Source: Candidatus Curtissbacteria bacterium RIFCSPLOWO2_02_41_11 (lineage in GTDB: Bacteria > Patescibacteriota > Microgenomatia > Curtissbacterales > GWA2-41-24). Taken from it: 64,000 nt of DNA. The notes under the pieces were generated by a model. The model was not told the origin of the DNA. It saw only the letters and a program-made list of their open reading frames with translations, and made no database searches. Shown piece by piece: positions 1 through 64,000 of the stretch. Position 1 is the first letter of the stretch. The number at the start of each line of letters is the position of its first letter. The stretch lies in the NCBI GenBank assembly GCA_001775055.1, contig MFBU01000007.1:1683-65682 (forward strand). Reading direction: 5' to 3'. The position numbers and the translations under genes are program-made.

Positions 1-60
1 TTTATGAATTTTAGCCCTTGATACCCGTGGTACCCTTGGCACTTGTGGTACCCTTAAATC

Positions 61-582
61 ATGTATCGCTCCATCGCCATTTCCGGCCCCATTGCTGCCG
101 GATCAACTTCCACCGCCAAGTTGCTTAGCGAAAAACTCAAAATCCCCTATAAAGTTGCTGGCAATTTTTTTAGGGATTATATGCAAAAGCATAACATCCC
201 TTTGCCCGAGAAAGAAAAAGTCCCGGATGAAGTCGAAAGAAAAGTAGATTCAGAACTTTCCGATCTGATTGCCTCCAAAAAACCAATCATCATCGACGGC
301 CTTTACATCGCCTATTTTGCCCGCAATATGCCGCATGTTTTAAAGGTTTTACTAACCTGTGATCAAAAAGTCAGAATCAATCGCGCTCTTACCCGTACTC
401 ATACTCATGTGGAAACAGCAAAGGATGTCAGACGACGCGACCGCGCCCATGACGCCAAATTCCGCAAACTCTACGCCGATGAGGATTTTTTGGACCCGAA
501 GTTTTTTGATCTTGTGATTGACACTACTGATACGAAACCAGAAGAAGTAGTTGAAAAAATTTTGGATAAGTTTAAAAAATAA
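61..582 (+). CDS. P-loop NMP kinase, cytidylate kinase-like (archaeal-type Cmk / AAA_17-like)
   Basis: 173-aa ORF; N-terminal nucleotide-binding stretch 'IAISGPIAAGSTSTAKLL' resembles archaeal-type CMP kinases; size fits small NMP kinases. Confidence 0.45.
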   Translation: MYRSIAISGPIAAGSTSTAKLLSEKLKIPYKVAGNFFRDYMQKHNIPLPEKEKVPDEVERKVDSELSDLIASKKPIIIDGLYIAYFARNMPHVLKVLLTCDQKVRINRALTRTHTHVETAKDVRRRDRAHDAKFRKLYADEDFLDPKFFDLVIDTTDTKPEEVVEKILDKFKK

Positions 583-602
583 CCCCCATGATAAAAAAGA
601 AA

Positions 603-1412
603 TTAAGAAGCAAGTCTTCCTGAAAGTCCAAACTTCGCATTTAGTGCCTTCAAAAAATGACGCTGGTCAAAATAGCCAAACTTCACTCTATAATTACCTT
701 TGTATACTTTAATACTCTGTCCCTCTGTTACTTTCGTATGCTCTTGCCCATCAATAATTAGCGAAACATCATCGCCTTTGTGTACTTTAACCTCAATCTC
801 ACTTTCCGGTGATAATGCCACTGAAGGAATCGGCAGACCAATCGGGTTAATTGGCGTTATCAAAAAACAGTCAACCGCCGGATCAACAATTGCACCACCG
901 CTAGATAGTGAATAGGCTGTTGAGCCGGTTTGGGTGGAAACGATCACTCCATCACCGATAATCTCCAGAAACTTTTGTCCATTAACGTTAATCTCAAGCT
1001 TAATCACCCGATACATACCTTTCACTACCACCTCATTAAGCGCCCGATATCTAGTGCCTAGTGCCTGATGCCTAGTGCCTTGTTCAAGTACGGTCTCCAG
1101 TGTCATTCTTTCCGAAACAACATATTTGCCACTAATTAACTTATCAATCGCCTCTTGCCAATCGTCAATCTCCGCCGCCGTCAAAAAACCCAATGTCCCC
1201 ACATTAATACCAACGAACGGAACCTCCAATCCCACATTCTCGCAAGCCGCATGCAGAAGTGTCCCATCACCACCAAGAGTCAATATCAAATCAGACTTGG
1301 TCAAACCTTTATCTGACACATCATGGCCTTTTGACTTAAGATAATTTGTGATCTTATCAGCCAATCTTTCAGCTTGAGAATTTTCCTTCGCAACCACAAT
1401 CCCGAATTTCAT
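603..1412 (-). CDS. nadK: NAD+ kinase
   Basis: 269 aa; 'GGDGTLL' and 'NVGTLGFL' NAD-kinase signatures; convergent with upstream gene. Confidence 0.85.
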   Translation of the reverse strand: MKFGIVVAKENSQAERLADKITNYLKSKGHDVSDKGLTKSDLILTLGGDGTLLHAACENVGLEVPFVGINVGTLGFLTAAEIDDWQEAIDKLISGKYVVSERMTLETVLEQGTRHQALGTRYRALNEVVVKGMYRVIKLEINVNGQKFLEIIGDGVIVSTQTGSTAYSLSSGGAIVDPAVDCFLITPINPIGLPIPSVALSPESEIEVKVHKGDDVSLIIDGQEHTKVTEGQSIKVYKGNYRVKFGYFDQRHFLKALNAKFGLSGRLAS

Positions 1413-1454
1413 AAGTCCCTCCTATATGATAAAATTAGCTTCGATATCAAGACT

Positions 1455-1526
1455 GGGTCCATAGCTCAACGGCAGAGCACCACTCTTATAAAGTGGCGGT
1501 TCTTGGTTCGAATCCAAGTGGACCCA
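1455..1526 (+). tRNA. tRNA, anticodon UAU (reads AUA; Ile2-type) - identity from hand-folded cloverleaf
   Basis: 72-nt cloverleaf. Acceptor GGGTCCA/TGGACCC, D-stem GCTC/GAGC, anticodon stem CCACT/AGTGG with loop CTTATAA, T-stem CTTGG/CCAAG with GTTCGAATC loop. CCA not encoded. Confidence 0.8.
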
Positions 1527-1563
1527 CAAGTGACCAAATATTAGCACAATTTTGAAGGAAATT

Positions 1564-1590
1564 ATATCAGCCTCGCTTCGCTCCCCTATG
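1564..1590. repeat. partial copy of dispersed repeat ('tatatcagcctcgcttcgctcccc'), related to family-A TIR and the 'cgcttcgctt' elements
   Basis: shares 'tatatcag' terminus with the 4 family-A copies and 'cttcgcttcgct' with inserts in tkt and tsaD. Confidence 0.4.
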
Positions 1591-1609
1591 TAATTCTCAC
1601 GGGCTCGAA

Positions 1610-3973
1610 TTATAATCGCGCTCGGTGCACAATTTCCGCATCGACTACATTGACATCACGGCCGTAGCGAAGGCGTGAGAGTTGCTTGATCATCTCAGCA
1701 ATTCGCGGATCGCGCTCAATCTTAGCTAAATCGCGGGTTGTGTCCAGAGAAAACGGTTGCACCGGCTCATTGCGCACAATCGTCTTCACATAAGCCTGAA
1801 ACCTTTCGATATTGATTAAATCCGTTTCATTAAAAACCGGCGTAAACTCATGCTGCAGATAATTGGCATCGGTCACCCCAACTCTAAAATTAACCAAAGT
1901 TCCAACATTGCCAAAAACCGCATTTTTAACATCTTCCTCAATTTGGCCGATAAATTGGTTGGCAACAATTAGATTAAGCCTGAATTTTCTGGCCTCTGCC
2001 AAAATATCGGCGAAAGTTTCAGTGGCAAAATTCTGAAATTCGTCAACATAGAGGAAAAAGTCAGGCCGCTGCTCCTCCGGAACATCTTGTCGACTCATTG
2101 CGGCAACCAGAATTTTTGGCACCAGAACCAACCCTAAAAAGTTGGAATTTTCCTCGCCGACCCGACCCTTGGAAAGATTAACAATTAAAATCTTTTTATT
2201 GTCCATAATATCCCGCAAATTAAAGGCGGACTTTGACTGTCCAATAATATTTCTCATCATCCTGTTGGTCACAAATCTGCCGAATTTGGAAACGATGTAG
2301 TCCAAAACCTCACTTTTGTGAAAATCGGCCGTTTGGGCAATTTGATCTGTCCAATAGCGCCGCACCACCGGATCGGAAACTTTAGGCAACAGCTCCTGCA
2401 CAAAACGCGCATCGGTTAAAACCCGCACAACCTCAACGAAAGTGTTGCCGGGCTCACTCATCACCGTTAACATGGCGTTTCTGATGGCATGCTCAAAGCG
2501 CGGACCGATAATGCCGGTTTTGTGAGGGTCATAAAGTTTGTACATGAGTCCCACTATATAGGTTGCCACAAAATGCTTTTCCTGCTCAGTCTGGGCTTCT
2601 AACATATTCATGCCAAGCGGCCTCTCGCTATCAGCCGGATTAAAGTAAATAACATCTTCTGCCCGCTCCGGCGGAATTTGAGTTAAAATATCTTCCGCCG
2701 CATCGCCGTGGGGGTCAATAAAAGCCACTCCATGACCTGCAAGAATATCCTGCATCACCATGTATTTTAAAAGCTCGGTCTTGCCGGTACCGGTTTTGCC
2801 GACAATATAAACGTGGCGTCTGCGATCATCTTCACTAATATGGACTTCTTTAGTGCTCCCCCGATAAACGCTTTTTCCCAGATGAAGGCCGGAAGATGGA
2901 ATTTGCGCCGGTGCCGGAGCCCGTTTGGCATTAACCCAGAAAATTCCCGGAGTTTCCACCGTTTTATTGGGCAGGTGAAAAATACTGGCTAATTCCTCAC
3001 TATTTAAAACGCCGAAATTACCAAAAATAGGCATATAGCGGTAAACAAAATCTATTAAAAACTGTTTTTTGAAGCGGATATTGGCACCGGTAAACCCGTT
3101 GTACTCGCTAGTAAACTGGGCAAATGTCGACTTAATATTCTCAAGATGAATCTTGGCATCCTCATCGGTTTTGGCAGAAACAATAATTCTTACAACCACA
3201 TTAAAACCGACTTTGGCAACCTTATTTTCAATCGCCTCCATTTTCTTTGGATCAGGCGGTGTACGCTCCTCGGTCTTTGTCGAAAGTTCGGCTTGTTTAG
3301 TCTTGGTAACAAAGCGCTTGCCGGATGCCCTCCATTTGGCATCGGCCGGCGATGCCAAAATTTGAACAGCCGCTCCTTCCCCAGGCTGCATTTTGGCTAG
3401 TGCCGAAGTAATTTGACTTAAAGGGTCTGTACCTAGTTCCTTATAAGTTTTGACAGGATAATATTTGGCCTTATTAAGTTTTAAGGCCGCAAAAGCCAAC
3501 TTGCCTTCTTCGGAAAAAATATTATATTCTTCAACTTCCCGAACATCGGCCCCGGGATAAGCACCATGTATTTGTTTTTCGACTAAATCCTGCAGATTTT
3601 TGGGGCAGGAAATATAAAATTTAATTTCCTCAGGTAAAGCGACAATTTCAAATGAAAAATGGTCTTGAGGCCTAAGAAACGAAAGGGTTCCGCTTTTGTA
3701 AACTGAATATAAGGAAGAAAACATCTGCTCGGCCGCGTCAATCTTAATTTCGTTATCTCGTGGTACGGCAACTGAAAGCAAAACAAATTCCAGCGATCTC
3801 TCTTCCCTGTTTTTATTGCGCATCCATAGAAGCCAAATGTAACCGACAATAAGTGTCAAAATACCCAAAACCAAAAGAACCAGTGCCAAAAATCCCAGCG
3901 TCGAAAGTACCAGTTGAAAACCGGAAAGAGCATCAATTTGTCCGACCGTTTTTGAAGTTTCTTCAATCGGCAT
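1610..3973 (-). CDS. membrane-anchored VirD4/TraD/TraG-like coupling-type ATPase (DUF87/HerA-FtsK superfamily)
   Basis: 787 aa; N-terminal TM helices; Walker A 'VYIVGKTGTGKTELL', 'AFIDPHGD', Walker B-like 'FFLYVDEFQNF' typical of T4SS coupling proteins / HerA-like ATPases. Confidence 0.5.
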   Translation of the reverse strand: MPIEETSKTVGQIDALSGFQLVLSTLGFLALVLLVLGILTLIVGYIWLLWMRNKNREERSLEFVLLSVAVPRDNEIKIDAAEQMFSSLYSVYKSGTLSFLRPQDHFSFEIVALPEEIKFYISCPKNLQDLVEKQIHGAYPGADVREVEEYNIFSEEGKLAFAALKLNKAKYYPVKTYKELGTDPLSQITSALAKMQPGEGAAVQILASPADAKWRASGKRFVTKTKQAELSTKTEERTPPDPKKMEAIENKVAKVGFNVVVRIIVSAKTDEDAKIHLENIKSTFAQFTSEYNGFTGANIRFKKQFLIDFVYRYMPIFGNFGVLNSEELASIFHLPNKTVETPGIFWVNAKRAPAPAQIPSSGLHLGKSVYRGSTKEVHISEDDRRRHVYIVGKTGTGKTELLKYMVMQDILAGHGVAFIDPHGDAAEDILTQIPPERAEDVIYFNPADSERPLGMNMLEAQTEQEKHFVATYIVGLMYKLYDPHKTGIIGPRFEHAIRNAMLTVMSEPGNTFVEVVRVLTDARFVQELLPKVSDPVVRRYWTDQIAQTADFHKSEVLDYIVSKFGRFVTNRMMRNIIGQSKSAFNLRDIMDNKKILIVNLSKGRVGEENSNFLGLVLVPKILVAAMSRQDVPEEQRPDFFLYVDEFQNFATETFADILAEARKFRLNLIVANQFIGQIEEDVKNAVFGNVGTLVNFRVGVTDANYLQHEFTPVFNETDLINIERFQAYVKTIVRNEPVQPFSLDTTRDLAKIERDPRIAEMIKQLSRLRYGRDVNVVDAEIVHRARL

Positions 3974-3974
3974 A

Positions 3975-4008
3975 ATTTTAGTAACTAGTTACTAGTGGCT
4001 AGTTGCTA
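3975..4008. repeat. cluster of ACTAGT-containing short repeats ('gtaactagttactagtggctagttgctagtcaact')
   Basis: seen in sequence; similar 'actagtttttactagt' at 12420-12434. Confidence 0.4.
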
Positions 4009-4524
4009 GTCAACTCCTTTCTTAAATATCACTTTCATCGCATGCTTATGTGTCATTTTAATCAGTCTGCCAACCCAAGTGGCCAAGGCAAAAAAACTCG
4101 ATGTACCAACAACTACTTTATTGACGATAGTTCCCGCAACTTTTTGATGTAACCCTTTTTTATATTCATCTTCTGAAATTGGTAAGTTAATTGTGGTACC
4201 GCTTCTGACAACTTCATCAGCCTGCTCTTGAGGAACTTTTACCCCACTGTCTGCAACATCAGGGGCCAGTTTTGGCTCAGGCCTGGCAAGCCTTGCCTCT
4301 GATATTGCACTTTGAATTGCCTTTTCCGCCTGTTCGTCTGCTGCCTCGCTGGTTCTAATAACTTCTGAGAGGATTTTCCCCTCTTCGGCTTTAGTTTCCT
4401 GCGATGTTGGCTCCTGCTCTTTTGCCTTGACAGCACCCATCTTATCATCCGGCGGTTGTACCGGTTGGGCGGCAGTTGAGTCACCATCAGCCTGGCTCTT
4501 TAAATCTGTGGCAGTATCGGACAT
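4006..4524 (-). CDS. hypothetical acidic low-complexity protein with C-terminal hydrophobic segment
   Basis: 172-aa ORF directly upstream of the VirD4-like ATPase on same strand; no recognisable domain. Confidence 0.35.
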   Translation of the reverse strand: MSDTATDLKSQADGDSTAAQPVQPPDDKMGAVKAKEQEPTSQETKAEEGKILSEVIRTSEAADEQAEKAIQSAISEARLARPEPKLAPDVADSGVKVPQEQADEVVRSGTTINLPISEDEYKKGLHQKVAGTIVNKVVVGTSSFFALATWVGRLIKMTHKHAMKVIFKKGVD

Positions 4525-4554
4525 TGAAGTAATTATATCAAGAGCGGAGCGAAT

Positions 4555-4650
4555 GATACATCAGAGGAGCGCACTGAGTTTATCGCACTTCGACATTGCT
4601 CAGTGCGACTCTGAGCTAATCGAAGAGTCGAAGGGCGATCTGCTGATATA
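4555..4650. repeat. family-A MITE-like repeat, copy 1 (TIR 'atacatcagaggagcgc' ... 'ggcgatctgctgatata')
   Basis: terminal inverted repeats shared with copies at 9623-9686, 37171-37256, 46578-46636; internal hairpin 'gcactgag..ctcagtgc'. Confidence 0.7.
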
Positions 4651-4781
4651 AAATCAGTAAGATTTTGAGCTTTGCGAGAAAACTAAAATATATCAGAAGA
4701 AACTTAATATATCGAGGTAACTTCGGATAGTTAAAATAATTCCCAAATTTACTCAGCTTAATTTCAATGTAAAAAAATCTT

Positions 4782-5105
4782 TTAACGGATAAAAAAATAT
4801 GACAGAAACCCCGGCGCTAACATAATCATAAAAAAGACTGCTATTAGAAGCAATGTTAAACCAATTCCAATAAATAGTTTTTTAAAACCTTCTCTCCGAT
4901 TTTCACTTGTGTCGGGAGTTCGAAAGAAAAATGAATATATCCAGAAGATAATAAAGAAAACAAGTGTTAATATCGGAGAGAAAATTATAAAACGCAAACT
5001 GCAGAGTGAATCACTAGGTTCTCCGAAACAATTCAACCATGCAACTATGGAACCAATTATAAAACCTAGAACAACTGATATTATCGCATTGAAAAAAATA
5101 TTCAT
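4782..5105 (-). CDS. hypothetical small membrane protein
   Basis: 107 aa, 3 predicted TM helices. Confidence 0.3.
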   Translation of the reverse strand: MNIFFNAIISVVLGFIIGSIVAWLNCFGEPSDSLCSLRFIIFSPILTLVFFIIFWIYSFFFRTPDTSENRREGFKKLFIGIGLTLLLIAVFFMIMLAPGFLSYFFIR

Positions 5106-5149
5106 TTTATTAAATTTATCCTATATTATAGTCACAACACTATCGGAGT

Positions 5150-5890
5150 CTAACGAGCTCTAGCACTTTTTCTCAAAAACAAAAAGTCGTAAATTAAGCC
5201 AAAAATACTGCCGGTTGCCGGACCGATTATCCAAACAGCAAGATTGCTGTAAGATTGCGAAATAATCAAAGGCCCGAAAGCCCTTGCCGGATTAAGAGCT
5301 GCTCCAGTTAAAGAACCTGCAAAAATTGCAGAAACTGTCAGCACCAGACCAACAACCAAAGGACCAAAGCTAACCGCTCCTCGCTTATCAACCATTGTGG
5401 CAAAAACTGCCAATACTAAAATTGCCGTTAGTATTGCTTCAATAACTACCGCTATTTTTATACTCACTCCCGCCCCGATCACTGGTCCCCCCAGCGAAAA
5501 CTGGCGAGCATCAGGCCCGAATATCCAAAGCAATACCCCAGCGGCAGCCAAACTTGCCAAAAGCTGGGCTATTATATAAAAACTAGCTACTCCCCCATTG
5601 ATTTTTTGCGAAAACCATATAGCCAAAGTTACTGCCGGGTTTAAATGGCCGCCTGATAAATGAACAACGGCATAAATCATTGAAGTTAGCGCCAGTCCTG
5701 TCGCCAATGCCACTCCAACACCACCTATATCATTAAAGAAAATATTGGTAAGTGTTGCACCGGAAGCTATAAAAACGAAAACAAAGGTGCCTAAAAATTC
5801 TGCCAAATATGCCCGCCAAGGCGTAAACCAAGATTTCAAAAGAGATTTAACCATAATCAGATTAGAACACTCACCAGTAACAGTTGTCAA
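5150..5890 (-). CDS. aquaporin / MIP family channel (AqpZ/GlpF-like)
   Basis: two NPA motifs ('SGGHLNPAVT', 'GAALNPARAFGP'), 6-TM architecture; true start probably at the internal Met ~5854. Confidence 0.85.
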   Translation of the reverse strand: MTTVTGECSNLIMVKSLLKSWFTPWRAYLAEFLGTFVFVFIASGATLTNIFFNDIGGVGVALATGLALTSMIYAVVHLSGGHLNPAVTLAIWFSQKINGGVASFYIIAQLLASLAAAGVLLWIFGPDARQFSLGGPVIGAGVSIKIAVVIEAILTAILVLAVFATMVDKRGAVSFGPLVVGLVLTVSAIFAGSLTGAALNPARAFGPLIISQSYSNLAVWIIGPATGSIFGLIYDFLFLRKSARAR

Positions 5891-5908
5891 TGCTGATACA
5901 ATATTCTT

Positions 5909-6565
5909 ATGAAACTCTTCATCGACAGCGCCAATCCAGAAGAAGTTAAAAAGATGGCCGAACTTGGCATCATTGATGGGGTAACTACTAACCCTAGCTT
6001 AGCCACCAAAGCGGGGATTGACTATCGGAAGGCAGTTGACCAGATCTTGGCCACTGTCGATGGCAATGTCAGTCTGGAAGTTTTATCAACAGATGCCCAA
6101 GGTATGATGGGTGAAGCCAGAAACCTTTCTAAACTTCATAACAATGTGGTTGTTAAGTTACCAACTACTCCAGAAGGTCTTAAAGCCCTCAAAATTCTAA
6201 AAGCTGAAAAAATCAGGGTTAATATGACCTTGGTTTTCTCTGCCAACCAAGCACTTCTGGTTGCTAAACTCGGCGCCTATATTGTTTCTCCCTTTGCCGG
6301 CAGACTTGATGACATTGGCGCATCAGCCATTGATGTGATTTCCGAAATCCGCCAAATTTACGATAACTTCGCCTTTGAAACCCAGATTCTTTTTGCCTCG
6401 GTAAGATCGCCCCTTCATGTTAAACAGGCGGCACTTGCTGGTTGCGATATTGCAACCTGCCCGTATGAAGTTCTGGAAAAATTGGTTCATCATCCCTTAA
6501 CTGATGTTGGCCTCAAAAAATTTTTGAGTGATTTTAAAGAAAGCGGCCAAAAACCGCTAGTCTGA
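5909..6565 (+). CDS. tal: transaldolase / fructose-6-phosphate aldolase (short Tal/FSA subfamily)
   Basis: 218 aa; 'MKLFIDSANPEEV...DGVTTNPSL' signature, Schiff-base lysine region 'VVVKLP'. Confidence 0.85.
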   Translation: MKLFIDSANPEEVKKMAELGIIDGVTTNPSLATKAGIDYRKAVDQILATVDGNVSLEVLSTDAQGMMGEARNLSKLHNNVVVKLPTTPEGLKALKILKAEKIRVNMTLVFSANQALLVAKLGAYIVSPFAGRLDDIGASAIDVISEIRQIYDNFAFETQILFASVRSPLHVKQAALAGCDIATCPYEVLEKLVHHPLTDVGLKKFLSDFKESGQKPLV

Positions 6566-6610
6566 GTTAATTGTCAAATGTTAAATGTCAATTGTTAACT
6601 CGAAGTATTT

Positions 6611-6670
6611 TCCGGTCCGCGGTTGCGTTAGCCCCGCCATTTAAGAAATTTTGTTAAATCACCAACAAAA
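6611..6670. repeat. family-D repeat (left arm): 'ccggtccgcggttgcgttagccccgccatttaagaaattttgttaaa'
   Basis: inverted relative to copy at 7771-7821 (shared 'tttaacaaaattt', 'taacgcaa', 'ccgcgg'); the two arms flank genes 6698-7670. Confidence 0.5.
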
Positions 6671-6697
6671 TTTTTTAAATGAGGAGCGCAGGAATCG

Positions 6698-7252
6698 TTA
6701 GTCGGCCGTTTTCTCTGGTCCACGATTCCTATAGGTTTTGATAAAGGCTTCGATTTTATCGTAATCCGGCTGATCCATCGCCAATACCCTTCCCCAGGCA
6801 ACTAAGGCAATTTTGCTGTCATTTTGTTCTCTTGGCTCAAGCACCACTTTCCAGCTGTCTTTTCCGATAATTTCTTTTAATTTATTTTTAACTTCATCGA
6901 CAGTATCAGGTTTGTATGATATCCAGATGTGCCCATGCTCAAGATTATGGATTAACTGCTCATCAGGTAATTGCTGATCATAAACACCATTTCTGGCAGC
7001 GGCAGGCCAATGCGGACCGGAAGACGGCGGATTGGAATTATAACCGGAACCGGCAGTTCCTTGTGTAAGATGATCTCTACCAACGATACTATAATCAACC
7101 GTCCCTTCAACCGGCTTGGAAACGCCAGCGGCCTCGCCCAAAACTTGATTTTCGGGTACAGTCTGACTTTTGGATAAAAACCAAACGCCGGCTCCCACCA
7201 AAACAAAAGTCGGCAGCAAAAACCAGACTAAAAGCGGAATCCTTCGCAACAT
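6698..7252 (-). CDS. hypothetical membrane-anchored secreted protein (possibly DUF3105-like)
   Basis: 184 aa, N-terminal TM/signal anchor, 'HNLEHGHIWISYKPD' motif. Confidence 0.35.
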   Translation of the reverse strand: MLRRIPLLVWFLLPTFVLVGAGVWFLSKSQTVPENQVLGEAAGVSKPVEGTVDYSIVGRDHLTQGTAGSGYNSNPPSSGPHWPAAARNGVYDQQLPDEQLIHNLEHGHIWISYKPDTVDEVKNKLKEIIGKDSWKVVLEPREQNDSKIALVAWGRVLAMDQPDYDKIEAFIKTYRNRGPEKTAD

Positions 7253-7259
7253 AGAACGG

Positions 7260-7670
7260 TTATTCTACTACAATCTGCCCAGTTTGAGAAGCATTAAGGT
7301 GATTGTGATATTTATATGTTCCGGCTTTGGTAAAAGTAACCGATGTTGACTCGCCCAGTGCAATTACCCCAATATTAAGCTCAGGAAAAAGCTCATGGGT
7401 CGGATGGACAGCCGAATTAACCTGAACATTGCTATCGGAACTATTCTTAAATTCAACTGATTGACCCACTTTAACAGTCACTTGTGCCGGTGAGAATCCA
7501 CTGGCCGTATAGGAAATAACACCCGAAGCTGTCAATGGAGCTTGCTCCCCGCTTGTTTGTTGATTCTGATTATTCTTGCTAGATGGTGTTTTATAAAGAT
7601 TGCACGCCGAAAGAATCAAAGCCGAAGATGCAACTACTCCAATTGCAATTATCTTTTTCAAATTAATCAT
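7260..7670 (-). CDS. lipoprotein with cupredoxin-like domain
   Basis: 136 aa; lipobox 'LILSAC'; C-terminal 'GTYKYHNH...GQIVVE' cupredoxin-like beta-sandwich pattern (no canonical Cys copper ligand). Confidence 0.4.
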   Translation of the reverse strand: MINLKKIIAIGVVASSALILSACNLYKTPSSKNNQNQQTSGEQAPLTASGVISYTASGFSPAQVTVKVGQSVEFKNSSDSNVQVNSAVHPTHELFPELNIGVIALGESTSVTFTKAGTYKYHNHLNASQTGQIVVE

Positions 7671-7770
7671 TTCTTCCTAAATCACCTCCCTTGCCCTCCC
7701 GACTTGTCCGCCAAAACTTTAGTGTCGGCGGAAGCTTTATGCGAAGGAGGGTTTTTCCATAACCAATCAC

Positions 7771-7821
7771 TTTAACAAAATTTAAAAGGGTAACGCAAGG
7801 GTTTTTAAACACGGCCCGCGG
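7771..7821. repeat. family-D repeat (right arm)
   Basis: see 6611-6670; adjacent 7728-7760 also carries the 'gaagctttatgcgaagga' 18-mer shared with 44199-44216. Confidence 0.5.
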
Positions 7822-8689
7822 ATCCAAATACCTCAATTTTCGCCTCAACCACTGCCGCCACCGCCAAAATTACATCCGGCACAAGCTTATACATTGCGTA
7901 TTCATCAGGATTCTCAGCCATTTTCTCACTCAAAGCATCTTTATATTCCTGCCGCAGTTCCGTATTGACATTAATTTTGACAATTTTGCCAACCTCAATC
8001 GCGCGCCTGACTTGATCAGCCGATATCCCAGATCCGCCATGCAGCGAAAGAAAAGTATTAGGCAGTGACTTGCGAATTCTTGCCAAAAGGTCAAGATCTA
8101 AATCCGGTTGAGTTGGGAAAACTCCATGGACATTGCCAAAAACCGCAGCCATTATATCGACACCGGTTTGAGATACAAACCGCGCAGCCTTCAGCGGATC
8201 AGTATATGATTTATGAAGTGCCTCAAAATCAATCTCCTCATTATGAACCACACTTGAACCGGCAATTTTGTCAATCTCTCCTTCGACAAGAACCTGCCTG
8301 CCGGCAGGCAGGGCCTTTGCATGCGCCGCTTCAATTACTTTTTTGCAACCACTGATGTTCTCTGAAAACTCAAGTTCTGAACCATCAAAGTGGATTAGGT
8401 CGAAACTTGACTGATCAATTGCTTGCATACAATCTTCAACCTTTTTTGCATGGTCCAGATTTAAAAGAATCGGAATGCCGTATTCCTCTCTCGCGTTGAC
8501 TACCAGACTGACAATATTTTTTAATCCAAAATATTCCACCTCACCTGACGAAAATTCCACCATCACCGGCGATTTTTTGCGCTGAGCCGCCACACAAATC
8601 GCCTTAAAAATATCTAAATTATCCGCATTAAACGCCCCGATAGCAAAACCATCTTGTTGAGCTTTCTCAAACCATTCTCTTACAGTCAT
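7805..8689 (-). CDS. fba: class II fructose-bisphosphate aldolase
   Basis: 294 aa; 'FAIGAFNADNLD' N-terminus and 'HGGSG' zinc-site region typical of class II ketose-bisphosphate aldolases; carries palindrome 'cctgcctgccggcaggcagg' in-frame ('LPAGRQ'). Confidence 0.85.
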   Translation of the reverse strand: MTVREWFEKAQQDGFAIGAFNADNLDIFKAICVAAQRKKSPVMVEFSSGEVEYFGLKNIVSLVVNAREEYGIPILLNLDHAKKVEDCMQAIDQSSFDLIHFDGSELEFSENISGCKKVIEAAHAKALPAGRQVLVEGEIDKIAGSSVVHNEEIDFEALHKSYTDPLKAARFVSQTGVDIMAAVFGNVHGVFPTQPDLDLDLLARIRKSLPNTFLSLHGGSGISADQVRRAIEVGKIVKINVNTELRQEYKDALSEKMAENPDEYAMYKLVPDVILAVAAVVEAKIEVFGSAGRV

Positions 8690-9105
8690 ATCTTAGCCTT
8701 CCTCTCCCTTGCCTCCGAATAAATCTTCAAACCCCAAAAGCCGTTTATCGCTGCCATTAAAAGGTAGGGAATCCAGAAAACTGATTTTAAAGTCGTCGCT
8801 GTTCCTCCCAATTCAAAACCCTCCAGTACAAAAATCAAAATCATTGCAAATTCAAAAATCGAAATCAAAGTTACCAGTACTGTTGCGCGCATAGTCCTCA
8901 CCAGCCATAAAAAGGCAGCCGGTCCAAACATCAAAATTCCCAAAACCATCCCGTTTAAAACTTCCCGACTGATAACAAAATCCCAAAGATTAAGAAAAAT
9001 AATGATAAAAAGCAAATTAATCTTTACCAGATTTTTCTCAAACTTACCCTCAATTTTGAGATATTCAATTACTTTCATAGCCAAAACCAGCACATTTTTT
9101 GACAT
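8686..9105 (-). CDS. hypothetical multi-TM membrane protein
   Basis: ORF extends to 9327 but that overlaps rpiB by 200 bp; start most plausibly at an internal Met (~9105-9132). Confidence 0.3.
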   Translation of the reverse strand: MSKNVLVLAMKVIEYLKIEGKFEKNLVKINLLFIIIFLNLWDFVISREVLNGMVLGILMFGPAAFLWLVRTMRATVLVTLISIFEFAMILIFVLEGFELGGTATTLKSVFWIPYLLMAAINGFWGLKIYSEARERKAKI

Positions 9106-9121
9106 GTCATTTTTTTTGATG

Positions 9122-9601
9122 TTATCCTTCATTTTCGAACTTGGATATTTTGTCAACCCTTCTCTGATGGCGACCACTTTCAAACTTGGTATCAAGCCAG
9201 ACAGAAACTGCCTTTTTGGCATCATCTGCCGATAGAAACCTAGCACCAAGTGACAAGATATTTGCATCATTATGCTCGCGAGCAAGTCGAGGAATCGAAG
9301 ATCCTGAGCTTGTCGAAGGACCTCCATAATAAACCGCTGCTCTTATCCCTTTTACTTTATTGGCAGCAATTGCCTCCCCTTGACCGGAACCGCCAATGAC
9401 TATCCCCACATCATCGGGTTTACCCTGAGCGTGGCTTTCCGCCACGCGAAGGGCGCAAGGGATTACAAAATCTGGATAATCGTCATCTTCATTAAGCTCA
9501 AATGCCCCCATGTCCTCAACCTCCAAACCTTTGATCTTAAGATACTGGATCAACTGTTTTTTAAGATAAAATCCAGCATGATCGGCCGCAATGTAAATCA
9601 T
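9122..9601 (-). CDS. rpiB: ribose-5-phosphate isomerase B
   Basis: 159 aa; 'IYIAADHAGF', 'GIVIGGSGQGEAIAANK', 'LAREHNDANILSLGARF' RpiB/LacAB signatures; small repeat-like insert (~9270-9325, 'PSTSSGSSIP'). Confidence 0.85.
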   Translation of the reverse strand: MIYIAADHAGFYLKKQLIQYLKIKGLEVEDMGAFELNEDDDYPDFVIPCALRVAESHAQGKPDDVGIVIGGSGQGEAIAANKVKGIRAAVYYGGPSTSSGSSIPRLAREHNDANILSLGARFLSADDAKKAVSVWLDTKFESGRHQRRVDKISKFENEG

Positions 9602-9622
9602 CTATTTTGAGTATAACTGAAA

Positions 9623-9686
9623 ATATCAGAGGAGCGCCATTGACATGAAGAACCGAAGGTTCTGTGTCAAGGCGACCTGCTGATAT
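9623..9686. repeat. family-A MITE-like repeat, copy 2 ('atatcagaggagcgcc...ggcgacctgctgatat')
   Basis: near-perfect TIRs, internal hairpin 'gaaccgaaggttc'. Confidence 0.75.
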
Positions 9687-9736
9687 TCCAGATTACAAGG
9701 TTGGCGAAATATGCGCAAATTGACCAAAGTTAATTG

Positions 9737-11065
9737 TTAAGAAACTAGATTTTTGAGGTCAAAATTAGCGTCTGCAAGACTACCCTTATGGACAGAAATA
9801 TCAATCTTCCCTTTAACCGCCATCGTTAGAGGCCCGACTTCGGCAGGATTATTAATGACAGTTGCCCCGACAATCCGCGTAGTTCCGCTAATTTCCTTAA
9901 TAAAGATTCTTGTCATCTTTCCTTCCGCGACTGTTCCGCGTGTTACAACTTCATCGGCAAAACTCTCGTCTGTTACTCCGATAAACGAACAATGGCCGCC
10001 CGCCTCGACTCGCGGAGACTTAGCCGTTCCAGTCGACCGAGATGTATCGACGCGAGGCCGGTCAAAAAAATCAGCGCTGTATGAAGAAGCCGTTTCAAAA
10101 ACCGTTCTTACACCGGCAATTGTTTTACCAACCGCCAAGCCCTGGCTGGTCGCATTAGCCCAATTTCCCATTATATGCTGTCTTTTAAAAATCACATCCC
10201 AAAACTCGGCGCAATCGCCGGCCGCATAAATATCGGGTACATTGGTTTCCAGGTATTCATTGGTAACAATCCCCCGATTGACCTTAATGCCACTCCCCTT
10301 AAACCAATCAAGATCAGTTTTAATCCCAACCCCAATCCCAACAATATCCGCTTCAAAAGTCTTCCCAGACTTGGTAACTACCTCCCTAACAACTGGAGTC
10401 CGGTCTCTGATAGAGATTGAACTTCGCAGTTCTGCGACTTCTTCATTAGTCAAAACTTTGACACCATTTTTCTCTAAGGTTTTTTGTAAAACTTGGCTAG
10501 AGTCTCGATCTAATTTTCCCTGCCAATAATAATCCTCTATTACCAAAACCAATACATCCTCCACTCCATTTGCCCGAAAACACGTCGCAAAATCCAGACT
10601 GATAAAACCACCGCCAATAATAACTGCTTGTCTAGAATTAACAACTTGCGCCAGAATTGCATCCGCATCATCTAACGTCCGTAGATAAAAAACATTACCA
10701 AGATCATCTCCGGTAATCGGCAGTCTGATAACAGAACCGCCGGTGGTAATTAAAAGTTTCCCATATTGATACTCTCCACCAGTGGAAACTTTGACTCTGT
10801 GGCTTGCCGACTCTAAACTGTCGGCCTTTACACCCTTAACAAACTCTATATTCTTTTCTTGATACCAGCTTGGTTTCTTCAAAAATAATTTATCTCTTGC
10901 GATTTCGCCACGGAGATAGTTGGAAAGCAAAATTCGGGAATACTCCTCATAAGGTTCATCACTGACAATGGTAATTGAAGATTGAGGTTTTAATGATCGA
11001 AAAACTTCCGCCGCCGTTGTCCCTGCCGCTGAACCACCTACCACCAAAAGATCAACCGACTTCAT
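9737..11065 (-). CDS. FAD-dependent pyridine nucleotide-disulfide oxidoreductase (NADH-oxidase / ferredoxin-reductase-like) with C-terminal extension
   Basis: 442 aa; FAD-binding 'DLLVVGGSAAGTTAA', second Rossmann 'AVIIGGGFISLDFA', 'AAGDCAEF' motif. Confidence 0.7.
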   Translation of the reverse strand: MKSVDLLVVGGSAAGTTAAEVFRSLKPQSSITIVSDEPYEEYSRILLSNYLRGEIARDKLFLKKPSWYQEKNIEFVKGVKADSLESASHRVKVSTGGEYQYGKLLITTGGSVIRLPITGDDLGNVFYLRTLDDADAILAQVVNSRQAVIIGGGFISLDFATCFRANGVEDVLVLVIEDYYWQGKLDRDSSQVLQKTLEKNGVKVLTNEEVAELRSSISIRDRTPVVREVVTKSGKTFEADIVGIGVGIKTDLDWFKGSGIKVNRGIVTNEYLETNVPDIYAAGDCAEFWDVIFKRQHIMGNWANATSQGLAVGKTIAGVRTVFETASSYSADFFDRPRVDTSRSTGTAKSPRVEAGGHCSFIGVTDESFADEVVTRGTVAEGKMTRIFIKEISGTTRIVGATVINNPAEVGPLTMAVKGKIDISVHKGSLADANFDLKNLVS

Positions 11066-11787
11066 AAGGAAACTCCGGAAATCCCAAAGAAACGAAGCGC
11101 CTCACCGGCAATAAAGCCAATAGCTGCCGCTACTAACCCGATGACAATTGTTTCGGCAATTTTAGTTCCAAAACTGCCGCGATTAAGCCACCAGCGAATC
11201 GACCCGATAAATGTCATCACCAAAACAGAAACAAAAATTGACATCAAAAGTGCACGGGCAATCGGAGTAAAGAAGATAAATGGCAAAAGCGGCGGAATAC
11301 CTGCCAGAAGATAGAAAAAACCAATTAAAACACCGGCAATTCTTGGCGACTCTTCCTTTACAAGACCAAGTTCATCACGCATCATAACGCGGAGCCAAAG
11401 ATTGCGGTCGGCCGTTACTTTTTTGGTTAAAACCTCAACCGTATCCTTATCAAAACCATAATTTGTATAGATTTCGCGAATTTCATCGCGTTCGACATCC
11501 GGCTTATTATCTATTTCCCAATTTTCAATTTTCTCCATGGCATCGTAAAACTCCCTTTGGCTTTTAACCGCCAAGTAATTACCAAGAGCCATTGAGGCCG
11601 CACCGGCAATAATTGTTAGCGCACCGGCAATGACCACAATCCCCTGTTCGCTAACACTACCGGCAATCCCCACCAAAAAACCAATGGCCGTTACCACACC
11701 GTCATTGGCACCAAAAACAATATCTCTTAAAAACTGTCCGCTTGTTGGATGCTGCGGTTCTCTTTCTGCAATTGATTTTTCCTGCAT
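11062..11787 (-). CDS. VIT1/CCC1 family iron/manganese transporter
   Basis: 241 aa; 'FGANDGVVTAIGFLVGIAGS' VIT-family N-terminus, central soluble domain, 5 TM segments. Confidence 0.7.
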   Translation of the reverse strand: MQEKSIAEREPQHPTSGQFLRDIVFGANDGVVTAIGFLVGIAGSVSEQGIVVIAGALTIIAGAASMALGNYLAVKSQREFYDAMEKIENWEIDNKPDVERDEIREIYTNYGFDKDTVEVLTKKVTADRNLWLRVMMRDELGLVKEESPRIAGVLIGFFYLLAGIPPLLPFIFFTPIARALLMSIFVSVLVMTFIGSIRWWLNRGSFGTKIAETIVIGLVAAAIGFIAGEALRFFGISGVSL

Positions 11788-11847
11788 GAGATTATTCTAT
11801 CATGGAATTTTCGACTGAGATTTTGTACTTCATGGTAAAATACCTGC

Positions 11848-12147
11848 ATGGCTGAAAGAAGAATCAGGACCGTCCCTCGAATACAAACAGTCGAACCAGA
11901 CCAAATACCAAATACTGTTGTAACGCCAAAAAGGACCCGAACAGTACCATTAATACGAACGGTTGAGCCAAAAAATAGAAAAATTATGACTACAAATGAA
12001 GGGACACCCCATGAAGTTAAACGCGAACCATTTCCGGAAAATATCCCTGATGAAATCCTCGATGATCCTGATATGCTCAGACCTTTTGATCCTGTTGTCT
12101 CTCCACCAATAACTTTTCGTGAACTTCTGGAAAGTTTAAACAGTTAG
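11848..12147 (+). CDS. hypothetical protein with internal tandem repeat ('RTVPRIQTVEP'/'RTVPLIRTVEP')
   Basis: 99-aa ORF divergent from VIT gene; no known domain. Confidence 0.25.
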   Translation: MAERRIRTVPRIQTVEPDQIPNTVVTPKRTRTVPLIRTVEPKNRKIMTTNEGTPHEVKREPFPENIPDEILDDPDMLRPFDPVVSPPITFRELLESLNS

Positions 12148-12401
12148 GGGTACTCTTGTTCTCCGGTTCCAATATTTTCCAAAATTATCGCCTTAGTCGG
12201 GCAAGACTCGGCAGCCAGTTTTATTGATTCGGGAGGATCTCCCGCCTCATCCAAAACTACGGCTTTATTTTCGCTATCCAGCGCAAAAGTTTTCATTGCC
12301 AATGCCACGCAAGAAGCCGCGCCAATGCAAAGGTTGCGATCAACTTTAATACGATATTTCTTTGTTTGATTGCTTTGTGTACTTGATTGATTATTGACCA
12401 T
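12144..12401 (-). CDS. small ferredoxin-like Fe-S protein
   Basis: 85 aa; 'CIGAASC' and 'ESCP' cysteine motifs; last gene of suf cluster. Confidence 0.5.
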   Translation of the reverse strand: MVNNQSSTQSNQTKKYRIKVDRNLCIGAASCVALAMKTFALDSENKAVVLDEAGDPPESIKLAAESCPTKAIILENIGTGEQEYP

Positions 12402-12434
12402 ACCGGTGTCTAGTTAAATTCTAAAGGTAAAATA

Positions 12435-12803
12435 CTAGTTTTTACTAGTCGCCAATTTTTTAATTGCTTCAAGCGGCAAAAAGGCACACTTTAATCTGGC
12501 TGGTGCAACTGGACCACCGAGTAATCCTAAAACATCCTTACCAGTTAATTTTGCTAAAAAAGAAATCGGCCTCCCCTTAATAAACTCCGAAAGGATTGAC
12601 GCTGAAGCAATGGAAATCGCACATCCGTTGCCGACAAATGAAACGCCAGCTACCTTATTATTCTTAATTTTAAAGTAAAACCGCACCTCATCACCACATA
12701 ATGGATTAATCTGGTCAATAACCAAATCGGCATCAGGCATTTCCCCAAAATTCAAAGGATTTTGCCAATGCTCAAGAATTTCCTCCCTGTAGATATCTGT
12801 CAT
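12435..12803 (-). CDS. sufU: SUF Fe-S cluster assembly scaffold SufU (NifU/IscU-like)
   Basis: 122 aa; 'NPLCGDEV' and 'GNGCAIS' conserved Cys motifs. Confidence 0.85.
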   Translation of the reverse strand: MTDIYREEILEHWQNPLNFGEMPDADLVIDQINPLCGDEVRFYFKIKNNKVAGVSFVGNGCAISIASASILSEFIKGRPISFLAKLTGKDVLGLLGGPVAPARLKCAFLPLEAIKKLATSKN

Positions 12804-12860
12804 CCTAATTCATCCTAATTTTAATAGTCCAAATTTATTCGAATATTCGCTCATTCGCAT

Positions 12861-14198
12861 CTAAATCTTAAAAGTTTTCTTAACCTTTAAAATTCCCTCC
12901 ACCAACCGATCTATCTCCTCTTTCGTATTGTAAATATAAAAACTCGCTCGCGCAGCCGATGCTATTCCTAAAAACTCCATCAAAGGCTGGGCGCAGTGAT
13001 GACCGGAGCGAATGGCAACTCCTTCCGAATCAAGAATCGAAGCCACATCATGGGCATGAATGTTGCTGACGTTAAACGAGACGACTCCAGCTCTTTTGTC
13101 ATCATCAAAACCACCTCTCTTGTCATCGCGAGCAAAGCGAAGCGATCTATTCTCGCTATTTTTAGATTGCTTCGTCGTCCCGATTGAATCGGGGTTCCTC
13201 GCAATGACATTTGAACGTGGTCCATAAATAATTACATCCGGAATCTTCGACAGTCTCTCAATCGCATACTTCGTCAGCTCAATCTCATGCTTCCTTATAT
13301 TATCCATCCCCAAAGCTTGTAGATAATCCACTGCTGCCCCAAGCCCCACGACTCCGGCCACATCAGGGGTCCCAGCCTCAAATTTCCAAGGCAAATCATT
13401 CCAAGAAGATTCATCAAGGGTAACTTTTGAGATCATCTCTCCTCCAAACAAAAAGGGCGGCATCTTTTCTAAAAGTTCGCGCCTTGCCCATAGAACTCCG
13501 ACTCCAGTTGGCCCCAGCATTTTATGTCCTGTGAATACATAAAAATCACAGCCGATTGAGCCGATATCAACCGGCATATGAGGAACAGCTTGCGCACCGT
13601 CAATCAGGATTTTCGCCCTCGGTGATTGTCGACGGACTATAGTCGACAGACTATCGACCTGATTAATTGTTCCAAGAACGTTTGAAACATGGAAGAAAGT
13701 AACAAGCTTCGTCTTTTTAGTTAAAGCTTTCTTAAAAGCAACTAAATCCAGCTCTCCATTTTCATCAACGGGAATTATTTTAAGAACTGCGCCGTTTTCC
13801 GCCGCCAATTGCTGCCAGACCACAAAATTCGAATGGTGCTCGGCAACCGTCAACACGATCTCATCTTCCTTATTTATATTGAGTCTTCCCCAAGCATAAG
13901 CGACTAAATTAATTGCCTCGGTCGCATTGCGAACAAAAATAATTTCGCTAACATCCCCGACTCCCAGAAATTTCGCAATCTTAGCTCTTGCTGTCTCATA
14001 AGCCTCCGTCGCCTCAACGCTAAGAGTGTGAATTCCCCTATGCACATTGGCATTATGACTTCGATAATAGTTAGTAATCGCCTCAATTACCTGCCTCGGC
14101 TTCTGTGAAGTCGCCGCATTATCCAAATAAACCAACGGATGGCCATTGACCTTGCGGCTAAGAATCGGAAAATCCCTACGAATCTTTGCAATATTCAT
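12861..14198 (-). CDS. sufS: cysteine desulfurase SufS (carries ~90-bp in-frame repeat insertion)
   Basis: 445 aa; 'LDNAATSQKP', PLP-lysine 'FTGHKMLGPTGVG', active-site 'RSGHHCAQP'; ~35 aa longer than typical SufS. Confidence 0.85.
   Translation of the reverse strand: MNIAKIRRDFPILSRKVNGHPLVYLDNAATSQKPRQVIEAITNYYRSHNANVHRGIHTLSVEATEAYETARAKIAKFLGVGDVSEIIFVRNATEAINLVAYAWGRLNINKEDEIVLTVAEHHSNFVVWQQLAAENGAVLKIIPVDENGELDLVAFKKALTKKTKLVTFFHVSNVLGTINQVDSLSTIVRRQSPRAKILIDGAQAVPHMPVDIGSIGCDFYVFTGHKMLGPTGVGVLWARRELLEKMPPFLFGGEMISKVTLDESSWNDLPWKFEAGTPDVAGVVGLGAAVDYLQALGMDNIRKHEIELTKYAIERLSKIPDVIIYGPRSNVIARNPDSIGTTKQSKNSENRSLRFARDDKRGGFDDDKRAGVVSFNVSNIHAHDVASILDSEGVAIRSGHHCAQPLMEFLGIASAARASFYIYNTKEEIDRLVEGILKVKKTFKI
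13121..13210. repeat. TIR-bounded element inserted in-frame in sufS ('cttgtcatcgcgag...ctcgcaatgacat')
   Basis: 12-bp terminal inverted repeats; encodes 'IARNPDSIGTTKQSKNSENRSLRFARDDKRGGFDDDKR'; internal 'cgcgagcaaagcgaagcgatc' related to other repeat families. Confidence 0.6.
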
Positions 14199-14230
14199 AA
14201 ACTACTTTTAAACCACCAAATACGATAAGC

Positions 14231-14374
14231 AGGCTTGAGGCATCCAAAAACATGACGCAGCCAACTTAGAATACCCAATAAATCACCTCTGAGTTTCGAT
14301 GCTGGCGGAGGCTTGAGCGAGGCGAAAAGGTCCTGACAATCAAATCAATAATTAGCCGAGCGTTTTTTGGATGC
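14231..14374. repeat. intergenic composite repeat with IR 'aggcttgaggcatccaaaaa' / 'tttttggatgcaaaagactgc'
   Basis: inverted repeat plus internal 'ggcggaggcttgagcgaggcgaaaaggtcctgaca' resembling the sufC/tkt element. Confidence 0.45.
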
Positions 14375-14387
14375 AAAAGACTGCAAT

Positions 14388-14696
14388 TCATCCTTCTACA
14401 AAAACATCTTCCCCTTCAACCGAAACTTGATACGTCTTTAGAGGTTCGGTGGCCGGCGGCAAAACAACCGCTCCGGTTTTGACATTAAACTGCGAACCGT
14501 GGCAAGTGCACTCAACAACATCACCATGGATTACATTACTGACATCCAGTTCACAATGCGCATGAGTGCAAATGTTGCTGGTGGCAAAAATCTGGCCGGC
14601 AATCTTAAACAAAGCTACCGGCTCTCCATTAACATCAACTTTTTTAAGCCCACCTTCGGCAACATCATTTACATTTGCAACTTTAATCTTGGCCAT
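14388..14696 (-). CDS. Rieske [2Fe-2S] ferredoxin-like protein
   Basis: 102 aa; 'CTHAHC' ... 'CTCHGSQF' Rieske motifs. Confidence 0.75.
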   Translation of the reverse strand: MAKIKVANVNDVAEGGLKKVDVNGEPVALFKIAGQIFATSNICTHAHCELDVSNVIHGDVVECTCHGSQFNVKTGAVVLPPATEPLKTYQVSVEGEDVFVEG

Positions 14697-14724
14697 TAAT
14701 TATCAACCTCCTTTCGGTCGGTAT

Positions 14725-14795
14725 TAATTTTCAATGAAATTTAAATTTTTAAAAATTGATTGAAAATTTCAAATTTCAAATTAAAAATTTTGACC
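14725..14795. repeat. family-F AT-rich repeat ('aatttcaaatttcaaattaaaaattt') copy 1
   Basis: ~70 nt similar to 17643-17742 and, inverted, 30950-31010. Confidence 0.55.
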
Positions 14796-15312
14796 CCGAT
14801 TTTAACTTCTCCCGTATCGGGTTAATAAATCCCTCAATCAGCAATTTTTCAGCCTCTTTTCGGCTCAATCCGCGACTCATCAAATAAAACAACATCTGCT
14901 CATCGACTTTACCGATAGTGGCTGCGTGTCCAGCCTTGACATCCGGCTCCAAAATCTCCAGGGCCGGTGTATCATCACCCATTTTAGCCTCATCAAACAA
15001 CAGCGCGTCAGACCGTAAATACGCATCTGCCCCTTTTGCACCCTTTTCGATTTTGACATCACCGCGGAATGAAAATGTCGATCTCCCCCTCAAAACCGCC
15101 CGCACATTAACATTAGATTTGGTATTGGGCGCAGCATGGGTAATATAAGCCTCGAGTGCTTTCTCCTCAACTCCTTTACCTAAGATCAACCCCACAACCT
15201 CCACACACGCACCTTCTCCTGCCAAAACAACTTCAAGTTTTTCTTCTAGGGTAACCAATCGAAGCGGTACTAACTCAGTCTGATTCTTATATAGAACTAA
15301 TTTCATAATCAA
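14776..15312 (-). CDS. sufD: SufD-like protein (C-terminal beta-helix/dimerisation part only)
   Basis: 178 aa; aligns with SufB/SufD core ('[34 protein letters not shown]'); lacks the usual N-terminal domain. Confidence 0.7.
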   Translation of the reverse strand: MIMKLVLYKNQTELVPLRLVTLEEKLEVVLAGEGACVEVVGLILGKGVEEKALEAYITHAAPNTKSNVNVRAVLRGRSTFSFRGDVKIEKGAKGADAYLRSDALLFDEAKMGDDTPALEILEPDVKAGHAATIGKVDEQMLFYLMSRGLSRKEAEKLLIEGFINPIREKLKSGSKFLI

Positions 15313-15659
15313 CCTCCTGTTAACATTTTTCTAAAATTACCAAAATCGTAGTTCGCTACCCATAAACAATTAACCATTTCATATACTAAAGAACTTAAAA
15401 ATTCTGGATCTTCATCAGTCCCAGGAGTTGTTAAGATAAAAATTCCTATGTTCTCGTTACTCAGTGCCATAAGTTCGTCAAATATCAAACCCATTTCAGC
15501 AGCCCTATCTCGTAATAACTCAAGAGGAATTTCCAGAGGAATAAAACCAGCTCCCTCAACTTCACCTAACCTCTCCATCAATCTCCCAAATTCTGGATCT
15601 AGTTCAAAAAAAGTTTTACGCACTAAATGTACGTAACTCGGCGTACCCTCCAACGTCAT
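15309..15659 (-). CDS. hypothetical acidic protein embedded in suf operon
   Basis: 116 aa; start/stop overlaps (ATGA-type) with neighbours; no known domain. Confidence 0.4.
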   Translation of the reverse strand: MTLEGTPSYVHLVRKTFFELDPEFGRLMERLGEVEGAGFIPLEIPLELLRDRAAEMGLIFDELMALSNENIGIFILTTPGTDEDPEFLSSLVYEMVNCLWVANYDFGNFRKMLTGG

Positions 15660-16234
15660 CCCACCGCTCCTTTCCTCCGACTCAAGCCATCAATAATTCT
15701 CTTTATAATTGGTGGATTCTTTTTGACTCTTAGACAAGGATAATCAATAAGATAACCTAGATTAAGCCTTTCACGAGCGTCCTTTTCTAAAGCGTCCCAG
15801 AGAGTCTGATCGTCACTAACTGCATATTCACCACTCACTTCTAAAACCCTATACCGAAAATCTAGCTCGATATCCAGCGGTTCTATAGAAAACAAGAATT
15901 TCCCGCTTTCAATTTCCTCTACGTTAATATCAAGGTCTGCTTCATTTTTCAAAATACCTCTTCTTTTCAATAAACCCGCAAGACTCAAATATGATAAGGG
16001 GTGCAGGAGTCTGCCTTTTACCCCACGCTCCCTAAATTTGCTAACCTCTTCCCAAGAAGAAATCTCTTTAATATCCAAAAAATCCTCTGGTACCTCAAAA
16101 CAACTGTCAGCAATTCTTAACACAGGCGGCCTACCCCCCTGATCCTCCCGAAATTCGATTGCGGGAATAGATCCAAGATAATCTTCGTATCTTAACTCAC
16201 CAAGATATCCTTCTTGTCGATTCTCGACAGTCAT
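15656..16234 (-). CDS. hypothetical acidic protein embedded in suf operon
   Basis: 192 aa; stop overlaps start of downstream gene, start overlaps sufB stop; no known domain. Confidence 0.4.
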   Translation of the reverse strand: MTVENRQEGYLGELRYEDYLGSIPAIEFREDQGGRPPVLRIADSCFEVPEDFLDIKEISSWEEVSKFRERGVKGRLLHPLSYLSLAGLLKRRGILKNEADLDINVEEIESGKFLFSIEPLDIELDFRYRVLEVSGEYAVSDDQTLWDALEKDARERLNLGYLIDYPCLRVKKNPPIIKRIIDGLSRRKGAVG

Positions 16235-17634
16235 TATCCTACTGCTCCTTCCATATTAAGTTGAATCAATCTGTTTAACTCCACCGCATATTCTAAGGGC
16301 AACTCCTTCACAATCGGCTCGATAAAGCCGTTTATAATTAAGGAAGTTGCTTCAACTTCAGTTAACCCCCGGCTCATTAAATAAAATAACTGATCCGCAT
16401 TAATCTTTGAAACTGCTGCCTCATGGCCAATGGTCACATTATCCTCATCAACCTGCATGGTCGGATAAGTATCGGATCGGCTCTTCTCATCCAAAATCAG
16501 CGCATCACAACGTACATTGCATTTAACTCTCTCTGCGCTTTTAATTACTTTTACCAAACCTCTATATGAGGTTCGACCTCCGCTGTGACTGACTGATTTT
16601 GAGATAATCTCACCGCTTGTCTCCGGCGCCAGAAATACCAGTTTGCCGCCCGCATCCTGATGTTGATTTTCCCCTGCCAGTGCCAAAGACAAAATCTCAC
16701 CGCGTGCTCCTCGACCGGTCAAATAACAAGATGGATACTTCATGGTAATTTTGCTGCCGATATTGCCGTCCACCCACTCCATAATCCCTTCTTCCTCCAC
16801 AAATGCCCGTTTGGTAACTAAGTTATAGACGTTGCTGGACCAGTTTTGAATGGTGGTATAGCGGCAACGCCCACCACGCTTTACAAAAATCTCCACTACT
16901 GCCGCATGCAAAGAATCAGTTGAATAAACAGGGGCCGTACAACCCTCAACATAATGCACATAAGCCCCCTCATCAATAATAATTAGCGTCCTTTCAAACT
17001 GGCCCATGTTAGCGGCGTTAATGCGAAAGTAAGCCTGAAGCGGAATCTCAACCGAAATACCCGGTGGTACATAAATAAAGGAACCTCCTGACCAAACGGC
17101 ACTATTTAATGCCGCAAATTTATTATCAGCTGGAGGAATTGCTTTGCCAAAATATTGCTTCACCAAATCACCATACTCTCGCAATCCCGAATCCATATCC
17201 AAAAAGACAACTCCTTTATCTTCCCATTGTTTTTGGAAAGAATGATAAACCGACTCACTTTCATATTGCGCCGTCACTCCGGCCAAAAACTTGCGTTCCG
17301 CCTCCGGAATACCAATGGCATCATAAGTATCTTTGATCTCCTTTGGTAGTTCCCCCCAAGATTTGGCTTGTCGATCAGTCGGCCTGATGTAGTAGTAGAT
17401 ATCGTCAAAATTAATAGTAGATAAATCCGCCCCCCATATGGGCATCTGCTTTGATTGGAAAATCGAGAGGGCCCGCAGCCTTTGCTCCCTCATCCACTCC
17501 GGCTCATTCTTAAATCCGGATATCTGACGCACAACATCAGCATCCAAACCCTTCTTGCTCTTAAAAACATACCTCTCCGGTTTGGCAAAACCGTATTTGT
17601 AATTAGTAATTGGTATTGATGCTCCGTTGGCCAT
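16234..17634 (-). CDS. sufB: Fe-S cluster assembly protein SufB
   Basis: 466 aa; strong SufB identity throughout (e.g. '[16 protein letters not shown]', '[18 protein letters not shown]', '[16 protein letters not shown]'). Confidence 0.9.
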
Positions 17635-17642
17635 AGTTATTA

Positions 17643-17742
17643 AATTTTCAATTTATAATTCTCAATTTTCATTGAAATTCAAATGTTTAAATTTTAAAAA
17701 TTTAGTATTGATTAAAAATTTTAAATTTCAAATTAAAAATTT
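17643..17742. repeat. family-F AT-rich repeat copy 2
   Basis: see 14725-14795. Confidence 0.55.
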
Positions 17743-18635
17743 ATCGCTTGATAACCTTTATTTTCTATTTCCCTTGCAAGCGATAATCTTCCCGATTTAA
17801 CAATCTTCCCCTCCACCATCACATGCACAAAATCAGGTTTTAAGTATTTGAGGATTCGAGCGTAATGGGTTATTAGAAGGACGGATGAACGCGGATTATT
17901 AAATCTAAACTGATTAATCGCGGATGAGACAAGCTTAAGTCCATCAACATCAAGTCCAGAGTCAATTTCGTCCAAGATCACCAATTTCGGCGAAAGGGCC
18001 ATCATTTGCAAAATTTCACTTCTTTTTTTCTCTCCCCCGGAAAAACCTTCATTTAAAGAGCGCCGCAGGAAATCATCAGAAAGTCTTAAAGACGAAGCGT
18101 ATTCAAGTAGTTCCTGACGAAATGCTGAAAGACTGCGGGTGGCAGTGGCGGAGGGGGTCCCATCGAGCGCCCGCAGACCAACCAAGGATTGTTGATTGCG
18201 TTTCGAATTAGACTTGGTCGAGGACGTCGGATGGGACGAGCCGCTGACAGGACCCGAAATCGATTGCTTTGCTCTTCTTAAAACATTAAACACGCTGACC
18301 CCCGGCACCTCTACTGGATGCTGAAATCCCAAAAAAATCCCCAATTTTGCCCGTTTGTCCGGAGTTAATTTTGTAATATCCTCTCCGTTAAATGTTATCG
18401 GTGAACTGCTTGCCCCTCGAAGCTTTAGCGGAGTGGGGTCAATTGTGAATTGCGGGGCACCCGCAATTACCTGTGCCAGCGTGCTTTTGCCACTGCCATT
18501 TGGCCCCATCAACACATGAAGTTCGCCAGCCTTGACCTCAAGGTCAATCCCTTTTAAGATCTCCTGCTTGCCCGCCATAACTTTAGTGGAGGTGGAACCT
18601 TTGATTGAAACTTTTAAATTGTTAATTTTAAGCAC
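17733..18635 (-). CDS. sufC: Fe-S cluster assembly ATPase SufC (with ~128-bp in-frame repeat insertion)
   Basis: Walker A 'GPNGSGKST', ABC signature 'GFSGGEKKR', Walker B 'LVILDEIDSGLD', H-loop 'ITHY'; likely GTG start at 18635 preceded by AAGGAG (ORF track extends to 18695). Confidence 0.9.
   Translation of the reverse strand: MLKINNLKVSIKGSTSTKVMAGKQEILKGIDLEVKAGELHVLMGPNGSGKSTLAQVIAGAPQFTIDPTPLKLRGASSSPITFNGEDITKLTPDKRAKLGIFLGFQHPVEVPGVSVFNVLRRAKQSISGPVSGSSHPTSSTKSNSKRNQQSLVGLRALDGTPSATATRSLSAFRQELLEYASSLRLSDDFLRRSLNEGFSGGEKKRSEILQMMALSPKLVILDEIDSGLDVDGLKLVSSAINQFRFNNPRSSVLLITHYARILKYLKPDFVHVMVEGKIVKSGRLSLAREIENKGYQAINF
18133..18260. repeat. dispersed element inserted in-frame in sufC (same family and frame as 27346-27484 in tkt)
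   Basis: shares 'tgcgggtggcagtgg...gagg' start and 'ctgacaggacccgaaat' end with tkt copy; encodes 'ISGPVSGSSHPTSS...SATATRS'. Confidence 0.7.
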
Positions 18636-18811
18636 CTTCTCTCTCCTTTCCTTTACCTGCCTCTGCCCAAGCACGTGTTCCCTGAATTTCCGCAAGCGGA
18701 CGCAAAGTTAAACCCGTTCCTTCTTCAAGCCTGCGTCTTGACTGACCCCAAACCATTAAAGCTATCCGTCTCTGTGCCGCCTGTTGTTGACAAAGTGTAT
18801 TTTCAATTCTT

Positions 18812-19216
18812 CTATTCACCATCCACCCCCTTTGCACCTACCAAATCCGCCACTGTTTTCTTTCCTAAGGTTGCCTCCATTTGTTTTTTCATCTGCTGCC
18901 ACATTTCGCCGGCACCACAGGTGCACTCGTGACCTTCTTCAAAACATTTGCCTTCGATTAAGTCCCCTTCCAAAACCTTTAAAACATCAAGAAGTTTTAT
19001 TTCATCTGATTCCCTAGCCAAAGTGTAGCCCCCAGAAATACCTTCCTTAGAAGATAAAATTCCGGCCTTTTTAAGCTCATTGGCCACTTGGGATAAAAAT
19101 TTAGGGGATATTTGATTTTTCTGGGCTATTGCAGAAATTGGAATGAGTTTTTTTGATCGGGCAAGACTGGAAAGAAGCATCAATCCGTAATCAGCTTTTT
19201 GGGAAAGTCGAAACAT
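18812..19216 (-). CDS. Rrf2 family transcriptional regulator (IscR/SufR-like)
   Basis: 134 aa; N-terminal wHTH 'ADYGLMLLSSLAR', C-terminal Cys cluster 'CFEEGHECTCG'; directly upstream of sufCB.. Confidence 0.8.
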   Translation of the reverse strand: MFRLSQKADYGLMLLSSLARSKKLIPISAIAQKNQISPKFLSQVANELKKAGILSSKEGISGGYTLARESDEIKLLDVLKVLEGDLIEGKCFEEGHECTCGAGEMWQQMKKQMEATLGKKTVADLVGAKGVDGE

Positions 19217-19268
19217 AACTACTACTACTTTAGTGGAAGTTTAAAGGAAAAAAATACTGGTGTCAACT

Positions 19269-20327
19269 TTATTTTATGGGGACTTCTTTTCCCTTAAAAA
19301 CTTCATCATAGCCTTGTCTGAAAGAACAGACTAAAATTCCCGACTGCTCCCCCCTCGCTAAACCCGCATCTACATATCTACCCATCCAAACCATAGTATC
19401 TGCTGCTTCTATATAATCGGCTTCCCGCTCAATCCGCAATTCAATAGGTGAAACAGTATCCAGATCAACAATTCGACAATCCAAAGTTATGTTATGCGGT
19501 GTCAAATAACCATGCTTCAACCCCATGTTATGCATAGTCGCAACATTTTCTCCTAAAGTTTTACCAAACCACCCTAAAAATTCCTCGTTTGTAAACTCTC
19601 TTGCCTCCTCCGCCTCAACCATTCTCTTAGCATCGCTAACTAAGAGTCTATCCAAGAAAGGGTAATGATAAGGATCTTGAATCCTAGATCTAACTCCGAA
19701 GGCTCTCACCAAAATTACAGGTTTGAAACCGAAGTCTATAATATTATTTTCGATTGCCTCTACCAATTTCCAATTTTCTCGGTCAAGTCCTCTGTGAACA
19801 ACAAGTTCTTCCAAGCCAATAATTGCTAAGACTTTTGGAGTTCTAATACCAGCAAATAACAATTCCTCACTTACTTGCCATTCGTAAAATGCAGAATCTT
19901 CATCTAAAAGCCCTTCTCTTCTACCATCTTCTCTAATATGACCTGGGCCACTAACTCCCCATGGGCCGACAGAACCTATTCCTTTTAAATCAACATCCCT
20001 ATAAATTCTTCCTTGTTTATCACAAAATAGGACCCTGCCAAGAATCGCCGTACGGCCATGACCCTCGTAAGTTTCGAGATTCAAACAACCAGAAATTCTA
20101 CCAGAAGCATCGTGAACTAAACACCTGGCAAAAACTCCAAGGGTAGAAGCTTTTCCCTCCACCAGTGAAAAAGGGGTGTAAACATCCCCATTGACAGCTA
20201 GAACCTTATTTCTGACCGGAGTAAAGACAGTTAAATAATCGCCCAATCTTTGGGCAACAAGTTGTTCCAACTTTTGTCCTTCCCCTACAGGAAGCCTGTT
20301 AATTAATCCTATTTCAGATTCAACCAT
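19269..20327 (-). CDS. hypothetical protein with protein-kinase-like (RIO/Kdo-kinase/APH-like) C-terminal region, catalytic Asp replaced
   Basis: 352 aa; 'LKHGYLTPHNITL...RIVDLDT' resembles kinase catalytic loop 'HGDLxxxN' + 'IDF/DLD' metal-binding motif but with D->Y. Confidence 0.3.
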   Translation of the reverse strand: MVESEIGLINRLPVGEGQKLEQLVAQRLGDYLTVFTPVRNKVLAVNGDVYTPFSLVEGKASTLGVFARCLVHDASGRISGCLNLETYEGHGRTAILGRVLFCDKQGRIYRDVDLKGIGSVGPWGVSGPGHIREDGRREGLLDEDSAFYEWQVSEELLFAGIRTPKVLAIIGLEELVVHRGLDRENWKLVEAIENNIIDFGFKPVILVRAFGVRSRIQDPYHYPFLDRLLVSDAKRMVEAEEAREFTNEEFLGWFGKTLGENVATMHNMGLKHGYLTPHNITLDCRIVDLDTVSPIELRIEREADYIEAADTMVWMGRYVDAGLARGEQSGILVCSFRQGYDEVFKGKEVPIK

Positions 20328-20408
20328 AAATTTAAATGGAAATTATAGGATAATTTAGGAATTTAAGCAAATTCCTGTGCCTGAAGCCATTTCTCCGGTT
20401 CGACACTT

Positions 20409-20666
20409 TCAATACGTCTTTGAAGTGCGTCTCACTATCGAAGTAACAATCACCTTTTTTACCTCAATATAATAAAAAATCCGATAATCACCCACTCTTA
20501 GACGATAACCCTCTGTCAATTTTTTAATATGCTTGCCATCTGCTATATAGGGCTTGGTTGATAACTTGCCAAGCATTGATTCCAGAATTTTGTCTTGGAT
20601 TGATTTTGGAAATGATCTTAGCTGTTTTAAAGCGGATTTTTTGACAAAAACTTCAAACTTTTCCAC
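20409..20666 (-). CDS. type II toxin, RelE/ParE family
   Basis: 85 aa; 'YRLRVGDYRIFYYIE...VIVTSIVRRTSKTY' typical ParE/RelE; overlaps upstream antitoxin by 14 bp. Confidence 0.75.
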   Translation of the reverse strand: MEKFEVFVKKSALKQLRSFPKSIQDKILESMLGKLSTKPYIADGKHIKKLTEGYRLRVGDYRIFYYIEVKKVIVTSIVRRTSKTY

Positions 20667-20916
20667 TGATTATATCTTTGAGGAAAAAAGCTTTTTCTTT
20701 GGCAGTTCTCTTTTTTGATTTGGTCATTTCAAGCTCTTCCCATAGAGCCTCGTTTTCCTCCATTATCGATTGATAACGGTCTGGAGATAAAATGACAGAA
20801 ACTTTGTCGGTATTTTTGGTAACCAAAACGACTTCGTTTTTTCTGCGAATTTGATCAAATACTCTTTTGGCGTCGCGTCTTATATCGGTGATACTTTTCA
20901 AGACCGGTAATTGCAT
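20653..20916 (-). CDS. type II antitoxin, Phd/YefM family
   Basis: start taken at ATG 20916 (ORF-track Met at 20934 is TTG inside the promoter); 'DKVSVILSPDRYQSIMEENEAL' Phd/YefM-like. Confidence 0.7.
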   Translation of the reverse strand: MQLPVLKSITDIRRDAKRVFDQIRRKNEVVLVTKNTDKVSVILSPDRYQSIMEENEALWEELEMTKSKKRTAKEKAFFLKDIISGKV

Positions 20917-20924
20917 AACAAAAT

Positions 20925-20955
20925 TATTATACAAATTTATCTACAAATTTGTCAA
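20925..20955 (-). promoter_or_regulatory. sigma70-like promoter (TTGACA-17-TGTATAAT) for phd/parE, with direct/palindromic 'acaaatttgt' repeats (probable antitoxin operator)
   Basis: read on minus strand: 'attgacaaatttgtagataaatttgtataat'; near-leaderless ATG 9 nt downstream. Confidence 0.55.
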
Positions 20956-21075
20956 TAATTTAAGTCACTCCTGCACCTCAACCCCCTCCGAATCTTATCG
21001 CTCACCTTTCCACTATTATTCATAGACAGCTCCCGGAGCGATTTTTGGAGGGCAGGCACTTTTCCGCCTTTATAA

Positions 21076-22032
21076 TTACTCTTGACTTTCTATCCAACGT
21101 TCCGCCTCAAGGGCTGCCTGGCAACCATAGCCGGCAGCGGTCACTGCCTGGCGATAGTGGTAATCATGAACATCTCCGGCCACAAAAACACCTTCAACCG
21201 AAGTCATCATATTGTACTGATTTCGGATCTCGGATTTCGGATTTCGGATTTTTTTAACATATCCCTTCTCATCTAGCTCAATTTGCCCGCGAAAAATATC
21301 AGTCATCGGATGATGTCCGATGGCCACAAACATACCGTCAATAGCCAGCTCTCTGGCCGATCCGTCCTGCTTATTCTTAATCTTGATCCCCTCCACTTTG
21401 TCTTTCCCCAAAACATCCATAACCTCGCTATTTAATATAAAGGAAATCTTCTTGTTGGCGCGTGCCCGATCAAGCATGATTTTGGAAGCACGGAATTGTT
21501 CTCTCCTATGAACAATGGATACATCAGTTGCAAACTTAGTTAAAGTCAGCGCTTCCTCCATGGCGCTGTCTCCGCCACCAACCACTACTACCTTTTTGTC
21601 TTTAAAAAACCAAGCATCGCAGGGAGCACAGGAAGAAACCCCGCGGCCAATTAATTTTTGCTCATTTGGCAAACCTAACCAATTAGTTTCGGCACCGGTG
21701 GCAATAATGACAGCTCTTGCCTGATAAACTTTTTGGCCGACAGAGACTTTAAATGGCTTGGCCTTAAAGTCAACTTTGGAAACATCCTCATTCAAAATTT
21801 CGGCGCCGAATCTCTCTGCTTGTTTACGAAAAACAGTCATCAGCTCGGGTCCCAATATCCCATCAACAAAACCGGGATAATTTTCAACCTCGGTTGTCAG
21901 CATTAACTGCCCTCCCCATTTGACACCTGCCAAAACCAATGGTTTCAAATCCGCGCGCGCAGTGTACAAAGCAGCCGTTAATCCTGCCGGACCAGAGCCG
22001 ATGATGACGACATTGCGGATATCATTACTCAT
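21076..22032 (-). CDS. trxB: thioredoxin-disulfide reductase
   Basis: 318 aa; 'VVIIGSGPAGLTAALY', redox-active 'CAPCD', NADPH site 'VVVVGGGDSAMEEA'. Confidence 0.9.
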   Translation of the reverse strand: MSNDIRNVVIIGSGPAGLTAALYTARADLKPLVLAGVKWGGQLMLTTEVENYPGFVDGILGPELMTVFRKQAERFGAEILNEDVSKVDFKAKPFKVSVGQKVYQARAVIIATGAETNWLGLPNEQKLIGRGVSSCAPCDAWFFKDKKVVVVGGGDSAMEEALTLTKFATDVSIVHRREQFRASKIMLDRARANKKISFILNSEVMDVLGKDKVEGIKIKNKQDGSARELAIDGMFVAIGHHPMTDIFRGQIELDEKGYVKKIRNPKSEIRNQYNMMTSVEGVFVAGDVHDYHYRQAVTAAGYGCQAALEAERWIESQE

Positions 22033-22036
22033 AGTG

Positions 22037-22075
22037 ATTAAAAGGTATCACAGGTATCACAGGTATCACAAGTAT
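22037..22075. repeat. tandem 9-mer repeat (ggtatcaca)x4 immediately upstream of trxB start
   Basis: 'ggtatcacaggtatcacaggtatcacaagtatcacaagc'; related 'gtatcacgggtatcacgag' occurs inside tkt at 27318-27337. Confidence 0.7.
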
Positions 22076-22262
22076 CACAAGCGAAAAAATTTAGTGACAA
22101 AAATAAAATTGAAAATTATTCTAGAATTTCATTACCCGAATTTTTACCGAACCCGAATAATTGACGAAAAAAATAAAATTGATCACAATTTATACCCCGA
22201 TTTTAGCCTTTTTCGGGTAAAAATAAATCACTATTGACAGCTTTTAGTGCCCCTGACATAGA

Positions 22263-22889
22263 ATGTCACTCGTTATCATTATGCGTAAAATCGCAAAATA
22301 CTTTATCGCATCTTTTGCATTTTCTGTCCTTTTAACCACCGCAGTTCTTGCCCAAAATCCTGCTCCAATACTTGAGGTGGTTACACCCTCTGAGGGGCAA
22401 ACAATCTATGGAAATAAAGTTCCTATCCTTTTTTCTGTTGAAAATTTCCAACTGGTTGACTATCAAACAAATAAACTACTTCAAGCCGGACAAGGCCATA
22501 TCCATCTTTGGCTGGATGATTCAAATCCCACACCCGAATCGGCCGTCAAATTGACAAGTGACGAGTTTACTTTTTCCGATGTCGCCTACGGCAACCATAC
22601 ACTAAGAACCGAGCTGGTTAATAATAACCACACGTCACTTAACCCACCTTTTGTAACAACCGTCAGTTTTACAAATGAGGCGGTTGGCTCACCTTCACCG
22701 GTTGCTACTTCCGGCTTTGATAAAAACACGGCCTTGGTCATTCTGGTTGTCGTTGCTTTGGTAATTATTGCTGCTTGGTGGTACACGAAGGAAGAAGACG
22801 AAGAAACTAAGGCAGAGTCAAAGAGTCAAGGATCAAAGTCAAAAGTGACTAAGAAAAGAACAGTAAAAAAGTCTAAGGGTAATCGCTAA
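22263..22889 (+). CDS. hypothetical secreted protein with C-terminal TM helix and Lys-rich tail
   Basis: 208 aa, signal peptide, C-terminal 'ALVILVVVALVIIAAWWY' anchor; candidate promoter TTGACA...TAGAAT at 22236-22266. Confidence 0.35.
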   Translation: MSLVIIMRKIAKYFIASFAFSVLLTTAVLAQNPAPILEVVTPSEGQTIYGNKVPILFSVENFQLVDYQTNKLLQAGQGHIHLWLDDSNPTPESAVKLTSDEFTFSDVAYGNHTLRTELVNNNHTSLNPPFVTTVSFTNEAVGSPSPVATSGFDKNTALVILVVVALVIIAAWWYTKEEDEETKAESKSQGSKSKVTKKRTVKKSKGNR

Positions 22890-22910
22890 ACTCTTTAACA
22901 TTTGAATATC

Positions 22911-22954
22911 AAAAAAAACAGAAGCCCATCGCGTTTGACGTGGGCTTTTGTTTT
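22911..22954. terminator. bidirectional rho-independent terminator between convergent genes
   Basis: A8 run, hairpin 'agccca(tcgcgtttgacg)tgggct', then TTTTGTTTT. Confidence 0.65.
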
Positions 22955-22959
22955 GGGGA

Positions 22960-23535
22960 TCACAAAATGATTACGGTGGCAACAAGAAAATAAATTAATA
23001 AGCTAACAAAATCTTGTATTACTGTAGTAAACGGGCCTCCACCCAAAGCTGGGTCAATATTTTGTTTGAATAAAATCTCTGGAATAACTATGGCAACCAC
23101 AGGTGCAATAATTGTATTTATAAACATAGCAAAACCTACAGTTATAGCAGTTTCTGCTGACCTTAACCATATAAAAGCTGCTAAACCTAGTAATAAACTC
23201 AGAATAACACCCAAAAAACTCCCCACTAATATTTCTTTTGCCAAATATTTTGCGAAATTATCCTTAAAGGTGGACATATTTCTTATATAAATTGTTTCTG
23301 TTTGAGTCCCCACTGCATCACTTAAATAGACAATGACCGGTATAAAAAAGACAAGATAAAGGTTTGTAGACAGTACATTTTCAAACCTAGATACCAAAAA
23401 TGAAATAGCCAAACCGCCTATTAAACCCACAATTAGCCATGGCAGCCTTAAACGGACGAGAAGAACTGCCCGTTGATGAACATCATCAGTAATCGCAAAA
23501 TGCTTCGGACTCTTCATAACATTCCCTAAATCCAT
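22960..23535 (-). CDS. MgtE-family divalent cation transporter, membrane domain only
   Basis: 191 aa, 5 TM; C-terminal 'NIDPALGGGPFTTVIQDFVSLLIYFLVA' matches MgtE transmembrane-domain end. Confidence 0.5.
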   Translation of the reverse strand: MDLGNVMKSPKHFAITDDVHQRAVLLVRLRLPWLIVGLIGGLAISFLVSRFENVLSTNLYLVFFIPVIVYLSDAVGTQTETIYIRNMSTFKDNFAKYLAKEILVGSFLGVILSLLLGLAAFIWLRSAETAITVGFAMFINTIIAPVVAIVIPEILFKQNIDPALGGGPFTTVIQDFVSLLIYFLVATVIIL

Positions 23536-23592
23536 TTTATATTATTTAGACTTTGGAATTCGAACAGAATTAGGAGTGATTTTAATTCACTT

Positions 23593-24123
23593 TTAGACAT
23601 GCCTGTCGGCGACATGGCTTGCACCCCATGAAGCGGGCTTGGTGGCAACTTTAAAGCCGTTGGCCCTAATCATACCGACAATTTCGGCAATCATTGCGCG
23701 AGTTTCGCCATTTGGCCCAATGTCAACATGAATCTCCAGATTAATCCGCTCTGATTCTGCCTGTTCTGATTTGCCGGAGTTATTGTTAAACAAACCGATT
23801 TGGACAAAATCACCAACCAGTTTTTCAGCCAGAGTCAAAGAAATAATCGCCTCCTGCCAAATTCGCTGCCTCATTGAATGAAGATTGGTAATCTTTTGCC
23901 TGCCCCAAAAATAAATGCCGCCCCGACCTTTCTTGTGAACTACGACCGCCGAAACAAAATCGGCCAGCCCATTTTGAGCTTCCGAATCGGTACCGATTAT
24001 CACCTCATAAGAAGCCTTGGTATCGGCGCCTATAAAGGCAAGCATTTTTGAAAGGGCATCCTGCCAACTTAATTGGCCGTAAGTCGGACTATTAAAAGCT
24101 TCAGGTACAATTTTATTGGCCAT
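23593..24123 (-). CDS. hypothetical protein, possibly DUF458/YkuK RNase H-like family
   Basis: 176 aa; 'EVIIGTDSE' acidic motif and overall size reminiscent of YkuK-like proteins. Confidence 0.35.
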   Translation of the reverse strand: MANKIVPEAFNSPTYGQLSWQDALSKMLAFIGADTKASYEVIIGTDSEAQNGLADFVSAVVVHKKGRGGIYFWGRQKITNLHSMRQRIWQEAIISLTLAEKLVGDFVQIGLFNNNSGKSEQAESERINLEIHVDIGPNGETRAMIAEIVGMIRANGFKVATKPASWGASHVADRHV

Positions 24124-24139
24124 TTGGAAATGAATTGTA

Positions 24140-24215
24140 CTACCTCCACCTCGGGGGAGTCAAAGCCTGCCTACCGGCAGGCAGGTCCACCCCCAAGGTG
24201 ATTGCATATATGTAG
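24140..24215. repeat. GC-rich palindromic element ('cacctcggggg...gcctgcctaccggcaggcagg...cccccaaggtg')
   Basis: nested inverted repeats; the 'cctgcc..ggcagg' palindrome recurs at 8293, 35496, 51116. Confidence 0.5.
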
Positions 24216-24317
24216 GCTTAATACTAAAATCAAAATTGGATCTGGCGCGGCCTAGGCCAATTTTTTCCACTAAAGGAAGAGGAATACTAAGGGGAAACCT
24301 TGGTGTTCCCTTAGAGT

Positions 24318-24410
24318 AAAAAAAAAGACCCCATGTAGCATTGCGGGGTCTTTAAGAATACTGGCCAGTACTCAAACTGAAAGGGCTTTAGACCTAAAAA
24401 ATTAGGGTCT
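24318..24410 (-). ncRNA. candidate small RNA (~90 nt) with own promoter and intrinsic terminator
   Basis: minus-strand TTGACA(24440-24445)-17-CATAAT(24417-24422); internal hairpin 'gggttagacc...ggtctaaagccc'; terminator hairpin 'gaccccgcaatgctacatggggtc' + U9; no ORF. Confidence 0.4.
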
Positions 24411-24485
24411 AACCCATTATGAGCAAAGCTGAATTTAGATGTCAATATACAACAATAATCAAATGCTATAATAAAAAAGTAAAGT

Positions 24486-24752
24486 ATGCTTAAACCTCAG
24501 GCCTTGGCCAATAGCTTTGTTTTAACTACCGCCACTTTATACATTTTTTTATATTTGCTTAAACTTGTCGCTCCACCATTTTTCAGGCTTCTTATCAATA
24601 GTCAGTTTCTGGGAGCGGATATCGCCTCCCAAGTGCCAAAATTTAGCCTTGTAAACTTTGTGGGCATCTTAATTGCTGTTTGTGTAGTTGCTTGGGTATT
24701 TGGCTATCTTTTAGCTTCAATCTACAATCGTCTGGCTGAAAAAAAACCTTAG
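24486..24752 (+). CDS. hypothetical small membrane protein
   Basis: 88 aa, 2 TM; TATAAT at 24466. Confidence 0.3.
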   Translation: MLKPQALANSFVLTTATLYIFLYLLKLVAPPFFRLLINSQFLGADIASQVPKFSLVNFVGILIAVCVVAWVFGYLLASIYNRLAEKKP

Positions 24753-24809
24753 AATTTTGACCATTATCCCGCTATAAGTTATTGACAGTTCCCTTTTCAT
24801 ATGTTAAAC

Positions 24810-24858
24810 TTGACATCCTCGAATATTTGTATTAGAATTCTAATAGTTAGAATTCTAA
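24810..24858 (+). promoter_or_regulatory. MarR promoter (TTGACA-17-TAGAAT) overlapped by two 12-bp palindromes TTAGAATTCTAA (putative MarR operator)
   Basis: 'ttgacatcctcgaatatttgtattagaattctaatagttagaattctaa' followed by GGGAGG RBS and ATG 24878. Confidence 0.6.
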
Positions 24859-24877
24859 CTAATTGTGGGAGGCGGTT

Positions 24878-25348
24878 ATGGTAAAGCACACATTTGTCTT
24901 CCATGTAATCGGTCTTGCTAAAAAGATTCAGAAGGTTATTGGCTTTAAATCACCCCCCTTTTCTCTATCCTATTCCGAAGCCTCTGCCCTTTTGACTATT
25001 GACTCACAAAAAGATATCAATCAGCGGGAAATTGCCGCCAGACTCCACCTTGAACCTGCCTCCGTTGTCAGCCTAATTGATGAATTGGAAAAGGCAAATC
25101 TGGTCAAAAGAGAATCGCCAGACCAAGACCGCCGCAAATACCATATTGTTCTTACTGCCGCAGGAAGAAGAAAACTTCGGCAAATCAAAACTCGGGCCTT
25201 CCAACTCGACAACACCCTAAGAAGCAAACTTAAAGCTAAAGAAGTCGCTAGTTTCTTTGCAACTTTGGAAAAACTAATGGCCTATCTTGACGATTGGAAA
25301 GGAGGTGAAAATGAAATACCCGGCACTAAGCGACATTTGGCGCCTTGA
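24878..25348 (+). CDS. MarR family transcriptional regulator
   Basis: wHTH 'QREIAARLHLEPASVVSLIDELEKANLVKRESPDQDRRKYHIVLTAAG'. Confidence 0.8.
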   Translation: MVKHTFVFHVIGLAKKIQKVIGFKSPPFSLSYSEASALLTIDSQKDINQREIAARLHLEPASVVSLIDELEKANLVKRESPDQDRRKYHIVLTAAGRRKLRQIKTRAFQLDNTLRSKLKAKEVASFFATLEKLMAYLDDWKGGENEIPGTKRHLAP

Positions 25349-25775
25349 TTTTGTATCAAGACCCAAAACGGTAACGCAACATGCGCATAATGGTCAATCG
25401 CGTGTGCTTGCCCGTGTTCGCCAAATCTTCCCGCTGACGCTTTTTACAGACGAGCTAATTGTAGAGGAGTTAAGAATAATTTGGTTTAGAAGAAAGGGTC
25501 CATGGTCCAATGAGGTGATTTCAATTATGGCAACTGATATTGCCTGCGTGAATGCTTCAAGCGGCCCGTTTTTTGGTGAGATTCATATCAAAAGTTTAAC
25601 GGGCGGTCCAGAGATTATGGTAGACAACCTGCTAAGACGCGACGTCTACAAAATTAGAAGCTTAGTCGAGGGAATTGCCCTGTCGGCAAGAGAAGGCTTA
25701 ACAATTGAAGACACCAGTCTTGATGTTGAAAAGCAAAATTTGCTAAGGGCAGGCAACATTCCGCAAATGACCTAA
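25311..25775 (+). CDS. hypothetical protein (co-transcribed with MarR)
   Basis: ORF overlapping marR 3' end; no recognised domain. Confidence 0.3.
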   Translation: MKYPALSDIWRLDFVSRPKTVTQHAHNGQSRVLARVRQIFPLTLFTDELIVEELRIIWFRRKGPWSNEVISIMATDIACVNASSGPFFGEIHIKSLTGGPEIMVDNLLRRDVYKIRSLVEGIALSAREGLTIEDTSLDVEKQNLLRAGNIPQMT

Positions 25776-25841
25776 GGCTGTAAAATGAGCTTTGATCGTA
25801 ATAATGAGGTGTAAGACACCCTATATATATTTTGAAAAAAA

Positions 25842-27881
25842 TTACCCCAAAATTTCCCTAACTTTATTAATAATAGAAGAAGCAGAAATTCCTTCCCAGT
25901 CAAGTAATTGATCGGGTTTCCCCGACATCGGCAATTTGCCAACCGCCAGCTTATAAATTTTAACCTTTCCACTTTGGGCAAAAACATTTAAAACCGCATC
26001 GCCAAGACCCCCGTCAAAATAGTGATCCTCAACCGTAATAATCAAATTATTGGTTTGTTGGGCAGATTTTTTGAGGGTTTTCTCATCAATCGGTTTGATA
26101 CTGTAGGCATCAATTACTCTGACTCTAATTCCTTTTTTGGCAAGTTCATCGCAAGCTTTTATCGTCTCAATTAGAGTCACCCCACAGGCAACAATTGTCA
26201 GCTTATCATCTTTACTTGATCTGACAACTTTACTGCCACCGATTTTAAACTCTTCTTTCTGATCATAAATGACAGGTGTTGCTGGTCTGTTTGTGCGAAT
26301 GTAGAAAATGCCCTGATTTTCGGCAGCCAGCGCAACTAGCCGGACACAGGAAACAGCATCAGCCGGATATAAAATCGTACTGCCGAAAATTGAGCGAAAC
26401 ATTGCCAGATCCTCAAGCCCCATTTGTGAAGGGCCGTCTTCGCCGATTGAAACACCGGCATGCGAACCCACAAATTTGATATTGGCACCAGAAATCGCAC
26501 TTATTCTAATTTGATCGGCTGCCCTACTTAAAAAAGCCGCGAAAGTCGAGACAAAAGGAATTTTGCCGCGTTTAGAAAGACCAAGTGCCACACCAACCAT
26601 ATTTTGCTCGGCAATAAACATTTCAAAAAACCGCTCTGGGTATTTTTCTTTAAAAAGTTCAGAATATGTTGAATTCTTGACTTCCGCATCAAGACTGACT
26701 ATACGTGGATCAATCTCGCCAAGTGCAACTAATGCTTCCCCGTAGGCTTTGCGAGTCGGAACCATCTCGCCTAATTGATAATTAACTTTTAATTTTTGAT
26801 TTGTAATTTTGAATTTTGAATTTCCCGACCTCGTCTCGACTCGGTCGAGGACGGGTTGAATTTTGAATTTTTCTGTAGTTGGTTTCTTTATCTCGCTCTT
26901 GATCTCAAAATCAATCTCACCTAATTCTTTTACTGCCTCTTTAAATTGTTCTTCGGATAACGCCTTTCCATGCCAACCTTCCTTATCCTCCAAAAAGCTA
27001 ACACCTTTACCTTTAATTGTTTTAGCAATAATCATCTGGGGTTGACTCGATCCATCTGGCAACAAATCAAGAGTCCGCACAATAGACCTTAGATCGTGTC
27101 CATCTACAAGATGAGTTTGCCAACCAAAAGCCTCAATGCGCTCTTTATATTTATCAACGTCCCAACCAAGCATCGTCTGACCGCTTTGCCCAAGTCTGTT
27201 AATATCAATAATGCCCACCAAATTACCCAGTTTATAATAAGAAGCAAGCTCAACAGCTTCCCAAACTGATCCTTCGCTAGTCTCAGAATCACCCATCAGA
27301 ACGTACACTTTTGGAAGAGTATCACGGGTATCACGAGCTTGAGAATTGCGGGTGGCAGTGGTAGGAGGGTTCCCGACCCCACTTCGCTTCGCTTCGAGGG
27401 GCACAGCAGCGCTATCATCGCTGGCGGGCTTGCCCACCGAAGCTTTAGCGGAGGCGGGAGGGAAACCACTGACAGGACCCGAAATTCTCATCGCCAGTGC
27501 CATCCCAAGACCAATCGAAAGCCCCTGCCCTAAAGAACCGGTTGCCACATCCACATATTTAAAACGGGGAGTCGGATGCCCTTCAAGCGGACTTTCAAAC
27601 TTCCGATAGCCATCTAATTCTTTCTCTGTCAATACTCCAGCTGCAGCATAGAGTGCATAAAGCAGAGGTGAAGCATGGCCTTTGGAAAAAATCACCCTAT
27701 CATTAGCCGAATTTTGGGGATTTTCAAGATCAAATCGCAAGTGATTAAAGAAAAGGGCAACCATCAGATCGGTTGCCGAAAGCGAAGAGGTTGGATGTCC
27801 CGAGCCGGCCTTGGTAGTCATGCGCAAAATATAATAACGAACTAACTTCGCCAGCTTCTCAAGCTTAGCAATATCTGCCAT
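25842..27881 (-). CDS. tkt: transketolase (with two in-frame repeat insertions)
   Basis: 679 aa; ThDP motif 'GDSETSEGSVWEA', 'SHAGVSIGEDGPSQMGLEDLAMFR', N-terminal 'AGSGHPTSSLSATDL'. Confidence 0.85.
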   Translation of the reverse strand: MADIAKLEKLAKLVRYYILRMTTKAGSGHPTSSLSATDLMVALFFNHLRFDLENPQNSANDRVIFSKGHASPLLYALYAAAGVLTEKELDGYRKFESPLEGHPTPRFKYVDVATGSLGQGLSIGLGMALAMRISGPVSGFPPASAKASVGKPASDDSAAVPLEAKRSGVGNPPTTATRNSQARDTRDTLPKVYVLMGDSETSEGSVWEAVELASYYKLGNLVGIIDINRLGQSGQTMLGWDVDKYKERIEAFGWQTHLVDGHDLRSIVRTLDLLPDGSSQPQMIIAKTIKGKGVSFLEDKEGWHGKALSEEQFKEAVKELGEIDFEIKSEIKKPTTEKFKIQPVLDRVETRSGNSKFKITNQKLKVNYQLGEMVPTRKAYGEALVALGEIDPRIVSLDAEVKNSTYSELFKEKYPERFFEMFIAEQNMVGVALGLSKRGKIPFVSTFAAFLSRAADQIRISAISGANIKFVGSHAGVSIGEDGPSQMGLEDLAMFRSIFGSTILYPADAVSCVRLVALAAENQGIFYIRTNRPATPVIYDQKEEFKIGGSKVVRSSKDDKLTIVACGVTLIETIKACDELAKKGIRVRVIDAYSIKPIDEKTLKKSAQQTNNLIITVEDHYFDGGLGDAVLNVFAQSGKVKIYKLAVGKLPMSGKPDQLLDWEGISASSIINKVREILG
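26809..26870. repeat. hairpin element with 15-bp flanking direct repeats, in-frame in tkt
   Basis: 'ttgaattttgaattt' + 'cccgacctcgtctcgactcggtcgaggacggg' + 'ttgaattttgaattt' (TSD-like). Confidence 0.6.
27346..27484. repeat. dispersed element inserted in-frame in tkt (same family/frame as 18133-18260 in sufC)
   Basis: encodes 'ISGPVSGFPPASAKASVGKPASDDSAAVPLEAKRSGVGNPPTTATRNSQ'; also contains 'gaagctttagcgga' shared with 18415 and 7737/44199. Confidence 0.7.
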
Positions 27882-27946
27882 ATTCCAAGATTAGCACAAG
27901 AGAAAAGGCTGCGACTATTAGGAGAAAATAAGGTCAAGGGGAATTG

Positions 27947-28840
27947 TCAAGCCGCCAACCTATCAATCATTTCTTGGGAAACTTCTCGACCAGCCAGGCT
28001 AAAGGCGGTTATGATTTTCACCTTAGGATGAACTCCTAAGGCAGAGTGGCCAGTATTAACAAAATATGTACCTTGGAATTTGCCATTATCAAACTGACAG
28101 ACTTCGTTATTTTCGCTTTCAATAATTGTGTAACCAACCCCTTCTGGAACTCTGACTTCAACCTCATCACCATATTTGGCTCTAAGCCGAAAATCATCCC
28201 CATTAGAAATCGCCAAATAGATCAAGCCAACAGCCGAATTAAGCCGACACTTAACCGGAATGCCTACCAAATCCATATGGTTAACCATCTTTTTTACCTG
28301 CTGGGGATGTTCAAGTGCCGCCATCAAGGCCTCGAGCGTCGCTTTGCTCCAGAGCCACCAATTAACTCTTTTACCGGTCGCTCTAAAAACCTCTCGAGTC
28401 TTCTTAAGTAAAATCTGTTCTCTTTTTTTGATCTCCTCGCGATTGACTCCATACGGATACTCGGCGTAATAGACGTCGTAATCAAGACCCGAAAGCCAAT
28501 TACCCATTGGCTCAAGAGACCACTTGGAACCCAATAGGCCAGTTGCTAGAATCGTCGGTTGATCATGGCCACGGGGAATTCCTTCCGTTGAGAGGTGATT
28601 GTCAAAACGGTCTCTAAGAAACGCCAGTCCACCACGCTGCAAATCAATGCCTAATCCCCATAGATCAAAAGGTAAATCAAGAGGTGAGGCAAAAAGACTC
28701 CTCAAAAAATGCCTTCTAGTCCTTGGCAAATCTCCGATCTTAAAGAGTACTTGACCGTCCCCGTTACTTGAGACATCTTGCTCCGAGGGAGAAGTAACAC
28801 GCAGCCTTTCTACCATGGATAATAGACAGTCCAATCCCAT
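27947..28840 (-). CDS. hypothetical protein (possible alpha/beta-fold enzyme)
   Basis: 297 aa; weak 'ATGLLGSKW' nucleophile-elbow-like motif only. Confidence 0.3.
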   Translation of the reverse strand: MGLDCLLSMVERLRVTSPSEQDVSSNGDGQVLFKIGDLPRTRRHFLRSLFASPLDLPFDLWGLGIDLQRGGLAFLRDRFDNHLSTEGIPRGHDQPTILATGLLGSKWSLEPMGNWLSGLDYDVYYAEYPYGVNREEIKKREQILLKKTREVFRATGKRVNWWLWSKATLEALMAALEHPQQVKKMVNHMDLVGIPVKCRLNSAVGLIYLAISNGDDFRLRAKYGDEVEVRVPEGVGYTIIESENNEVCQFDNGKFQGTYFVNTGHSALGVHPKVKIITAFSLAGREVSQEMIDRLAA

Positions 28841-28896
28841 TCTTGCTCTTAAAATTTTTTAATGTCAAGAAAAGATGAATTAAAGGTGATAAGAAA

Positions 28897-29100
28897 TTAA
28901 AGCTTAACGCTGGTTTTTTTACTTTCCTGAAGTTCTCTCTTCTCGCGGATTTCGGCAAATTGGGCATCGACAACCTTTTGACAAGCGCTGTCCGGACAGA
29001 CAGTCTCAACATGAGTTATCGGCGTACCCCGATTTACTGTTTCTTTCCATGTGCGCTTAACAATTCTTGTCTTGCCACAACGGATGCAGGGAGTTTCCAT
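28897..29100 (-). CDS. small zinc-ribbon protein
   Basis: 67 aa; 'CIRCG...CPDSAC' CxxC...CxxxC. Confidence 0.3.
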   Translation of the reverse strand: METPCIRCGKTRIVKRTWKETVNRGTPITHVETVCPDSACQKVVDAQFAEIREKRELQESKKTSVKL

Positions 29101-29238
29101 TTTAAGACGAAATTTATTTTAACATTGAAGACTTTTAAAGTCAATTAAACTATGGGGTAAGTGCACTTGAAAAGTTGGGGACGATTTTCGAACTGATGGA
29201 GAATTGCAAAACATTTGAATATCCGCGATCGTGAAAGT

Positions 29239-29505
29239 TTAAGGGGTTTCCTTGGATCTACGAGTGAAGATTTTATATCCAGCGTACATTAAAAATCCAC
29301 CTATTACTAAATCTGTTAAACTATCAGCGGTTATCATCTTGTACATACCGATTGTGAACATGGTTGCTGCAGCAATTTTGACACCGGTATTTATTACCGT
29401 TTCCCTTGAAAGATTATGATTAAATTCGGCATTTTGGGGTTGAAAACTAAACCCCTTATCAACAGAATATGTACCTGTAAATGTAGGACTAATTTCTGGA
29501 CTCAT
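29239..29505 (-). CDS. hypothetical small membrane protein
   Basis: 88 aa, 2 TM. Confidence 0.25.
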   Translation of the reverse strand: MSPEISPTFTGTYSVDKGFSFQPQNAEFNHNLSRETVINTGVKIAAATMFTIGMYKMITADSLTDLVIGGFLMYAGYKIFTRRSKETP

Positions 29506-29591
29506 AACAAAAACGAATTATACTACACTATAGGATGTAAATCAACTTTTAAGAAACAAGAGTTTATTATCTGCTGGTATACTGTTTCTTA

Positions 29592-30935
29592 ATGTTTTCT
29601 TTAGCCCAAAATTATTTAACTCGTGGGTTTTGGGGTGATGAGGCCTGGACTTCCTTGATTTCCCAACTTCCCTATTTGCAAATGTTAAAGACCACTGCTG
29701 CCGACTTTCATCCTCCAGCCTACTACACAATCGTCGAGATCGTTTATAAATTTTTGCCGCCAACAGAAATAGTCACCCGTTCGATTTCGATCGTCTTCTA
29801 TTTGTTAACTATATTTCTTGTATATAAACTGGCCTCAGAAGTTAAAGGCCCCACCTCCGCTGAAGCTTCGGTGGGCAAGAAACTTTTTGGCATAATTTCG
29901 GCGCTGGTGGTTGCCGCCAATCCGATCTTTTTTATCTACGCTTTTGAAGCCCGAAATTACACCATGTTTGCCTTTGCGGCGACCGGATCCATTTATTTTC
30001 TAATTAAACTTTCTGAAAATTTTAGCTGGCGGGCTGCAGTTGGCTTTGTACTTTTTTCAACTTTGGGAATCTACACCCATTACTACATGTTTTTTATTTT
30101 GGCAGCCCAAGGTCTTTATTTAATTCTTTTTGACCGCAAGATTCTTTTAAAAGTAATCGGTCTTTACATAGTGGTAGCAATTTTATACTTGCCCTGGATT
30201 CCCTTTTTGGCAGGACAAGTTAAGTCAGCTGGTCAAAATTATTGGATCGGAGCAATCGACCAAAGAACTCATTTTGAAGCAATTTTGCGCATTTTTGGTG
30301 GAGAGTTTAAAAATGCTTTTCGACCATTTTTGTTTAGCCTGTCAGTAGCACTTTTGGTCATAGGGTTGATCCAACATGCACTGCGCCACAAGTTTGAGAA
30401 GCCGTATCTTCTAATTTGGCTCTGGGCAACTGTGCCCTTTATTTTGGCAAGCCTGCCTGGCTTGGCCATTGACGGATTAAAATTGCCTTTTCGCCCGATT
30501 TTTTTCTGGCGCTATCTAATCGGCGCGGCAGTTCCTCTTGCCATAGTGATGGTTCATACGAGTGAGAAATTGCCGAAGTATCTGTTTGTAATCTCAATTG
30601 CGGCAATAATCGCATTAAGTATTATCATTGACGCTTTAACTTTTAGCAGATATCCTTACACTTTTCGCCAGGCTTATCAGCAAAAAATATTGCCGAAAAT
30701 TTCCTCCCAAGATAAAATTGTGACGGTTCTGCCATCTTTTGCCGAAGTTGCCTATTATAGGCAGCGATTTGGGATTAAAAACGACTTGATTGTTCTACCG
30801 GAAGGCTTGGTGCAGTTTTCCGGCAAAAGCCTGCTTGACGCCTATGTCGAAAATCAAATAGTGACAATTGACGAAGCACCATCCGGAAATTATTTTGAAC
30901 TAAGACCGGGACCAAGTTTAGTGATTAGAGACTAG
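29592..30935 (+). CDS. GT39/ArnT-PMT-like membrane glycosyltransferase
   Basis: 447 aa, ~11 TM; N-terminal 'GFWGDEAWTS' + periplasmic loops typical of GT-C family 39 enzymes. Confidence 0.55.
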   Translation: MFSLAQNYLTRGFWGDEAWTSLISQLPYLQMLKTTAADFHPPAYYTIVEIVYKFLPPTEIVTRSISIVFYLLTIFLVYKLASEVKGPTSAEASVGKKLFGIISALVVAANPIFFIYAFEARNYTMFAFAATGSIYFLIKLSENFSWRAAVGFVLFSTLGIYTHYYMFFILAAQGLYLILFDRKILLKVIGLYIVVAILYLPWIPFLAGQVKSAGQNYWIGAIDQRTHFEAILRIFGGEFKNAFRPFLFSLSVALLVIGLIQHALRHKFEKPYLLIWLWATVPFILASLPGLAIDGLKLPFRPIFFWRYLIGAAVPLAIVMVHTSEKLPKYLFVISIAAIIALSIIIDALTFSRYPYTFRQAYQQKILPKISSQDKIVTVLPSFAEVAYYRQRFGIKNDLIVLPEGLVQFSGKSLLDAYVENQIVTIDEAPSGNYFELRPGPSLVIRD

Positions 30936-30949
30936 AGACTAGAGTTAAG

Positions 30950-31010
30950 AAAATTATAATTTGAAATTTGTAATTTTTAATGAAATCTTAATTTGAAAAT
31001 TTATCTGATT
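30950..31010. repeat. family-F AT-rich repeat, inverted copy ('taatttgaaatttgtaatttttaatgaaatcttaatttgaaaattt')
   Basis: reverse-complement similarity to 14725-14795/17643-17742. Confidence 0.4.
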
Positions 31011-32525
31011 CTGATGAAGAAACTTATAAATATCCATTATCTAATTCTAACTTTAATACTTTTCGTGATTTTTCTATTTCGTCTCCCCTCTCTATTTGAG
31101 CCCTATTGGTATGGCGATGAAGGCATCTTTGCGGCTGTTGCCGCCAATCTAAATCAAGGCGGCGTCCTTTATCAAACGGCTTGGGATAACAAACCGCCAA
31201 TGATTTATCTAACTTACGCGGCAATTTTTAAGCTCTTTGGCGTCTCCATGTTTTGGCTAAGACTTGTAACGCTGGCGCTAGTTTTGGCAACCGCTGTCGT
31301 TATCTATGAAATTGCCAAAAATATTTTAGGTGAAAAAAGGGCGCTTTTGGCCATCTTCATCTTTGGTTTTTTGACATCTTTAAGAATTGTCGAGGGCAAC
31401 TTGGCTCTGACTGAAATTTTTATGATTTTGCCAATTTCTGCGGCAATGATGATTGTAATCCTTCGCAAATTCGATCCTCTTTCGCTTTTTGCGGCCGGCA
31501 TGCTTTTTGCTATTGCTTCTCTTTACAAGCAGGTAGGAGCATTTGAGGCTGTGGCACTTGGCATCTTTCTTTTTTGGGCAAGCGAAAACTTTGGCAAGTT
31601 TATCAAAGGGGCAGTAGTCTTATCTTCTGGTTTTCTGATACCCCATCTTCTAACAATCGGCTATTTTGCTTCCAAAAATCTAATCGGTGATTATATTTTT
31701 GCTGCTTATACTTATTACCGGATTTATCTTGGGGAAAGCCCCAAATATGCGTTTCTTATTAATCTTCTCAAATTTATACCGATTATCACTGTCATCACTT
31801 ATGGATTTTGGCAAAAAACCAAAAAAGAAATCAGTACGTTTCACTTAATTTTGCTTTGGACGGCCTTTTCGTTTCTAGGGAGTTATTTTTCTGGCAGAAC
31901 CTACGGTCATTATTTAGTCCAGGCGATACCACCAACGTCATTATTGATAGCATCGATTTCATTTAAGCCGATCCTCAAAAGGGCTAGGGTAACTTTTGCA
32001 CTTTTCTTCTTTATCCCACTAATTTTTCTAACTAAACTTTTGTTTACTGATTTTCTCTCCGGCGGCCCAATTAATCAGATTAAATACTGGCAGAATTTTA
32101 TCCAGTTCACTCAAGGTCAAAAAAGTATCAATGCCTACAATGATTTTTTTGACAAAAATGTTAATTCCATAATGGGTTTGGCCGATTTCTTTAATACGCA
32201 AAAGAAGGAGAAAAATGTCTTAGGCCCGCAGGCGCAGCCAAGGACCGCAAGCTCTGCTTATATCTGGGGAGATTATCCTTGGCTCTACGCAATCGCTAAC
32301 CTTTACGATCCTACTCGCTATGTCACTTCTTTCCATGTCTTTGGGGTACCAAATGGCCAAGAGGAAGTAGCAGGTGCGCTAAGTAGCAATCTTCCCCAGT
32401 TTATTATTAAACCGCCAAGTTCAATTGGCTATTTTGAAGGTCTTGAGAAAATTTTAGCCAAAAAGTATAAAATAGTCGGCAAAATAGAAAACAGCCAGGT
32501 TTTTGAGAAAAAAGAAGAATTTTGA
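30993..32525 (+). CDS. GT39/ArnT-PMT-like membrane glycosyltransferase (second copy)
   Basis: 510 aa; 'PYWYGDEGIFAAVAANLNQGG...WDNKPP' N-terminal signature of ArnT/PMT-family GT-C enzymes. Confidence 0.55.
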   Translation: MKIYLILMKKLINIHYLILTLILFVIFLFRLPSLFEPYWYGDEGIFAAVAANLNQGGVLYQTAWDNKPPMIYLTYAAIFKLFGVSMFWLRLVTLALVLATAVVIYEIAKNILGEKRALLAIFIFGFLTSLRIVEGNLALTEIFMILPISAAMMIVILRKFDPLSLFAAGMLFAIASLYKQVGAFEAVALGIFLFWASENFGKFIKGAVVLSSGFLIPHLLTIGYFASKNLIGDYIFAAYTYYRIYLGESPKYAFLINLLKFIPIITVITYGFWQKTKKEISTFHLILLWTAFSFLGSYFSGRTYGHYLVQAIPPTSLLIASISFKPILKRARVTFALFFFIPLIFLTKLLFTDFLSGGPINQIKYWQNFIQFTQGQKSINAYNDFFDKNVNSIMGLADFFNTQKKEKNVLGPQAQPRTASSAYIWGDYPWLYAIANLYDPTRYVTSFHVFGVPNGQEEVAGALSSNLPQFIIKPPSSIGYFEGLEKILAKKYKIVGKIENSQVFEKKEEF

Positions 32526-32547
32526 GAAAAAAGAAGAAAGTTAATTT

Positions 32548-32919
32548 ATGCCTTTTGTCACCCTCAAAGATGAAGCCAGCCAAAGTTTGACTACTGACCG
32601 TTTTGCTTTTTCGATTTTAATCTTCTGCAGCCTTTCAATTTTGGCTCAAATATCATTAATTTTGGTTTCTTGGGGTAAACTCCCACCCGAACTGCCGCTT
32701 TTTTATTCAAGACCCTGGGGCGAGCCGATGCTAACTTCACCCCTATTTTTATGGATCTTGCCGTCAGTTGCTGCCCTCTTAACCATCGCCAATTTTTCAA
32801 TTGCCATTTTTTGGCTAAAAACCAATTATTTTCTTACCCGTGTTTTAATAATTTTTGCTGCCCTTGTCGCTTTTGCCACTCTTTATGACAGCGCCAAAAT
32901 AATTTCCCTTTTAACATGA
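32548..32919 (+). CDS. hypothetical membrane protein
   Basis: 123 aa, 3-4 TM. Confidence 0.3.
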   Translation: MPFVTLKDEASQSLTTDRFAFSILIFCSLSILAQISLILVSWGKLPPELPLFYSRPWGEPMLTSPLFLWILPSVAALLTIANFSIAIFWLKTNYFLTRVLIIFAALVAFATLYDSAKIISLLT

Positions 32920-34004
32920 CCGTTATTCTGTCTTTTCTATTGGCTTTGGGCCTTTCACTAATACTAACACCAGCAATAATTTCACTTGCTAAAAAATATA
33001 AACTAGTTGATGATCCTCGCCGCCGTCCTCATCCGGCAACCATCCATAAAAGAATCATTCCCCGGGCCGGAGGAGTTGCCATCTTTTTGGCATTTCTGAT
33101 AACGGCACTTCTAACCCTACCGATGTCTCAAAAGCTTTTGGGGGTCATTTTAGGCGGCTTAATTTTAATTGCCGTCGGTATCATTGACGATCGGCGTGAT
33201 TTAAAAAGTTATTGGAAAATCTTAGCTCAAATACTGGCAGCGCTTATAGTTGTCGGCTCGGGAATCGGCATCAGTTTTATCACCAACCCCTTCTCTCTAC
33301 TAGGACTGACCAACGCTTCAATGGATGTCATCAGACTTGACGAGTATCGCATTTTCTTTGACTTTTTTGGACCGCATTCGATAATCATTTTAGCTGATCT
33401 TTTTGCTCTTTTCTGGATTGTCTGGGTTATCAACATGGTTAATTTTTCAAGCGGGGTCGACGGCCAAATGCCCGGAATTGTTCTAATTACCTTAATGGTC
33501 ATCTTTGCGGCAAGTCTTAGGTTCCCGGGTGATCAAAGCCAAATGATTGTAAGTGCGCTTTCCCTAATTGGTGCCGGAGCAACCTTAGGATTTTTGTTCT
33601 ACAATTTTTATCCGGCTAAAATTTTCCCAGGCGATTCCGGCTCTTACTTTTTGGGATTTTTGGTGGCTACTCTGGCCATTCTTTCCGGCGCCAAAGTCGG
33701 CACCGCTATTTTGGTAATGGCTATTCCACTTTTGGATGGCGTTTTTACGGTGATTCGCCGACTTGCCGAGGGTAAATCACCCTTTGTTGGCGATCGCAAA
33801 CACTTGCATCACCGACTCTTGGAATTAGGCTGGGGCCAAAGACGAATTGCCTTGTTTTATTACCTGGTCTGTGCTATTTTGGGTGCGGCTGCACTGACTC
33901 TGCACTCCGCAGAAAAGCTGTTTGCCGCAGTAATTGTTGCTATTATTGTCTTAGGAGGCTTACTTTGGTTAAATATGACTTTACCAATCGAGGCCCGCAA
34001 ATAA
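32916..34004 (+). CDS. polyprenyl-phosphate N-acetylhexosamine-1-phosphate transferase (MraY/WecA family, GT4)
   Basis: 362 aa; 'IIDDRRDL', 'NMVNFSSGVDGQ', 'FPGDSGSYFLGF' MraY/WecA motifs. Confidence 0.8.
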   Translation: MTVILSFLLALGLSLILTPAIISLAKKYKLVDDPRRRPHPATIHKRIIPRAGGVAIFLAFLITALLTLPMSQKLLGVILGGLILIAVGIIDDRRDLKSYWKILAQILAALIVVGSGIGISFITNPFSLLGLTNASMDVIRLDEYRIFFDFFGPHSIIILADLFALFWIVWVINMVNFSSGVDGQMPGIVLITLMVIFAASLRFPGDQSQMIVSALSLIGAGATLGFLFYNFYPAKIFPGDSGSYFLGFLVATLAILSGAKVGTAILVMAIPLLDGVFTVIRRLAEGKSPFVGDRKHLHHRLLELGWGQRRIALFYYLVCAILGAAALTLHSAEKLFAAVIVAIIVLGGLLWLNMTLPIEARK

Positions 34005-34975
34005 TCTGGCTTCCCTTCTGGCTATTTGTTTCCGCACGGCCCCGTCAATGGCTTAAAAATCTGGCGCTTTATGCCACCATAGTTTTTGAAGGCGAGTTTT
34101 TCAATTTAGATAAGTTTTTATTGACCACTTTAGGTTTTGCGATTTTTTGCCTTGTCACTTCCGGAATTTATATTATCAATGATGTCATAGATCTTGAAAA
34201 AGACAAACATCACCCGTTTAAAAGCAAACGGCCGATTGCCGCCGGCAGAATCAACCCACAAATCGCTTTAGTCTTTGCCCTCATATTTCTGGCGACAGCC
34301 CTTTTTGCCTCGGTCAAAATCTCGGCATTCTTTACCTTTGCAACCACTTTTTATGCAATTCTGCAAATTATCTATTCACTTTTCCTAAGATCAATAATTT
34401 TATTGGATGTCATGACTATTGCCACCGGCTTTTTGCTTAGAGTTTACGCCGGGGCAGTTCTTATCGATGCTCATGTAACGGTCTGGTTTATTTTAACCGT
34501 AGCCTCACTGGCTCTCTTTTTGGCCATCGGCAAAAGAAGGTCAGAGCGAACTCTGCTTCTGGGATTAAAAGAAAAAAGCCTGGAAACACGCCGTATTCTT
34601 CTTCATTACCCCGAATCCTTACTTGACTCGTTAACCATGATGTTTGCAACTGCAACCTGGTTTTCCTATACGATGTTTACCTTTCTGCAGCCGCCATCAG
34701 GCGCCGGAGCCCAAGTTCTAGTTTTATTCGGCGACTTTTTACCCAGAACATTTTTGGCTTCCAAATGGCTGATGCTTTCCGTTCCTTTGGTTATTTATGG
34801 CGTCATGCGTTATTTATTCGTTATTTATGAGAAAAAAGAAGGCGAATCGCCAGAGCGGGTACTTTTATCCGACATCCCTCTTTTGTTTTCAGTTTTAGTC
34901 TGGGCAATTTTAGTCTTCTTTGTAATCTACGGCAGCGATATTTTGCCGACAAGACTTATTAGATATCTGCAGTAA
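33965..34975 (+). CDS. UbiA-family prenyltransferase, decaprenyl-phosphate phosphoribosyltransferase-like
   Basis: 336 aa; 'ARPRQWLKN', 'NDVIDLEKDKHHP...KRPIAAGRI' DPPR-synthase-type motifs. Confidence 0.7.
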   Translation: MVKYDFTNRGPQIIWLPFWLFVSARPRQWLKNLALYATIVFEGEFFNLDKFLLTTLGFAIFCLVTSGIYIINDVIDLEKDKHHPFKSKRPIAAGRINPQIALVFALIFLATALFASVKISAFFTFATTFYAILQIIYSLFLRSIILLDVMTIATGFLLRVYAGAVLIDAHVTVWFILTVASLALFLAIGKRRSERTLLLGLKEKSLETRRILLHYPESLLDSLTMMFATATWFSYTMFTFLQPPSGAGAQVLVLFGDFLPRTFLASKWLMLSVPLVIYGVMRYLFVIYEKKEGESPERVLLSDIPLLFSVLVWAILVFFVIYGSDILPTRLIRYLQ

Positions 34976-34992
34976 TAAATCCCTAAAAGATA

Positions 34993-35448
34993 CTATTTAA
35001 CCTCCACTTTAAACTCGACTGCTTGAGTTATGTCGAGTGAAGCCTCCTGAGTTGAGATCAGACTAATGGAAACTGAAGCTTGGCTTGGAATAGAAATCGA
35101 GGTTGACTGATTGTTTAAATCCTCGCCCCAAAAAAGTTTGGTATCGCCCGAAGTTCTCCTAAGTAAGTATGTTTGGGTTCTATCAGTCGGATTATTAATT
35201 ATCAAAATACCAAGATACGCCTGGGAAGGACCCTGTTTGCTAAAGGAAATTCGGTAACTATCCGCGTCTTGAGAAAATTCCATCCCCGGAAATTTTTCAA
35301 CCTGAGATACCACTAAAAACTGACTCTGGCTTTTAACACCGGCCACGCGGGCAAAATTCTTAGCAAAGAAAAAAGGCGTGGCTATTAAACCAACAAGTAA
35401 AACTACAGCCATGAAATTCAGAGTAATTTTCAGAAAATGATTATTCAT
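34993..35448 (-). CDS. hypothetical secreted/anchored protein
   Basis: 151 aa, N-terminal TM. Confidence 0.3.
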   Translation of the reverse strand: MNNHFLKITLNFMAVVLLVGLIATPFFFAKNFARVAGVKSQSQFLVVSQVEKFPGMEFSQDADSYRISFSKQGPSQAYLGILIINNPTDRTQTYLLRRTSGDTKLFWGEDLNNQSTSISIPSQASVSISLISTQEASLDITQAVEFKVEVK

Positions 35449-35464
35449 ACTAATCTATCGTTTA

Positions 35465-36290
35465 GCGTTAATCGGTTACGAAGCCAGTTTCGTTTACCTG
35501 CCTGCCAAGCAGGCAGGGCGGTTACGTTTTACGTCTGACGCCTCACGATACGGGCGTCGTCACCCTAACCGTCTGACCTTAACCCGCGCTCCTTGCTATC
35601 TCTACCTCTTTTTCAATATCAACGGCAAAAACCCAGGAAAAGTTGGCCGCCACCACAAAAGCTATAATGGCAATCTGCGCATAGGTTACTCCCAGAATCG
35701 TCGAGATAACTAAAAAAGCCACAGAAAGCCAAAGGAAAACGAGCCAAATGGCCGCCTGATGATAAAGGTGGTAACTTGGAGCAACTAAGCTTTCCAAATT
35801 GAGTCGAACTAGTCTGGCATGAAGAGTTGGATGGATGTGGCTTTCATGAAAAAAGTGGGCACGCACCAAAACTATAATTGTGCCCAGGGCGGCTATTGAA
35901 AACATCGCTAAATTCGAATAATTTTCGGCAATAGTGTAATTGGCCAAATCGGTAAAGTGAACAGATGGCAACACCTTAAAAATTTGGCCATTGACAAGAG
36001 TTATGGGCATTTTTAAAAAATAGATGACCAGAAAAAGCCCGAGCATTTTACCAAAGATCAAGGCTGCAGCCGGCATGATCGCCTCATCAATTAACTTGGC
36101 TAGCGATTTGGTGATCATACTCTAAATATAGCAGATTCCGGAAAGCAGATGGTTACGGTGACGATACCCGTTTCGTGAGGCGTTTTGGGTCTTACGTGTT
36201 TATTGGTTTTTACGATTAACGTAACCGATAAACGATACGAGCATCGTGACCCTTCAGCTCTAAACGAAACCCAGGCAAACTGACTTCGCC
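35465..36290. mobile_element. candidate non-autonomous cassette: ~100-bp imperfect inverted repeats flanking one membrane-protein gene
   Basis: left arm 35531-35575 'acgtctgacgcctcacgatacgggcgtcgtcaccctaaccgtctg' is reverse-complement-similar to right arm 36146-36197; outer segments also match ('cgaag(c/t)cagttt', 'cggttacg'). Confidence 0.5.
35579..36118 (-). CDS. hypothetical 5-TM membrane protein (cargo of IR-flanked cassette)
   Basis: 179 aa; no known domain. Confidence 0.35.
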   Translation of the reverse strand: MITKSLAKLIDEAIMPAAALIFGKMLGLFLVIYFLKMPITLVNGQIFKVLPSVHFTDLANYTIAENYSNLAMFSIAALGTIIVLVRAHFFHESHIHPTLHARLVRLNLESLVAPSYHLYHQAAIWLVFLWLSVAFLVISTILGVTYAQIAIIAFVVAANFSWVFAVDIEKEVEIARSAG

Positions 36291-36315
36291 ATATCTCACC
36301 CTTTACATTTTAAAC

Positions 36316-37152
36316 TCATGGTAATTTTTTAGCATACTGGCTGGAAATCCAGCCTTGTTTATCCTCAAATTTAACCTTGACCCAATCTTTCGTCTCCTGA
36401 ATAATTTCCAGCTCGTCTCCCGTCTTGACCCTGCCAATTTCCGGTGAGTCGAGTGAGGCTTCTTTGCGCACTCTCAAAAACCCTGTCGGAGTAGCTAAAA
36501 TCCGCACTTTTTGAACTGATAGTGCAGGAACCGGTGAAGGTTGAACTTGGGGATTTTTGGCTATTTCCGAGGCCAAAGTGACATCGGCAACTACCTGATA
36601 TTTATTTGAGGCTTTAACAGCAAACTCACGATTAATATAACCAGCCTTAGTAAGGGTAATTTTATGTTCGCCTTCTTCAAGTTTTTCGACTAAATATGGA
36701 GTTTTGCCGACTAACTTACCGTCCATAGTAATCTCCACTTCACTCGGCATTGATGAAACAAAAAGACCCCTTTTACCACTTTCAAGCCAAAGAGTCTCAC
36801 CAGACTCGGCCAAAAAATTATTGGCAAGCTCCCGGTTAACGACCGTTAAAGTTCCACCGCTCAAAGTTATTTTTTCGACAAAACTAGCCTCACCAGCCGT
36901 AATTTTTAGCAAATATTCGCCAACTTTAAGCTGATCGGAAAAAAACGGGGTTTTGCCAAGGTGCTTACCATCAAGAAAAACCGAAGCCTCGGGAATAGAA
37001 GTAATCTGAAGCGCTGCCGGTTTGGTCGTACCGATGGCACTGCAACCGAAAAAAATAGTAGCTAGTAGCAGGTAGCTGGTAGCTGGTAGCAAGACTTTTA
37101 GGACTTTAGCTTTAGTCGTTAAATGTTTAGCTTTTGACGATATGAAAGGCAT
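36316..37152 (-). CDS. lipoprotein with PEGA domains and C-terminal SH3b domain
   Basis: PEGA-like 'ITSIPEASVFLDGKHLGKTP' and 'EITMDGKLVGKTPY'; C-terminal 'GDELEIIQETKDWVKVKFEDKQGWI' SH3b-like; start set at internal Met so the ORF does not run over repeat copy 3. Confidence 0.5.
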   Translation of the reverse strand: MPFISSKAKHLTTKAKVLKVLLPATSYLLLATIFFGCSAIGTTKPAALQITSIPEASVFLDGKHLGKTPFFSDQLKVGEYLLKITAGEASFVEKITLSGGTLTVVNRELANNFLAESGETLWLESGKRGLFVSSMPSEVEITMDGKLVGKTPYLVEKLEEGEHKITLTKAGYINREFAVKASNKYQVVADVTLASEIAKNPQVQPSPVPALSVQKVRILATPTGFLRVRKEASLDSPEIGRVKTGDELEIIQETKDWVKVKFEDKQGWISSQYAKKLP

Positions 37153-37170
37153 TGGACTTAAGTTAACACT

Positions 37171-37256
37171 TTGACTTCGCTCAGTGCAAGATCCTGCTTC
37201 GCAGGATTTTACTATATCAGCAGGTCGCTGAGTCTGACTCGGCGCTCCTCTCATAT
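37171..37256. repeat. family-A MITE-like repeat, copy 3 (reverse orientation)
   Basis: 'tatatcagcaggtcgc...ggcgctcctctcatata' plus upstream 'gacttcgctcagtgc' related to copy 1 interior. Confidence 0.7.
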
Positions 37257-37386
37257 AATTTTCTCACTCCGTTCAAATATTATGGGATTTGACATTTGGG
37301 TCTGACTGTGTTACACTTTCCGCTCGTAAATTCTCCACTATGGGTTAAAGGCCCAAGGTCCCCAGAAATCTTAATGTGGACTTCTT

Positions 37387-38088
37387 GTGGAGAAAAATAT
37401 GAAAAAATTAAAACGAAAAATTAAAAAAATTGCAAGACAATTAAAAACCTTAGCTCGCCTTGAGGTGTCTTTGGCCATACGGTTTGCTCTAAAATTTCTG
37501 CATCTTCAGCTTAAAATCAGGCCGAGAATCAGACTGTTTACCAAAGTTCTCTTGGTGTTAACGCTAGCCTTTTTTGCCTCTCATCAAGCAGTTGCTTATC
37601 TTAAACCGAAAGAGGCAGAAATTAAGATAGGCGGCCAGCCTATTTTGGTAGCCGATAGCAAAGAATCAACCGAGCCGAAGACAGAAGCTGGAATTGATTT
37701 CGCAATCGCCTCAAGAAGGTCCCCGTTTGAATTCAAAAAGCCGGTTGAAGCTGGCTATCTTTCCCAGGGCTACAGCTCATATCACCGAGCTTTCGACATT
37801 GCGACCGACTTTAATTCACCAATTCGTCCTTTAGGACCAGGTATTGTTGAATTTGCGGGCAGACTGGCGGATGGTAAAGGTAATGTGGTGATTGTTGACC
37901 ATGGAGATGGCCTTAAATCTCTTTATGCCCACATGAATAGAATTGATGTCGGTGTGGGCAATATGGTCAATGCCAGCATGATAATCGGTACTGTAGGATT
38001 AACCGGCCGAACCACCGGCCCGCACGTCCATATCGAAATTATTGACAACGGCATTCAGGTTGATCCTGCCAGTGTTCTGCCTGACTAA
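37387..38088 (+). CDS. M23 family metallopeptidase
   Basis: 'HRAFDIA', 'VDHGDGLKSLYAHM', 'GPHVHIEI' LytM-type zinc motifs. Confidence 0.8.
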   Translation: MEKNMKKLKRKIKKIARQLKTLARLEVSLAIRFALKFLHLQLKIRPRIRLFTKVLLVLTLAFFASHQAVAYLKPKEAEIKIGGQPILVADSKESTEPKTEAGIDFAIASRRSPFEFKKPVEAGYLSQGYSSYHRAFDIATDFNSPIRPLGPGIVEFAGRLADGKGNVVIVDHGDGLKSLYAHMNRIDVGVGNMVNASMIIGTVGLTGRTTGPHVHIEIIDNGIQVDPASVLPD

Positions 38089-38105
38089 AAAACCGCTCAG
38101 CCTAG

Positions 38106-38708
38106 CTAAGCAGAAAGTGACCGAAGTTTAACTTCTCCTGAATCACTATCCCCCTCTTCAGTTTCCTCAAGTTTTTGAGTCAATTCCTCAAGAAGAATTT
38201 TAAATTCGACGGGATTACCGATATTTTCGATGACGATTTCCCTCTGGTCAAAACCGGCTGTAATAATGATCATGTCGCCGCAGCTAAATATGTAACGCTT
38301 AAAAAAAGTCTGCTCAACAGTAATATGGGTAATTCGATCAAGCGGGGCAGTCACAATCTTTCGGGAAAAAAGTCCTCTAACTATCAAGAACCGACGATTA
38401 GTCAAGGCATAAATGTAGGATTGTCTCATTCGAATAAGATGACCCCATTTGGGCATGTTATAGAAAACGATGATTAAACCGAAAATCCAAAGGTATTTAA
38501 GCCAGGAAAGGCCCGGGATTTTAAATATGTCCAAGAATAAAAACATTGAAATTAAAGATATTGCAAACGGTAGAATTAAAAGAAGAGAAAGCAAAATCCA
38601 GAAGTAGCGATCACCAATAGAAGTAACAAGAACAACCTCTTCTCCCTTGCCTAGAAGTTTGGCTAATTTCTTTTTTTGGCCTTTGGTCGGAAACTTATGG
38701 CTAACCAC
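38106..38708 (-). CDS. membrane protein with bacterial PH (YdbS/YdbT-like) domain
   Basis: 200 aa; two TM helices followed by PH-like domain. Confidence 0.4.
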   Translation of the reverse strand: MVSHKFPTKGQKKKLAKLLGKGEEVVLVTSIGDRYFWILLSLLLILPFAISLISMFLFLDIFKIPGLSWLKYLWIFGLIIVFYNMPKWGHLIRMRQSYIYALTNRRFLIVRGLFSRKIVTAPLDRITHITVEQTFFKRYIFSCGDMIIITAGFDQREIVIENIGNPVEFKILLEELTQKLEETEEGDSDSGEVKLRSLSA

Positions 38709-38781
38709 TTCATTAATTAGTTTAGCACTTCGGTAAACTCAGTACGAGCCCTTCGACAAGCTCAGGGCAAGCCCGAGAAGT

Positions 38782-39489
38782 ATGGACCTTGTTTCTGCTA
38801 ATATTGGGGTAGTGGAGCAATCTTTATTTTCCAGAATTTTGACTAAAATCGGCATTGCTATTCTGGCTATTGCCCTATTTGATCTGCTTTTTGTTAACTG
38901 GTGGATATTAAAAAAATCAAAAGTTAGTAAAGATGAGGCAAATCCAGCCAGTCAAGTAGTCAATAAGGCTGATTCCGATACAATCAGAGAAATAACTTCA
39001 ACACCATCGCCAACACCTTCTACCTCACCAACCAGTTCTTCAAAATCAACCACCCAGTCTTCACCAATTGTCAAAACAGAAACGGTTATCGAAAAACAAA
39101 CACAGACCATTGTCCAAACTGCCCAGAAAGAAATTTTTGTACCGCTGGGCCAAGGTTCAACCAACAGCTCTTCCTTTGCCGATCTTTTGGGAACAGATGT
39201 CACTATCGACACCTCAAAGTATTCGGCCATTGACTCTGTGGTTTTTGAAGCCTCGATTTGGCCGGAAGGCGGCAATGGCCGTGCCTATGCCCAGATAAAA
39301 AATGTGACTGACAATAATCCCTTGTTTGAAAGCCAGATATCAAATAGTAGCGCAAGTGGCGTTGTCAAGACATCAAGCAAAATACCAATTTCAACAGGAG
39401 CTAAAACTTATCGAGTTCAAGCCAAAACCGACATCACCAATTTCGTAGCTCATGTGGAGAATGCACGCATTAAAATTACCTTGCGGTAA
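38782..39489 (+). CDS. hypothetical secreted Ser/Thr-rich protein
   Basis: 235 aa, N-terminal TM, S/T/P-rich linker. Confidence 0.3.
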   Translation: MDLVSANIGVVEQSLFSRILTKIGIAILAIALFDLLFVNWWILKKSKVSKDEANPASQVVNKADSDTIREITSTPSPTPSTSPTSSSKSTTQSSPIVKTETVIEKQTQTIVQTAQKEIFVPLGQGSTNSSSFADLLGTDVTIDTSKYSAIDSVVFEASIWPEGGNGRAYAQIKNVTDNNPLFESQISNSSASGVVKTSSKIPISTGAKTYRVQAKTDITNFVAHVENARIKITLR

Positions 39490-39492
39490 TTT

Positions 39493-39572
39493 AGTTGGTA
39501 GTTCATAGATAATAGTTCGTAGTAAAATACTGACTACGGCCTACAAACTACAAACTAAAAACTGCGACTAAA
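39493..39572. repeat. family-C repeat ('agttcgtagtaa...ctacaaactacaaactaaaaactgcgac')
   Basis: shares 'aaactacaaactac' / 'ttactacgaact' with in-frame inserts in tsaD (50858-50912) and the NTase gene (45857-45895). Confidence 0.5.
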
Positions 39573-39582
39573 AGGAGCATCA

Positions 39583-39822
39583 ATGGCTACGAAATTCCAA
39601 AAAGAATTACTAAAACAATTAGTTACTCTTTCAACCTCCGGCTTTGGTTTGGTGGCTGCACTAGCCTGGAACGAGGCTATTCAGGCGTTTGTCAAGGAGT
39701 ATATTGACCAATATATTTCGGTAGGATCGGGAATCATCTCAAGGTTTATTTATGCGATTATTATTACGGCACTAGCCGTCTTGATCACCTATCAGCTGAC
39801 GAAAATTGTCAAAGAAGATTAA
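39583..39822 (+). CDS. small conserved-looking membrane protein
   Basis: 79 aa, 2 TM. Confidence 0.3.
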   Translation: MATKFQKELLKQLVTLSTSGFGLVAALAWNEAIQAFVKEYIDQYISVGSGIISRFIYAIIITALAVLITYQLTKIVKED

Positions 39823-39852
39823 GGCTAGGCTTATGAATTTCCCCTTGCAATT

Positions 39853-40197
39853 TTAAATAGGCTTCGAGGGAGCTCTGTGTCGAATTTCGACATACCGACG
39901 AGTTAAACTCGAAGTTATAACTAACCTTTGCCCAGTTGAAACCCTGATCGGTCTTGTAAGTTCTTTTGCAGAAAGATCTCGATCTTCTAAATTATCAATA
40001 AATGTCGCCTCGATACCTTGTATATTCCCACTGATGCTGACCTGGCCAAAAGCATCTTTGGGAGAACAACTAATATCTAAAATGGCTAGGGAAAGCTTGA
40101 TTCTCTTTTTTTGACGGCGGAAAGTTATGACTAAGGGACCTGCTTTTTCTTGTCCGTAATTATCTAAATGAAAACGCTGGTGTTCAACTGGGGTCAT
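39853..40197 (-). CDS. hypothetical protein
   Basis: 114-aa ORF downstream of groEL. Confidence 0.25.
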   Translation of the reverse strand: MTPVEHQRFHLDNYGQEKAGPLVITFRRQKKRIKLSLAILDISCSPKDAFGQVSISGNIQGIEATFIDNLEDRDLSAKELTRPIRVSTGQRLVITSSLTRRYVEIRHRAPSKPI

Positions 40198-40237
40198 GAC
40201 TGGCAGATTCTACTGCCAAAGACTGCGGAAAGTCAAA

Positions 40238-41866
40238 TTAATATTCACCCATGCCGCCCGGGGGCATCGCCGGCATAGACTTTTCTTTTTCGGGAATGTC
40301 GGTAATTAAAGCTTCGGTTGTTAAAATCATCATGGCAACGGAGGCGGCATTCTGAAGCGCCGAGCGGGCAACCTTGAAAGGATCAATAATGCCGGCAACA
40401 ACCAAATCCTTAAACTGGCCGTCGAGTGCATCCAAACCGACATTTTGCTCTTTGGCTTTTTCGACTTCTTTAACAGCCCAACCGGCATCAACACCGGCAT
40501 TTTCGGCAATTTTTTCAATAGGTTTTTGCAATGCTTTATTGACTATTTCAATACCGATTCTCTCATCAGTTGGTCCACTTAACCCTAATTTGTCCAAAGC
40601 CTTGCGGGCTCGAATAAAGGCCACTCCGCCGCCGACTACGTAACCTTCTTCAACAGCGGCTTTGGTGGCATGGACCGCATCATCAACTCGTTCCTTTTTC
40701 TCCTTAAGCTCTATTTCAGTAGCCGCACCAACATTAATAACAGCCACCCCGCCGGAAAGTTTGGCCAGCCTTTCCTCAAGCTTCTCTTTGTCAAAGTCAC
40801 TATCGGTTGTCGAAAGCTCATTTCTGATCTGTTTAATTCGCCCATCCAGTGCTACCTTTGCGCCTTTTCCGCCGACAATAATCGTATTTTCTTTATCGGA
40901 AATTACCCGATCGGCTTGCCCTAAATCCTCAACAGTAACCGACTCCAGTTTTCTACCCATGTCCTCGGAAATAACCACGCCGCCGGTTAAAGCGGCAATA
41001 TCCTCAAGCATTTCCTTGCGTCTGTCGCCAAAACCCGGAGCCTTAATCGCCAAAACATTAAAGGTACCACGAAGCTTGTTAACCACCAGTGTCGCCAAAG
41101 CTTCACCTTCAACCTCGTCGGCAATAATTACCAAGTTTTTGGAAACTTTGACAAAGTTTTCTAAAAATTGGAGAAGATCATTTAAAGAGGCAATCTTTTG
41201 GTCGGTAATTAGGATATTAGCATCCTCAACGACAGCCTGCATTTTGTCAGGATCGGTCACAAAATAAGGGGAGATAAAGCCCCTATCGAATTCCATCCCT
41301 TCTTTGTATTCAACAGAGAGTTCAAGACCTTTACCCTCCTCAACGGTGACAACTCCATCTGGGCCGACTTTTTGGAGTGCTTCACCAATCATTTTGCCGA
41401 TCGCAGGATCAGCTGCCGAAATAGTGGCAATTTTTTCGATTTCGTCCTGGCCGGCAACTTTTTTGGCCATTTTTTTAAGTTCGGCAACAATTGTCTCGGT
41501 AGCCATTTCAACACCTCGTTTAAGAATCATCGGGTTGGCACCGGCAGTAATATTTTTGAGGCCTTCTTGGACCATGGCCTGGGCCAAAACCGTGGCTGTG
41601 GTAGTACCGTCGCCAGCTACATCACTGGTTTTAGAAGCAGCTTCACGAACGAGTGCAGCACCCATATTTTCAAACGGGTCCTCAAGCTCGATTTCTTTGG
41701 CAACAGCCACACCATCGTGGACAACGTTGGGAGCGCCCCACTTCTTATCAAGGGCGACATTTCTGCCTTTGGGACCCAAAGTTGTAGCCACAGCATTGGC
41801 CAGCTTATCGACACCGGCCTTTAATTTGGTCCTGGCTTCTTCTGCGTATAAAAGTTGTTTAGCCAT
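40238..41866 (-). CDS. groEL: chaperonin GroEL
   Basis: 542 aa; '[17 protein letters not shown]', '[11 protein letters not shown]', C-terminal 'GGMGEY'. Confidence 0.95.
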
Positions 41867-41923
41867 TTTTATCGCTAATTTAAGCTAATTGTAAGCAAAT
41901 GTTAGCTAATGAGCGAATTCGCT

Positions 41924-41943
41924 CATTCGTTTAAATTCGCTTA
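41924..41943. repeat. perfect 20-bp palindrome AATGAGCGAATTCGCTCATT between groES and groEL
   Basis: similar 'attcgctcattcg' at 12845-12860 between sufS and sufU. Confidence 0.6.
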
Positions 41944-41967
41944 AAATTCGTTCCTATTCGCAAGTAA

Positions 41968-42252
41968 TCACTTTGTGATTACAGCCATTAGATCCTCAAA
42001 TTTGATTAACAAAAGTTCCTTGCCTTCTACCTTAATTTCGTTACCGCCCCATTTTTTATAAACGACTTTATCGCCGACTTTGACAGGACATTTGATTGTT
42101 TTACCCTCTTCAATTAAATCCTCACCGCAGGCCAAGACCTTTCCTTCTTGAGGTTTTTCTTCGGCAGACTCGGGAAGAACAATTCCTGAAGCGGTTTTGG
42201 TTTCTTTGGGAGCAGGTTCGATCAAAACGTATCCGGCGAGTGGTTTTAACAT
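41968..42252 (-). CDS. groES: co-chaperonin GroES
   Basis: 94 aa; 'LKPLAGYVLIE...GIVLPE...GKVLACG' GroES pattern. Confidence 0.9.
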   Translation of the reverse strand: MLKPLAGYVLIEPAPKETKTASGIVLPESAEEKPQEGKVLACGEDLIEEGKTIKCPVKVGDKVVYKKWGGNEIKVEGKELLLIKFEDLMAVITK

Positions 42253-42309
42253 TTTTGTCTAAGGTCTAACGACTAAGGACTAAAGCTTTAGACATTGGTC
42301 TTTAGTCGC

Positions 42310-42388
42310 TTGCGATTTTTGTGTAAAAATCGCGAGCACTTTCTGTCCGCGACTGCTAATATTTTAACAATGATTTTTAATTTGTCAA
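42310..42388 (-). promoter_or_regulatory. groES promoter (TTGACA-16-TAAAAT) followed by degenerate CIRCE-like element and an 11-bp inverted repeat
   Basis: minus strand: 'ttgacaaattaaaaatcattgttaaaat' then 'ttagcagtc-N9-aagtgctcg' then 'tcgcgattttt-acac-aaaaatcgcaa'. Confidence 0.45.
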
Positions 42389-42485
42389 GCCCCGAACTTT
42401 TTAGTTCTGGGCGCAGACCCCGTAGAATCGCACTTTGAGCCGTATATGGATAATATTGGAAAGGCGAGAAGTAAGATTAGTCGGG

Positions 42486-44126
42486 TCAAGAGGGTAAATG
42501 GAAGGTTTTAACTTTGCTGACTTCCTGCATGAAGGCAAGATATAAAGGGTGGGGGCGAAGGGGACGGGATTTGAGTTCCGGATGAAACTGGACGCCGACG
42601 AAAAATGGGTGATTTTTAAGCTCTATGGCTTCAACTAATTTGCCGTTTTTGGTGGTGGCAGCAATAGTCATGCCTTTTTCTTGGAAAATCTTGCGATAAT
42701 CGTTATTGAATTCATAACGATGACGGTGGCGCTCGGAACCGGCAGTGGTTCCATAGGCACGAGCTAGAAGCGTACCTCGTTTAGCCTTAAAATCCCAGGC
42801 GCCGAGTCTCATGGTTCCCCCCAGCTCTTTCTTGGCGACTCTTTCTTTTTGCGACTCCATCACATGAATTATGGGATGTTTGGTGTCAGGATTAATCTCA
42901 GTAGTATGGGCATCGCGGTATGCACAAACATGTCTGGCAAATTCAACGGCGCAAAGTTGCATGCCAAAACAAAGCCCAAAATAGGGAATTTTATTTTCGC
43001 GTGCATATTTAATTGCCGAAATAATCCCCTCAACTGCCCGGCCACCGAAACCGCCGGGAACAATGATGCCACTAAAACCCTTAAGAATTTTTACCCCTTC
43101 TTTTTCAATCTGGGTTGAATCTATCCAAGTCATTTTAGGTTTAATGTTGCAAAATGCGGCAGCATGCTTAATCGACTCGATCACCGAAAGATAGGCATCA
43201 GATAAAGTAAAATCGCCGGTTGCAAAATATTTGCCGACCATGGCGATTTTAGCTTTCCCCTTTGCGGTTAACGCCCGATTGACCATCACTTTCCAGTCGG
43301 CAAGGTTACTTTTTCGAGGTTTGACAAATAATTTTTGGAGAATTTTGGTTGAGAGATTTTGGTTTTCGAAGTTAAGGGGAATCTGATAGATATTTTCAAC
43401 ATCCGGGGCAGAGATAATATCCTCTGGATTAAGACCGCAGGCAATGGCAATTTTTTCTTTTCTTTTATCATCAACGGCGACGCTTGACCTTGCTAAGACA
43501 AAATCGGCGATAATGCCGGAGGAGGCCAGCTGTTGGATAGACATTTGGGCCGGTTTGGACTTCATTTCGCCAATTGAAGTTGGGATTGGTAGGTAAGTTA
43601 AGTGGATATGTAAAACATCCCGTGGCCGCTCAAGTTTTAAGAGGCGGTTGGCTTCTAAAAAGAGCAGGTTTTGGAACTCACCGACAGTACCACCAACTTC
43701 AAAAAGAACGATTTCGGCACGGTTCTTTTTGGCACAGTCAATGATTCTTTTGATGATTTCGCGGGGCGGATCCTGGAAAAATTCGACGGTTTTGCCTTCA
43801 TAGCCTAAGGCTCGTTCGCGGTCAATAATTGATTTGAAAACCTGACCGGTGGTCGTATAGTTGGTAGCGTTGAGATTTTGATCTAAGAAGCGTTCGTAAT
43901 TACCCAAATCCTGATCGCATTCCATACCGTCATCCAAAACAAAAACCTCACCATGTTCGATTGGGTTAAGGGTGCCGGCATCAACGTTTAAATAGGGATC
44001 AGCTTTAATGGCGGTGACTGTGAACCCGCGGGATTTTAAGATTAAGGCGATAGATGAGGTGGCCACGCCTTTGCCGATACCGGAAATAACACCGCCTGAG
44101 ACAAAGATAAATTTGGTTCTTAACAT
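42486..44126 (-). CDS. pyrG: CTP synthase
   Basis: 546 aa; 'FVSGGVISGIGKG', glutaminase 'GLCFGMQ', 'RHRYEFN'. Confidence 0.9.
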   Translation of the reverse strand: MLRTKFIFVSGGVISGIGKGVATSSIALILKSRGFTVTAIKADPYLNVDAGTLNPIEHGEVFVLDDGMECDQDLGNYERFLDQNLNATNYTTTGQVFKSIIDRERALGYEGKTVEFFQDPPREIIKRIIDCAKKNRAEIVLFEVGGTVGEFQNLLFLEANRLLKLERPRDVLHIHLTYLPIPTSIGEMKSKPAQMSIQQLASSGIIADFVLARSSVAVDDKRKEKIAIACGLNPEDIISAPDVENIYQIPLNFENQNLSTKILQKLFVKPRKSNLADWKVMVNRALTAKGKAKIAMVGKYFATGDFTLSDAYLSVIESIKHAAAFCNIKPKMTWIDSTQIEKEGVKILKGFSGIIVPGGFGGRAVEGIISAIKYARENKIPYFGLCFGMQLCAVEFARHVCAYRDAHTTEINPDTKHPIIHVMESQKERVAKKELGGTMRLGAWDFKAKRGTLLARAYGTTAGSERHRHRYEFNNDYRKIFQEKGMTIAATTKNGKLVEAIELKNHPFFVGVQFHPELKSRPLRPHPLYLAFMQEVSKVKTFHLPS

Positions 44127-44139
44127 TAAAAAATCCCTC

Positions 44140-44225
44140 CTTCGCCAAGGCTACGGAGGGTAAACCCCCTTCGCCACAACTATTGGAGGGCTCGCTCTCC
44201 GAAGCTTTATGCGAAGGAGAGCCCG
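44140..44225. repeat. pyrG-leader hairpin repeats ('ccctcc...ggaggg', 'gctctccgaagctttatgcgaaggagagc')
   Basis: 18-mer 'gaagctttatgcgaagga' identical to 7737-7754. Confidence 0.55.
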
Positions 44226-44361
44226 CCAATATTCTCTCAAAGCCAAGTTTGGCTTGTCAACCCCGAACAAAGTTTGGTCGTAAAGTTTTTTTCCTTAAAT
44301 ATCGTTGTTGAGATTAGATTCGGAGTTAGACGACTGTTTGATTACTATACTTTGTACGGGG

Positions 44362-44802
44362 TCAAGAAGCTTGTTGTTGAGATAATTCTGCGCTCAGTTG
44401 ATTGATTGCCTTAACGTATCCTAATGCCTTATCAAGACGCAATCTAAAACTGTGGCCATGGTCTCGAATTTCACCACTGTAAGTTTCCTCGCCATTTCTA
44501 ACTTTTCTCTTAACGCGTAGCCACTCGTCTAATCCTTCAACGCGCATCCAGACTGAGCGAGCTTTTCGCAAATTAGCTCCTGCCATTAATGAAACTCTAA
44601 CAGGAGGTTCTTGTGAATTAACGTTATAGGTTAAAACTCGATAAATTACGAAGGGATTATAAGAGGGAATCCACTGGATTTTCCCTTTATCTTTCAAAAG
44701 CCGAATGGCACTATTAAATATTACCTCACAGCCAAAACCAATCTGCCCTCTTTCTTGTAGATTTTGTCTTCCTATTTCTATAAGGGATTCAGGATATGCC
44801 AT
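44362..44802 (-). CDS. hypothetical protein (possible partner of upstream nucleotidyltransferase module)
   Basis: 146 aa; basic; 'EIRDHGHSF' only weakly HEPN-like. Confidence 0.25.
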   Translation of the reverse strand: MAYPESLIEIGRQNLQERGQIGFGCEVIFNSAIRLLKDKGKIQWIPSYNPFVIYRVLTYNVNSQEPPVRVSLMAGANLRKARSVWMRVEGLDEWLRVKRKVRNGEETYSGEIRDHGHSFRLRLDKALGYVKAINQLSAELSQQQAS

Positions 44803-44857
44803 TTGGCTGAATTATACTATGAGATGCTAGAATGTCAAGTTTAGCTTCTTAATCCTC

Positions 44858-44940
44858 TTTTGATACTCCCCCATCACCCACTCCTGAGTATCTTGCGGGT
44901 GGAACAAGAGTTGGTGGTCCCCTATTTTTTCGGGTGGTGA
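44858..44940 (-). pseudogene. orphan duplicated 3'-end fragment of the nucleotidyltransferase gene (45677-46564)
   Basis: ~85 nt ~80% identical to 45728-45812; translates to 'EKIGDHQLLFHPQDTQEWVMGEYQKR' vs 'EKIGKHQLFFHPQNTGEWVMEEYQKR'. Confidence 0.5.
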
Positions 44941-45396
44941 TTATTGAGGTCTTAACAACTGTATTGGCAATTGTTTAAAGCTTTTCAATCGGCGATCGCT
45001 GGTTACAAACACGTCAGCTCGTGCCTGAAGGGCCGTTGCCAGTTGAATGGAATCAGCTAGGGAAAATTGATATTTGCGCCTTATGTCTGCTGTCGTTATT
45101 GCAATGTTGTTATCAACAGGAACAATGACAAGAAAAGAAATTGCCAGAAATTCTTCTTGGAGGTGACTTCTTAGGACAGGTGCTTTGTTGGTAGCAAGTA
45201 ATTCTGCCAAGGTAATGGCACTGGTCACTACAGTCGTTCGCTCAAGGGAAAACTTGCGGAATAACTCTCTGACTATTGGTCCAAAGCGAGGATGTTTTTG
45301 GAAAAAGTAAATGAAGATATTGGTATCTATGGCAACTGTATGGAAGCTATTTACTAAAGCTCTTTTCAAATTTCTGGAGTTTTTCTTCCCACTCAT
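44941..45396 (-). CDS. vapC: PIN-domain toxin VapC
   Basis: 151 aa; 'VAIDTNIFIYFF', 'TSAITLAEL', 'FVTSDRRL' PIN acidic residues. Confidence 0.75.
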   Translation of the reverse strand: MSGKKNSRNLKRALVNSFHTVAIDTNIFIYFFQKHPRFGPIVRELFRKFSLERTTVVTSAITLAELLATNKAPVLRSHLQEEFLAISFLVIVPVDNNIAITTADIRRKYQFSLADSIQLATALQARADVFVTSDRRLKSFKQLPIQLLRPQ

Positions 45397-45622
45397 TTCT
45401 CATTTTTTTCACTTCGCGAATTGGATCAATGCCTTTCCAAGCCTCAGTCATCATGCCATAAAGCCGATCTACCCATGCCGTGGGATCTGTTTTGATCGTA
45501 ACAGTATCTTCATTTATAGAACTGATAGTAACCTTACTACCCGGAGAAATCCCTTTGATCTTTTTTCTAACTTCTTTGGGGATAACTACTTGATATTTAG
45601 TACCGACTGTTACTTGTTGCAT
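45347..45622 (-). CDS. vapB: AbrB/MazE/SpoVT-type antitoxin VapB
   Basis: 91 aa; swapped-hairpin motif 'GTKYQVVIPKEVRKKIKGISPGSKV'; overlaps vapC by 50 bp. Confidence 0.7.
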   Translation of the reverse strand: MQQVTVGTKYQVVIPKEVRKKIKGISPGSKVTISSINEDTVTIKTDPTAWVDRLYGMMTEAWKGIDPIREVKKMRNEWEEKLQKFEKSFSK

Positions 45623-45629
45623 AGTATCA

Positions 45630-45680
45630 CCAAGTCAGACTTGGTATGACAATACTACCAATTTTTGTCATACCTGTCAA
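45630..45680 (-). promoter_or_regulatory. vapBC promoter (TTGACA-17-TAGTAT) with 10-bp inverted repeat GGTATGACAA/TTGTCATACC and 'ccaagtcagacttgg' palindrome
   Basis: seen in sequence directly upstream of vapB ATG. Confidence 0.5.
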
Positions 45681-46564
45681 TTAGGAATAACTGCATTATT
45701 TTTTAGTTTAAGCTTAATCAGCCGCTTTTGATACTCCTCCATCACCCACTCTCCAGTATTTTGCGGGTGGAAGAAAAGTTGGTGTTTGCCGATTTTTTCA
45801 GTGGTGATTTTGGGGTGCATATACCAGAGTTGAAAGTTTTTGAGAAAACTTTCAACAGTTCGTAGTAAGTAGTTAGTAGTTGGTAGTTTCTTTTTCTCTG
45901 ATCTATGATCTACAACCCCAAAATTAACTTGCCAATTCGGAAGGAATTTATATATCCATTTATTAGCATCGATAAATCGTCGGTAAGTCTTGTCCCGATC
46001 CCAAATTGGTTTCATTTGACAAATTTCGTGGGCAAGATAGAGATTTTGGGGACTGATTTTAAGGTCTGATTCGTCGATAAGGACATTAAGGCAAGCTCGA
46101 TCTGCAACTTTTTGACCCTTGACATCTCTTTTAAACGGCACGAGCAAAATGTTTGCCACAAAACGGGTTGTCCAGAGAGTATTTTGGGAGGTTATTAAAA
46201 CCAAATCAATATCATCATTTTTGTGACTGTTTTGCATGGCCAAAGCACCTGATATCGCCATCAACTTTAAAGTCGGAATGATTTTCAGAACTTTAGCAAA
46301 AAAAAGGGCTTTTTTGAATTTGAACTTTGAATATTTTTGCCTTTGCTTGCGCAGGCTGACGATTTGTATTCGACCCTTGAGAAAATAATATTGGCCTTTT
46401 TGGCCAATTTTTGATGACTTCGTCAAAATCAATAATTCTTTGGCGACTGCATCGAGTTTGCTCCTCTTCCCTATTAAATATTGATGGACTTCTTGAACAG
46501 TCAGTGGATAATCGAAAATGTCATGGTAGGCGAAAGTGGCTAGGATTGACTGCGACAAGGTCAT
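45677..46564 (-). CDS. Pol-beta-superfamily nucleotidyltransferase (GS-x10-DxD motif), function unknown
   Basis: 295 aa; 'ISGALAMQNSHKNDDIDLVLI' (G[SA]...DhD) and downstream 'LNVLIDESD'; carries family-C repeat in-frame (45857-45895). Confidence 0.5.
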   Translation of the reverse strand: MTLSQSILATFAYHDIFDYPLTVQEVHQYLIGKRSKLDAVAKELLILTKSSKIGQKGQYYFLKGRIQIVSLRKQRQKYSKFKFKKALFFAKVLKIIPTLKLMAISGALAMQNSHKNDDIDLVLITSQNTLWTTRFVANILLVPFKRDVKGQKVADRACLNVLIDESDLKISPQNLYLAHEICQMKPIWDRDKTYRRFIDANKWIYKFLPNWQVNFGVVDHRSEKKKLPTTNYLLRTVESFLKNFQLWYMHPKITTEKIGKHQLFFHPQNTGEWVMEEYQKRLIKLKLKNNAVIPN

Positions 46565-46577
46565 GCAAGTGCCAATA

Positions 46578-46636
46578 ATATCAGCAGGTCGCCTTGGCTA
46601 CAAGCCAATGGCGCTCCTCTGATATATCATAATCAC
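46578..46636. repeat. family-A MITE-like repeat, copy 4
   Basis: 'atatcagcaggtcgcc ttggctacaagccaa ggcgctcctctgatat'. Confidence 0.75.
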
Positions 46637-46685
46637 TGTGTGATTAGATATAAACCAGAAACTGGAAACTGTAAACTGGTAGTGC

Positions 46686-48008
46686 CTAATTGGCGCCAAA
46701 GCGCGCCAAAATTTGGGCTACATTTTTGGCTGTGGTCTCGAGGGCTGACTTAGCAGGAGCTCCATTAACAACACTGTTCACAGCATCCTCGTAAGCCTTA
46801 ATGATTTGGTCATTAAGCCCATTATCAAAAGTGCGTGAGGCCATCGGGAAAGAACGCATATAAGGAGCATCCTTAATATAGGCCCCAACAATCGGATCTG
46901 ATACTAGTTGTGCTGCCAAAGGAACCTTAGGATATGGTTCACCAAAGAATCGCCCGGGTGTCCTGGAGGCTTCACTATAAAGCTTAACCAGATTTTCGTC
47001 CTCCTGCATAAATTTAATAAACTCCCAAGCCTCTTTCTTATGAGCACTTTTGGCTGAAACGCCCTCTGCCCAATAACTTGCCCAGGTTACTTGACTACCT
47101 TCAAGTTGTGGAACCGGAGCAACTTGAAAGTTTAAAAGAGGATTAACTTGCTTAATCTCCATCGCCCGCCAGCTCGGGGCAAAATACATCGCCAGATTTC
47201 CTCCGGCAAAGGCGATAGTTGATGGCGGCATTGTTTCATCCCAAACATGGTCTGGGCCCTTGGCAAAATTAGCAAAGTATTCCAAAGCATCTGCCGACTG
47301 TTTATCAGTCGGTGATTTTAAATCTCCGCCGTTTTGCAAAATCATCAAAGCCAAAATATCTGAAAAGTGATCTACATTTGAGGCGCTACCCAAAGCAACT
47401 CCTGCGGTTCTGATATTGCCGGCCGTGTCGCGAACTGTAAGTTGAGCAGCTGTCTGGGCAAGCTCGGTCCACGTTGCAGGAGGTCTACCAATCCCGGCAG
47501 CTTTAAAAATATCCTCGTTCCAGAATAAACCAAGACCGTCAATTTCTAAGGGCACGCCGACAAATTTATTCTCACTATTTCTTAAATCAAAAAATACTGT
47601 CGGATAAAAGTTTTTCTTAAAATCAGACGTCGAAACAAGATCCGACGGCACAACATCAAGTTCGTTCTTCAAAACCGGCGTCCAAGTATTATGGAAACGG
47701 AAAAGATCAGGGCCTTTTCCTGCCTCAATCTGATTTTGCAGGCTTTCCCGATATTGCTGGGGACTCTTCTTCTCATAGACAATATTGACATTAGGCTTAA
47801 GTTTTTTGTAGTCATTAACTACCTGATTAATAGTATCGGCGTTTTCCCAAAGACCCCAATATTTAAGGGTAACAGCTTCCGGTTCTTTTCCGCCCGGAAG
47901 CAGTGAACAACCCGCCAAAATTATACCGATGACTGCAAGCGATACCGTTAAAAGAATTCTCTTTCTTAATAATTGGAAATTATTCACTAACGGAGTTAAT
48001 TTAGGCAT
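46686..48008 (-). CDS. ABC transporter substrate-binding lipoprotein (family 1, sugar-type), orphan
   Basis: 440 aa; lipobox 'LAGCS'; MalE-like fold pattern; no adjacent permease genes. Confidence 0.65.
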   Translation of the reverse strand: MPKLTPLVNNFQLLRKRILLTVSLAVIGIILAGCSLLPGGKEPEAVTLKYWGLWENADTINQVVNDYKKLKPNVNIVYEKKSPQQYRESLQNQIEAGKGPDLFRFHNTWTPVLKNELDVVPSDLVSTSDFKKNFYPTVFFDLRNSENKFVGVPLEIDGLGLFWNEDIFKAAGIGRPPATWTELAQTAAQLTVRDTAGNIRTAGVALGSASNVDHFSDILALMILQNGGDLKSPTDKQSADALEYFANFAKGPDHVWDETMPPSTIAFAGGNLAMYFAPSWRAMEIKQVNPLLNFQVAPVPQLEGSQVTWASYWAEGVSAKSAHKKEAWEFIKFMQEDENLVKLYSEASRTPGRFFGEPYPKVPLAAQLVSDPIVGAYIKDAPYMRSFPMASRTFDNGLNDQIIKAYEDAVNSVVNGAPAKSALETTAKNVAQILARFGAN

Positions 48009-48043
48009 TTTTAAGATTCATCTCTATGATATCATAATAAAGC

Positions 48044-49921
48044 TTGATTCGAATAAACCTCAAATCCCTGATGATAAAGTCTAAATTCAACTTTAAAAAA
48101 AGTTCTTTTTCGTTAACTTTTATTTTTATTTTACTGCTATTTTATTTCGGCTACACCTTAGTCTACCTCAATAAAACGCCGCCCAATACCTATTTTGCAA
48201 ATCAGCCTTTTCCTGCTACGACTCAAGACCAATTAATTGAAAAAATCAGCCAGAAAATAGATTCATTTGAAAATTCTAAAATTATTTTTGAAGTTAACGA
48301 TCAAAAAATTGAGGCAGACCCAAAAACATTGGGAATTAACTTCGACAAGGCTAAAACTATCGATAATATTTGGCTTAAGACAAAATCCGCAAATTTTAAA
48401 GACGAGCAAATGCGAAAAATTAAATCCTTATTTATTAAAACTTATATTGCTCCAAATTACCAAGTTGATTTTTCAAAACAATCAAGCAGTTTGGATTCCT
48501 TATTTGGCAAATATGAGACTAAGGCCAAAGATGCGACCATCAACTTTAAATTAGGAAAAATTGAAGTTAACGATGAGGCTGTAGGTAAAGTAGTCGACAA
48601 GGGTGATTTGTATTTGGCCCTTAAAGATCGCTTAGATAATTTATCAACTCAGCCAATCAATGTTGCTCTAATAGAAGATGCCCCAAAAATTCGCACTTCC
48701 GGCGCAAAACAAGCGCAAGATAAAGTCGAAACCCTTAATAACCAAAGAATTGTCCTTACATTTGGCAGTGACGCTTGGAAACTTTCAGGCAACTCGCTAC
48801 TTTCAATTTTAAAATTTCATCCATATGGGCTTGAAGATGCCTACATTATAGAGTTTAAATTCGGCCAAAATCCGCTCATCATCACCTGGATAAAGCTTGC
48901 CGACTCACAAGAACCCAAACTTAATGTCAGCTTAGATAATGAAAAACTCAATGATTTAATTGACGAAATTGCCAGTTCCATCGAACAAAATACAGTAAAT
49001 GCTACTCTTAGATTCGAAAACGGCAAGGTTACTGAATTTACACCTGCTCGTGACGGCCAAAAACTTGATAAGACACAAACTAAAAAATTAATTGCAGACA
49101 AAGTTTCCATTGATAGTGTTAGTGGAGAAAAGGATATTAACATTGCCCTTCCAGTAGTGGTCACTAAGGCAAAAATAGCCAATGAAGAAATCAATAATCT
49201 GGGGATAAAAGAACTTTTAGGCAGGGGTGTTTCTTATTTTGCAGGCTCAATTGCAAATAGAATTTATAATATTTCTCTAGGTTCTCAAAGAATAAATGGC
49301 ACATTAGTTAAACCACAAGAAACATTTTCCTTTAACGGGACAGTTGGCGAAGTTAGTAGTGCCACCGGTTATAGGCAGGCATACGTTATTTCTTCTGGCA
49401 GAACTGTCCTTGATGACGGCGGCGGAATTTGTCAGGTTTCAACAACTGTTTTTAGGGCGGCTCTAAATGCCGGCCTGCCGATTGTAAAGCGCACAGCCCA
49501 TGCCTATCGCGTCGCCTATTACGAGCAACGTGGGTTTAAACCCGGACTGGATGCTACCGTTTGGGCACCGGCGGTTGATCTTGTATTTAAAAATGACACT
49601 ACAAACCATATCTTAGTGCAGGCAATTTTCGATGCAGCCAGTTCCAAGCTTGAAGTTGATATCTACGGAACAAGTGACGGCAGACAAGTTAAACTAACAG
49701 ATCCGATTATTTCCAATGTTAAACCACCGCCACCTGATAAATATCAGGAAGACCCAACTTTACCAAAAGGCACAACCAAACAGGTTGATTTTGCTGCCTG
49801 GGGAGCAACATCCGTATTCACCAGAAAAGTCTTTAAGAATGACCAATTGATAATTGATGATACCTTCAAATCTTATTTTAAGCCTTGGCAAGCAGTATAC
49901 TTAGTGGGGACAGGTGGCTGA
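48044..49921 (+). CDS. VanW-domain protein with C-terminal G5 domain
   Basis: 625 aa; VanW region 'QETFSFNGTVGEVSSATGYRQAYVI...GGGICQVSTTVFRAALNAGLPIV'; G5-like C-terminus. Confidence 0.7.
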   Translation: MIRINLKSLMIKSKFNFKKSSFSLTFIFILLLFYFGYTLVYLNKTPPNTYFANQPFPATTQDQLIEKISQKIDSFENSKIIFEVNDQKIEADPKTLGINFDKAKTIDNIWLKTKSANFKDEQMRKIKSLFIKTYIAPNYQVDFSKQSSSLDSLFGKYETKAKDATINFKLGKIEVNDEAVGKVVDKGDLYLALKDRLDNLSTQPINVALIEDAPKIRTSGAKQAQDKVETLNNQRIVLTFGSDAWKLSGNSLLSILKFHPYGLEDAYIIEFKFGQNPLIITWIKLADSQEPKLNVSLDNEKLNDLIDEIASSIEQNTVNATLRFENGKVTEFTPARDGQKLDKTQTKKLIADKVSIDSVSGEKDINIALPVVVTKAKIANEEINNLGIKELLGRGVSYFAGSIANRIYNISLGSQRINGTLVKPQETFSFNGTVGEVSSATGYRQAYVISSGRTVLDDGGGICQVSTTVFRAALNAGLPIVKRTAHAYRVAYYEQRGFKPGLDATVWAPAVDLVFKNDTTNHILVQAIFDAASSKLEVDIYGTSDGRQVKLTDPIISNVKPPPPDKYQEDPTLPKGTTKQVDFAAWGATSVFTRKVFKNDQLIIDDTFKSYFKPWQAVYLVGTGG

Positions 49922-50424
49922 TAGTGAAGAAGGATTTAGCGATAATTTTTGGCTTATTTCTTTTGATTGCAATCCTTTTAATATTCGGTAAAGGCATCTC
50001 TACCATTAGTTACCTCCCACAAAACCAATCTCAGACTCAAAAGGGAAACGAACTACCCGCAATCTCAGTCAAAAGTCTAAACATTAAAGCAAAAGTTGCT
50101 TCAAAACCTGATGAGCGCAAAAATGGACTTTCAAAACAAGAGTCAATGCCGCTTGATGAAGGCATGCTTTTTGTTTTTGAAAACCCGGGTCTTTTTGGCA
50201 TTTGGATGAAAGATATGAAGTTTGCCATTGATATTATTTGGATTGACGAAAATAAAAAGATTGTTGATATTGCAGCTAATACTCCGCCGGAACCTAGTAA
50301 AAAAGAAAAAGAGCTGACAATTTACCGCCCGACAAGCAACGCAAAGTATGTGTTGGAGATTAATGCCGGACTTTCTACACTTAATAACCTTCAGATCGGT
50401 GATCAAGTTAATTTTGAATTATAA
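49885..50424 (+). CDS. DUF192 family protein
   Basis: 179 aa; 'MPLDEGMLFVFE...IWMKDMKFAIDIIWID' DUF192 pattern. Confidence 0.6.
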   Translation: MASSILSGDRWLIVKKDLAIIFGLFLLIAILLIFGKGISTISYLPQNQSQTQKGNELPAISVKSLNIKAKVASKPDERKNGLSKQESMPLDEGMLFVFENPGLFGIWMKDMKFAIDIIWIDENKKIVDIAANTPPEPSKKEKELTIYRPTSNAKYVLEINAGLSTLNNLQIGDQVNFEL

Positions 50425-50427
50425 CCC

Positions 50428-51621
50428 ATGATAATTTTAGGGATTGAATCCACCTGTGACGAGACCGGAGTAGCAATTGTTGAGTGGGATCCTTCTCAAG
50501 ACTCGGGACTAAAGGTTTTAGCTAATGTCATCGCCTCCTCGGTTGAATTGCATAAAAAGTATAGCGGTGTTGTTCCGGAGGTTGCAGCACGCGAGCAAGT
50601 AAGAGTAATTATCCCCGTGGTCAATGAGGCTTTGACAAGAGCATTCGGATCAATTCGCAGTAATAATTCGTACAAATTTGGATGCCAAATTGATGCCATT
50701 GCAGTTGCTCACGGTCCGGGACTAGTCGGCTCACTTTTGATCGGTGTCGAAACTGCCAAGGCTCTAGCTTTAGTCTGGAATAAGCCATTGATCCCGATTA
50801 ATCACCTGATGGGTCATGTCTATGCCAATTGGCTTCAACCAGTTGGTAGTATTGAGTCGGTAGCTGGTAGTAAAAATAAAAAAACTAAAAACTACAAACT
50901 ACGAACTCCAGACTTTCCTTTAGTCGCCCTAGTCGTCTCCGGTGGACATACGGATTTAATATTGATGACCGATCATAACAAATATCGATGGCTTGGCGGA
51001 ACTTTGGATGATGCAGCCGGCGAAGCGTTCGATAAAGTGGCTCGAATTTTGGGATTAGGATATCCTGGAGGGCCGGAGATTGAGCGAGCAGCTCAACAAC
51101 TGACAACTGACAATGGGCCTGCCTTACCGGCAGGCAGGCAATTGACATTTAAATTACCTCGGCCGCTGATTAACTCGACCAGCTTTGATTTCTCATTCTC
51201 GGGGCTTAAGACTGCCGTTGTTCATTATTCTAGTCAAATGTCAGATACTCGCCTCGCTTCGCTTGCGAAGCGGGTCAAAGGTCCCGGCGCCGTCAAAACT
51301 TTAGCAGGCAGGCAAGTGTCTGCGATAGCGCATGAGTTTCAGCAGGCAGTATGCGATATTCTAGTAACAAAAACCTTAAGAGCCGCCAAAAAATATCAAG
51401 TGGAATCAATTGTTGTCGGTGGAGGAGTAGCAGCAAATCAACGGTTGCGTTCACTGTTAACGGTTAATGGATCACGGTTGGGAATTCCTGTTTTCTTTCC
51501 AGAGAAAAATCTTTCAACTGACAATGGGGCAATGATTGCCGCAGCAGCGTTCTTTCATCCGTATCAAATTAATCCTCTGAAACTTTCTGCAGTTCCCGGC
51601 CTTTATTTCGATCAAACTTGA
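50428..51621 (+). CDS. tsaD: tRNA N6-adenosine threonylcarbamoyltransferase TsaD (with three repeat-derived in-frame insertions)
   Basis: 397 aa (~55 aa longer than typical); 'ILGIESTCDETGVAIV', 'VAHGPGLVGSLLIGV', 'VSGGHT', 'GGGVAANQRLR'. Confidence 0.85.
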   Translation: MIILGIESTCDETGVAIVEWDPSQDSGLKVLANVIASSVELHKKYSGVVPEVAAREQVRVIIPVVNEALTRAFGSIRSNNSYKFGCQIDAIAVAHGPGLVGSLLIGVETAKALALVWNKPLIPINHLMGHVYANWLQPVGSIESVAGSKNKKTKNYKLRTPDFPLVALVVSGGHTDLILMTDHNKYRWLGGTLDDAAGEAFDKVARILGLGYPGGPEIERAAQQLTTDNGPALPAGRQLTFKLPRPLINSTSFDFSFSGLKTAVVHYSSQMSDTRLASLAKRVKGPGAVKTLAGRQVSAIAHEFQQAVCDILVTKTLRAAKKYQVESIVVGGGVAANQRLRSLLTVNGSRLGIPVFFPEKNLSTDNGAMIAAAAFFHPYQINPLKLSAVPGLYFDQT

Positions 51622-51635
51622 CACTACATCGTTTT

Positions 51636-51662
51636 TTGATCTTTAATAAGATCAATTTATTA
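51636..51662 (+). terminator. putative terminator hairpin after tsaD ('accagaggttcgccctctggt' + TTTATT)
   Basis: 8-bp stem; second similar hairpin 'cagaggattaccctctg' at 51726-51742. Confidence 0.4.
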
Positions 51663-52073
51663 CCAGAGGTTCGCCCTCTGGTTTATTAGTGGTCAATGGA
51701 GAGAGAAGATTCAACCGCTTATAGTCAGAGGATTACCCTCTGTTATACATCAAGAGTTTGGGAAGAGTTACCTGCAGGCTTAACCGCATCTATCGACTTT
51801 GTAATTGAAGAAAACTCAGCAAGGCGTTTACAAGTTTGCAGCCAAGAGGGGACAGTTAAAACTCTTGATAGTCGCAGAAGAGGAGTCAACATATTAATGG
51901 ATTTTGATCCAACACTAGACAATGTCCCTTTACCTAAAAAAGCATTACGAGAAAATTAGCCCAAGTTTCCAATTATCTTTCTTTCTGCAATAATATAAAG
52001 GTCGAAATACTTACTTTACACGTGGGGGTAAAATTAGAGTCCGCGGCCACATGAAAAGAAATTACTGACTCTC

Positions 52074-54248
52074 ATGAAATTTAAAAACGAAAATGATATC
52101 TATGCTTTTTGGAAAAAGTCCGGCTTTTTTAAAGCCGACCCGACTTCTACCAATAAACCTTATTCCCTGTTAATCCCCCCTCCAAATTTAACTGGCGAAC
52201 TTCACTTGGGTCATGCCATGCAGCATTCTATTTTAGATGCAATCGCCCGCTTTAAAAGGTTACAAGGATTAGATGTTTTACTTTTGCCCGGAGTCGATCA
52301 TGCCGGAATTTTGTTTGAGGCGACATTTGAGAAAGAACTTGAAAAAGAAAATTTATCTAAGGAAAAACTCGGGCGTGAAGAATGGCTAAAAAAAGCCTGG
52401 CAATTCAAAGAAAAAATTTATCAATCAGTTTCCTCGACTTGGCGATTTATGGGACTTTCCGCAGATTGGTCAAGAGAAGTTTTTACATTAGATCCCGATC
52501 CTCAAAAAGCGGTCTTTGAAGAATTTAAAACCTATTTTGAAAAAGGCTTAATTTACAAAGGTCCTTACATTGTTCAATGGTGCCCTGGATGCAATACGGC
52601 CATTGAGGATGTGGAGGTGGAATACGATGAGAGAAAAGAAAAATTATATTACCTCAAATATGGTCCATTAATCTTGGCAACTGCCCGACCAGAAACAAAG
52701 TTCGGTGACACGGCAATGGCCGTCAATCCGCAGGACAAGCGTTACCAAAAATATGTCAGTTGCGAATTTGAAATCGAAACTCTCGCAGGAAAAAGGGGAA
52801 TGAAAGTTATCGCTGATGAGGCGGTTGATCCAAAATTTGGGACTGGGGTGATTAAAGTAACTCCGGGTCACGATTTTGCGGATTATGAAATTGGCAAGAG
52901 ACATAATCTACCAATCATCCAAGTGATTAACAAAGAAGGTAGACTGACCAAGGCAGCTGGTAAATATGCAGGGATGAAAGTTGATGAAGCAAGAAGAGCG
53001 ATGATCCCAGAGCTTAAAAAAAGAGGACTCTTAGTTAAAGTGGAAGACTATACTCATTCGGTTGCAGTCTGCGAAAGATGTAAAAGTGTAGTTGAACCTT
53101 TAATTTCCGAAGAGTGGTTTGTCAAAGTCAAAGATATGGCAAAAGAAGCAGTCAAAGTAATAAAGGCGGGAAAGATTGAATTTTTGCCAAATAACTATGG
53201 CAAAATCCTGATTGACTGGTTTGCTAACATTCACGATTGGTGCATTTCAAGATCTCTTTGGTGGGGACATCGAATACCCGTTTGGTATCCTTCAACTCGC
53301 TCAGCTCACTCAGGACAAGTCGAAAAGATGAGGGTCTCTTTAGAATCACCAGGAGACGGATGGATACAAGACGAGCAGGTTTTAGATACCTGGTTCTCTT
53401 CCGGGCTTTGGCCAATGTCAACTTTAGGATGGGTCGGAATAAGTCAAAGTGAAAAGTCAAAGTGGAAAGAAATGTCCAAGTATTTCCCCTGGGATTTTGA
53501 AATCTCGGCACCGGAAATTAAGTTTTTGTGGATTGCTAGGATGATTATGATCAGTAAATATTTTACAGACGAAATTCCATTTAAAACTATGTTTTTTCAT
53601 GGGATGCTTCGAGATCTTTTGGGTCGAAAGTTTTCCAAATCGCTGGGAAACGGCATCGAACCAACTTATCTAATTGAAAAATGGGGCGTTGATGCTACTC
53701 GTATGGCTCTTTATACCTACAGTATTCCTAGCCGCGATGGCCGGGTTTCAAAAGAAATAATGGACGAGCGAGGTAAAAATTACCGCAATTTTGCAACCAA
53801 AGTTAGAAATATAGCCAGGTTTATTTACGAACTCAAACCAGATTCCTCCTCCGAGGTGAAGTCTAGTCAACATCAAGAGAGCACCTCGGAGGTGGAGCAT
53901 GCGGATGACAAGTGGATTTTGGGTGAACTTGAGAAAACTATCAAATCAGTAACTAAAAATCTAGAAGAAATCAAGCTTCACTTGGCATCTGAGGCAATTT
54001 ACGATTTTATCTGGCACAAATTTGCCGACATTTATCTTGAAAAAAGCAAAGCAAGGAGAGAAGAGGCCCAACCGGTTCTGGAATATGTTTTAAAGACCAG
54101 TTTAATAATTCTACATCCATTTATGCCGTTTACGACCGAGGAAATTTATCAGAAATTTGCAGACAGGAAGAAGTCGATCATGTTGGAAGAATGGTCTATC
54201 ATTAAGTTGTCGAATGCTAGAAGACTAACGACTAACGCAAAAGGTTAG
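52074..54248 (+). CDS. valS: valyl-tRNA synthetase
   Basis: 724 aa; HIGH 'PPPNLTGELHLGHA', KMSKS 'KFSKSLGN', editing domain; short C-terminus; palindromic in-frame insert at 53846-53893. Confidence 0.9.
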   Translation: MKFKNENDIYAFWKKSGFFKADPTSTNKPYSLLIPPPNLTGELHLGHAMQHSILDAIARFKRLQGLDVLLLPGVDHAGILFEATFEKELEKENLSKEKLGREEWLKKAWQFKEKIYQSVSSTWRFMGLSADWSREVFTLDPDPQKAVFEEFKTYFEKGLIYKGPYIVQWCPGCNTAIEDVEVEYDERKEKLYYLKYGPLILATARPETKFGDTAMAVNPQDKRYQKYVSCEFEIETLAGKRGMKVIADEAVDPKFGTGVIKVTPGHDFADYEIGKRHNLPIIQVINKEGRLTKAAGKYAGMKVDEARRAMIPELKKRGLLVKVEDYTHSVAVCERCKSVVEPLISEEWFVKVKDMAKEAVKVIKAGKIEFLPNNYGKILIDWFANIHDWCISRSLWWGHRIPVWYPSTRSAHSGQVEKMRVSLESPGDGWIQDEQVLDTWFSSGLWPMSTLGWVGISQSEKSKWKEMSKYFPWDFEISAPEIKFLWIARMIMISKYFTDEIPFKTMFFHGMLRDLLGRKFSKSLGNGIEPTYLIEKWGVDATRMALYTYSIPSRDGRVSKEIMDERGKNYRNFATKVRNIARFIYELKPDSSSEVKSSQHQESTSEVEHADDKWILGELEKTIKSVTKNLEEIKLHLASEAIYDFIWHKFADIYLEKSKARREEAQPVLEYVLKTSLIILHPFMPFTTEEIYQKFADRKKSIMLEEWSIIKLSNARRLTTNAKG

Positions 54249-54281
54249 AAAGCTTTAGTCGTTGAGCTTTAAGCGTTAAGC

Positions 54282-54797
54282 ATGATTTTACCGCATAATC
54301 TCCGCAATATTTCCCGCAAACTCTTAAATTATCACCTTTGGTTAAGATTAACAGCAACTTTCACAATTTTTGGATTTTTGACAATTGTCATTACCAAATC
54401 CCATTATCAAACTTCACTGAAACAACCTATCTCAACAAAACCATTAACAAGTAAATCAGTCAACACTAATTCACATGTAATCTATGCCTCAAGGCTAATT
54501 AATGAATTTAGGAAAAGTCAAAACCCACAAAATCTAAACTTAGCCAGGGAAGAGTTAAAAATAGCCCTAACCGTAAGTCCCAAAAATACTTATGCCCTAA
54601 AGCAGCTTTTAATAGTCAATAAATTGGAAACTCCCAATATCCAAAAAGAAATCGCCAAAACCCAAGAAATACTCAAAACAAGGCCGGATTATAGCGCCGC
54701 TTGGCTAAGACTTAGCATTCTTTATGATCAACTCGGAGAAAAGGACTTGGCAAAAGAGGCAAAAGACAATGCCATAAAGTTTAATTCGAATTTGTAA
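54282..54797 (+). CDS. membrane-anchored TPR-like protein
   Basis: 171 aa; N-terminal TM, helical repeats. Confidence 0.3.
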   Translation: MILPHNLRNISRKLLNYHLWLRLTATFTIFGFLTIVITKSHYQTSLKQPISTKPLTSKSVNTNSHVIYASRLINEFRKSQNPQNLNLAREELKIALTVSPKNTYALKQLLIVNKLETPNIQKEIAKTQEILKTRPDYSAAWLRLSILYDQLGEKDLAKEAKDNAIKFNSNL

Positions 54798-55568
54798 TTA
54801 CGAGGCTTTTTCTTCCGTCTTTTGGTCTGGTAATTTTTCGGTAGGTTCTTTAGCTTGTTCTTCCTTGGTTTTGGCCTCGACTTCTCCCGCTTTAGCTTCT
54901 TCGGGAGGAACAGCTTCAGGGGTAGCTTCGGCAGCAGCTTCCGGCGCGGCTTCAGCCACGGCTTCGGCCTTTTCGGCTTCAATTTCTGCTTCAACTGCTT
55001 CCATTTCCTTGGTAACAAGTTCACCAATTTGGGTAACAACTAGTTCTTCATCTTGAAGAATTGCTATTTTCGCTCGGTCAACCTTAAGATCCTTAATCTT
55101 AATTTCGTCTCCGACATTTTCCAATTTTGAAACATCGACTTCGATTTTTTCCGGTAAATCGGCAGGCAGGGCTTCAACCTCGATTTCCGATACAGGGGTT
55201 AAAAGAAGACCAATTTTCTTTTCAACAGCAGGTGCTTCGCCAACAACCTCTAAAGGAACATTTACCTTGACTTTTTCTGCTAAGTTAACCTGATAAAAAT
55301 CGATGTGCAACGGTTCATCTGTAACTGGATGAACTTGAACATTACGAATTAAAACCGGCTTCTTTTGGCTATCAATTGCCAAATCAACAATACCGGTTTC
55401 GCCAGCTTTTTCAAAAACTTTGGCAAAGTCACCTACTTTAACTTGAATATGCTCGGTTTTGACTTTGTGACCAAAAACATGGGCCGGAATAAGGCCATCT
55501 TTGCGAAGGTTTTTAACTTTACGCCCTAAAATTGTCCTTTTCTGGGCAGTCAGCGGTATTTGTTCCAT
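54798..55568 (-). CDS. rplY: 50S ribosomal protein bL25 (Ctc form) with long Glu/Ala/Lys-rich C-terminal tail
   Basis: start at 'MEQIPLTAQKRTILGRK'; L25 fold region 'GLIPAHVFGHKV'; low-complexity acidic tail. Confidence 0.8.
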   Translation of the reverse strand: MEQIPLTAQKRTILGRKVKNLRKDGLIPAHVFGHKVKTEHIQVKVGDFAKVFEKAGETGIVDLAIDSQKKPVLIRNVQVHPVTDEPLHIDFYQVNLAEKVKVNVPLEVVGEAPAVEKKIGLLLTPVSEIEVEALPADLPEKIEVDVSKLENVGDEIKIKDLKVDRAKIAILQDEELVVTQIGELVTKEMEAVEAEIEAEKAEAVAEAAPEAAAEATPEAVPPEEAKAGEVEAKTKEEQAKEPTEKLPDQKTEEKAS

Positions 55569-55597
55569 GTTGAGAAATACTAACAAATAGCGCCTCC

Positions 55598-55632
55598 TTT
55601 GGTCAAGCTATCTGGGGTTGCTTGACTTCGAT
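55598..55632 (+). promoter_or_regulatory. promoter TTGACT-17-CATAAT for operon 55660-58601
   Basis: 'ttgacttcgatagtttctcaatcccataatgg'. Confidence 0.45.
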
Positions 55633-55659
55633 AGTTTCTCAATCCCATAATGGATGTAG

Positions 55660-56028
55660 ATGGATCAGCCTGCACCATCTATCAAAACGCGTATTGAAAA
55701 AGAAGTTTTAGATGTTATCATCGACGGTTTGAGAAGTGGAGATCTTTCAGTTGATAACGCCCGGGAAGTCGCTCACCAAACTCTCACAACTTTAGAGCGT
55801 ATCGAAAAGCACGAAGAGTCTCTTATTGACTTTTACAAAAACCTCGCCCAAAAATACCCAGTCTTCAGCTTATTGTATACTAGAATTAAGGATGAAATTG
55901 TCAAAGCAAAAGAGCTAGGTGCCCATCGGCAAGCCTTGGCTGCAATCGATGCCGGCAATATAGATGAAGCGCACAAAATTGCCAGCATGGCCATAAATCA
56001 GTCCGCCCATGAAGCAACTAACAATTGA
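55660..56028 (+). CDS. hypothetical protein (first of 3-gene operon)
   Basis: 122 aa, helical, no known domain. Confidence 0.3.
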   Translation: MDQPAPSIKTRIEKEVLDVIIDGLRSGDLSVDNAREVAHQTLTTLERIEKHEESLIDFYKNLAQKYPVFSLLYTRIKDEIVKAKELGAHRQALAAIDAGNIDEAHKIASMAINQSAHEATNN

Positions 56029-56455
56029 CCAAGTTCTTGAAGCTTTAGGTGACGAGCCGAAATCAATCGGCGACAGGCTCACCTCTCTTGGTTTTACAAA
56101 AGAAGAGATCAAGGATAAATTCTCTTCCGATGTTTTAAACACCGCAGTTTACGGTTCGAGTTTTCTCAAATTCATTCAGGATAATAAACAAATCCTAGCC
56201 GACCTCGATCGCGGCATCCCAGCAAAAGAATTACCAGCCGATTTCAAAAACCCTTTTGATGGTGAACAAAGGACTCTTGCCCAACGACTTGACGAACTTG
56301 GAATTAGTCAAAAAGAACTAAAGGGTTTGTTTGCCGACGATACTCTTGGACTAAATCTCAACGGCGAGGAATTCCAAGATTTTATTGTTCAAAATCAGGA
56401 TAAATTTTTAGGCAGACTTGGAAAACTGGCAATGAAAGGAACAAAACATGGCTGA
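56009..56455 (+). CDS. hypothetical protein (second of 3-gene operon)
   Basis: 148 aa, overlaps neighbours by 20 and 8 bp. Confidence 0.3.
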   Translation: MKQLTIDQVLEALGDEPKSIGDRLTSLGFTKEEIKDKFSSDVLNTAVYGSSFLKFIQDNKQILADLDRGIPAKELPADFKNPFDGEQRTLAQRLDELGISQKELKGLFADDTLGLNLNGEEFQDFIVQNQDKFLGRLGKLAMKGTKHG

Positions 56456-58601
56456 TGGACTACCACCTGGCGAAGGACCAGAGACTCCACCGCAAGTTGG
56501 ACCAGAAGCGCCTGGATCGCCTACGCCTCCAGTAGAACGACAGGAAACTTTTCAGCAACTTCAAGCTCGACTGGCAGCAGAGCGTACCGCAAAGGCCGCA
56601 CAGGAAAGAGGACCAGGAGAAGCCCTTGAAGAATTAGCGGAAGACGCTCCGTTAAAAGCCCCGCCAGCGGAAGGGGCTAAGGCAGAGGGACCAACCGAGG
56701 GAAATTTAACTCCAGAACAAATTGACGAGATTGCAAAGAGATTAAACGAGCCAAATGCGGATAGAACTTTAATACTGGGCGGTTTACCTGACAACCAACT
56801 AGAGGCAGTTATGAGTCGAGTAAAGGAATTAAGATATGGCCCTTCTCCAGAAATTCCACCTGCGATCCGTGTAGAACCGATGGACTTAAAAGCTGTAGAG
56901 GCTAGCGTGGCAGAAGCAAAAACTCGAAGACTCGCTAGAGAAGCAGCTGCCGGAGGTGCCACTGGCAAAGGACAAATACCCGAACCGGAAGCGGCGGCCG
57001 CTGGTGGCGCAGAAGCAGAGGGTGGCGGAGCAGCACCAGACGCAGCTGAAGCTCCAACGGAAGAACCAGTTGGTGGACCCGCAGCAGAAGCTGCAGCCGC
57101 CGGCGGTGAAGGGGCTGGAGGAACGCCTCCCACCGAAGTTGACGGACCTGAACCAGGAGCTGAAGAACCAGAAGGCCCTCGGCCGGGGCAACCCCCAGAG
57201 GAGGTTGGTGGAGTGGATCAACTAGGTCGACAAATTACTCAAGAAGCGACTAGGGAAGCTGCAAAACTGGAGAGGATCTCAAGAATGTCAGAGCCTCAAA
57301 GAGAACGGCAGCTAAATATACTCAATAGTACTTTAGACAGGATTATGCAAAGACAGGCATTGACGCTAGACCAGAATGAAATCGACGCTCTTGAAGTCTT
57401 AGCTGACAGAACAAGAAACGAGATTAATCTAATCGAATCGGCACCACCTCCAACCGAAGGCCCGACTCAAAGAAGAACAACCAGAGTGACTGCCGAACAA
57501 CTTGCTGAAGCAGACCGAAAGTTGAAGGCTAATCTTGAGGACTTAACTAATCTTTCCAAAAAGTCTGCGGAAGAGTTGGGGGTTGAACGTACTTCAGAGG
57601 AAGGCAAATTGGAAGCACTTAAAAGGATGCAGTCTGGTCCGCTCACCGCTGCTGAAAGTATGGCAGTTGAAACTCAGATCAGAGATTCGGAAGCAAGAGT
57701 AGATGCCATTGATAAGTTGAAGACCAAAAAAGAACCATTGGAGCAAAAGACAAAAGAGGAGACAGAAGCTAAACTGCGGGCAACCGAGCTTCAGGAGCTG
57801 CAGGGCAAAGTTGGTCCGGTGGCTGAAATACAAGGAATCGTAGATGCTCATCAAGGGCAAGTTAATAATTTAAAGGCCGAACTAAAGAAAAATGCCCAGG
57901 AGCTAGCGGAAGAGACTGACGAGGCAGCTATCGAAAGGCTTAAAAATGATCGTCGGGATTTGGAGAAAAGATTAGTAGAAGTCGGGAATAGACTAGTAAG
58001 TGAAAAAGAGGCGCTAGCAGTAGCGCAAAAGAGAGAACGCGAAGAAAAGGGGCTTGAGCAGATGGCTACACCAGAAACTGTCAGTATAATGTCGGTTGAA
58101 GAATTTAATAAGTTATCACCGGCGGAACAAACTAAATATTTTATAGAACTTGGTAACGCTTTCCAAAAGCCAATTGGAACTGAATATACAGCAATTAAAA
58201 TAAAGCTGATAAACGGACAGAACTTAAGCTTCAAAGAGGCAGGGCAATTAGTCAGAGAACTGAGTGAATCGTTATTAGACAAAGCTAAGGTTAAGGAAGC
58301 TGCCAAGATTCTAAAACAGGCTGGTAATTATTCGACTGAACTTGCCCAGGCTGTTTTGGATCGAGTAACGGCAAGGGAAGATTTCCAAAAGGCTTTAAGC
58401 GAAAAATATCCAAATGATTGGCAGAGAATATTGCGCTTTGCAAAAAAACATAGCGGTTGGTTGATGATTCTGTTGTTGATCATTGCAGCGGGTGCAGCAA
58501 CTGCAGGAGCAGCTGTAGCGCCTCTGGCTGGTGCGGGTGTAGGCGTGGTAGGAACGGGCGCAGGTGCTGGTGGTGTATTCGGACTAGGTAGAAGGGTGTA
58601 G
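56448..58601 (+). CDS. 717-aa Pro/Ala/Glu-rich coiled-coil protein with C-terminal Gly/Ala-rich tail anchor
   Basis: N-terminal PxxP-rich segment, >400 aa of predicted coiled coil, single C-terminal TM 'WLMILLLIIAAGAATAGAAVAPLAGAGVGVV'; locally GC-rich. Confidence 0.4.
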   Translation: MADGLPPGEGPETPPQVGPEAPGSPTPPVERQETFQQLQARLAAERTAKAAQERGPGEALEELAEDAPLKAPPAEGAKAEGPTEGNLTPEQIDEIAKRLNEPNADRTLILGGLPDNQLEAVMSRVKELRYGPSPEIPPAIRVEPMDLKAVEASVAEAKTRRLAREAAAGGATGKGQIPEPEAAAAGGAEAEGGGAAPDAAEAPTEEPVGGPAAEAAAAGGEGAGGTPPTEVDGPEPGAEEPEGPRPGQPPEEVGGVDQLGRQITQEATREAAKLERISRMSEPQRERQLNILNSTLDRIMQRQALTLDQNEIDALEVLADRTRNEINLIESAPPPTEGPTQRRTTRVTAEQLAEADRKLKANLEDLTNLSKKSAEELGVERTSEEGKLEALKRMQSGPLTAAESMAVETQIRDSEARVDAIDKLKTKKEPLEQKTKEETEAKLRATELQELQGKVGPVAEIQGIVDAHQGQVNNLKAELKKNAQELAEETDEAAIERLKNDRRDLEKRLVEVGNRLVSEKEALAVAQKREREEKGLEQMATPETVSIMSVEEFNKLSPAEQTKYFIELGNAFQKPIGTEYTAIKIKLINGQNLSFKEAGQLVRELSESLLDKAKVKEAAKILKQAGNYSTELAQAVLDRVTAREDFQKALSEKYPNDWQRILRFAKKHSGWLMILLLIIAAGAATAGAAVAPLAGAGVGVVGTGAGAGGVFGLGRRV

Positions 58602-58616
58602 TAATTATTTTTAGAT

Positions 58617-61535
58617 TTACCTCTTGGCAACTTCAATTTCAAACTGCCTATCTGTTGCTAAGTCTGTTTGCAGGAGCAAATTTTGTTTGCCCTCCTGCTC
58701 ATCGCTTCCGTTAACCGATTTGACGGTTAGATAAGCGGGTAAATTGAATTTAAATTCAAAAGGGTCTTTTTCGGTTCCTGCTTGCTTTTGAACATACAAA
58801 TGGTAATAAGGCGCTTTTTCAAGTTTGATATTTTTGGGAATTCGATAGCTAAAAACAACCTCGCGTGTTGATTTTATCGGCACTTCAACCATCGTCGAAA
58901 AAACCGTTAAATTACCTTGCGTCGTAACCTCAACCTCCCCAACATCTTTTTTGTCGGCATTCTGGTATTCAAAAAGACTAGCGCCAAGTGGTACATAAAC
59001 TCGCAAAAAATTGACATATTTGCCTGCAGGCCAAGTGTCGGCTTGACTCTTATTAGTGTAAGTAATTGTCAGCTTTGCGACCAAATCGGCATCTCGACCA
59101 ATGGTTACATCATAGGCAATTTTCCTTTCCAAAAATCGGTTAACCTTATTTGCTCCAAGATTAGCCTCAACCAGTGCTAAAAAATCACGAGATTCGACAG
59201 AATCATCAGCGGGATTAAAAGAAGCAGGCGGCAGGGGAAAATCCCAACCGCCAGAGCGTACAAATGAGGATAAAATCGGGCTGTCAAAAGTTAGCATCAG
59301 ATCTTTCCGGGCCAAAGCATCGCTGCCAACCTCAAGAAGCGCCAGCCAAGGTACGACTCCTGAGTTTTTTTTAGCTGATTGGTTAAAACTGTCAATAATT
59401 TGCGAAATAATTGCTCGACTCAAAGCCCCAAAGAAATCCTTTTTTTGGGTTGAACCAGGAAATGAACCAATTTCGCTGTAGTATTCGCCGCGCTCGAAAA
59501 GATTTTGGGCGCTAATTTCCTCGCCATAATCTGTTAGTTTAACAGGCCCCATTTTAGCCAAAACATTTTGGATAGAGTTCAAATTTATGGCAATTACCCC
59601 ATCAACATTTTTGCCGGTTTCTTTTTTATAAAAATCACGGGCAGTGGCGGCATTTATCTCAAAATCTCCGCTCCAGTTGGAATCGCGAAGGTAAAAGCGC
59701 TCAATACCAAGAGTTTTTAAAAGCTGTGCCGGTGGCTCGATTTCCTCCTGAAGCTGACCGTCAATTGTATAAATATCTTCAACACTGATTCCCTTAAGGT
59801 GACTATTCTCAAACTCGATAAGCCCAAAATTGCCGATAAAACCGCCACCTGGGCGAAGTTCGCTGTTATTCTGAAGAAGAACTAAATAGGTCCTTGGTTT
59901 ACCATTGCCGCTAAAATCACCAACTAAGTTCACTAAGTCCAAAGCAGATTGCGAAAGACTATTAAGCGAAAGCATTGCGCTTTGGGAAGCAGCAATCTTT
60001 GATTTAAAAATCCCGCCTTCTTGTGCAAGGTTTAATAACCCACCAGCCCAAGAAGATAAAAAGTATGCTCGCCTAAAATCGACAGCAGGCGTTTCCAAAT
60101 CAAGTCCCTCTGTCTTGCCGTCTTTTGATGTAATTACCTCTAGATCTTTAACCAACCCCCGACTGCCCCTGACAAAATAATTAACCGAATCTGCACCGAC
60201 AGCCATTCCTGAAAGTGCCAAATTAATGCTTTGGTATTTTGAGGGGAATATTAAAGAAACAGGAAAAAGCAGAATTTTAGTTTGCCCCGCTGCACTATTA
60301 AAGGATTTTAAGGCAACTTTGGCTTCTACCTCTGCTTCCTGAAGATTACCTAAAACAAGCGCTTTTTGGGCATTTTTAAGACTGGTTGCTCCCCGATATA
60401 AATCAAACCCGTCTTTAACCAAAGTTAAGAACAAAATAGCCAAAATAAAAAACAGGCCAGTTTTTAGACGCGCTTTAAAAGCAGCCTTCGGCAACTTGGC
60501 GGTCAAACGGCTGATTCGATCTTTGATCTTACTATCCCTTTTTAGATCAGCTATTTCATCCAGCCTGCTAGCTGAAATTGTCTGGCTGTCGGCAGGTTCC
60601 CTAGCCGGTAGATGGCTACCAGGTCTAAAATAAGCCTTAGGTTGAGATTCTAAATTTTGATTTGCGAAATATTCAAAAGTTTGCTTTAAGCCTTCCGCAA
60701 GGTGAACTTTTGGCGAAAAACCAAGATCACCTGTTGCTATAGTAGGTTCTACTTCTACTCTATGTTGCGGCTCACTTCCGGCAAAAAAAAGTGCCAGTTC
60801 TTTGCCTAAAATTAACCTCGCCGCATTTTGAATTTCATAGGCAACCGAAAGAGCGGTTTTTGGAGCCTCCGAAACAATAACACGAATATATTCCTCTTGA
60901 TGCTGGGCTTCTTCAAAGACAAATTTATCAATAGCCAAGGTCACATCCGCAATATAGGTTGGATAAATCATCTGCAGGCCTTCCTTTTCCAAGATTACTT
61001 TATCGTCTGTCATAGCTTGAACAATTAGATCAGCAAGCCTATTTGGAGCTTGAGGTGTTTTTGCAGCCTCAAGCGGCATGGCCGGTCCGTAAATATCTCC
61101 TACAAGATAAAGCTTCAAAAATTTTCTTAAGTCTTGACCCTGGGCCAAATACTCATAAATTTGCTCATCAATGGTAATTGGCGCCATTACCAAAACCCTC
61201 GATCTACCATCTCTGGCAAGAGAAACAATGTTATTCGTAGCCAAAGGCAAATTGGGCAAAGTGGAAAACTGCCTCTTAAAATTGCCAAATAAGAGATCTG
61301 GATAAAAAACCAAATCAAAATTTGGTAAATAATCAGGCAAGGGCTGGTTTAAATTAAACTCCAGAAGTGTAAAATCATGATCTTTCAAAAGCTCTTTGAA
61401 AAAAGGCGGATTGCCAACTGCATAAACTAAACAATTTCGCGAAAGCAAGAATTTAGCAAGCGAGGCGCCTAAAAAAGAATCAACATGGGTGATTAAGACG
61501 GTTGGTCTGTTATTATTTTGGGCAGATTGATCCAT
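58617..61535 (-). CDS. 972-aa membrane protein: N-terminal degenerate SDR/epimerase-like cytoplasmic domain, one TM, extracytoplasmic DUF4012-like domain
   Basis: 'VLITHVDSFLGASLAKFL' Rossmann-like start without intact GxxGxxG; TM 'LFFILAILFLTLV'; 'YLVLLQNNSELRPGGGFIGNFG' DUF4012 hallmark. Confidence 0.5.
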   Translation of the reverse strand: MDQSAQNNNRPTVLITHVDSFLGASLAKFLLSRNCLVYAVGNPPFFKELLKDHDFTLLEFNLNQPLPDYLPNFDLVFYPDLLFGNFKRQFSTLPNLPLATNNIVSLARDGRSRVLVMAPITIDEQIYEYLAQGQDLRKFLKLYLVGDIYGPAMPLEAAKTPQAPNRLADLIVQAMTDDKVILEKEGLQMIYPTYIADVTLAIDKFVFEEAQHQEEYIRVIVSEAPKTALSVAYEIQNAARLILGKELALFFAGSEPQHRVEVEPTIATGDLGFSPKVHLAEGLKQTFEYFANQNLESQPKAYFRPGSHLPAREPADSQTISASRLDEIADLKRDSKIKDRISRLTAKLPKAAFKARLKTGLFFILAILFLTLVKDGFDLYRGATSLKNAQKALVLGNLQEAEVEAKVALKSFNSAAGQTKILLFPVSLIFPSKYQSINLALSGMAVGADSVNYFVRGSRGLVKDLEVITSKDGKTEGLDLETPAVDFRRAYFLSSWAGGLLNLAQEGGIFKSKIAASQSAMLSLNSLSQSALDLVNLVGDFSGNGKPRTYLVLLQNNSELRPGGGFIGNFGLIEFENSHLKGISVEDIYTIDGQLQEEIEPPAQLLKTLGIERFYLRDSNWSGDFEINAATARDFYKKETGKNVDGVIAINLNSIQNVLAKMGPVKLTDYGEEISAQNLFERGEYYSEIGSFPGSTQKKDFFGALSRAIISQIIDSFNQSAKKNSGVVPWLALLEVGSDALARKDLMLTFDSPILSSFVRSGGWDFPLPPASFNPADDSVESRDFLALVEANLGANKVNRFLERKIAYDVTIGRDADLVAKLTITYTNKSQADTWPAGKYVNFLRVYVPLGASLFEYQNADKKDVGEVEVTTQGNLTVFSTMVEVPIKSTREVVFSYRIPKNIKLEKAPYYHLYVQKQAGTEKDPFEFKFNLPAYLTVKSVNGSDEQEGKQNLLLQTDLATDRQFEIEVAKR

Positions 61536-61537
61536 AG

Positions 61538-62104
61538 TTAAACTTTAAAATAAACCTTAAGTCCGACTACCAGGATCCCGAAGATAAAACCCAAGCTTCC
61601 CCCAAAAACGCCCAAAATTTTTTTGTTCGGTGAGGAAAAATAGCTTGGCTGGGCTTTACCGATAGGCTTTATCTGAAGAGCCGGATCGTAACCGGCAAGA
61701 TTTACCAGCTTGGCGTTAAAACTTTGGCTGATTTTCTCAATTGCATCATTTGCCTCTTGGGGATCTTTAGCCACAACCGTCAGTCTTAAAACTTGAGGAG
61801 CTACTTTGCGTACGGATAAGCTTACCGGTAAAATACCGACTTCAGAGATAAAATCAGCACTTTCTAAAATAGCCACCGCCGTATCGGTAAAATCGCGCGC
61901 CTTCTGTTGGACATAATAGCCCTCATAATCATAATTTGTTTGGGGAGTAGTCTTCTCGCTTGCAATATAAAATAAGCGAGTTTGGCTGTAGCCTGACGGC
62001 AGTTTGTAGGTAATCATAAGCGCCAGAACCACCCCTAAAACCACCAAAAGCAATAAAACGCCAATATTTTTTTTAAAAATTTTAATATATTCTTTAAACT
62101 CCAT
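61538..62104 (-). CDS. Wzz/YveK-like polysaccharide chain-length determinant family protein (short)
   Basis: 188 aa; N-terminal TM after 'IKIFKKNIG', periplasmic domain, C-terminal TM. Confidence 0.45.
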   Translation of the reverse strand: MEFKEYIKIFKKNIGVLLLLVVLGVVLALMITYKLPSGYSQTRLFYIASEKTTPQTNYDYEGYYVQQKARDFTDTAVAILESADFISEVGILPVSLSVRKVAPQVLRLTVVAKDPQEANDAIEKISQSFNAKLVNLAGYDPALQIKPIGKAQPSYFSSPNKKILGVFGGSLGFIFGILVVGLKVYFKV

Positions 62105-62106
62105 AA

Positions 62107-62511
62107 TTAATTTCCAAGTTGTCCATCAAGCGCCAGATTAACTAGTCTGTCAGCCTGCTTGTTTTTTTCTCTTGGTATGTGTTTGTAATTAACTTGTCCA
62201 AAATTAGACTCAAGAGTTCTAATCTTAAATACAAGATCCCGAATATTTGAATTTTTAACTTTATAAATTCCTGAAAGCTGGGAAACTACCAGCTCTGAGT
62301 CCAAATAAAATGTTAAGTTGACTTTTGGATAACTTGACTCAAGCAAAATTAAAGCCTCGATGACGGCAGTATACTCGGCCACATTATTTGTTGCAATCCC
62401 GATATAACCATTACCGCTTTTGACAATCTGGCCGTCTTTTTTAACAACATATCCGAAAGCCGCCGGCCCCGGATTACCACGGGCACCTCCGTCTGCGAAG
62501 ACCTCTATCAT
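62107..62511 (-). CDS. rnhA: ribonuclease HI
   Basis: 134 aa; 'VFADGGARGNPGPAAFGYV', 'TNNVAEYTAVIEAL', 'YLDSELVV' catalytic DEDD context. Confidence 0.75.
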   Translation of the reverse strand: MIEVFADGGARGNPGPAAFGYVVKKDGQIVKSGNGYIGIATNNVAEYTAVIEALILLESSYPKVNLTFYLDSELVVSQLSGIYKVKNSNIRDLVFKIRTLESNFGQVNYKHIPREKNKQADRLVNLALDGQLGN

Positions 62512-62580
62512 AATTTCATTTATTTACCATTTTCCAATTTCCATTTATTGAACAATTGGTCAATCACTCAATTGAAAAAT

Positions 62581-63840
62581 TCACGTTGGTTCACTTTGGT
62601 AATTTTTAGTGTAATGGATTGCCATAAACAACAGAAAAGTAATCAGCGCTTCTGATACAACGGTAATGGTAGCTGCAGCCAAATAACCGTAAATTGGAAT
62701 AAAAATTAAGTTGGCGATTAAGTTAATAACGGCACCAACTCCATAAATGTAAATTAAAAGTTTTTGCTTGCCGTAAATAATCAAAAGATGCCAAAACAGG
62801 GCACTAATAAAGAAAAATGGAATCCCGATTGCCAGAATCTGAAGAGCCAAAACCGAACCGCCAAAGCGCTTATCATAAATAAACGGAATAAAATACGAAA
62901 TGGCAATAAGTGCAATTACCAAAAGTAGGGAAACCGCCGTCAAAATTTTTAGCCAAGAGACGACCTGTTTTTTAAATTCGGCAAGGTTTACCTGATAAAT
63001 CCCATTTAATATCGGATAAAGGGCATTGGCAAAGAAAATCGGAATCGAAAGTGATGCCTCAAAAAATTGGTAAGCCAAACCGTATAAACCTACTTCCTCA
63101 CTTGAGCGCCAATTGGCAAGTATCAAAACATCTATTCGAAAATATAAAAGATTAAAAATCAAAGCGACCCCGATTGGCCAAGAGTGGGAAAGCAATTTTA
63201 AGGATCTTTGTTTTGAAAAAACAGGCAAAATAATCTTCCCGAGCTTTTTAAAAATTAAAAAATAGGCCATAGCAATGAAAGTTATTCCACCAAGCACGTA
63301 GGCAACAACATAACCAAGAAATGGACCATTGGAAAAAGTGACAAAGGCAGAACCGCTAAGAATAACCACTGATCCAAAAAAAACGGCCACGGTTGAAAAG
63401 TCATAGCGCAGGATTTTTTGAAAATAGGCATTGGCAGTCGTCAGTAAAGCTTGGGTTACGATGGTCGCCGAAGCAATGATAATTCCAACTTTAACGAGTG
63501 GACTAAAGCCGATACCGGTTTGAGGGTTAAAAGGTAATATAAAACTTATCAATATGGCCAGTATGGCAAAGCTAAAAGCCAGTATGATTCGCAAACCGAT
63601 TAAGGATTTCAAAAGACCCGGCAGATTTTCTTCTTTGGCAAACTTAACAAAAATCGTGTTTAAGCCAAAATCAACAAAGGTGTAAAAATAGCCCACAAAC
63701 ACAAAAATTTTGGTGAATTGACCAAAGCCCGCCGGCCCAAGAGAGCGCCCGATCAAAACGGTTACCAAAAGAGTAGTTGAAGCGGAAATGACCTTGCCGA
63801 CAATCTGCGAGCCGGTATTGTAGAGAACTTTTTTAAACAC
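62581..63840 (-). CDS. polysaccharide biosynthesis / oligosaccharide flippase (Wzx-like, MOP superfamily)
   Basis: 419 aa, ~12 TM, N-terminal 'KVISASTTLLVTVLIGRSLGPAGFG' typical of Wzx-like flippases. Confidence 0.6.
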   Translation of the reverse strand: MFKKVLYNTGSQIVGKVISASTTLLVTVLIGRSLGPAGFGQFTKIFVFVGYFYTFVDFGLNTIFVKFAKEENLPGLLKSLIGLRIILAFSFAILAILISFILPFNPQTGIGFSPLVKVGIIIASATIVTQALLTTANAYFQKILRYDFSTVAVFFGSVVILSGSAFVTFSNGPFLGYVVAYVLGGITFIAMAYFLIFKKLGKIILPVFSKQRSLKLLSHSWPIGVALIFNLLYFRIDVLILANWRSSEEVGLYGLAYQFFEASLSIPIFFANALYPILNGIYQVNLAEFKKQVVSWLKILTAVSLLLVIALIAISYFIPFIYDKRFGGSVLALQILAIGIPFFFISALFWHLLIIYGKQKLLIYIYGVGAVINLIANLIFIPIYGYLAAATITVVSEALITFLLFMAIHYTKNYQSEPT

Positions 63841-63887
63841 TTTCCCGTTAAATATAGCAGCTTGGGCTTAGTTTTGGAAACTTATAA

Positions 63888-63916
63888 ATTTTGACTAGTC
63901 GTGCTTTAAGTTATAT
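63888..63916 (+). promoter_or_regulatory. promoter TTGACT-17-TATAAT for a gene starting near 63940 and running off the window
   Basis: 'ttgactagtcgtgctttaagttatataat'. Confidence 0.4.
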
Positions 63917-64000
63917 AATTCCTCTCAATAATCAACCTGGATGTCATCTGAATCAGAACCAACCGGTAAAACCTTAACATTTGAACAAATGAATAGCCGT

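Follow-up and report, generated by a model that had tools for sequence, protein, structure and literature searches.

In-frame palindromic repeats in essential genes have so far been treated as essentially a peculiarity of Rickettsia. The passages on the Rickettsia palindromic elements in two publications (PMC10969869, PMC1779305), which summarise Ogata et al. (2000, 2002), describe RPE-1 to RPE-10 as dispersed, hairpin-forming palindromes of 100–150 bp that abound in a small, reduced genome, both in its intergenic regions and within protein-coding genes that are unrelated to one another and often essential. Copies in genes are always in-frame and encode a conserved peptide that is considered to fit the host fold; those passages report no transposase of their own and give the mechanism of spread as unknown. 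RPE copies lose repeat identity over time, according to a passage in PMC6649704 that cites Claverie and Ogata (2003). A further comparison set is formed by the bacterial MITEs Correia/NEMIS, ERIC and QMITE1/2 of Coxiella (PMC10969869, PMC5896051). REPs are 20–40 nt long, extragenic and tagged with GTAG or CGTC at one end (PMC3733652). Mitochondrial coding palindromes occur in Nematomorpha, where template switching or repeat conversion has been discussed as the means of their maintenance (PMC6649704).

Here we analyse a 64,000-nucleotide stretch of DNA (the window) from Candidatus Curtissbacteria, a CPR/Microgenomates bacterium, in which a palindromic element lies inside sufC and inside the transketolase gene tkt. 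The first-pass annotation had likened the two segments to RPEs, as a dispersed DNA repeat inserted in-frame and tolerated in essential proteins, and every test that we ran supports this description. The segments are probably RPE-like, non-autonomous selfish hairpin elements, mobilised in trans and translated with their host genes. An unrelated family would then do likewise across a large part of the CPR, in genomes of ~1 Mb thought to be streamlined, and offer a further system, independent of Rickettsia, in which to ask how selfish DNA colonises core proteins and whether new protein segments arise from it. A full-text literature search found no description of such elements for CPR, Patescibacteria or Microgenomates.

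The element resembles RPEs in its dispersed size of ~100–150 bp, its hairpin, its genic in-frame and intergenic copies and its predicted surface-loop position. It differs in its hosts (Patescibacteria/CPR versus Rickettsiales), in forming GC-rich islands in a 42% GC genome, in arms that are ~80–100% identical at orthologous sites where RPEs are reported to lose identity, and in having both a 4-bp box that is hypervariable yet compensated and interior hairpins that can be exchanged or nested. We regard it as RPE-like by functional class and do not file it as an RPE; host phylum and GC content make sequence homology unlikely.

With MITEs the element shares small size, lack of autonomy and hairpin folding, and its termini may be likened to their imperfect inverted repeats; MITEs too show occasional in-frame ORF fusions. 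In-frame insertion inside core genes is, however, the rule for the CPR element and the exception for MITEs; furthermore, target-site duplications are not detectable, the fetched loci contain no parent IS with the same ends, and what is conserved are the internal asymmetric loops, not terminal inverted repeats. Like REP/BIME-RAYT and IS200/IS605 systems, it is an imperfect palindrome with neither classical terminal inverted repeats nor target duplication, shows a strand or orientation bias and nests palindromes within palindromes; the mechanism of IS608 is the basis for likening it to IS200/IS605-derived elements through recognition of a folded single strand. It differs from REPs in its length of ~120 nt, its first bases CGGGTCC and its mostly intragenic location, with no RAYT or TnpA linked to it, and from both systems in that its 4-nt variable box pairs across the hairpin and not with a flanking cleavage site. 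Mobile GC clusters or ‘byps’ of yeast mitochondria are likewise GC-rich palindromic mini-elements in AT-rich genomes, coding regions included. The ribosome skips byps, and their frame need not be kept, whereas frame preservation in the CPR element argues for read-through translation. The Nematomorpha palindromes are also long inverted repeats in essential genes whose arm identity is apparently actively maintained (PMC6649704), but they are perfect, gene-specific inverted duplications of coding sequence rather than a dispersed consensus family, and have neither conserved bulges nor intergenic copies.

The sufC and tkt inserts

Both inserts lie on the minus strand and run in the direction of their host genes; they share one reading frame, ISGPVSG...TATR. 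The sufC gene (Fe–S assembly ATPase; 17733–18635, minus strand), whose likely start is the GTG at 18633–18635 although the listed ORF extends to 18695, carries three palindromic inserts. One of these is the element at 18136–18256 (minus strand), a full-length match to covariance model R1 (66.6 bits, E 3.4e-15) that encodes the peptide (S)GPVSGSSHPTSSTKSNSKRNQQSLVGLRALDGTPSATATR. The tkt gene (25842–27881, minus strand) encodes 679 aa, compared with ~613–625 aa in insert-free orthologues, and its element at 27349–27481 (minus strand; R1, 79.8 bits, E 1.3e-18) encodes (S)GPVSGFPPASAKASVGKPASDDSAAVPLEAKRSGVGNPPTTATR. For the window, the model was built from copies in other genomes only; it identifies these two copies (E 3e-15 and 1e-18 in round figures) and has no further match in the 64 kb. 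The extents first proposed, 18133–18260 and 27346–27484, mark copies of one family, with their best boundaries at the positions given above.

The two copies share their ends. On the plus strand, the common 3′ end CTGACAGGACCCGAAAT occurs exactly twice, at 18244–18260 and 27469–27485 (chance expectation 0.10), and the other common end, beginning with TGCGGGTGGCAGTGG, occurs at 18134 and 27347 only (chance expectation 0.00). Both segments are GC-richer than their surroundings, at 0.63 (sufC) and 0.66 (tkt) versus ~0.42 for the window, and fold with energies of −44.3 kcal/mol (z −2.26) and −63.4 kcal/mol (z −4.03), respectively.

In their middles the segments are not homologous, and the interior modules differ. 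The first-pass annotation had placed gaagctttagcgga inside both copies. This motif lies within the tkt element (27439–27452), but in sufC it falls at 18419–18432, outside 18133–18260 and 160 nt from the element, within an independent 30-nt mini-palindrome (18409–18438) that is read in another frame. In tkt the inner ‘type-c’ hairpin module (27429–27458, minus strand; CCCGCCTCCGCTAAAGCTTCGGTGGGCAAG, read as PASAKASVGK) is homologous to such stand-alone 30-nt mini-palindromes, and type-c interiors are also present in elements of other host genes (loci L006, L037, L072 and L082). A ‘hallmark 18-mer’ reported at 7737–7754 and 44199–44216 does not mark further copies. The sequence common to these intergenic sites, GAAGCTTTATGCGAAGGAG, is a different hairpin repeat, which we assign to another family because only ~9–10 nt match the inner module of the tkt element.

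Alignment to solved structures indicates that both inserts are extra to the canonical proteins. SufC residues 150–203 align with only residues 112–129 of 2D2E, and the segment is also extra relative to 2D3W SufC and to Curtissbacteria SufC orthologues of 241–243 aa. Tkt residues 130–191 align with residues 138–148 of human TKT. The placements proposed earlier are correct, the SufC insert lying between the Q-loop and the signature motif and the Tkt insert before GDSETSEG. AlphaFold (AF2) models, a check that the first-pass annotation had proposed, put both inserts in predicted disordered loops between regular secondary-structure elements. In SufC, pLDDT is below 50 at residues 125–169, with a confident helix or strand on each side; in Tkt it is below 50 at residues 137–187, between a helix (120–134) and a strand (192–197).

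The SufC insert segment includes GPVSGSSHPTSSTK. Examples of tryptic peptides inside or spanning the Tkt insert would be ASVGKPASDDSAAVPLEAK and SGVGNPPTTATR.

Hairpin architecture and covariation

The canonical unit is ~120 nt long (modal anchor length 116 nt), with CGGGTCC as its first bases and CCACCCG as its last, and forms a long imperfect hairpin in which copies fold end to end. The hairpin is layered from base to apex. The base is a stem, CGGGT/ACCCG, followed by an invariant asymmetric loop with unpaired CCT and T on the 5′ arm and C on the 3′ arm. The third layer is a helix, CA-NNNN-T/A-NNNN-TG, whose 4-bp ‘box’ is hypervariable between copies while its complementarity is kept. A second invariant internal loop (TTCC / CCCTTCC) separates this helix from a stem YTCCCG/CGGGAR, beyond which an exchangeable interior hairpin forms the apex. 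As inverted repeats the ends are imperfect, with a conserved 2–3-nt asymmetry (ATTTCGGGTCCTGTCAGTGGT versus ATTGCGGGT--GGCAGTGGT), and they belong to the full-length hairpin rather than being discrete terminal repeats. Interiors are swapped, nested or deleted freely, leaving stubs down to 34–53 nt.

Pairing across the arms shows strong compensatory covariation. Paired positions make up 90.3% of cells, compared with 76.4% in shuffles and 30–50% with slid partners, and double-change cells number 124, compared with 42.5 in shuffles, a value reached in 0 of 500. In three of five measures, covariation exceeds that of all 500 shuffles. The four box pairs are 91–98% Watson–Crick (31–54% when shuffled), with 4–6 pair types each. 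Where the right end (RE) was located independently of the box, complementarity is perfect in 59 of 72 boxes, with one mismatch in 12 and two in 1, and 34 different boxes occur among the copies. The tkt copy pairs GTGG in the left end (LE; 27466–27469) perfectly with CCAC in the RE (27358–27361). In the sufC copy, GCGG (LE, 18241–18244) faces CCAC (RE, 18145–18148) with one C·A mismatch, and the L001 allele of this element has a perfectly paired box, GCGG/CCGC. All four copies in the MFCA01 genome carry the box GTCG, at non-orthologous sites.

Some copies extend the hairpin outward with copy-specific stems, also within genes: runs of at least 6 bp occur in 15% of copies versus 1.3% in the control. 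In tkt the outer stem GAGAATTTC/GCAATTCTC reaches to about 27341–27489. We considered whether such stems are inverted duplications of host flanks; comparisons in FolC (L084/L042) and TopA (L057/L008) are suggestive but ambiguous, and the idea was not adopted.

Distribution of the family

The family is native to, and widespread in, Microgenomates-type CPR bacteria. In a one-genome-per-species collection, the LE pattern GGGTCCTGTCANNNNTTTCCYTCCC matches 79 loci, nearly all from Curtiss-, Levy- or Roizmanbacteria, WWE3 or unclassified Patescibacteria. Model R1, which was trained on 29 copies, detects 94 in the 625 kb of loci fetched. Within genes the family occupies ~42 distinct sites and every one of the six reading frames, and it also occurs at intergenic positions. 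Its hosts include SufC, Tkt, ValRS, ArgRS, TopA, Obg, FolC and polyprenyl synthetase, the last six of which were named by eye from ORF translations. An exhaustive profile search with 20 insert peptides recovered at least 38 representatives at E ≤ 1e-3, a count that comes with no annotation, and a word-indexed search with the same 20-peptide profile returned 4 short ORFs only, which was uninformative. At Rfam gathering thresholds, the window and six element-rich loci yield one tRNA and no match to the element. The LE pattern has 0 matches in viral contigs, and thus gives no sign of phage carriage.

The element accounts for a share of the ‘CPR-specific’ low-complexity insertions and length inflation, Tkt orthologues ranging from 595 to 722 aa and SufC orthologues from 241 to 334 aa. 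This bears in practice on annotation, HMM coverage, phylogenomic alignments and structure prediction of CPR proteins.

Turnover and conservation of the arms

Occupancy changes among alleles and orthologues. Allele L001 and many orthologues lack the tkt copy; at this site L001 carries a different insert, (ATGTCAA)n, in a region of only ~82% local identity. Tkt orthologues have the element at either of two different sites or not at all, and SufC orthologues show three insertion hot spots. ValRS of L023 carries an element where the ValRS of the window has other sequence. In polyprenyl synthetase, a metagenome scan confines the element to the closest lineage; the closest relatives all carry it, and the next relatives (54–59% identity) have a loop that differs in length. 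Neither at tkt (L001) nor in ValRS or polyprenyl synthetase did a near-identical strain provide a clean empty site.

At orthologous sites the arms are 78–100% identical, while third-codon identity of the host genes is near saturation (0.39–0.57). Such conservation is unlike a decaying selfish fossil and calls for repeated re-insertion, for gene conversion or for a function at host level. Part of it is ascertainment, because copies were collected with the LE pattern fixed and at most two mismatches allowed in the RE. Entropy of the RE arm in genic copies is 0.27, 0.36 and 0.24 bits at the three codon positions, so third positions are not freer than first or second positions. The conservation is at the level of nucleotides, not of the peptide.

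These observations could also be read as a structured element that serves the host, in mRNA or in single-stranded or cruciform DNA, as a site for a host protein, held by purifying selection and only secondarily spread; we consider this possible but improbable. Among its conceivable, similarly doubtful roles are mRNA stabilisation, 3′-end formation, RNase III-type regulation and a site acting at the DNA level. Nucleotide-conserved arms at sites where synonymous positions are saturated, the covarying box and third codon positions as constrained as the rest all fit such a role, and two invariant asymmetric loops around a helix whose sequence varies but whose pairing is kept form the pattern of a protein-recognised hairpin. 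The bias of orientation to transcription fits as well: genic copies number 49 forward and 10 reverse, copies lacking a spanning ORF 12 co-oriented and 4 opposed, and many of the latter class begin 0–20 nt past a co-oriented stop codon. A host signal is, on the other hand, hard to reconcile with insertion at arbitrary points inside unrelated genes, in every frame and either orientation, with presence that varies between alleles and close lineages, and with interiors that can be exchanged or reduced to stubs; it has no Rfam family, and the ascertainment noted above weakens the conservation argument. We doubt that the hairpin is a protein-recognised nucleic-acid signal under purifying selection within essential CPR coding sequences. 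If it were, a regulatory or processing element would sit in-frame in core genes, for example as the target of an RNA- or ssDNA-binding or cleaving protein acting on mRNAs or the chromosome at the hairpin, and the repeat-derived peptide would be a by-product.

Reading frames and probable translation

A census of copies and frames, suggested in the first-pass annotation, reveals a strong frame bias. Among 82 copies analysed, 59 are genic, with 46 read in one frame (F0) and 13 in the other five (F1/F2, 3; R0–R2, 10), and 23 have no spanning ORF. The 46 F0 copies lie in long ORFs with the frame GPVSxF[LP]PASA...LRAVGNPSTTATR; all preserve the frame and none contains a stop codon. Their anchor length is 2 mod 3 in 46 of 46 cases, which becomes divisible by three when the two conserved nucleotides beside each end are included. 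Copies with no spanning ORF fall into all three residues mod 3 (8/4/10, hand tally). The F0 peptide is hydrophilic and rich in Gly, Pro, Ser, Thr and Ala, and the sufC and tkt inserts are low-complexity segments of 40–45 residues. These frame statistics suggest that the insert is translated.

The same statistics bear on the idea that the insert is an intervening sequence absent from the protein, through RNA removal (intron-like, bulge-helix-bulge, or RNase excision and religation), ribosome bypass or a mini-intein. A strong hairpin does juxtapose both ends, and insertions in rRNA genes are a known feature of CPR bacteria. All 46 F0 copies are nevertheless frame-preserving and stop-free while copies outside ORFs take any length, and this argues against excision or bypass because a removed segment would be under no such constraint. 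The low-complexity peptide also lacks intein motifs and the length that an intein needs, and there is no match to Rfam intron or ribozyme families. We consider removal of the insert very unlikely.

Neither of the two outcomes that the first-pass annotation had named as refuting its reading was borne out. That the segments are lineage-specific protein loops with no DNA-repeat relationship, a reading to which the recurrence of the GPVS...TTATR motif at the same loop of many Tkt and SufC orthologues might point, is effectively refuted. The nucleotide-level repeat relationship is clear: the same DNA occurs between genes and, in six frames, encodes unrelated peptides in dozens of unrelated proteins; third codon positions are not relaxed; and base pairs covary between codons ~100 nt apart. 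The 30-nt mini-module is likewise read in two different frames. An assembly artefact, in which repeats misled the assembler of this metagenome-assembled genome into chimeric joins, is extremely unlikely, since insert-bearing genes recur in independent NCBI, JGI, ENA and Logan assemblies (an identical insert-bearing Tkt protein is recorded from 27 NCBI, JGI and ENA contigs, the independent ENA assembly L002, 96% identical overall, has an identical element, and another element copy is identical across three JGI metagenome contigs) and every genic copy has intact frames on both sides.

Proposed mode of mobilisation

For a selfish element mobilised in trans, we envisage that copies insert as DNA anywhere, in both orientations and also between genes. 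Selection would then retain only those genic insertions whose length is divisible by three, that are free of stop codons and that fall in permissive surface loops. Surviving genic copies would mostly share the one frame that yields a hydrophilic peptide rich in Gly, Pro, Ser, Thr and Ala, and the insert would be transcribed and translated with the host protein as a disordered loop. Mobilisation may depend on an enzyme for which the two conserved asymmetric loops are the recognition features of the folded single strand. With no target duplication, ends that belong to a hairpin and a biased orientation, the simplest guess is a mechanism like that of IS200/IS605 or REP/RAYT. Either selection for the ability to transpose or quasi-palindrome (template-switch) correction could keep the box and outer stem paired.

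Searches for the expected traces of transposition gave the following results. No target-site duplication of at least 3 nt was found, with at most 9 of 81 copies (k = 3) or 5 of 81 (k = 4) showing a direct repeat at any boundary offset. The fetched loci contain no LE...RE pair around an ORF that could be an autonomous copy; where an LE match lacks an RE nearby, it marks a contig end, a degenerate copy or, in one case, a chance match (Marispirochaeta, L046). No transposase or other mobilising enzyme was found among the 20 of ~72 window ORFs scanned. The conserved loops, the barcode-like compensated box and the absence of target duplication together suggest that a mobilising or binding protein could be found by phylogenetic co-occurrence. 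Other interpretations were rejected. The box is neither a target-site duplication nor an IS608-style guide, because boxes are inverted, not direct, and pair across the hairpin. Integron attC sites, DGRs and CRISPR repeats do not apply either, as no R/L boxes, A-specific variation or arrays were seen.

Mini-palindromes in the window

The R1 element is just one among several palindromic insert families in these genes. The stand-alone mini-palindrome at 18409–18438 (minus strand) in sufC gives (D)PTPLKLRGA(S) in frame +1; it matches the inner module of tkt at 26/30 positions, yet is read in a different frame. Exactly these 30 nt are missing from the L001 allele, and the segment appears as 6+4 gap columns in the alignment to 2D2E. 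The corresponding residues 69–76 have a pLDDT below 50 in the AF2 model of SufC. No target-site duplication was found at the empty sites of the mini-modules.

A second, more diverged 30-nt mini-palindrome in sufC (18567–18597, minus strand; frame 0, STSTKVMAGK) belongs to repeat family D4 and corresponds to a 30-nt gap in the L001 allele. Its site is a hot spot, with related inserts such as PSSAKASEGK and PASTKVTAGK in many SufC orthologues. A further 30-nt copy lies at 29850–29879 (plus strand), read as PTSAEASVGK, in a PMT_2-family glycosyltransferase gene (29592–30935, plus strand; Pfam assignment via the identical gene in L001). It is 93% complementary to 27429–27458, and its orientation and frame relative to coding are those of the tkt module.

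Two copies of a palindromic element in sufC and tkt

The window contains exactly two matches to R1, a covariance model of the large element built from 29 copies, none taken from the window. One lies in the transketolase gene tkt (ORF 25842-27881, minus strand) at 27349-27481(-) and scores 79.8 bits; the other lies in sufC (ORF 17733-18695, minus strand; likely start the GTG at 18633-18635) at 18136-18256(-) and scores 66.6 bits. The first-pass annotation had proposed that these segments are copies of one dispersed element inserted in-frame into otherwise canonical proteins, and this interpretation is supported. The observation behind it is partly confirmed, with its core right and two details wrong. 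The shared end, CTGACAGGACCCGAAAT, occurs exactly twice in the window, at 18244 and 27469 (0.10 expected), and the opposite end, TGCGGGTGGCAGTGG..., only at 18134 and 27347 (0.00 expected). Relative to solved structures, the sufC segment adds ~36-40 residues after the Q-loop and ahead of the signature motif, and the tkt segment adds ~51 residues between helix GLGMALAMR and strand KVYVLMGDSE. Their GC contents are 0.63 and 0.66, respectively, against ~0.42 for the window. The 'internal gaagctttagcgga' that the segments were said to share is located in sufC at 18419-18432, 160 nt outside the segment and in a separate 30-nt insert. Likewise, the intergenic sites at 7737 and 44199 belong to another hairpin repeat, and GAAGCTTTATGCGAAGGAG is common only to those two. 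The middles of the sufC and tkt copies are unrelated.

In the AF2 models, the Tkt insert (residues 137-187, pLDDT ~26-31) forms a disordered loop between the helix at 120-134 and the strand at 192-197. The SufC insert (residues 125-169, pLDDT below 50) is modelled as a disordered loop between confident elements, and a SufC mini-insert at residues 69-76 likewise has pLDDT below 50. The window Tkt is 100% identical to the protein of the RIFCSPHIGHO2_12_41_11 record (27 contigs in NCBI, JGI and ENA).

Distribution of the family

Among 33 orthologues of Tkt from Curtissbacteria, lengths vary between 613 and 722 aa, and many contain the peptide GPVSxF(L/P)PASA...(L)RAVGNPSTTATR, which is absent from others and is found at two sites, the loop equivalent to that of the window or the inter-domain linker. 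At the DNA level, six genes of this type contain conserved left and right ends (LE and RE) around a variable middle. In every copy the reverse complement of a 4-nt box in LE is found in RE; the pairs are GTGG/CCAC, GTCG/CGAC, ATTC/GAAT, GTAG/CTAC and ACAG/CTGT.

A scan with the pattern GGGTCCTGTCANNNNTTTCCYTCCC, using one genome per species, identified 79 loci, nearly all labelled Curtiss-, Levy- or Roizmanbacteria, WWE3 or Patescibacteria. Some metagenome-assembled genomes are labelled uncultured Gammaproteobacteria, Nanoarchaeia or Saccharimonadales, which we suspect are mislabels. A Marispirochaeta match to the LE pattern has no RE and is probably due to chance. The fetched loci contain 94 R1 matches; no Rfam family corresponds to the large element and no viral contig matches the LE pattern.

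Architecture and covariation of the hairpin

The canonical anchor is 116 nt (20 copies), or ~120 nt including two conserved flanking nucleotides per side, with the consensus cGGGTCCTGTCA-NNNN-TTTCCyTCCCGCCAGTGCTCGCTCGA...TCGAGCTGCGCGCTGTCGGGAaCCCTTCCA-NNNN-TGCCACCCg. The fold runs from end to end. Its outermost layer is the stem CGGGT/ACCCG, followed by a conserved asymmetric loop with unpaired CCT and T on the 5' side and C on the 3' side, the helix containing the box, and a conserved internal loop (TTCC/CCCTTCC). The inner stems YTCCCG/CGGGAR and CAGTGC/GCGCTG lead to an interior hairpin at the apex. At least three interchangeable interior types are found, of which type c includes the 30-nt module noticed earlier in tkt. 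Some interiors contain further nested small palindromes and others are deleted to stubs of 34-53 nt.

Covariation statistics computed on our own structure give 90.3% paired cells, compared with 76.4% after shuffling and 30-50% after sliding the partners, and 124 double-change cells compared with 42.5 (0/500 shuffles equally high). The box pairs are each 91-98% Watson-Crick (31-54% shuffled), and their columns have entropies of 1.2-1.8 bits next to adjacent columns near 0 bits. With RE located without reference to the box, boxes are perfectly complementary in 59/72 copies and have one mismatch in 12/72, the chance of a perfect match being 1/256; there are 34 different boxes. The nucleotide immediately beyond each end pairs in 96% of copies. 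Copy-specific flanks prolong the stem in a minority, with runs of at least 6 bp in 15% versus 1.3% of controls. In the window tkt copy the outer stem is GAGAATTTC/GCAATTCTC.

Reading frames and probable translation

Long ORFs span 46 of 82 copies in F0, the forward 'GPVS' frame, 3 in the other two forward frames and 10 in the three reverse frames (e.g. GGxSGRxPDSA...RRALAGGKLLTGP); the remaining 23 lie outside any spanning ORF. When orthologous sites are collapsed by eye, ~32 of ~42 genic sites are in F0, against one in six at random. Further hosts, identified by eye from translated ORFs, are DNA topoisomerase I, ArgRS, ValRS, Obg, FolC and polyprenyl synthetase. The anchor length is 2 mod 3 in 46/46 F0 copies, and becomes a multiple of three when the two conserved flanking nucleotides per end are counted, whereas copies with no spanning ORF are distributed over all three residues (8/4/10, hand tally). 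Because lengths preserve the frame in F0 and take any residue outside ORFs, the genic inserts appear to be read through by the ribosome, neither excised nor bypassed. The element is conserved at the level of its nucleotides, with an RE-arm entropy by codon position of 0.27/0.36/0.24 bits in genic copies.

L025, a fetched locus, has three R1 matches on one strand within ~1.1 kb (4395-5478(-)), the pattern-found one in a single long ORF, and two proteins from the representative search (P0245, 545 aa; P0246, 1038 aa) have 3-4 stretches fitting the insert profile.

Gain, loss and possible recent spread

The window and L001, a contig of the same population, share 99.9% identity over window 35246-27487 (7.7 kb), after which identity is ~82% for at least 12 kb. 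The drop starts ~50 nt upstream, in the coding sense, of the tkt element (window ~27540; L001 ~7710), which suggests a recombination mosaic with a breakpoint adjoining an insertion hot spot. In the diverged segment the tkt element is absent, with (ATGTCAA)n encoding CQMSNVKCQMW in its place (L001 7761-7800), and both 30-nt sufC mini-modules are missing; the sufC large element is retained with its box perfectly paired. The heptamer is found at the same Tkt loop in element-free alleles, with repeat inserts there in P0002, P0005, P0006, P0009, P0011 and P0023. Other orthologues have RDTRDTL-type repeats (GATACCCGT units) at that loop, a type also present beside the window tkt element (27315-27339) and similar to window 13-37.

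SufC orthologues (241-334 aa) have three insertion hot spots; some possess the element, and in others it is replaced, cut to a stub (GPVSGFPATTATR) or missing. The ValRS gene of L023 has the element and that of the window has none; polyprenyl synthetase carries it in the closest lineage only, identically in three JGI contigs. Where the L091 polyprenyl synthetase loop reads ...VAGGPSTALRIKR..., an element-free orthologue has GGCCCTTCGACTGCG, which faintly resembles a collapsed LE/RE stub; this could be what is left of an old copy, or a chance likeness.

The four copies found in MFCA01 (Curtissbacteria RIFOXYA1_FULL_41_14; L040, L048, L051 and L057) sit at sites unrelated to one another, one of them intergenic, two in F0 and one reverse, and all carry the box GTCG; boxes are mixed in other genomes. 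Recent amplification of a single master would give this pattern, and the box may mark the lineage of the master copy like a barcode.

Proposed mobilisation, and arm conservation

No target-site duplication was found for the large element, no autonomous copy in the fetched loci and no transposase among the 20 window ORFs scanned. Copies in genes are oriented forward in 49 cases and reverse in 10; those without a spanning ORF are co-oriented with flanking genes in 12 and opposed in 4, often starting 0-20 nt past a stop codon. Given these absences, the orientation bias and the hairpin ends, we infer that the folded single strand would be mobilised in trans, by an enzyme acting much as those of IS200/IS605 or REP/RAYT do. 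Such an enzyme would recognise the two invariant asymmetric loops; on this view the box would serve as a spacer helix, whose sequence could drift freely provided pairing holds.

Host third-codon positions are 0.39-0.57 identical between orthologous sites, near saturation, while the RE arm, only partly ascertained, is identical at 21-27/27 positions and boxes differ with compensation. Arms this sharp fit poorly with a purely selfish model. They could reflect repeated re-insertion into permissive loops, gene conversion from active copies or, with fairly low probability, a host-level function of the hairpin.

Comparison with known systems

Rickettsia palindromic elements (RPEs), as described in PMC10969869 and PMC1779305, are palindromic, both intergenic and in-frame genic, and encode a conserved peptide, with mobilisation undefined. 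The large element resembles them in size, palindromy and placement, in encoding a conserved peptide, in its predicted compatibility with protein structure and in its undefined mobilisation. On these likenesses the RPE class is the closest analogue; in our view the large element functions in the manner of an RPE, and we do not file it as one, homology being unlikely. RPEs are reported to decay (PMC6649704), whereas the arms of the large element stay sharp. It lacks two defining features of a MITE, target duplication and a parent IS, and differs from a REP, defined as a short extragenic palindrome with a GTAG/CGTC tag (PMC3733652). Full-text searches of an incompletely covered literature turned up no elements of this kind described for CPR, Patescibacteria or Microgenomates, and we provisionally consider the element unreported in CPR. 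Protein-coding palindromic repeats are a known kind whose occurrence in this phylum was previously not known, and the architecture here is unusually clean and open to testing.

Other repeats and side observations

The 30-nt GC-rich mini-palindromes (CCCNCCTCCGCTAAAGCTTCGGTGGGCAAG) are a family of exactly 30 nt, separate from the large element and in-frame. In sufC they occur at 18409-18438(-) and 18567-18597(-), each read in a different frame; another lies in a PMT_2 glycosyltransferase gene at 29850-29879(+), and one forms the interior of the tkt large element at 27429-27458(-). No target duplication was seen at the empty sites of the sufC pair in L001.

Palindromes of a third family, CCTGCC(T)GCCGGCAGGCAGG, are intergenic at 24166-24188 and 35497-35526, and one lies in-frame as ALPAGRQV at 8293-8315, inside a class II fructose-bisphosphate aldolase gene (7805-8689(-)). 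This palindrome is nested in the large element of other genomes (L042, L050; peptides ...LPAGRQ...). The tkt inter-domain linker (26779-26855) contains an AT-rich stretch similar to repeats that lie between genes at 17638-17673 and 30946-30981, and a 32-nt GC palindrome (CCCGACCTCGTCTCGACTCGGTCGAGGACGGG); together they read as KFKIQPVLDRVETRSGNSKFKITNQKLKV, with AF2 pLDDT below 50 at residues 334-362. Their position within coding sequence indicates that intergenic-type repeats also become translated.

The intergenic '18-mer' of the first-pass annotation corresponds to GC-rich hairpin repeats at 7680-7755 and 44130-44230, which have GAAGCTTTATGCGAAGGAG and CCCTCCTTCGC...GGAGGG arms in common; downstream of them lie a cupredoxin gene and a 546-aa ORF. 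Inverted repeats of 38 nt (35538-35575 and 36146-36183, 87% complementary) surround ORF 35579-36118(-), which encodes 179 aa with no Pfam match; this arrangement may represent a small unit able to move or invert. In L003, a pair resembling a diversity-generating retroelement (bAvd and reverse transcriptase, 4637-5707) lies ~4 kb upstream of a Tkt gene with two elements, a proximity that is probably coincidental. One copy of a 92-nt direct repeat (82% identity), at 44840-44931, closely follows a PIN-domain gene (44941-45396); the other, at 45708-45799, is within ORF 45677-46564.

Follow-up and report, generated by a model that had tools for sequence, protein, structure and literature searches.

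Short palindromic hairpins within heptanucleotide arrays of CPR bacterial genes

The transketolase gene (tkt) of this Curtissbacteria genome contains H1, a 32-nt GC-rich imperfect palindrome that interrupts an array of heptanucleotide repeats. H1 is probably a dispersed, non-autonomous palindromic element of Microgenomates-type CPR bacteria, 33 nt long with one additional base, that lands in heptamer arrays without target-site duplication. A preliminary description of the region had recognized a small, mobile-looking insertion. This view is borne out, as the segment is repeated DNA that is translated in frame and has identical copies in at least 33 contexts.

The H1 hairpin and its surroundings in tkt

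In the window (the whole 64-kb stretch of DNA that was analysed), H1 (CCCGACCTCGTCTCGACTCGGTCGAGGACGGG) occupies positions 26824-26855 of the plus strand, antisense to tkt, its orientation being given by its T-rich flanks. Located between two 15-nt repeats, it reads cccgacctcgtctcgactcggtcgaggacggg. The arms are 12 nt each and complementary at 10 of 12 positions, with an 8-nt loop; the mismatches are A.A and T.T, at positions 5/28 and 11/22. Folding of the sense RNA, a check suggested in the preliminary description, predicts a stem of 4+5(+1) bp with 1x1 mismatches and a minimum free energy of -16.6 kcal/mol (z = -2.55 against shuffles). Direct reading of the sequence shows both strands of H1 to be free of TA and TG dinucleotides, and as a result none of its six frames contains a stop codon. 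The full 32-mer is single in the window with up to 3 mismatches allowed, so that the window alone is insufficient to answer the question of its nature.

The flanking 15-nt repeat, ttgaattttgaattt, was correctly reported: an exact search finds it twice in the window with 0 mismatches, at 26809-26823 and 26856-26870 of the plus strand. Each copy is made of two heptamer units and a T, and the "15-bp direct repeat" amounts to 2.1 units of the TTGAATT tandem array that the hairpin breaks up. To the left, Tandem Repeats Finder identifies 5.3 degenerating copies of TTTGAAT/TTGAATT (26787-26823, plus strand), whose sense strand encodes NSKFKITNQKLKVN; to the right are 2.3 copies of TTGAATT (26856-26871, plus strand), whose sense strand encodes EKFKIQ. 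The repeat is not the footprint of an insertion, as had been supposed, but a pre-existing heptanucleotide array. At the corresponding position of the linker, tkt orthologs without the hairpin also have a heptamer array, though a different one. Period-7 arrays are abundant in the window (21, compared to 0.95 in shuffles). About half of them are inside ORFs and translated, and the sense strand is always A-rich; a heptamer array is open in all frames on the A-rich strand only.

The inserted unit is most simply taken as H1 plus one T/A, that is 33 nt at 26823-26855 on the minus strand, corresponding to codons 343-353 of Tkt (PVLDRVETRSG); the extra base can be 26823 or equally 26856. The predicted peptide across H1 is KFKIQPVLDRVETRSGNSK, and read-through of the segment gives ...TTEKFKIQPVLDRVETRSGNSKFKITNQ..., which confirms the in-frame translation noted earlier. 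The idea that the whole unit is in frame holds for the hairpin plus 1 nt. It fails for repeat plus hairpin, since a 15-bp duplication and 32 nt make 47 nt, which does not divide by three and would shift the frame. In-silico excision of 33 nt from the window leaves an unbroken AAATTCA array encoding EKFKIQNSKFKITNQ; under the 33-nt model the empty junction, being the filled one minus 33 nt, would read ...AAATTCAAAATTCAA|AATTCAAAATTC...

According to the ORF list, the host gene (25842-27881, minus strand) encodes a single-chain (human-type) transketolase of 679 aa. It has the Pfam domains Transketolase_N, Transket_pyr and Transketolase_C, matches human TKT structures (E = 1e-176) and is 100% identical to a protein of Candidatus Curtissbacteria RIFCSPHIGHO2_12_41_11. 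H1 is located at the junction of the N-terminal (PP) and Pyr domains. In the AlphaFold2 model (overall pTM 0.83), pLDDT is below 50 at residues 337-362, and the hairpin peptide is predicted to be part of a disordered interdomain linker, which in human-type TKT is of similar length. Single-chain orthologs, both close and distant, include ones whose linker lacks H1. The closest variants are P0002, with the hairpin, and P0003, without it. The empty allele is absent from the 90% tkt cluster, every member of which has H1, and in the hairpin-less orthologs L001 and L002 the linker is non-alignable and built on another heptamer unit, so that they do not offer a clean empty site.

The core gtcgaggacg had been reported at two further places in the window. 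In sufC the partial likeness is real and the core recurs once, at 18217-18226 rather than 18213-18222. It is part of a segment (gacttggtcgaggacg, 18211-18226, plus strand) that is identical at 15/16 positions to 26838-26853, i.e. the H1 loop and right arm. This segment belongs to a different, larger translated element; no left arm is present and the reading frame is a different one (TSSTKS), and a sufC-type element with an SSTK peptide is also present in another CPR LeuRS (P0147). Its T at loop position 18 is a variant seen in four full H1 copies (L098, L132, L152 and L154). Near 9283 in rpiB only gtcgagga (8/10) is present, a chance 8-mer.

Dispersal of H1 and the structure of its insertion sites

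A degenerate palindrome scan of GTDB genomes returned mostly random high-GC matches and few useful CPR ones. Among the matches listed are an exact, intergenic 32-mer from a further Curtissbacteria genome and a copy with 1 mismatch from a different CPR MAG. A metagenome scan found 48 further stretches with H1. Genomes and metagenomes together hold at least 52 matches in at least 33 distinct contexts, with 0-1 mismatch; the search for other copies proposed in the preliminary description thus shows that H1, though unique in the window, is not unique in the lineage. Copies are sparse, about 2-3 per contig of 300-500 kb with a maximum of 3 on one 508-kb contig, and the viral contigs searched contained no copy. 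In 396 kb all copies have 0-1 mismatch save one with 3, and a fuzzy search of 396 kb, a small sample, found no decayed copies. The apparent invariance is partly a matter of ascertainment, because the metagenome search itself demanded 21 exact core bases. Orthologous copies differ by 0-1 mismatch in 32 nt while the flanking coding DNA is 61-88% identical. An old, purely neutral insertion does not explain this identity; either copies were re-inserted repeatedly or homogenised, or selection acts on the nucleotide sequence. A second subfamily, H2/H3, with the same stem (CCCGCCCTCGGC..GGCGAGGCCGGG), keeps the mismatches at 5/28 and 11/22.

The insertion sites are uniform in structure. In 28 of the 33 contexts found, H1 is within T-rich heptamer arrays (consensus TTGAAYT) in one register and one polarity. 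In all 28 of these non-nested contexts the left 7 nt equal the right flank at offset 1, matching at 5-7 of 7 positions (7/7 in tkt), and the bases at -1 and +1 are always T. Family-wide, the period-7 self-match of the flanks is 0.63, compared to 0.28 in controls. An 8-nt direct repeat abuts H1; it is exact in 12 contexts, and in 22 of the 28 non-nested ones its copies differ by no more than 1 mismatch. It is a consequence of the period of 7 and one extra T. A copy nested in the loop of another hairpin adds 32+1 nt and shows a duplicated T only, with no 8-nt repeat.

Inside long ORFs of unrelated housekeeping enzymes are 23 of the 33 contexts found, and the independent coding sites number 19. 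The hosts include DNA ligase, LeuRS (two sites), PurL, UvrD, a radical-SAM (MiaB-like) enzyme, Mur ligase, 6PGD, glycosyltransferases, DUF72 and an EF-G-like protein. The three frames of the A-rich strand are used 9, 7 and 4 times and the opposite strand is also used; being read in all three frames, H1 has no conserved peptide. For example, in orthologous GT2 genes H1 is shifted by exactly 7 nt between anchors that are 126 nt apart in both, and is therefore in different reading frames. H1 is probably tolerated in genes because its unit length is a multiple of three and it is stop-free.

A comparison of empty and filled sites is provided by LeuRS. The filled site is exactly 33 nt (11 codons) longer than the empty one, with at most 1 nt (T) duplicated. 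Both heptamer units are already in place at the empty site (AAGTTAA AAGTTAA), and about 20 array-bearing LeuRS orthologs without H1 have the same array as that broken in the filled copy. The target-site duplication inferred in the preliminary description is contradicted by this comparison, as the array precedes the insertion and only 33 nt are gained. The two LeuRS are 49% identical overall and about 90% locally; relatives of the filled LeuRS above 62% identity were not found, and no pair more than 95% identical and differing in H1 presence at one site was recovered.

Mechanism and alternative explanations

We propose that H1 enters T-rich heptamer arrays (TTGAAYT) at a unit junction, in the same polarity and without target-site duplication. 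In tkt it would have landed in an array already within the unconstrained PP-Pyr linker, where it would be passively translated as a disordered surface loop. The gene stays open because the unit amounts to 11 codons, the hairpin is stop-free in six frames and the array is stop-free on its A-rich strand. H1 may move as a folded single strand through a putative hairpin-recognising enzyme of the HUH/Y1 type (cf. IS200/IS605, REP-RAYT), and single-strand movement would explain why the target is not duplicated, why the element is strand-specific and why its mismatches are conserved. A wider proposal, which we put forward only tentatively, is that H1 and its sister hairpins (stem CCCGNCCTCGNC...GNCGAGGNCGGG) constitute an active, lineage-crossing system of single-strand elements with the arrays as landing pads. 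With a 7-nt unit (1 mod 3) and one strand open in all frames, the arrays would buffer the frame and the genes would absorb insertions; perfect conservation across genomes whose housekeeping proteins are about 50% identical would then be a candidate sign of enzyme recognition or of an exapted nucleic-acid function.

It is rather unlikely that H1 is instead a functional nucleic-acid signal, with selection acting on its DNA or RNA sequence whether it is mobile or not. Candidates are a protein binding site, a ribosome-pausing mRNA structure at domain boundaries, or an antisense terminator (a GC hairpin followed by TTGAATTTTGAATTT on the plus strand). The near-identity of orthologous copies in diverged flanks speaks for such a signal, as do conservation independent of reading frame, the preservation of both mismatches as mismatches in the second subfamily, and a terminator-like site called at 26836-26859 on the plus strand. 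However, copy number is low, the genes are unrelated and share no common position, and most orthologs of each host are without H1. The terminator scan of the tkt region is not above chance (2 sites, 3.2 expected), most copies are in ORFs, and the tail, TTGAATTTT, has no U run. H1 has no Rfam family, a search of Rfam 15 over 26600-27100 with E values of up to 10 having matched nothing relevant, and support from covariation is impossible because the sequence is invariant. The identity is accounted for just as well if insertion has been recent and repeated.

Spread without a dedicated enzyme, from one heptamer array to a similar one by ectopic recombination, gene conversion or template switching, is improbable. 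It is consistent with the exclusive occurrence of H1 in arrays of the TTGAAYT theme, in one register and without duplication, and the tkt alleles look recombinant at insertion sites. However, the units beside H1 vary with the locus, and often no more than 4-5 of their 7 bases agree with the units at other loci (e.g., TGGAGTT, TTGTTTC and TAGTCTT compared to TTGAACT), which is too little homology. Copies are also nested in GC-rich hairpin loops without any heptamer homology, and identical copies occur in genomes whose LeuRS are only 49% identical.

There is little chance that H1 is a classical MITE, inserted by a DDE transposase as a 32-bp palindrome with two 12-bp terminal inverted repeats and accompanied by a duplication of 15 bp or 8 bp. 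Its arms do qualify as terminal inverted repeats, although they are the entire element, and direct repeats flank it, of 15 nt in the window and of 8 nt in the wider family. But the 8-nt repeat is automatic given the period of 7 and the extra T, and is missing from the nested copy. The LeuRS empty site has both units and the filled site gains 33 nt, not 40 or 47, either of which would break the frame, yet 23 copies sit in open frames. Two transposase binding sites only 8 bp apart leave no room for a double-stranded synaptic complex, which also counts against a MITE. A search of some 0.4 Mb of CPR DNA found neither solo arms nor longer elements bounded by H1 arms or ends.

A local one-off origin, either as a palindrome formed in situ by replication error or as a relic of a split tktA/tktB spacer or terminator after fusion, recalls the position of H1 at the PP-Pyr junction, where split transketolases divide, but can practically be dismissed, since unrelated genes and genomes hold the identical 32-mer in 32 more contexts, close and distant single-chain orthologs have linkers without H1, and the linker of human-type TKT is similar in length; the spacer relic in particular was rejected on account of the dispersed identical copies.

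Related systems and significance

By analogy, the systems that H1 is best read as approaching are the Rickettsia palindromic elements (RPEs) and the yeast mitochondrial GC clusters. RPEs are about 100-150 bp long and are reported to code for a conserved peptide (Ogata et al. 2000, 2002, as summarised in PMC10969869). Like them, H1 is a palindromic repeat that occurs in a bacterium with a small genome, is inserted into many unrelated housekeeping genes without shifting their frame, and yields an extra surface peptide that does not destroy the host protein. Unlike them, it is 33 nt long, uses three frames and the opposite strand, resides in heptanucleotide arrays of CPR hosts and is invariant across genomes with LeuRS about 50% identical. 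Sequence kinship with RPEs is implausible given the sizes. The GC clusters (e.g., GC42) are organellar and mostly intergenic, with direct repeats of 2-3 nt, AG/ACT (PMC4478555). H1 shares with them and related fungal and sponge mitochondrial hairpins a length of 30-45 nt, GC richness in AT-rich DNA, many identical copies, sporadic occurrence among relatives, nesting or merging of hairpins and no known transposase. It differs in being bacterial and mostly intragenic, in its period-7 arrays and in a duplication of at most 1 nt.

H1 also resembles REP/REPIN-RAYT and IS200/IS605 in being a short imperfect palindrome with conserved mismatches that is strand-specific and makes no target duplication. 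Its fixed orientation, short specific target, mismatched hairpin and lack of duplication would fit an IS200/IS605-like single-strand mechanism. REPs are extragenic and high-copy, have a GTAG head and are usually inverted doublets near a RAYT gene. In contrast, 70% of H1 contexts are intragenic, and the copies are singletons with no GTAG at either end.

Bacteria have an excess of heptameric repeats (PMC4692102), and the heptanucleotide repeats of cyanobacteria (STRR) and the TAACTGA repeats of Beggiatoaceae are reported to form intergenic arrays (PMC4679880). Like STRR, the CPR arrays are abundant and comprise many different 7-nt units per genome; unlike STRR and TAACTGA, about half of those in the window are in ORFs and translated, and a hairpin element uses the arrays to land in. 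MITEs of bacteria (Correia, ERIC, BOX, RUP) measure 50-500 bp and have terminal inverted repeats and target-site duplications (PMC10969869). H1 is likewise a small non-autonomous repeat, and MITEs are sometimes intragenic with in-frame fusions, but H1 is 33 nt long and failed the duplication test.

The literature searched contains no description of such an element in CPR bacteria (Patescibacteria). The genomes of CPR bacteria are tiny, and their housekeeping proteins are unusually "decorated". Part of this decoration can now be traced to a 33-nt hairpin and to heptamer arrays, DNA elements that do not inactivate the essential genes in which they reside. H1 offers a clean case of fixed-register insertion without target duplication. 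Elements of its type inflate apparent protein divergence and cause breakpoints in metagenome bins, through recombination or in assembly; they are also usable as strain markers. If the hairpin is recognised by a specific enzyme, it would represent a new mobile-element system in an uncultivated radiation. If the arrays do act as landing pads, this would be a new way for selfish DNA to remodel essential proteins in minimal genomes.

The H1 hairpin in transketolase

The window comes from a Candidatus Curtissbacteria genome (Microgenomates, CPR). Its tkt gene (25842..27881, minus strand) encodes a 679-aa protein that also occurs, with 100% identity, in Curtissbacteria bacterium RIFCSPHIGHO2_12_41_11. 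This protein is a single-chain, human-type transketolase with the domains Transketolase_N, Transket_pyr and Transketolase_C; its match to human TKT structures has E = 1e-176. The preliminary description of a 15-nt repeat bracketing a 32-nt hairpin that is read through is confirmed: ttgaattttgaattt occurs exactly twice on the plus strand (26809-26823 and 26856-26870), and between the two copies sits cccgacctcgtctcgactcggtcgaggacggg (26824-26855, plus strand), a GC-rich imperfect palindrome that we call H1. The translation across it is in frame (...TTEKFKIQ-PVLDRVETRSG-NSKFKITNQKLKVNYQLGE...), and its sense RNA folds into a hairpin with a 4+5 bp stem and two 1x1 mismatches (-16.6 kcal/mol, z = -2.55).

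In an AlphaFold2 model of the protein (pTM 0.83), pLDDT falls below 50 in three segments only: residues 136-187 (the first insertion), 337-362 (the H1 element and its heptamer-coded flanks) and 476-484. The extra residues thus form a disordered surface linker, and as far as the evidence goes the feature has no specific role for transketolase. Among 32 Curtissbacteria-type transketolases, the PP-Pyr linker is hypervariable and rich in peptides translated from short repeats; PVLDRVETRSG itself is limited to one of them (P0002) and to the 90% cluster that contains the window's protein. The closest hairpin-less tkt genes with DNA (L001 and L002) are 36 nt shorter, and where H1 sits in the window they have a heptamer array of another sequence (AAGTATT..., GATACTA AATACAA). 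In the protein alignment, the alleles P0002, P0003, P0005 and P0131 look mosaic. Their stretches identical to the window's protein change haplotype exactly at both insertion sites, suggesting recombination, or chimeric assembly, at the repeats there.

Heptamer arrays and other repeats of the window

Tandem Repeats Finder places a period-7 array on each side of H1, with 5.3 copies on the left (26787-26823) and 2.3 on the right (26856-26871). The 15-mer is composed of two TTGAATT units plus a T. Removal of the 33 nt at 26823-26855, which are exactly tkt codons 343-353, leaves an unbroken AAATTCA array coding for EKFKIQNSKFKITNQ. The 64-kb window holds 21 period-7 arrays, versus 0.95 in shuffles, in addition to 6 period-14 arrays and 1 period-21 array. 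About half of the period-7 arrays lie inside ORFs, where the sense strand is always the A-rich one; the arrays are a property of the source genome. They are more than 20-fold enriched and their units are highly diverse (e.g., 1051-1080, 21219-21251, 37058-37090, 45857-45888, 50882-50907 and 51096-51113), some (ACAACTG, GAAACTG) recalling the TAACTGA repeats of Beggiatoaceae. Levybacteria-type leucyl-tRNA synthetases (LeuRS; P0160-P0165, P0171, P0184, P0203), known here from proteins alone, have FKIQNSKFKI immediately before the conserved VFTTRPDT motif, with the same period as the peptide from the window's AAATTCA array. This suggests that other essential enzymes, too, have heptamer arrays in their variable loops.

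Further repeats accompany these arrays. A larger GC-rich element with TIR-like ends (TGCGGGTGGCAGTGG... and ...CTGACAGGACCCGAAAT) is translated as ISGPVSG...GNPPTTATR in tkt (27346-27482) and sufC (18124-18262), and its peptides also appear at other sites of other CPR transketolases and of LeuRS (P0147, P0152, P0190). The reported recurrence of the motif gtcgaggacg stood once, in this sufC copy (18217-18226), where the match extends to 15/16 nt of half of H1; near 9283 it shrank to an 8-mer. Another small hairpin family, GCCCACCGAAGCTTTAGCGGAGGCGGG (27429-27458, 29850-29879, 18567-18602, 18402-18427, 7703-7738 and 44184-44209), is translated as SAKASVGK in tkt and as SAEASVGK in the ORF at 29592-30935, in the same gene-relative orientation. 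The palindrome CCTGCCTGCC-GGCAGGCAGG recurs at 8293-8315, 24166-24188, about 35497-35517 and 51117-51140; a larger palindrome (24147-24200) encloses one of these copies, and another follows immediately on a heptamer array within the ORF at 50428-51621. Nine-base tandem repeats occur at 22043-22079 (AGGTATCAC x4) and 27318-27341 (gtatcacgg/gtatcacga, coding RDTRDT), and RDT/RGT peptides reappear at both insertion sites of other CPR transketolases.

Dispersal and insertion footprint of H1

The proposal that H1 is inserted, mobile DNA proved right, and H1 is not unique: exact or near-exact copies occur in 33 distinct contexts (at least 52 matches) in CPR genomes and metagenomes, with up to three on a single 508-kb contig. 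A scan of GTDB genomes with a degenerate palindrome returned mostly noise and, among the matches listed, two useful ones. The exact 32-mer lies in a divergent intergenic region of Curtissbacteria RIFOXYA1_FULL_41_14 (L063), and a 1-mismatch copy lies between two genes of another CPR MAG (L098). A metagenome scan with the 22-nt core (21 specified bases) yielded 48 stretches; viral contigs scanned for H1 gave no match. Conservation extends to all ten bases beyond the required core, with two exceptions: a CCCA variant with 1 mismatch in one locus family (L133, L134, L144, L150) and a copy with 3 mismatches (L128). A search of 396 kb for copies with 2-8 substitutions gave none.

T-rich heptamer arrays flank H1 on both sides in 28 of the 33 contexts (period-7 self-match 0.63 and 0.58, versus 0.28 in controls). 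Their consensus unit is TTGAAYT, the actual unit being locus-specific (TTGAACT, TTGGAAT, TTGACTT, TGGAGTT, TTGATTT, TTGTTTC and others). Across these contexts the polarity of the array relative to the asymmetric hairpin is constant, the 7 nt to the left of H1 always match the right flank at offset 1, and T is invariant at positions -1 and +1. The other five copies are nested within other GC-rich palindromes. A sister subfamily, CCCGCCCTCGGCAAGCCGAAGGCGAGGCCGGG and its complement, has the stem in common with H1 and retains the mismatches at positions 5/28 and 11/22. Three different CPR MAGs (L066, L058, L007) carry it in identical form and a fourth, L087, has a loop variant, all in the orientation we call H2; the opposite orientation, H3, is found in L031 and L109. 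Heptamer arrays (GAAATTA x4 and others) adjoin H2 in three of its four copies (L066, L058, L087), and in L066 and L087 the junction obeys the 'unit + 1 nt' rule seen for H1. Four copies of H1 sit within the loop of this sister hairpin, a composite present in four contexts.

H1 lies inside long ORFs in 23/33 contexts, or 19 independent coding sites when four orthologous pairs are each counted once. The hosts include transketolase, ATP-dependent DNA ligase, LeuRS (two different sites), PurL, UvrD, a radical-SAM (MiaB-like) enzyme, Mur ligase, 6-phosphogluconate dehydrogenase, GT1/GT4 and GT2 glycosyltransferases, DUF72, a class-I tRNA synthetase and an EF-G-like protein. The Pfam scan covered all hosts but two, a 2071-aa ORF in L160 and the orthologous ORF of L162; for one of the scanned hosts it gave no match. 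On the A-rich sense strand H1 is read as PVLDRVETRSG (9), PSSTESRRGRE (7) or TRPRPSRDEVG (4), and nested copies are translated from the opposite strand. TA and TG are absent from both strands of H1, which is therefore stop-free in six frames; its orientation inside genes is fixed because the T-rich strand of the array contains TGA. Since all three frames are used and H1 is stop-free, the element exists at the DNA level rather than as a protein module.

The 15-nt repeats had been read as a footprint resembling a target-site duplication (TSD), which is wrong. ttgaattttgaattt plus the hairpin makes 47 nt and would shift the frame, while the hairpin plus one T makes 33 nt. Two LeuRS genes each carry H1 where the other lacks it. 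At the second LeuRS site, the empty sequence ...gaaaagttaa/aagttaaaagt... corresponds to the filled ...caaaagttaa/CCCGTCCTCGACCGAGTCGAGACGAGGTCGGGA/aagttaaaagt..., a difference of exactly 33 nt (11 codons) within a pre-existing AAGTTAA AAGTTAA array, with a duplication of one A/T at most. Some 20 other Microgenomates LeuRS orthologs have heptamer-coded peptides here without H1 (e.g., EVKSEKLKVKS, ENSKLETRNSK, EIRNSKFEIRN), so the array is the older of the two and the hairpin a later arrival. In orthologous GT2 genes of two species (L149 3103-3885, L152 1303-2205), the anchor spacing is 126 nt in both, and H1 lies 57/37 nt from the anchors in one gene but 50/44 nt from them in its ortholog. H1 is thus shifted by exactly one heptamer and read in different frames. 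The family-wide 8-nt repeat (15 nt in the window) is what a period of 7 and the extra T produce together, and no duplication at insertion made it.

Affinities and probable origin of H1

H1 is not a MITE, as the defining TSD is absent, nor a REP, being not extragenic and having neither doublets nor GTAG. Its nearest counterparts in behaviour are the Rickettsia palindromic elements, which insert in frame in housekeeping genes but differ in size, frame use and host lineage (PMC10969869); RPE identity was rejected on size and on the single-frame rule. Nearest in form are the GC clusters of yeast mitochondria, which like H1 are GC hairpins (30-45 nt) in AT-rich DNA with identical copies and nesting, but unlike H1 are organellar, mostly intergenic and flanked by short AG/ACT repeats (PMC4478555). 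Heptamer arrays are known as cyanobacterial STRR and Beggiatoaceae TAACTGA repeats, described as intergenic and not translated, unlike those bearing H1 (PMC4679880, PMC4692102). The literature searched gave no account of such elements from CPR bacteria or Patescibacteria.

Orthologous H1 copies differ by 0-1 mismatch in 32 nt versus flanking coding DNA that is only 61-88% identical. Passive decay does not explain this identity, which requires that H1 re-inserted repeatedly, was homogenised, or is under selection for its nucleotide sequence. The last of these, a nucleic-acid function preserving H1 while its flanks diverge, is unlikely in our judgement: a terminator-like call on the plus strand at H1 is not above chance, and the H1 region has no Rfam match.

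On the best-supported reading, H1 is a mobile palindrome, non-autonomous and strand-specific, whose insertion duplicates no target sequence. Its landing sites would be junctions of TTGAAYT-type heptamer arrays. The absence of duplication, the fixed polarity and the conserved mismatches resemble IS200/IS605 or REP-RAYT transposition, and by analogy H1 may move as a single-strand hairpin. It survives in genes because its length is 3n and it has no stops, and because the arrays lie in unconstrained loops and linkers. H1 exemplifies a little-known remodelling of essential CPR proteins by small hairpins and heptamer arrays.

Follow-up and report, generated by a model that had tools for sequence, protein, structure and literature searches.

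Two copies of a dispersed palindromic repeat family probably flank a resident gene in a Candidatus Curtissbacteria contig

In the 64,000-nt stretch of a Candidatus Curtissbacteria contig analysed here (the window, to which all positions refer), a gene for a 179-aa protein is enclosed by two imperfect inverted repeats, the arms. An earlier interpretation from the letters alone (the sequence-only reading) had described the whole as a MITE-derived, possibly mobilisable single-gene cassette, or as a gene captured between two repeat copies. The arms very probably belong to a dispersed repeat family, of which two copies lie independently on either side of a resident gene, and are not the ends of a cassette. 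Mobilisation of the copies by a trans-acting enzyme, in a REP- or MITE-like manner, is judged slightly more probable than its contrary. The locus itself is ordinary, consisting of two small repeats beside a resident gene; the repeat family is of more interest, since it is found in many phyla, in minimal-genome CPR bacteria and on a Mu-like phage contig.

Results

Structure of the inverted repeats

The arms share an ungapped inverted repeat of 38 nt with 87% identity (35538-35575 against 36146-36183, pair I1). It is the top non-self match of both intergenic regions in the whole 64-kb window, and its local alignment score is 51, whereas 500 shuffles give 15 ± 2 with a maximum of 23. The inverted repeat is real and lies far beyond chance. 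In the sequence-only reading a 45-nt core had been matched to one of 52 nt; the ungapped 38 nt bear this out, and the remainder aligns only with gaps. Outer blocks had also been noted, and a second homologous block does exist (35458-35496 against 36229-36267, 39 nt, 74%), but the sequence-only reading had paired 35479-35495 with 36263-36289, a stretch to which the family profile gives no match at E ≤ 10. The features of the locus are as follows.

35458-35584, no strand assigned: left repeat element, about 125 nt, aligning with the reverse complement of the right copy
35474-35493, minus strand: beta core of the left element, GGTTACGAAGCCAGTTTCGT on the plus strand, equal to ACGAAACTGGCTTCGTAACC on the minus strand
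35497-35517, no strand assigned: central hairpin of the left element, CCTGCCTGC-CAA-GCAGGCAGG, copy-specific and situated in the variable centre
35538-35575, plus strand: inner arm of the inverted repeat in the left element (pair I1)
35545-35564, plus strand: alpha core of the left element, ACGATACGGGCGTCGTCACC
35579-36118, minus strand: presumed resident gene, 179 aa, the only ORF between the arms
36125-36133, minus strand: -10-like box of the extended type, TGCTATATT, which lies between the right element and the gene and stops 6 nt short of the ATG
36139-36275, no strand assigned: right repeat element, about 135 nt, aligning with the left copy in opposite orientation
36146-36183, minus strand: inner arm of the inverted repeat in the right element (pair I1)
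36157-36176, minus strand: alpha-type core in the gene-proximal half of the right element, ACGAAACGGGTATCGTCACC on the minus strand
36232-36251, plus strand: alpha-type core in the outer half of the right element, ACGATACGAGCATCGTGACC

Each arm is an imperfect palindrome of two inverted half-units, and for this reason the arms align in both inverted and direct register (D1, D5). On the plus strand, the left element consists of a beta half-unit (as its reverse complement), a centre and an alpha half-unit. It takes up all of the space that separates the 179-aa gene from the 151-aa gene downstream, and the stop codon (35579-35581) and last Gly codon (35582-35584) of the 179-aa gene fall within it. 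The palindrome previously seen in the left arm is the central hairpin listed above; a variant shorter by one base is found in the related locus L006. The right element is situated between the stop codon of the PEGA/SH3 gene and the -10-like box of the 179-aa gene. The GC content is 0.525 at 35500-35699, against about 0.38-0.45 in neighbouring intervals. Target-site duplications, looked for at 35465 and 36290 as had been suggested and also at the revised boundaries, are absent, the longest shared flanking word being 3-4 nt.

The probability that the arms resemble each other by chance, or are the ordinary terminators of convergent or adjacent genes, is negligible. Both arms are intergenic and carry hairpins. 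However, chance similarity is contradicted by the alignment score relative to the shuffles and by profile E-values as low as 1e-09, and convergent terminators by the fact that all three genes at the locus lie on the same strand. No stem-plus-T-run intrinsic terminator is found in either arm on the minus strand, from which the genes are read, and the similarity between the arms, which the sequence-only reading allowed might be that of ordinary convergent terminators, is that of a large repeat family.

A repeat family in many bacterial groups

About ten bacterial groups, as labelled in the titles of the MAG records, have MAGs in which the 20-nt core ACGAWACGGGCRTCGTSACC is found again, together with about 65 nt of conserved surroundings; they include Nitrospirota, Omnitrophota, Thermodesulfobacteriota/Syntrophia, PVC, Fibrobacterota and WOR-3, and Nealsonbacteria and Doudnabacteria of the CPR. 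The sequences matched are in many cases contigs of 40-160 kb and in one case a 2.4-Mb chromosome. In GTDB species genomes, the flanking consensus of about 65 nt is common to 61 of 111 matches to the core pattern. The 20-mer of the left beta core has an identical copy in a Thermodesulfobacteriota locus (L099), and on a Mu-like phage contig one full copy lies upstream of gpT, the major-head gene. When a profile is built exclusively from copies of other phyla, its sole matches in the 64 kb are three half-units of the window, with E-values from 3e-07 to 1e-09. One of the matches is in the left element (35544-35577, E = 2.8e-07) and two are in the right element (36185-36145 on the minus strand, E = 4.9e-08; 36212-36254 on the plus strand, E = 9.6e-10).

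The family element is a non-coding, imperfectly palindromic, intergenic sequence of about 120-140 nt. A full element comprises a pair of half-units in inverted orientation, and at the heart of each is a 20-nt core, alpha (ACGAWACGGGCATCGTSACC) or beta (ACGAWACGGGCYTCGTWACC). The cores are about 50-57 nt apart in a full element (30-63 nt over 35 two-half elements), and the centre between them is variable, often AT-rich, and differs among family members. Of 35 full two-half elements extracted, 31 were aligned, and in 28 of these core position 12 of the partner half is a pyrimidine instead of the purine demanded by the search pattern; two core variants therefore seem to occur in inverted pairs. 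The cores sit within GGTNAC/GTNACC hexamers. A coding role for the runs of GGTNAC hexamers was rejected, because on inspection stops interrupt the frames in many copies.

Conservation of the family appears to reside in primary sequence. The four positions 5' of the core are only weakly conserved (consensus aTaG, variable). A local stem, ACGA(W)/(W)TCGT, has 4-5 bp and a loop of 6-8 nt, and its fifth pair lacks covariation, as do core positions 5 and 12. RNAalifold on the aligned elements gives invariant pairs only, with no compensatory base changes, and the two halves of an element show no better pairing than halves taken from different ones, so that element-specific complementarity is absent. 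The elements are palindromic overall, with fuzzy termini and internal conserved blocks; crisp termini were not found among the family copies. Nor were target-site duplications found in 30 elements (self mean 5.5, cross-pair control 5.0 ± 0.9). Because both target-site duplications and crisp termini are lacking, cut-and-paste mobility of the DDE type is unsupported.

Among 55 scored copies, 50 are extragenic, and many copies fill short spacers. Where ORFs were called on both sides (50 copies), the flanking genes are co-directional in 37 cases, convergent in 7 and divergent in 6. The genes next to copies have diverse housekeeping functions: the 787 ORFs that lie within 3 kb of 60 copies, when clustered all against all, reveal no recurrent family, and the largest clusters of neighbours come from only 3 loci each and consist of LemA-like or sensor proteins, or of spurious ORFs running through the element. 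There is no transposase or other mobilising enzyme within 3 kb of the 60 copies, nor any mobilising enzyme among the Pfam-annotated genes within 10 kb of the window locus. With regard to an autonomous version of the element, cores 2-7 kb apart enclose only housekeeping genes (e.g., transketolase in L024), and no full-length IS is seen in the 8-kb loci.

The repeat family was not found in Rfam 15, PLSDB, INPHARED and the searchable literature. At gathering scores, Rfam 15 finds only tRNA in the window; at E ≤ 10, region 35400-36350 gives one chance miRNA match, which lies inside the gene, and 18 loci with good copies give no match. An origin of the arms from tRNA or tmRNA was considered and dropped, none being located near them. 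BLAST with a good copy finds no match among PLSDB plasmids and INPHARED phages; by this result a resemblance to Tn3-family inverted repeats is disfavoured. Literature searches with sequence strings return only primers and S. pombe telomere oligonucleotides, and those with keywords return general REP/RAYT work, in which the repeat family is not described.

The enclosed gene and its relatives

As had been stated, the arms enclose exactly one gene, a single ORF of 179 aa on the minus strand. Its product was thought to have five transmembrane segments; a hydropathy scan gives about four. Neither this protein nor the 151-aa protein has a Pfam or NCBIfam match. The 179-aa gene has 237 homologues, with 60-96% identity across Candidatus Curtissbacteria, in which the gene order is kept: the PEGA/SH3 gene, the 179-aa gene, a 150-aa gene, then UbiA and GT4. 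Relative to L001, the 179-aa gene is 81.2% identical and the adjacent PEGA region 80.4%; the equal divergence points to a common history of the gene and its neighbours. On this comparative evidence, the gene appears to be a resident of the Curtissbacteria envelope neighbourhood, and not cargo. The -10-like box recurs as TGATATATT, at an equal distance from the ATG, in L130, L131, L132, L002, L004 and L006. From this conserved box, the 179-aa gene is predicted to have a promoter of its own and a near-leaderless mRNA that starts at about 36118.

The arms vary among these relatives. Both are present in a contig of 98% identity (L127) and in contigs encoding the identical protein (L135-L140), wherever the contig extends far enough. 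L006, with 91% DNA identity, has the left arm only. L130, L001, L002, L004 and L131 have the gene at the same locus and no arm, and L132 is armless too; the right element is missing from L006, L001, L002, L004, L130 and L132. The existence of armless relatives and of the left-arm-only L006 indicates that the arms are gained or lost singly. The 0.8-kb unit, whose presence or absence in relatives the sequence-only reading had proposed to compare, does not behave as a unit: the gene is syntenic without the arms, or with the left arm only. What stands of the proposed cassette is that the arms are short, non-coding palindromic repeats of the MITE/REP kind; that they make the gene mobilisable is unsupported. 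Likewise, the gene does sit between two repeat copies, but for a conserved and syntenic gene capture by them is unsupported.

The left site can be compared in its empty and filled states. In L130 it reads AGCGCA TAA TTTTT ATG, and in the window AGCGCG GGT TAA GGTCAGACGG...GATAGATTAGT ATG. The distance from the stop of the 179-aa gene to the next start is 5-7 nt in relatives, compared with the element of about 125 nt here. Judging from non-isogenic sequences that are 9-27% diverged, the left insertion in this lineage replaced the stop codon of the 179-aa gene and lengthened its reading frame by one Gly codon.

Independent insertions versus a mobile unit

When half-units are compared over 60 anchored nucleotides, two half-units of the window have their best matches in Nealsonbacteria (L081): the left gene-proximal half-unit (core 35545) agrees with a half-unit there at 46 and the right outer half-unit (core 36232) with one at 45, while the two gene-proximal half-units, which contain the 38-nt inverted repeat, agree with each other at 40. 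By this measure the arms do not appear to be sister copies; they resemble Nealsonbacteria copies as much as each other.

It is very improbable that the two inverted copies are the ends of a composite cassette that moves the 179-aa gene, for which MITE-bracketed composites, mobile insertion cassettes and pdif modules would be precedents. Such a cassette would account for the enclosure of exactly one gene by two inverted copies of one family and for the lack of other copies in the 64 kb. It is, however, difficult to reconcile with a gene that is syntenic and conserved across Curtissbacteria, armed or armless, and whose divergence equals that of its neighbour, with the single arm of L006, with the lack of a target-site duplication, and with arms that are as close to copies in other phyla as to each other. 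The sequence-only reading had suggested looking for the same arms with different cargo; an arm-specific 27-mer, searched in JGI metagenomes, matches the window locus and no other. Neither a recombinase nor a second cargo was found.

More improbable still is an invertible segment, in which a site-specific recombinase would flip the gene at the 38-nt inverted repeats as a phase-variation switch. A small membrane-protein gene flanked by inverted repeats would suit such a switch, but all seven same-species contigs (L127, L135-L140) show a single orientation relative to both neighbours, no recombinase is present among the Pfam-annotated genes within 10 kb, and the repeats, which are members of a dispersed family, have an identity of only 87%. 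Moreover, because the -10-like box lies inside the segment, inversion would leave the gene coupled to its promoter.

The sites of integron-type cassettes also deserve comparison. An attC site is an imperfect palindrome, 57-141 nt long, whose mismatches are conserved, and such sites bound single-gene cassettes. The elements at this locus are likewise imperfect palindromes with mismatches conserved across copies, yet the chance that they are attC recombination sites is close to nil: neither element has a GTTRRRY or RYYYAAC core site on either strand, the two are oppositely oriented, no integrase is nearby, elements elsewhere stand singly among housekeeping genes, and the 179-aa gene is syntenic in relatives.

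Discussion

Proposed origin of the locus

The favoured explanation is therefore that of two separate insertions. The element would be mobile but non-autonomous, a repeat like those of the REP/BIME/REPIN or MITE type, copied by an enzyme that is supplied in trans and recognises the conserved cores, and it would be primary sequence, not base-pairing, that is maintained. A small local hairpin (ACGA, loop, TCGT) may form in each half, and a long one with mismatches may be formed by the element as a whole. In view of these possible hairpins, a single-strand, hairpin-recognising enzyme of the HUH/Y1 type is one candidate, although no HUH/Y1-type gene is seen. One copy would have inserted in the gap that follows the stop of the 179-aa gene and precedes the next start, and a second copy, in opposite orientation, just upstream of the extended -10-like box of the 179-aa gene. 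Two insertions have a prior probability of 50% of being oppositely oriented, and the arrangement around the gene may be a by-product of insertions at a variable, insertion-prone spot.

The only two copies in the 64 kb are both at one gene, an adjacency that random insertion does not explain.

As possible side-effects of the insertions, a structured intercistronic spacer may part two formerly adjacent genes, and the C-terminus of the 179-aa protein may have changed by one residue. For annotation, the 179-aa gene should not be labelled cargo, its stop codon and last residue probably derive from the repeat, and a once-tight gene pair is now split by a structured spacer of 125 nt.

Comparison with known systems

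The REP, BIME and REPIN sequences of Proteobacteria are repetitive extragenic palindromes that occur as inverted doublets and are mobilised by RAYT/TnpA_REP enzymes of the HUH-Y1 class (PMC6006769, PMC3116915, PMC3337134). The repeat family resembles them in being short, non-coding, extragenic and multi-copy, in having two inverted motif copies with a spacer that may form a long imperfect hairpin, and in pairing two motif variants, alpha and beta, as the variants Y and Z are paired in E. coli REP. It also occurs as single copies, as half-elements (L117, L047, L029 and L122) and in a tandem array of 120-nt units (L069), lies mostly between co-directional genes, and differs among relatives in its occupancy of one locus. 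In contrast, published rules for REP specify GTAG or GTGG at 0-2 nt 5' of the hairpin foot, a basal stem of 7-20 bp and a loop of 2-5 nt (PMC6006769), while in the repeat family the conserved GT[AG]G at the foot is absent, the stem has 4-5 bp and the loop 6-8 nt. Only two copies are present in 64 kb of a small genome, unlike the case of REP. In the REPtron, the single-copy cognate RAYT (TnpA_REP) gene is flanked by repeats; no RAYT gene is seen within 3 kb of the 60 copies. REPIN-RAYT systems have been described as lineage-specific and mostly vertically inherited (bioRxiv 10.1101/2022.05.22.493013), whereas the repeat family is common to about ten phylum-level groups and a phage contig.

The family is similar to MITEs in that it is small and non-coding, palindromic overall, which would make its fuzzy termini inverted repeats, and polymorphic in presence, and in that two copies can bracket a gene. 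Unlike MITEs, it has no target-site duplication, no sharp termini and no related full-length IS in the 8-kb loci, and it is conserved at internal cores and not at the extreme ends; the bracketed 179-aa gene is, unlike that of MITE-bracketed composites, native to its locus. The subterminal hairpin ends of IS200/IS605 and the ORF-less PATEs are comparable in requiring no terminal inverted repeats and making no target-site duplication, and recognition of the IS200/IS605 kind, by small imperfect hairpins with sequence-specific feet, would fit conservation without covariation. However, there is no TnpA or TnpB near any of the 60 copies, the ends of the elements are not differentiated as LE and RE, and no conserved target tetranucleotide was identified. 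The likeness to integron attC sites and to the pdif modules of Acinetobacter, in which one gene is also bounded by imperfect palindromic sites, is superficial: attC core sites and an integrase or Xer-type context are missing, the gene is syntenic in relatives, and elements elsewhere have no accessory cargo.

Host function and spread of the family

Families of REP, REPIN and MITE elements are usually confined to a species or genus, and spread across phyla is the sole unusual aspect of the present family. Conservation of primary sequence over many phyla is unusual for REP or MITE elements and could instead reflect a function in the host; alternatively, a conserved host protein could bind to the core. 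A cis-element serving the host, whose cores would bind a widely conserved DNA- or RNA-binding protein or whose hairpin would lie between cistrons of the mRNA and stabilise it, direct its processing or cause partial termination, is an unlikely explanation, though one compatible with a mobile origin. Some E. coli REP/BIME copies act on mRNA in these ways. The 20-nt core is near-invariant across phyla despite its variable surroundings, the copies favour co-directional gene pairs in apparent operons, and, on one or both strands, each of the two copies in the window folds into a more stable structure than shuffles do (z = -2.6 to -4.1), all of which would be in accord with such a role. It is opposed by the filled or empty state of the same locus among close relatives, the functionally unrelated neighbouring genes, an orientation relative to transcription that is not significantly biased (24:13, p = 0.10), the lack of compensatory changes and of element-specific complementarity, and the lack of a T-run terminator on the transcribed strand. 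In addition, because the -10-like box of the gene lies downstream of the right copy, this copy would be outside the primary transcript of the gene.

Returning to mobile repeats, it is possible, if somewhat doubtful, that they constitute an undescribed, horizontally spreading REPIN/BIME-like family whose core pair is recognised by one enzyme, perhaps HUH/Y1-type or phage-borne, in about ten phyla. Its hosts may then be subsurface and sediment communities, including CPR bacteria with genomes of about 1 Mb, and the family may be neither lineage-bound nor vertically inherited. Should the core be recognised by one enzyme family, the elements would be markers of a hitherto unrecognised DNA-mobilising system that is shared across subsurface communities, and would also explain some of the contig breaks in MAGs. 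Several MAGs contain multiple copies; in CAYPOT01, of the Nitrospiraceae, copies are found on at least 10 contigs, and in one Nitrospiraceae MAG they lie 40-100 nt from contig ends.

Structure of the repeats flanking the 179-aa gene

The inverted repeat that the sequence-only reading had placed around a single gene is real. Its strongest part in a repeat search of the region is 35538-35575 against 36146-36183 (38 nt, 87%), and the local alignment of 35449-35578 with the reverse complement of 36119-36315 scores 51, against 15 ± 2 (maximum 23) in 500 shuffles. Neither intergenic region has a comparable match elsewhere in the 64-kb window. As had been described, the arms bracket one ORF (35579-36118, minus strand), which encodes 179 aa with about four hydrophobic segments and no match in Pfam or NCBIfam.

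The outer block 35458-35496 is 74% complementary to 36229-36267, and 35545-35565 also matches 36232-36252 directly, with three mismatches in 21 positions. Matches in both inverted and direct register were the earliest sign that each arm is a palindrome in its own right. The palindrome noticed earlier in the left arm, CCTGCCTGC-CAA-GCAGGCAGG, is present at 35497-35517. In a global alignment of the left with the reverse-complemented right arm, the likeness spans about 120 nt of each, from TCGTTTAG to CGTCTG / CCATCTG, with a variable centre. Each arm comprises two inverted half-units, each built round a 20-nt core of which there are two variants, alpha and beta.

Cores of the two arms and the promoter-like box between them (positions in the window)
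35474-35493, left arm, beta core in the opposite-strand reading, GGTTACGAAGCCAGTTTCGT
35545-35564, left arm, alpha core, ACGATACGGGCGTCGTCACC
36125-36133, minus strand, -10-like box of the 179-aa gene, between the gene and the right arm
36157-36176, minus strand, right arm, alpha-type core
36232-36251, plus strand, right arm, second alpha-type core

The two whole elements are oppositely oriented, with their better-conserved halves facing the gene, and both fold as long imperfect hairpins (-45 to -49 kcal/mol, z = -2.6 to -4.1 versus shuffles, for the more stable strand of each). In the sequence-only reading, 35479-35495 was paired with 36263-36289. The latter block (CGAAGTCAGTTT...TCGTTT, minus strand) resembles a beta core short of three bases and is not matched by the family profile at E ≤ 10; it may be what is left of another half-unit, or the likeness may be due to chance.

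Histories of the gene and the arms

The 179-aa protein has 237 homologues of 60-96% identity, the named ones all from Candidatus Curtissbacteria, and an exact look-up found the protein itself on contig MFBH01000052.1 of GCA_001774895.1. The neighbourhood kept in relatives consists of GroEL, bPH, M23 peptidase, PEGA/SH3, the 179-aa gene, a 150-aa gene, UbiA, GT4, and PMT_2. Identity to the related locus L001 is 81.2% in the region of the gene and 80.4% in the adjoining PEGA region; the two are about equally diverged, and therefore the history of the gene is that of its neighbours. The gene is a resident, not cargo.

All the relatives examined (L002, L004, L006, L130, and L131) have an extended -10-like box, TGnTATATT, whose end lies 6 nt upstream of the ATG, and no Shine-Dalgarno-like sequence is found in 36116-36133 (minus strand) or at the same position in relatives. 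From these sequence features, the gene would have its own promoter, its mRNA may be leaderless or nearly so, and the right arm would lie outside its primary transcript.

The arms are distributed differently. Both are present in L127 (98% identical DNA) and, wherever the contig extends far enough, in L135-L140, which encode an identical protein. L006 (DNA 91%, protein 96% identity) has the left arm, with one mismatch in the 38-nt core stretch; its upstream region is wholly different and the right arm is absent. Neither arm is found in L130 (87% protein identity), L001, L002, L004, or L131-L133; of these, L130, L001, L002, L004, and L131 keep the gene at the locus. L130 and L001 have the empty site ...AGC GCA TAA TTTTT ATG..., with the genes 5 nt apart, and the filled site in the window reads ...AGC GCG GGT TAA GGTCAGACGG...GATAGATTAGT ATG.... 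By this comparison, the left element replaced the stop codon, added one Gly codon, and moved the next gene 130 nt off. No target-site duplication, for which a check had been proposed, is visible at either element or around the pair.

Since the arms differ in presence among relatives, they have separate histories, which are incompatible with a unit moving as arm-gene-arm. With a resident, syntenic gene and with one-arm and armless relatives, the idea of a mobilisable single-gene cassette is not supported, and as a statement on this locus the finding is ordinary.

Insertions in the neighbourhood

The region around the gene is insertion-prone: in other Curtissbacteria strains, the upstream spacer is occupied by other small palindromes (L006, L132) or by two additional genes (L001). 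At the position of the window's right arm, just upstream of the gene homologue, L006 (654-724) has a 97%-identical copy of a palindromic element of about 72 nt, GAAAATATCAGAGGAGCGCC...GGCGACCTGCTGATATTCC, which in the window occupies 9618-9690, in the spacer between ORFs 9122-9601 and 9737-11065. The element has the look of a second MITE-like family in Curtissbacteria. Yet another palindromic element, with the ends GTCATTCTGG ... CCAGAATGAC, lies upstream of the homologue in L132 (about 640-730) and L133. The two genes added in L001 (1423-2758), one with a DapB_N domain, are between the PEGA/SH3 gene and the homologue. In L004, an insertion (5040-8416) that parts a 148-aa gene from UbiA contains a PhdYeFM-antitoxin-domain gene, an unannotated 265-aa gene, a reverse-transcriptase gene (RVT_1), and a MazE/PIN pair; it is a further sign that the neighbourhood tolerates insertions.

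A repeat family in several phyla

The degenerate core ACGAWACGRGYRTCGTSACC, scanned over one genome per GTDB species, matched at least 120 stretches. By a rough estimate from the degeneracy of the pattern and the size of the database, with all bases taken as equally frequent, a few tens would be expected by chance. Among the matches listed, 61 of the 111 with enough flank have an extended consensus of about 65 nt, aAaaaCGAA.gaCGTAACCGaTaG-core-GTtACCgTaAc. Searched with a profile from these 61 copies, none of them from Curtissbacteria, the 64-kb window yields three half-units (E = 3e-07 to 1e-09) and no other match. At most loci a strong match stands head-to-head with a weaker one on the other strand. 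The full two-half elements extracted (114-147 nt) number 35, of which 31 were aligned.

By record title, the hosts of the matches listed include Nitrospirota, Omnitrophota, Thermodesulfobacteriota/Syntrophia, a PVC-group bacterium, Planctomycetales, Fibrobacterota, WOR-3, Tritonobacter, Subteraquimicrobiales, and the CPR groups Nealsonbacteria and Doudnabacteria. Many carrier contigs are 40-160 kb long, and one is a closed chromosome (2.4 Mb). Such conservation across phyla is unusual for an element of this type. A complete copy is also found in a Mu-like phage contig (L128, IMG/VR UViG_3300028837_000796, 1640-1765), with the gpT major-head gene (PF10124, E = 1.9e-115) on one side and a 359-aa ORF without annotation on the other, and it is possible that such phages are a vehicle of the spread between phyla.

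Over 60 anchored nt, the left gene-proximal half (core 35545) and the right outer half (core 36232) match a Nealsonbacteria half-unit at 46 and 45 positions, respectively, and the two gene-proximal window halves match each other at 40. The window half-units are thus no closer mutually than to copies elsewhere, so that the inverted repeat reflects family-level similarity, not a recent duplication. The family appears to be undescribed: neither the window copies nor 18 good copies from other loci match anything in Rfam 15, and the family is absent from PLSDB, INPHARED, and, by sequence string, the searchable literature.

Genomic context and sequence constraint

Copies often occupy a spacer that is otherwise tiny. 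Their flanking genes are co-directional in 37, convergent in 7, and divergent in 6 of the 50 scorable cases, with copy orientation relative to transcription at 24:13 (p = 0.10). The neighbours are unrelated housekeeping genes (ATPase-like subunit, SecA-like protein, MurB-like proteins, transketolase, efflux pumps), and no protein family recurs within 3 kb. In a Nitrospiraceae MAG (L069, CAYPOT010000001.1), a tandem array of at least four 120-nt units, interrupted by an N run, lies between two same-strand genes (5043-5551). Copies in this MAG have additional conserved flanks (about 200 nt in all), and several of its contig ends fall 40-100 nt from a copy, which looks like the picture of an assembly-breaking repeat. 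Half-elements also occur, the termini are blurred and differ between host lineages, and the 30 elements compared give no signal of target-site duplication.

It is possible that individual copies serve the host, for example as intercistronic RNA structure, and this would be compatible with a mobile origin. In the 31-element alignment, all pairs that RNAalifold detects are invariant, with no compensatory change among them, and the inner and outer stem segments pair no better within their own element than across elements (in about 1,470-1,500 of 2,000 permutations the mean was at least as high as the observed one). Whether core position 5 is A or T does not depend on position 12. The partner half of a pattern-selected alpha core has a pyrimidine at position 12 in 28 of 31 elements and T or A at position 17 in 27 of 31, which indicates two core variants occurring as inverted pairs. 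Mismatches are kept in the long hairpin: at core position 12 a purine faces A, and position 17 is usually mismatched as well. Judged from this conservation of sequence rather than pairing, a protein recognising a specific sequence would fit better than a structured RNA.

Nature of the repeat

The best-supported explanation is that a non-autonomous REP/BIME/REPIN- or MITE-like repeat inserted twice, independently, with one copy on each side of a native gene. GC content is 0.525 in 35500-35699 versus about 0.38-0.45 in neighbouring stretches. We infer mobility because of this raised GC, the presence/absence polymorphism, the multi-copy and array behaviour, and the indifference to neighbours. By analogy with REP-RAYT and IS200/IS605 (PMC6006769), a hairpin-recognising HUH/Y1 transposase would be a reasonable candidate for the mobilising enzyme; none was found within 3 kb of 60 copies or among the Pfam-annotated genes within 10 kb of the locus. 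An integron attC site, an invertible switch, a composite cassette, and a terminator, the last of which the earlier reading had named as what might refute it, are each excluded by the tested features.

The closest architecture is that of BIME/REPIN, which shares the inverted doublet of two motif variants, the arrays, and the extragenic location between co-directional genes. In contrast, the REP foot GT[AG]G is absent, the published REP rule set (PMC6006769) calls for a longer local stem and a shorter loop, and no RAYT is seen with the repeat. From MITEs it differs in lacking a target-site duplication and sharp terminal repeats. The distribution of this repeat crosses phyla, whereas for REPIN-RAYT systems mostly vertical inheritance is described (bioRxiv 10.1101/2022.05.22.493013). 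Tentatively, and with rather less than even confidence, the repeat may mark a horizontally spreading REP-like system with an enzyme yet to be identified.

The sole tRNA in the window, at 1455-1527 (+), is called as tRNA-Ile with anticodon TAT. Such a tRNA is uncommon in bacteria, where AUA is usually read by a lysidine-modified CAT anticodon.
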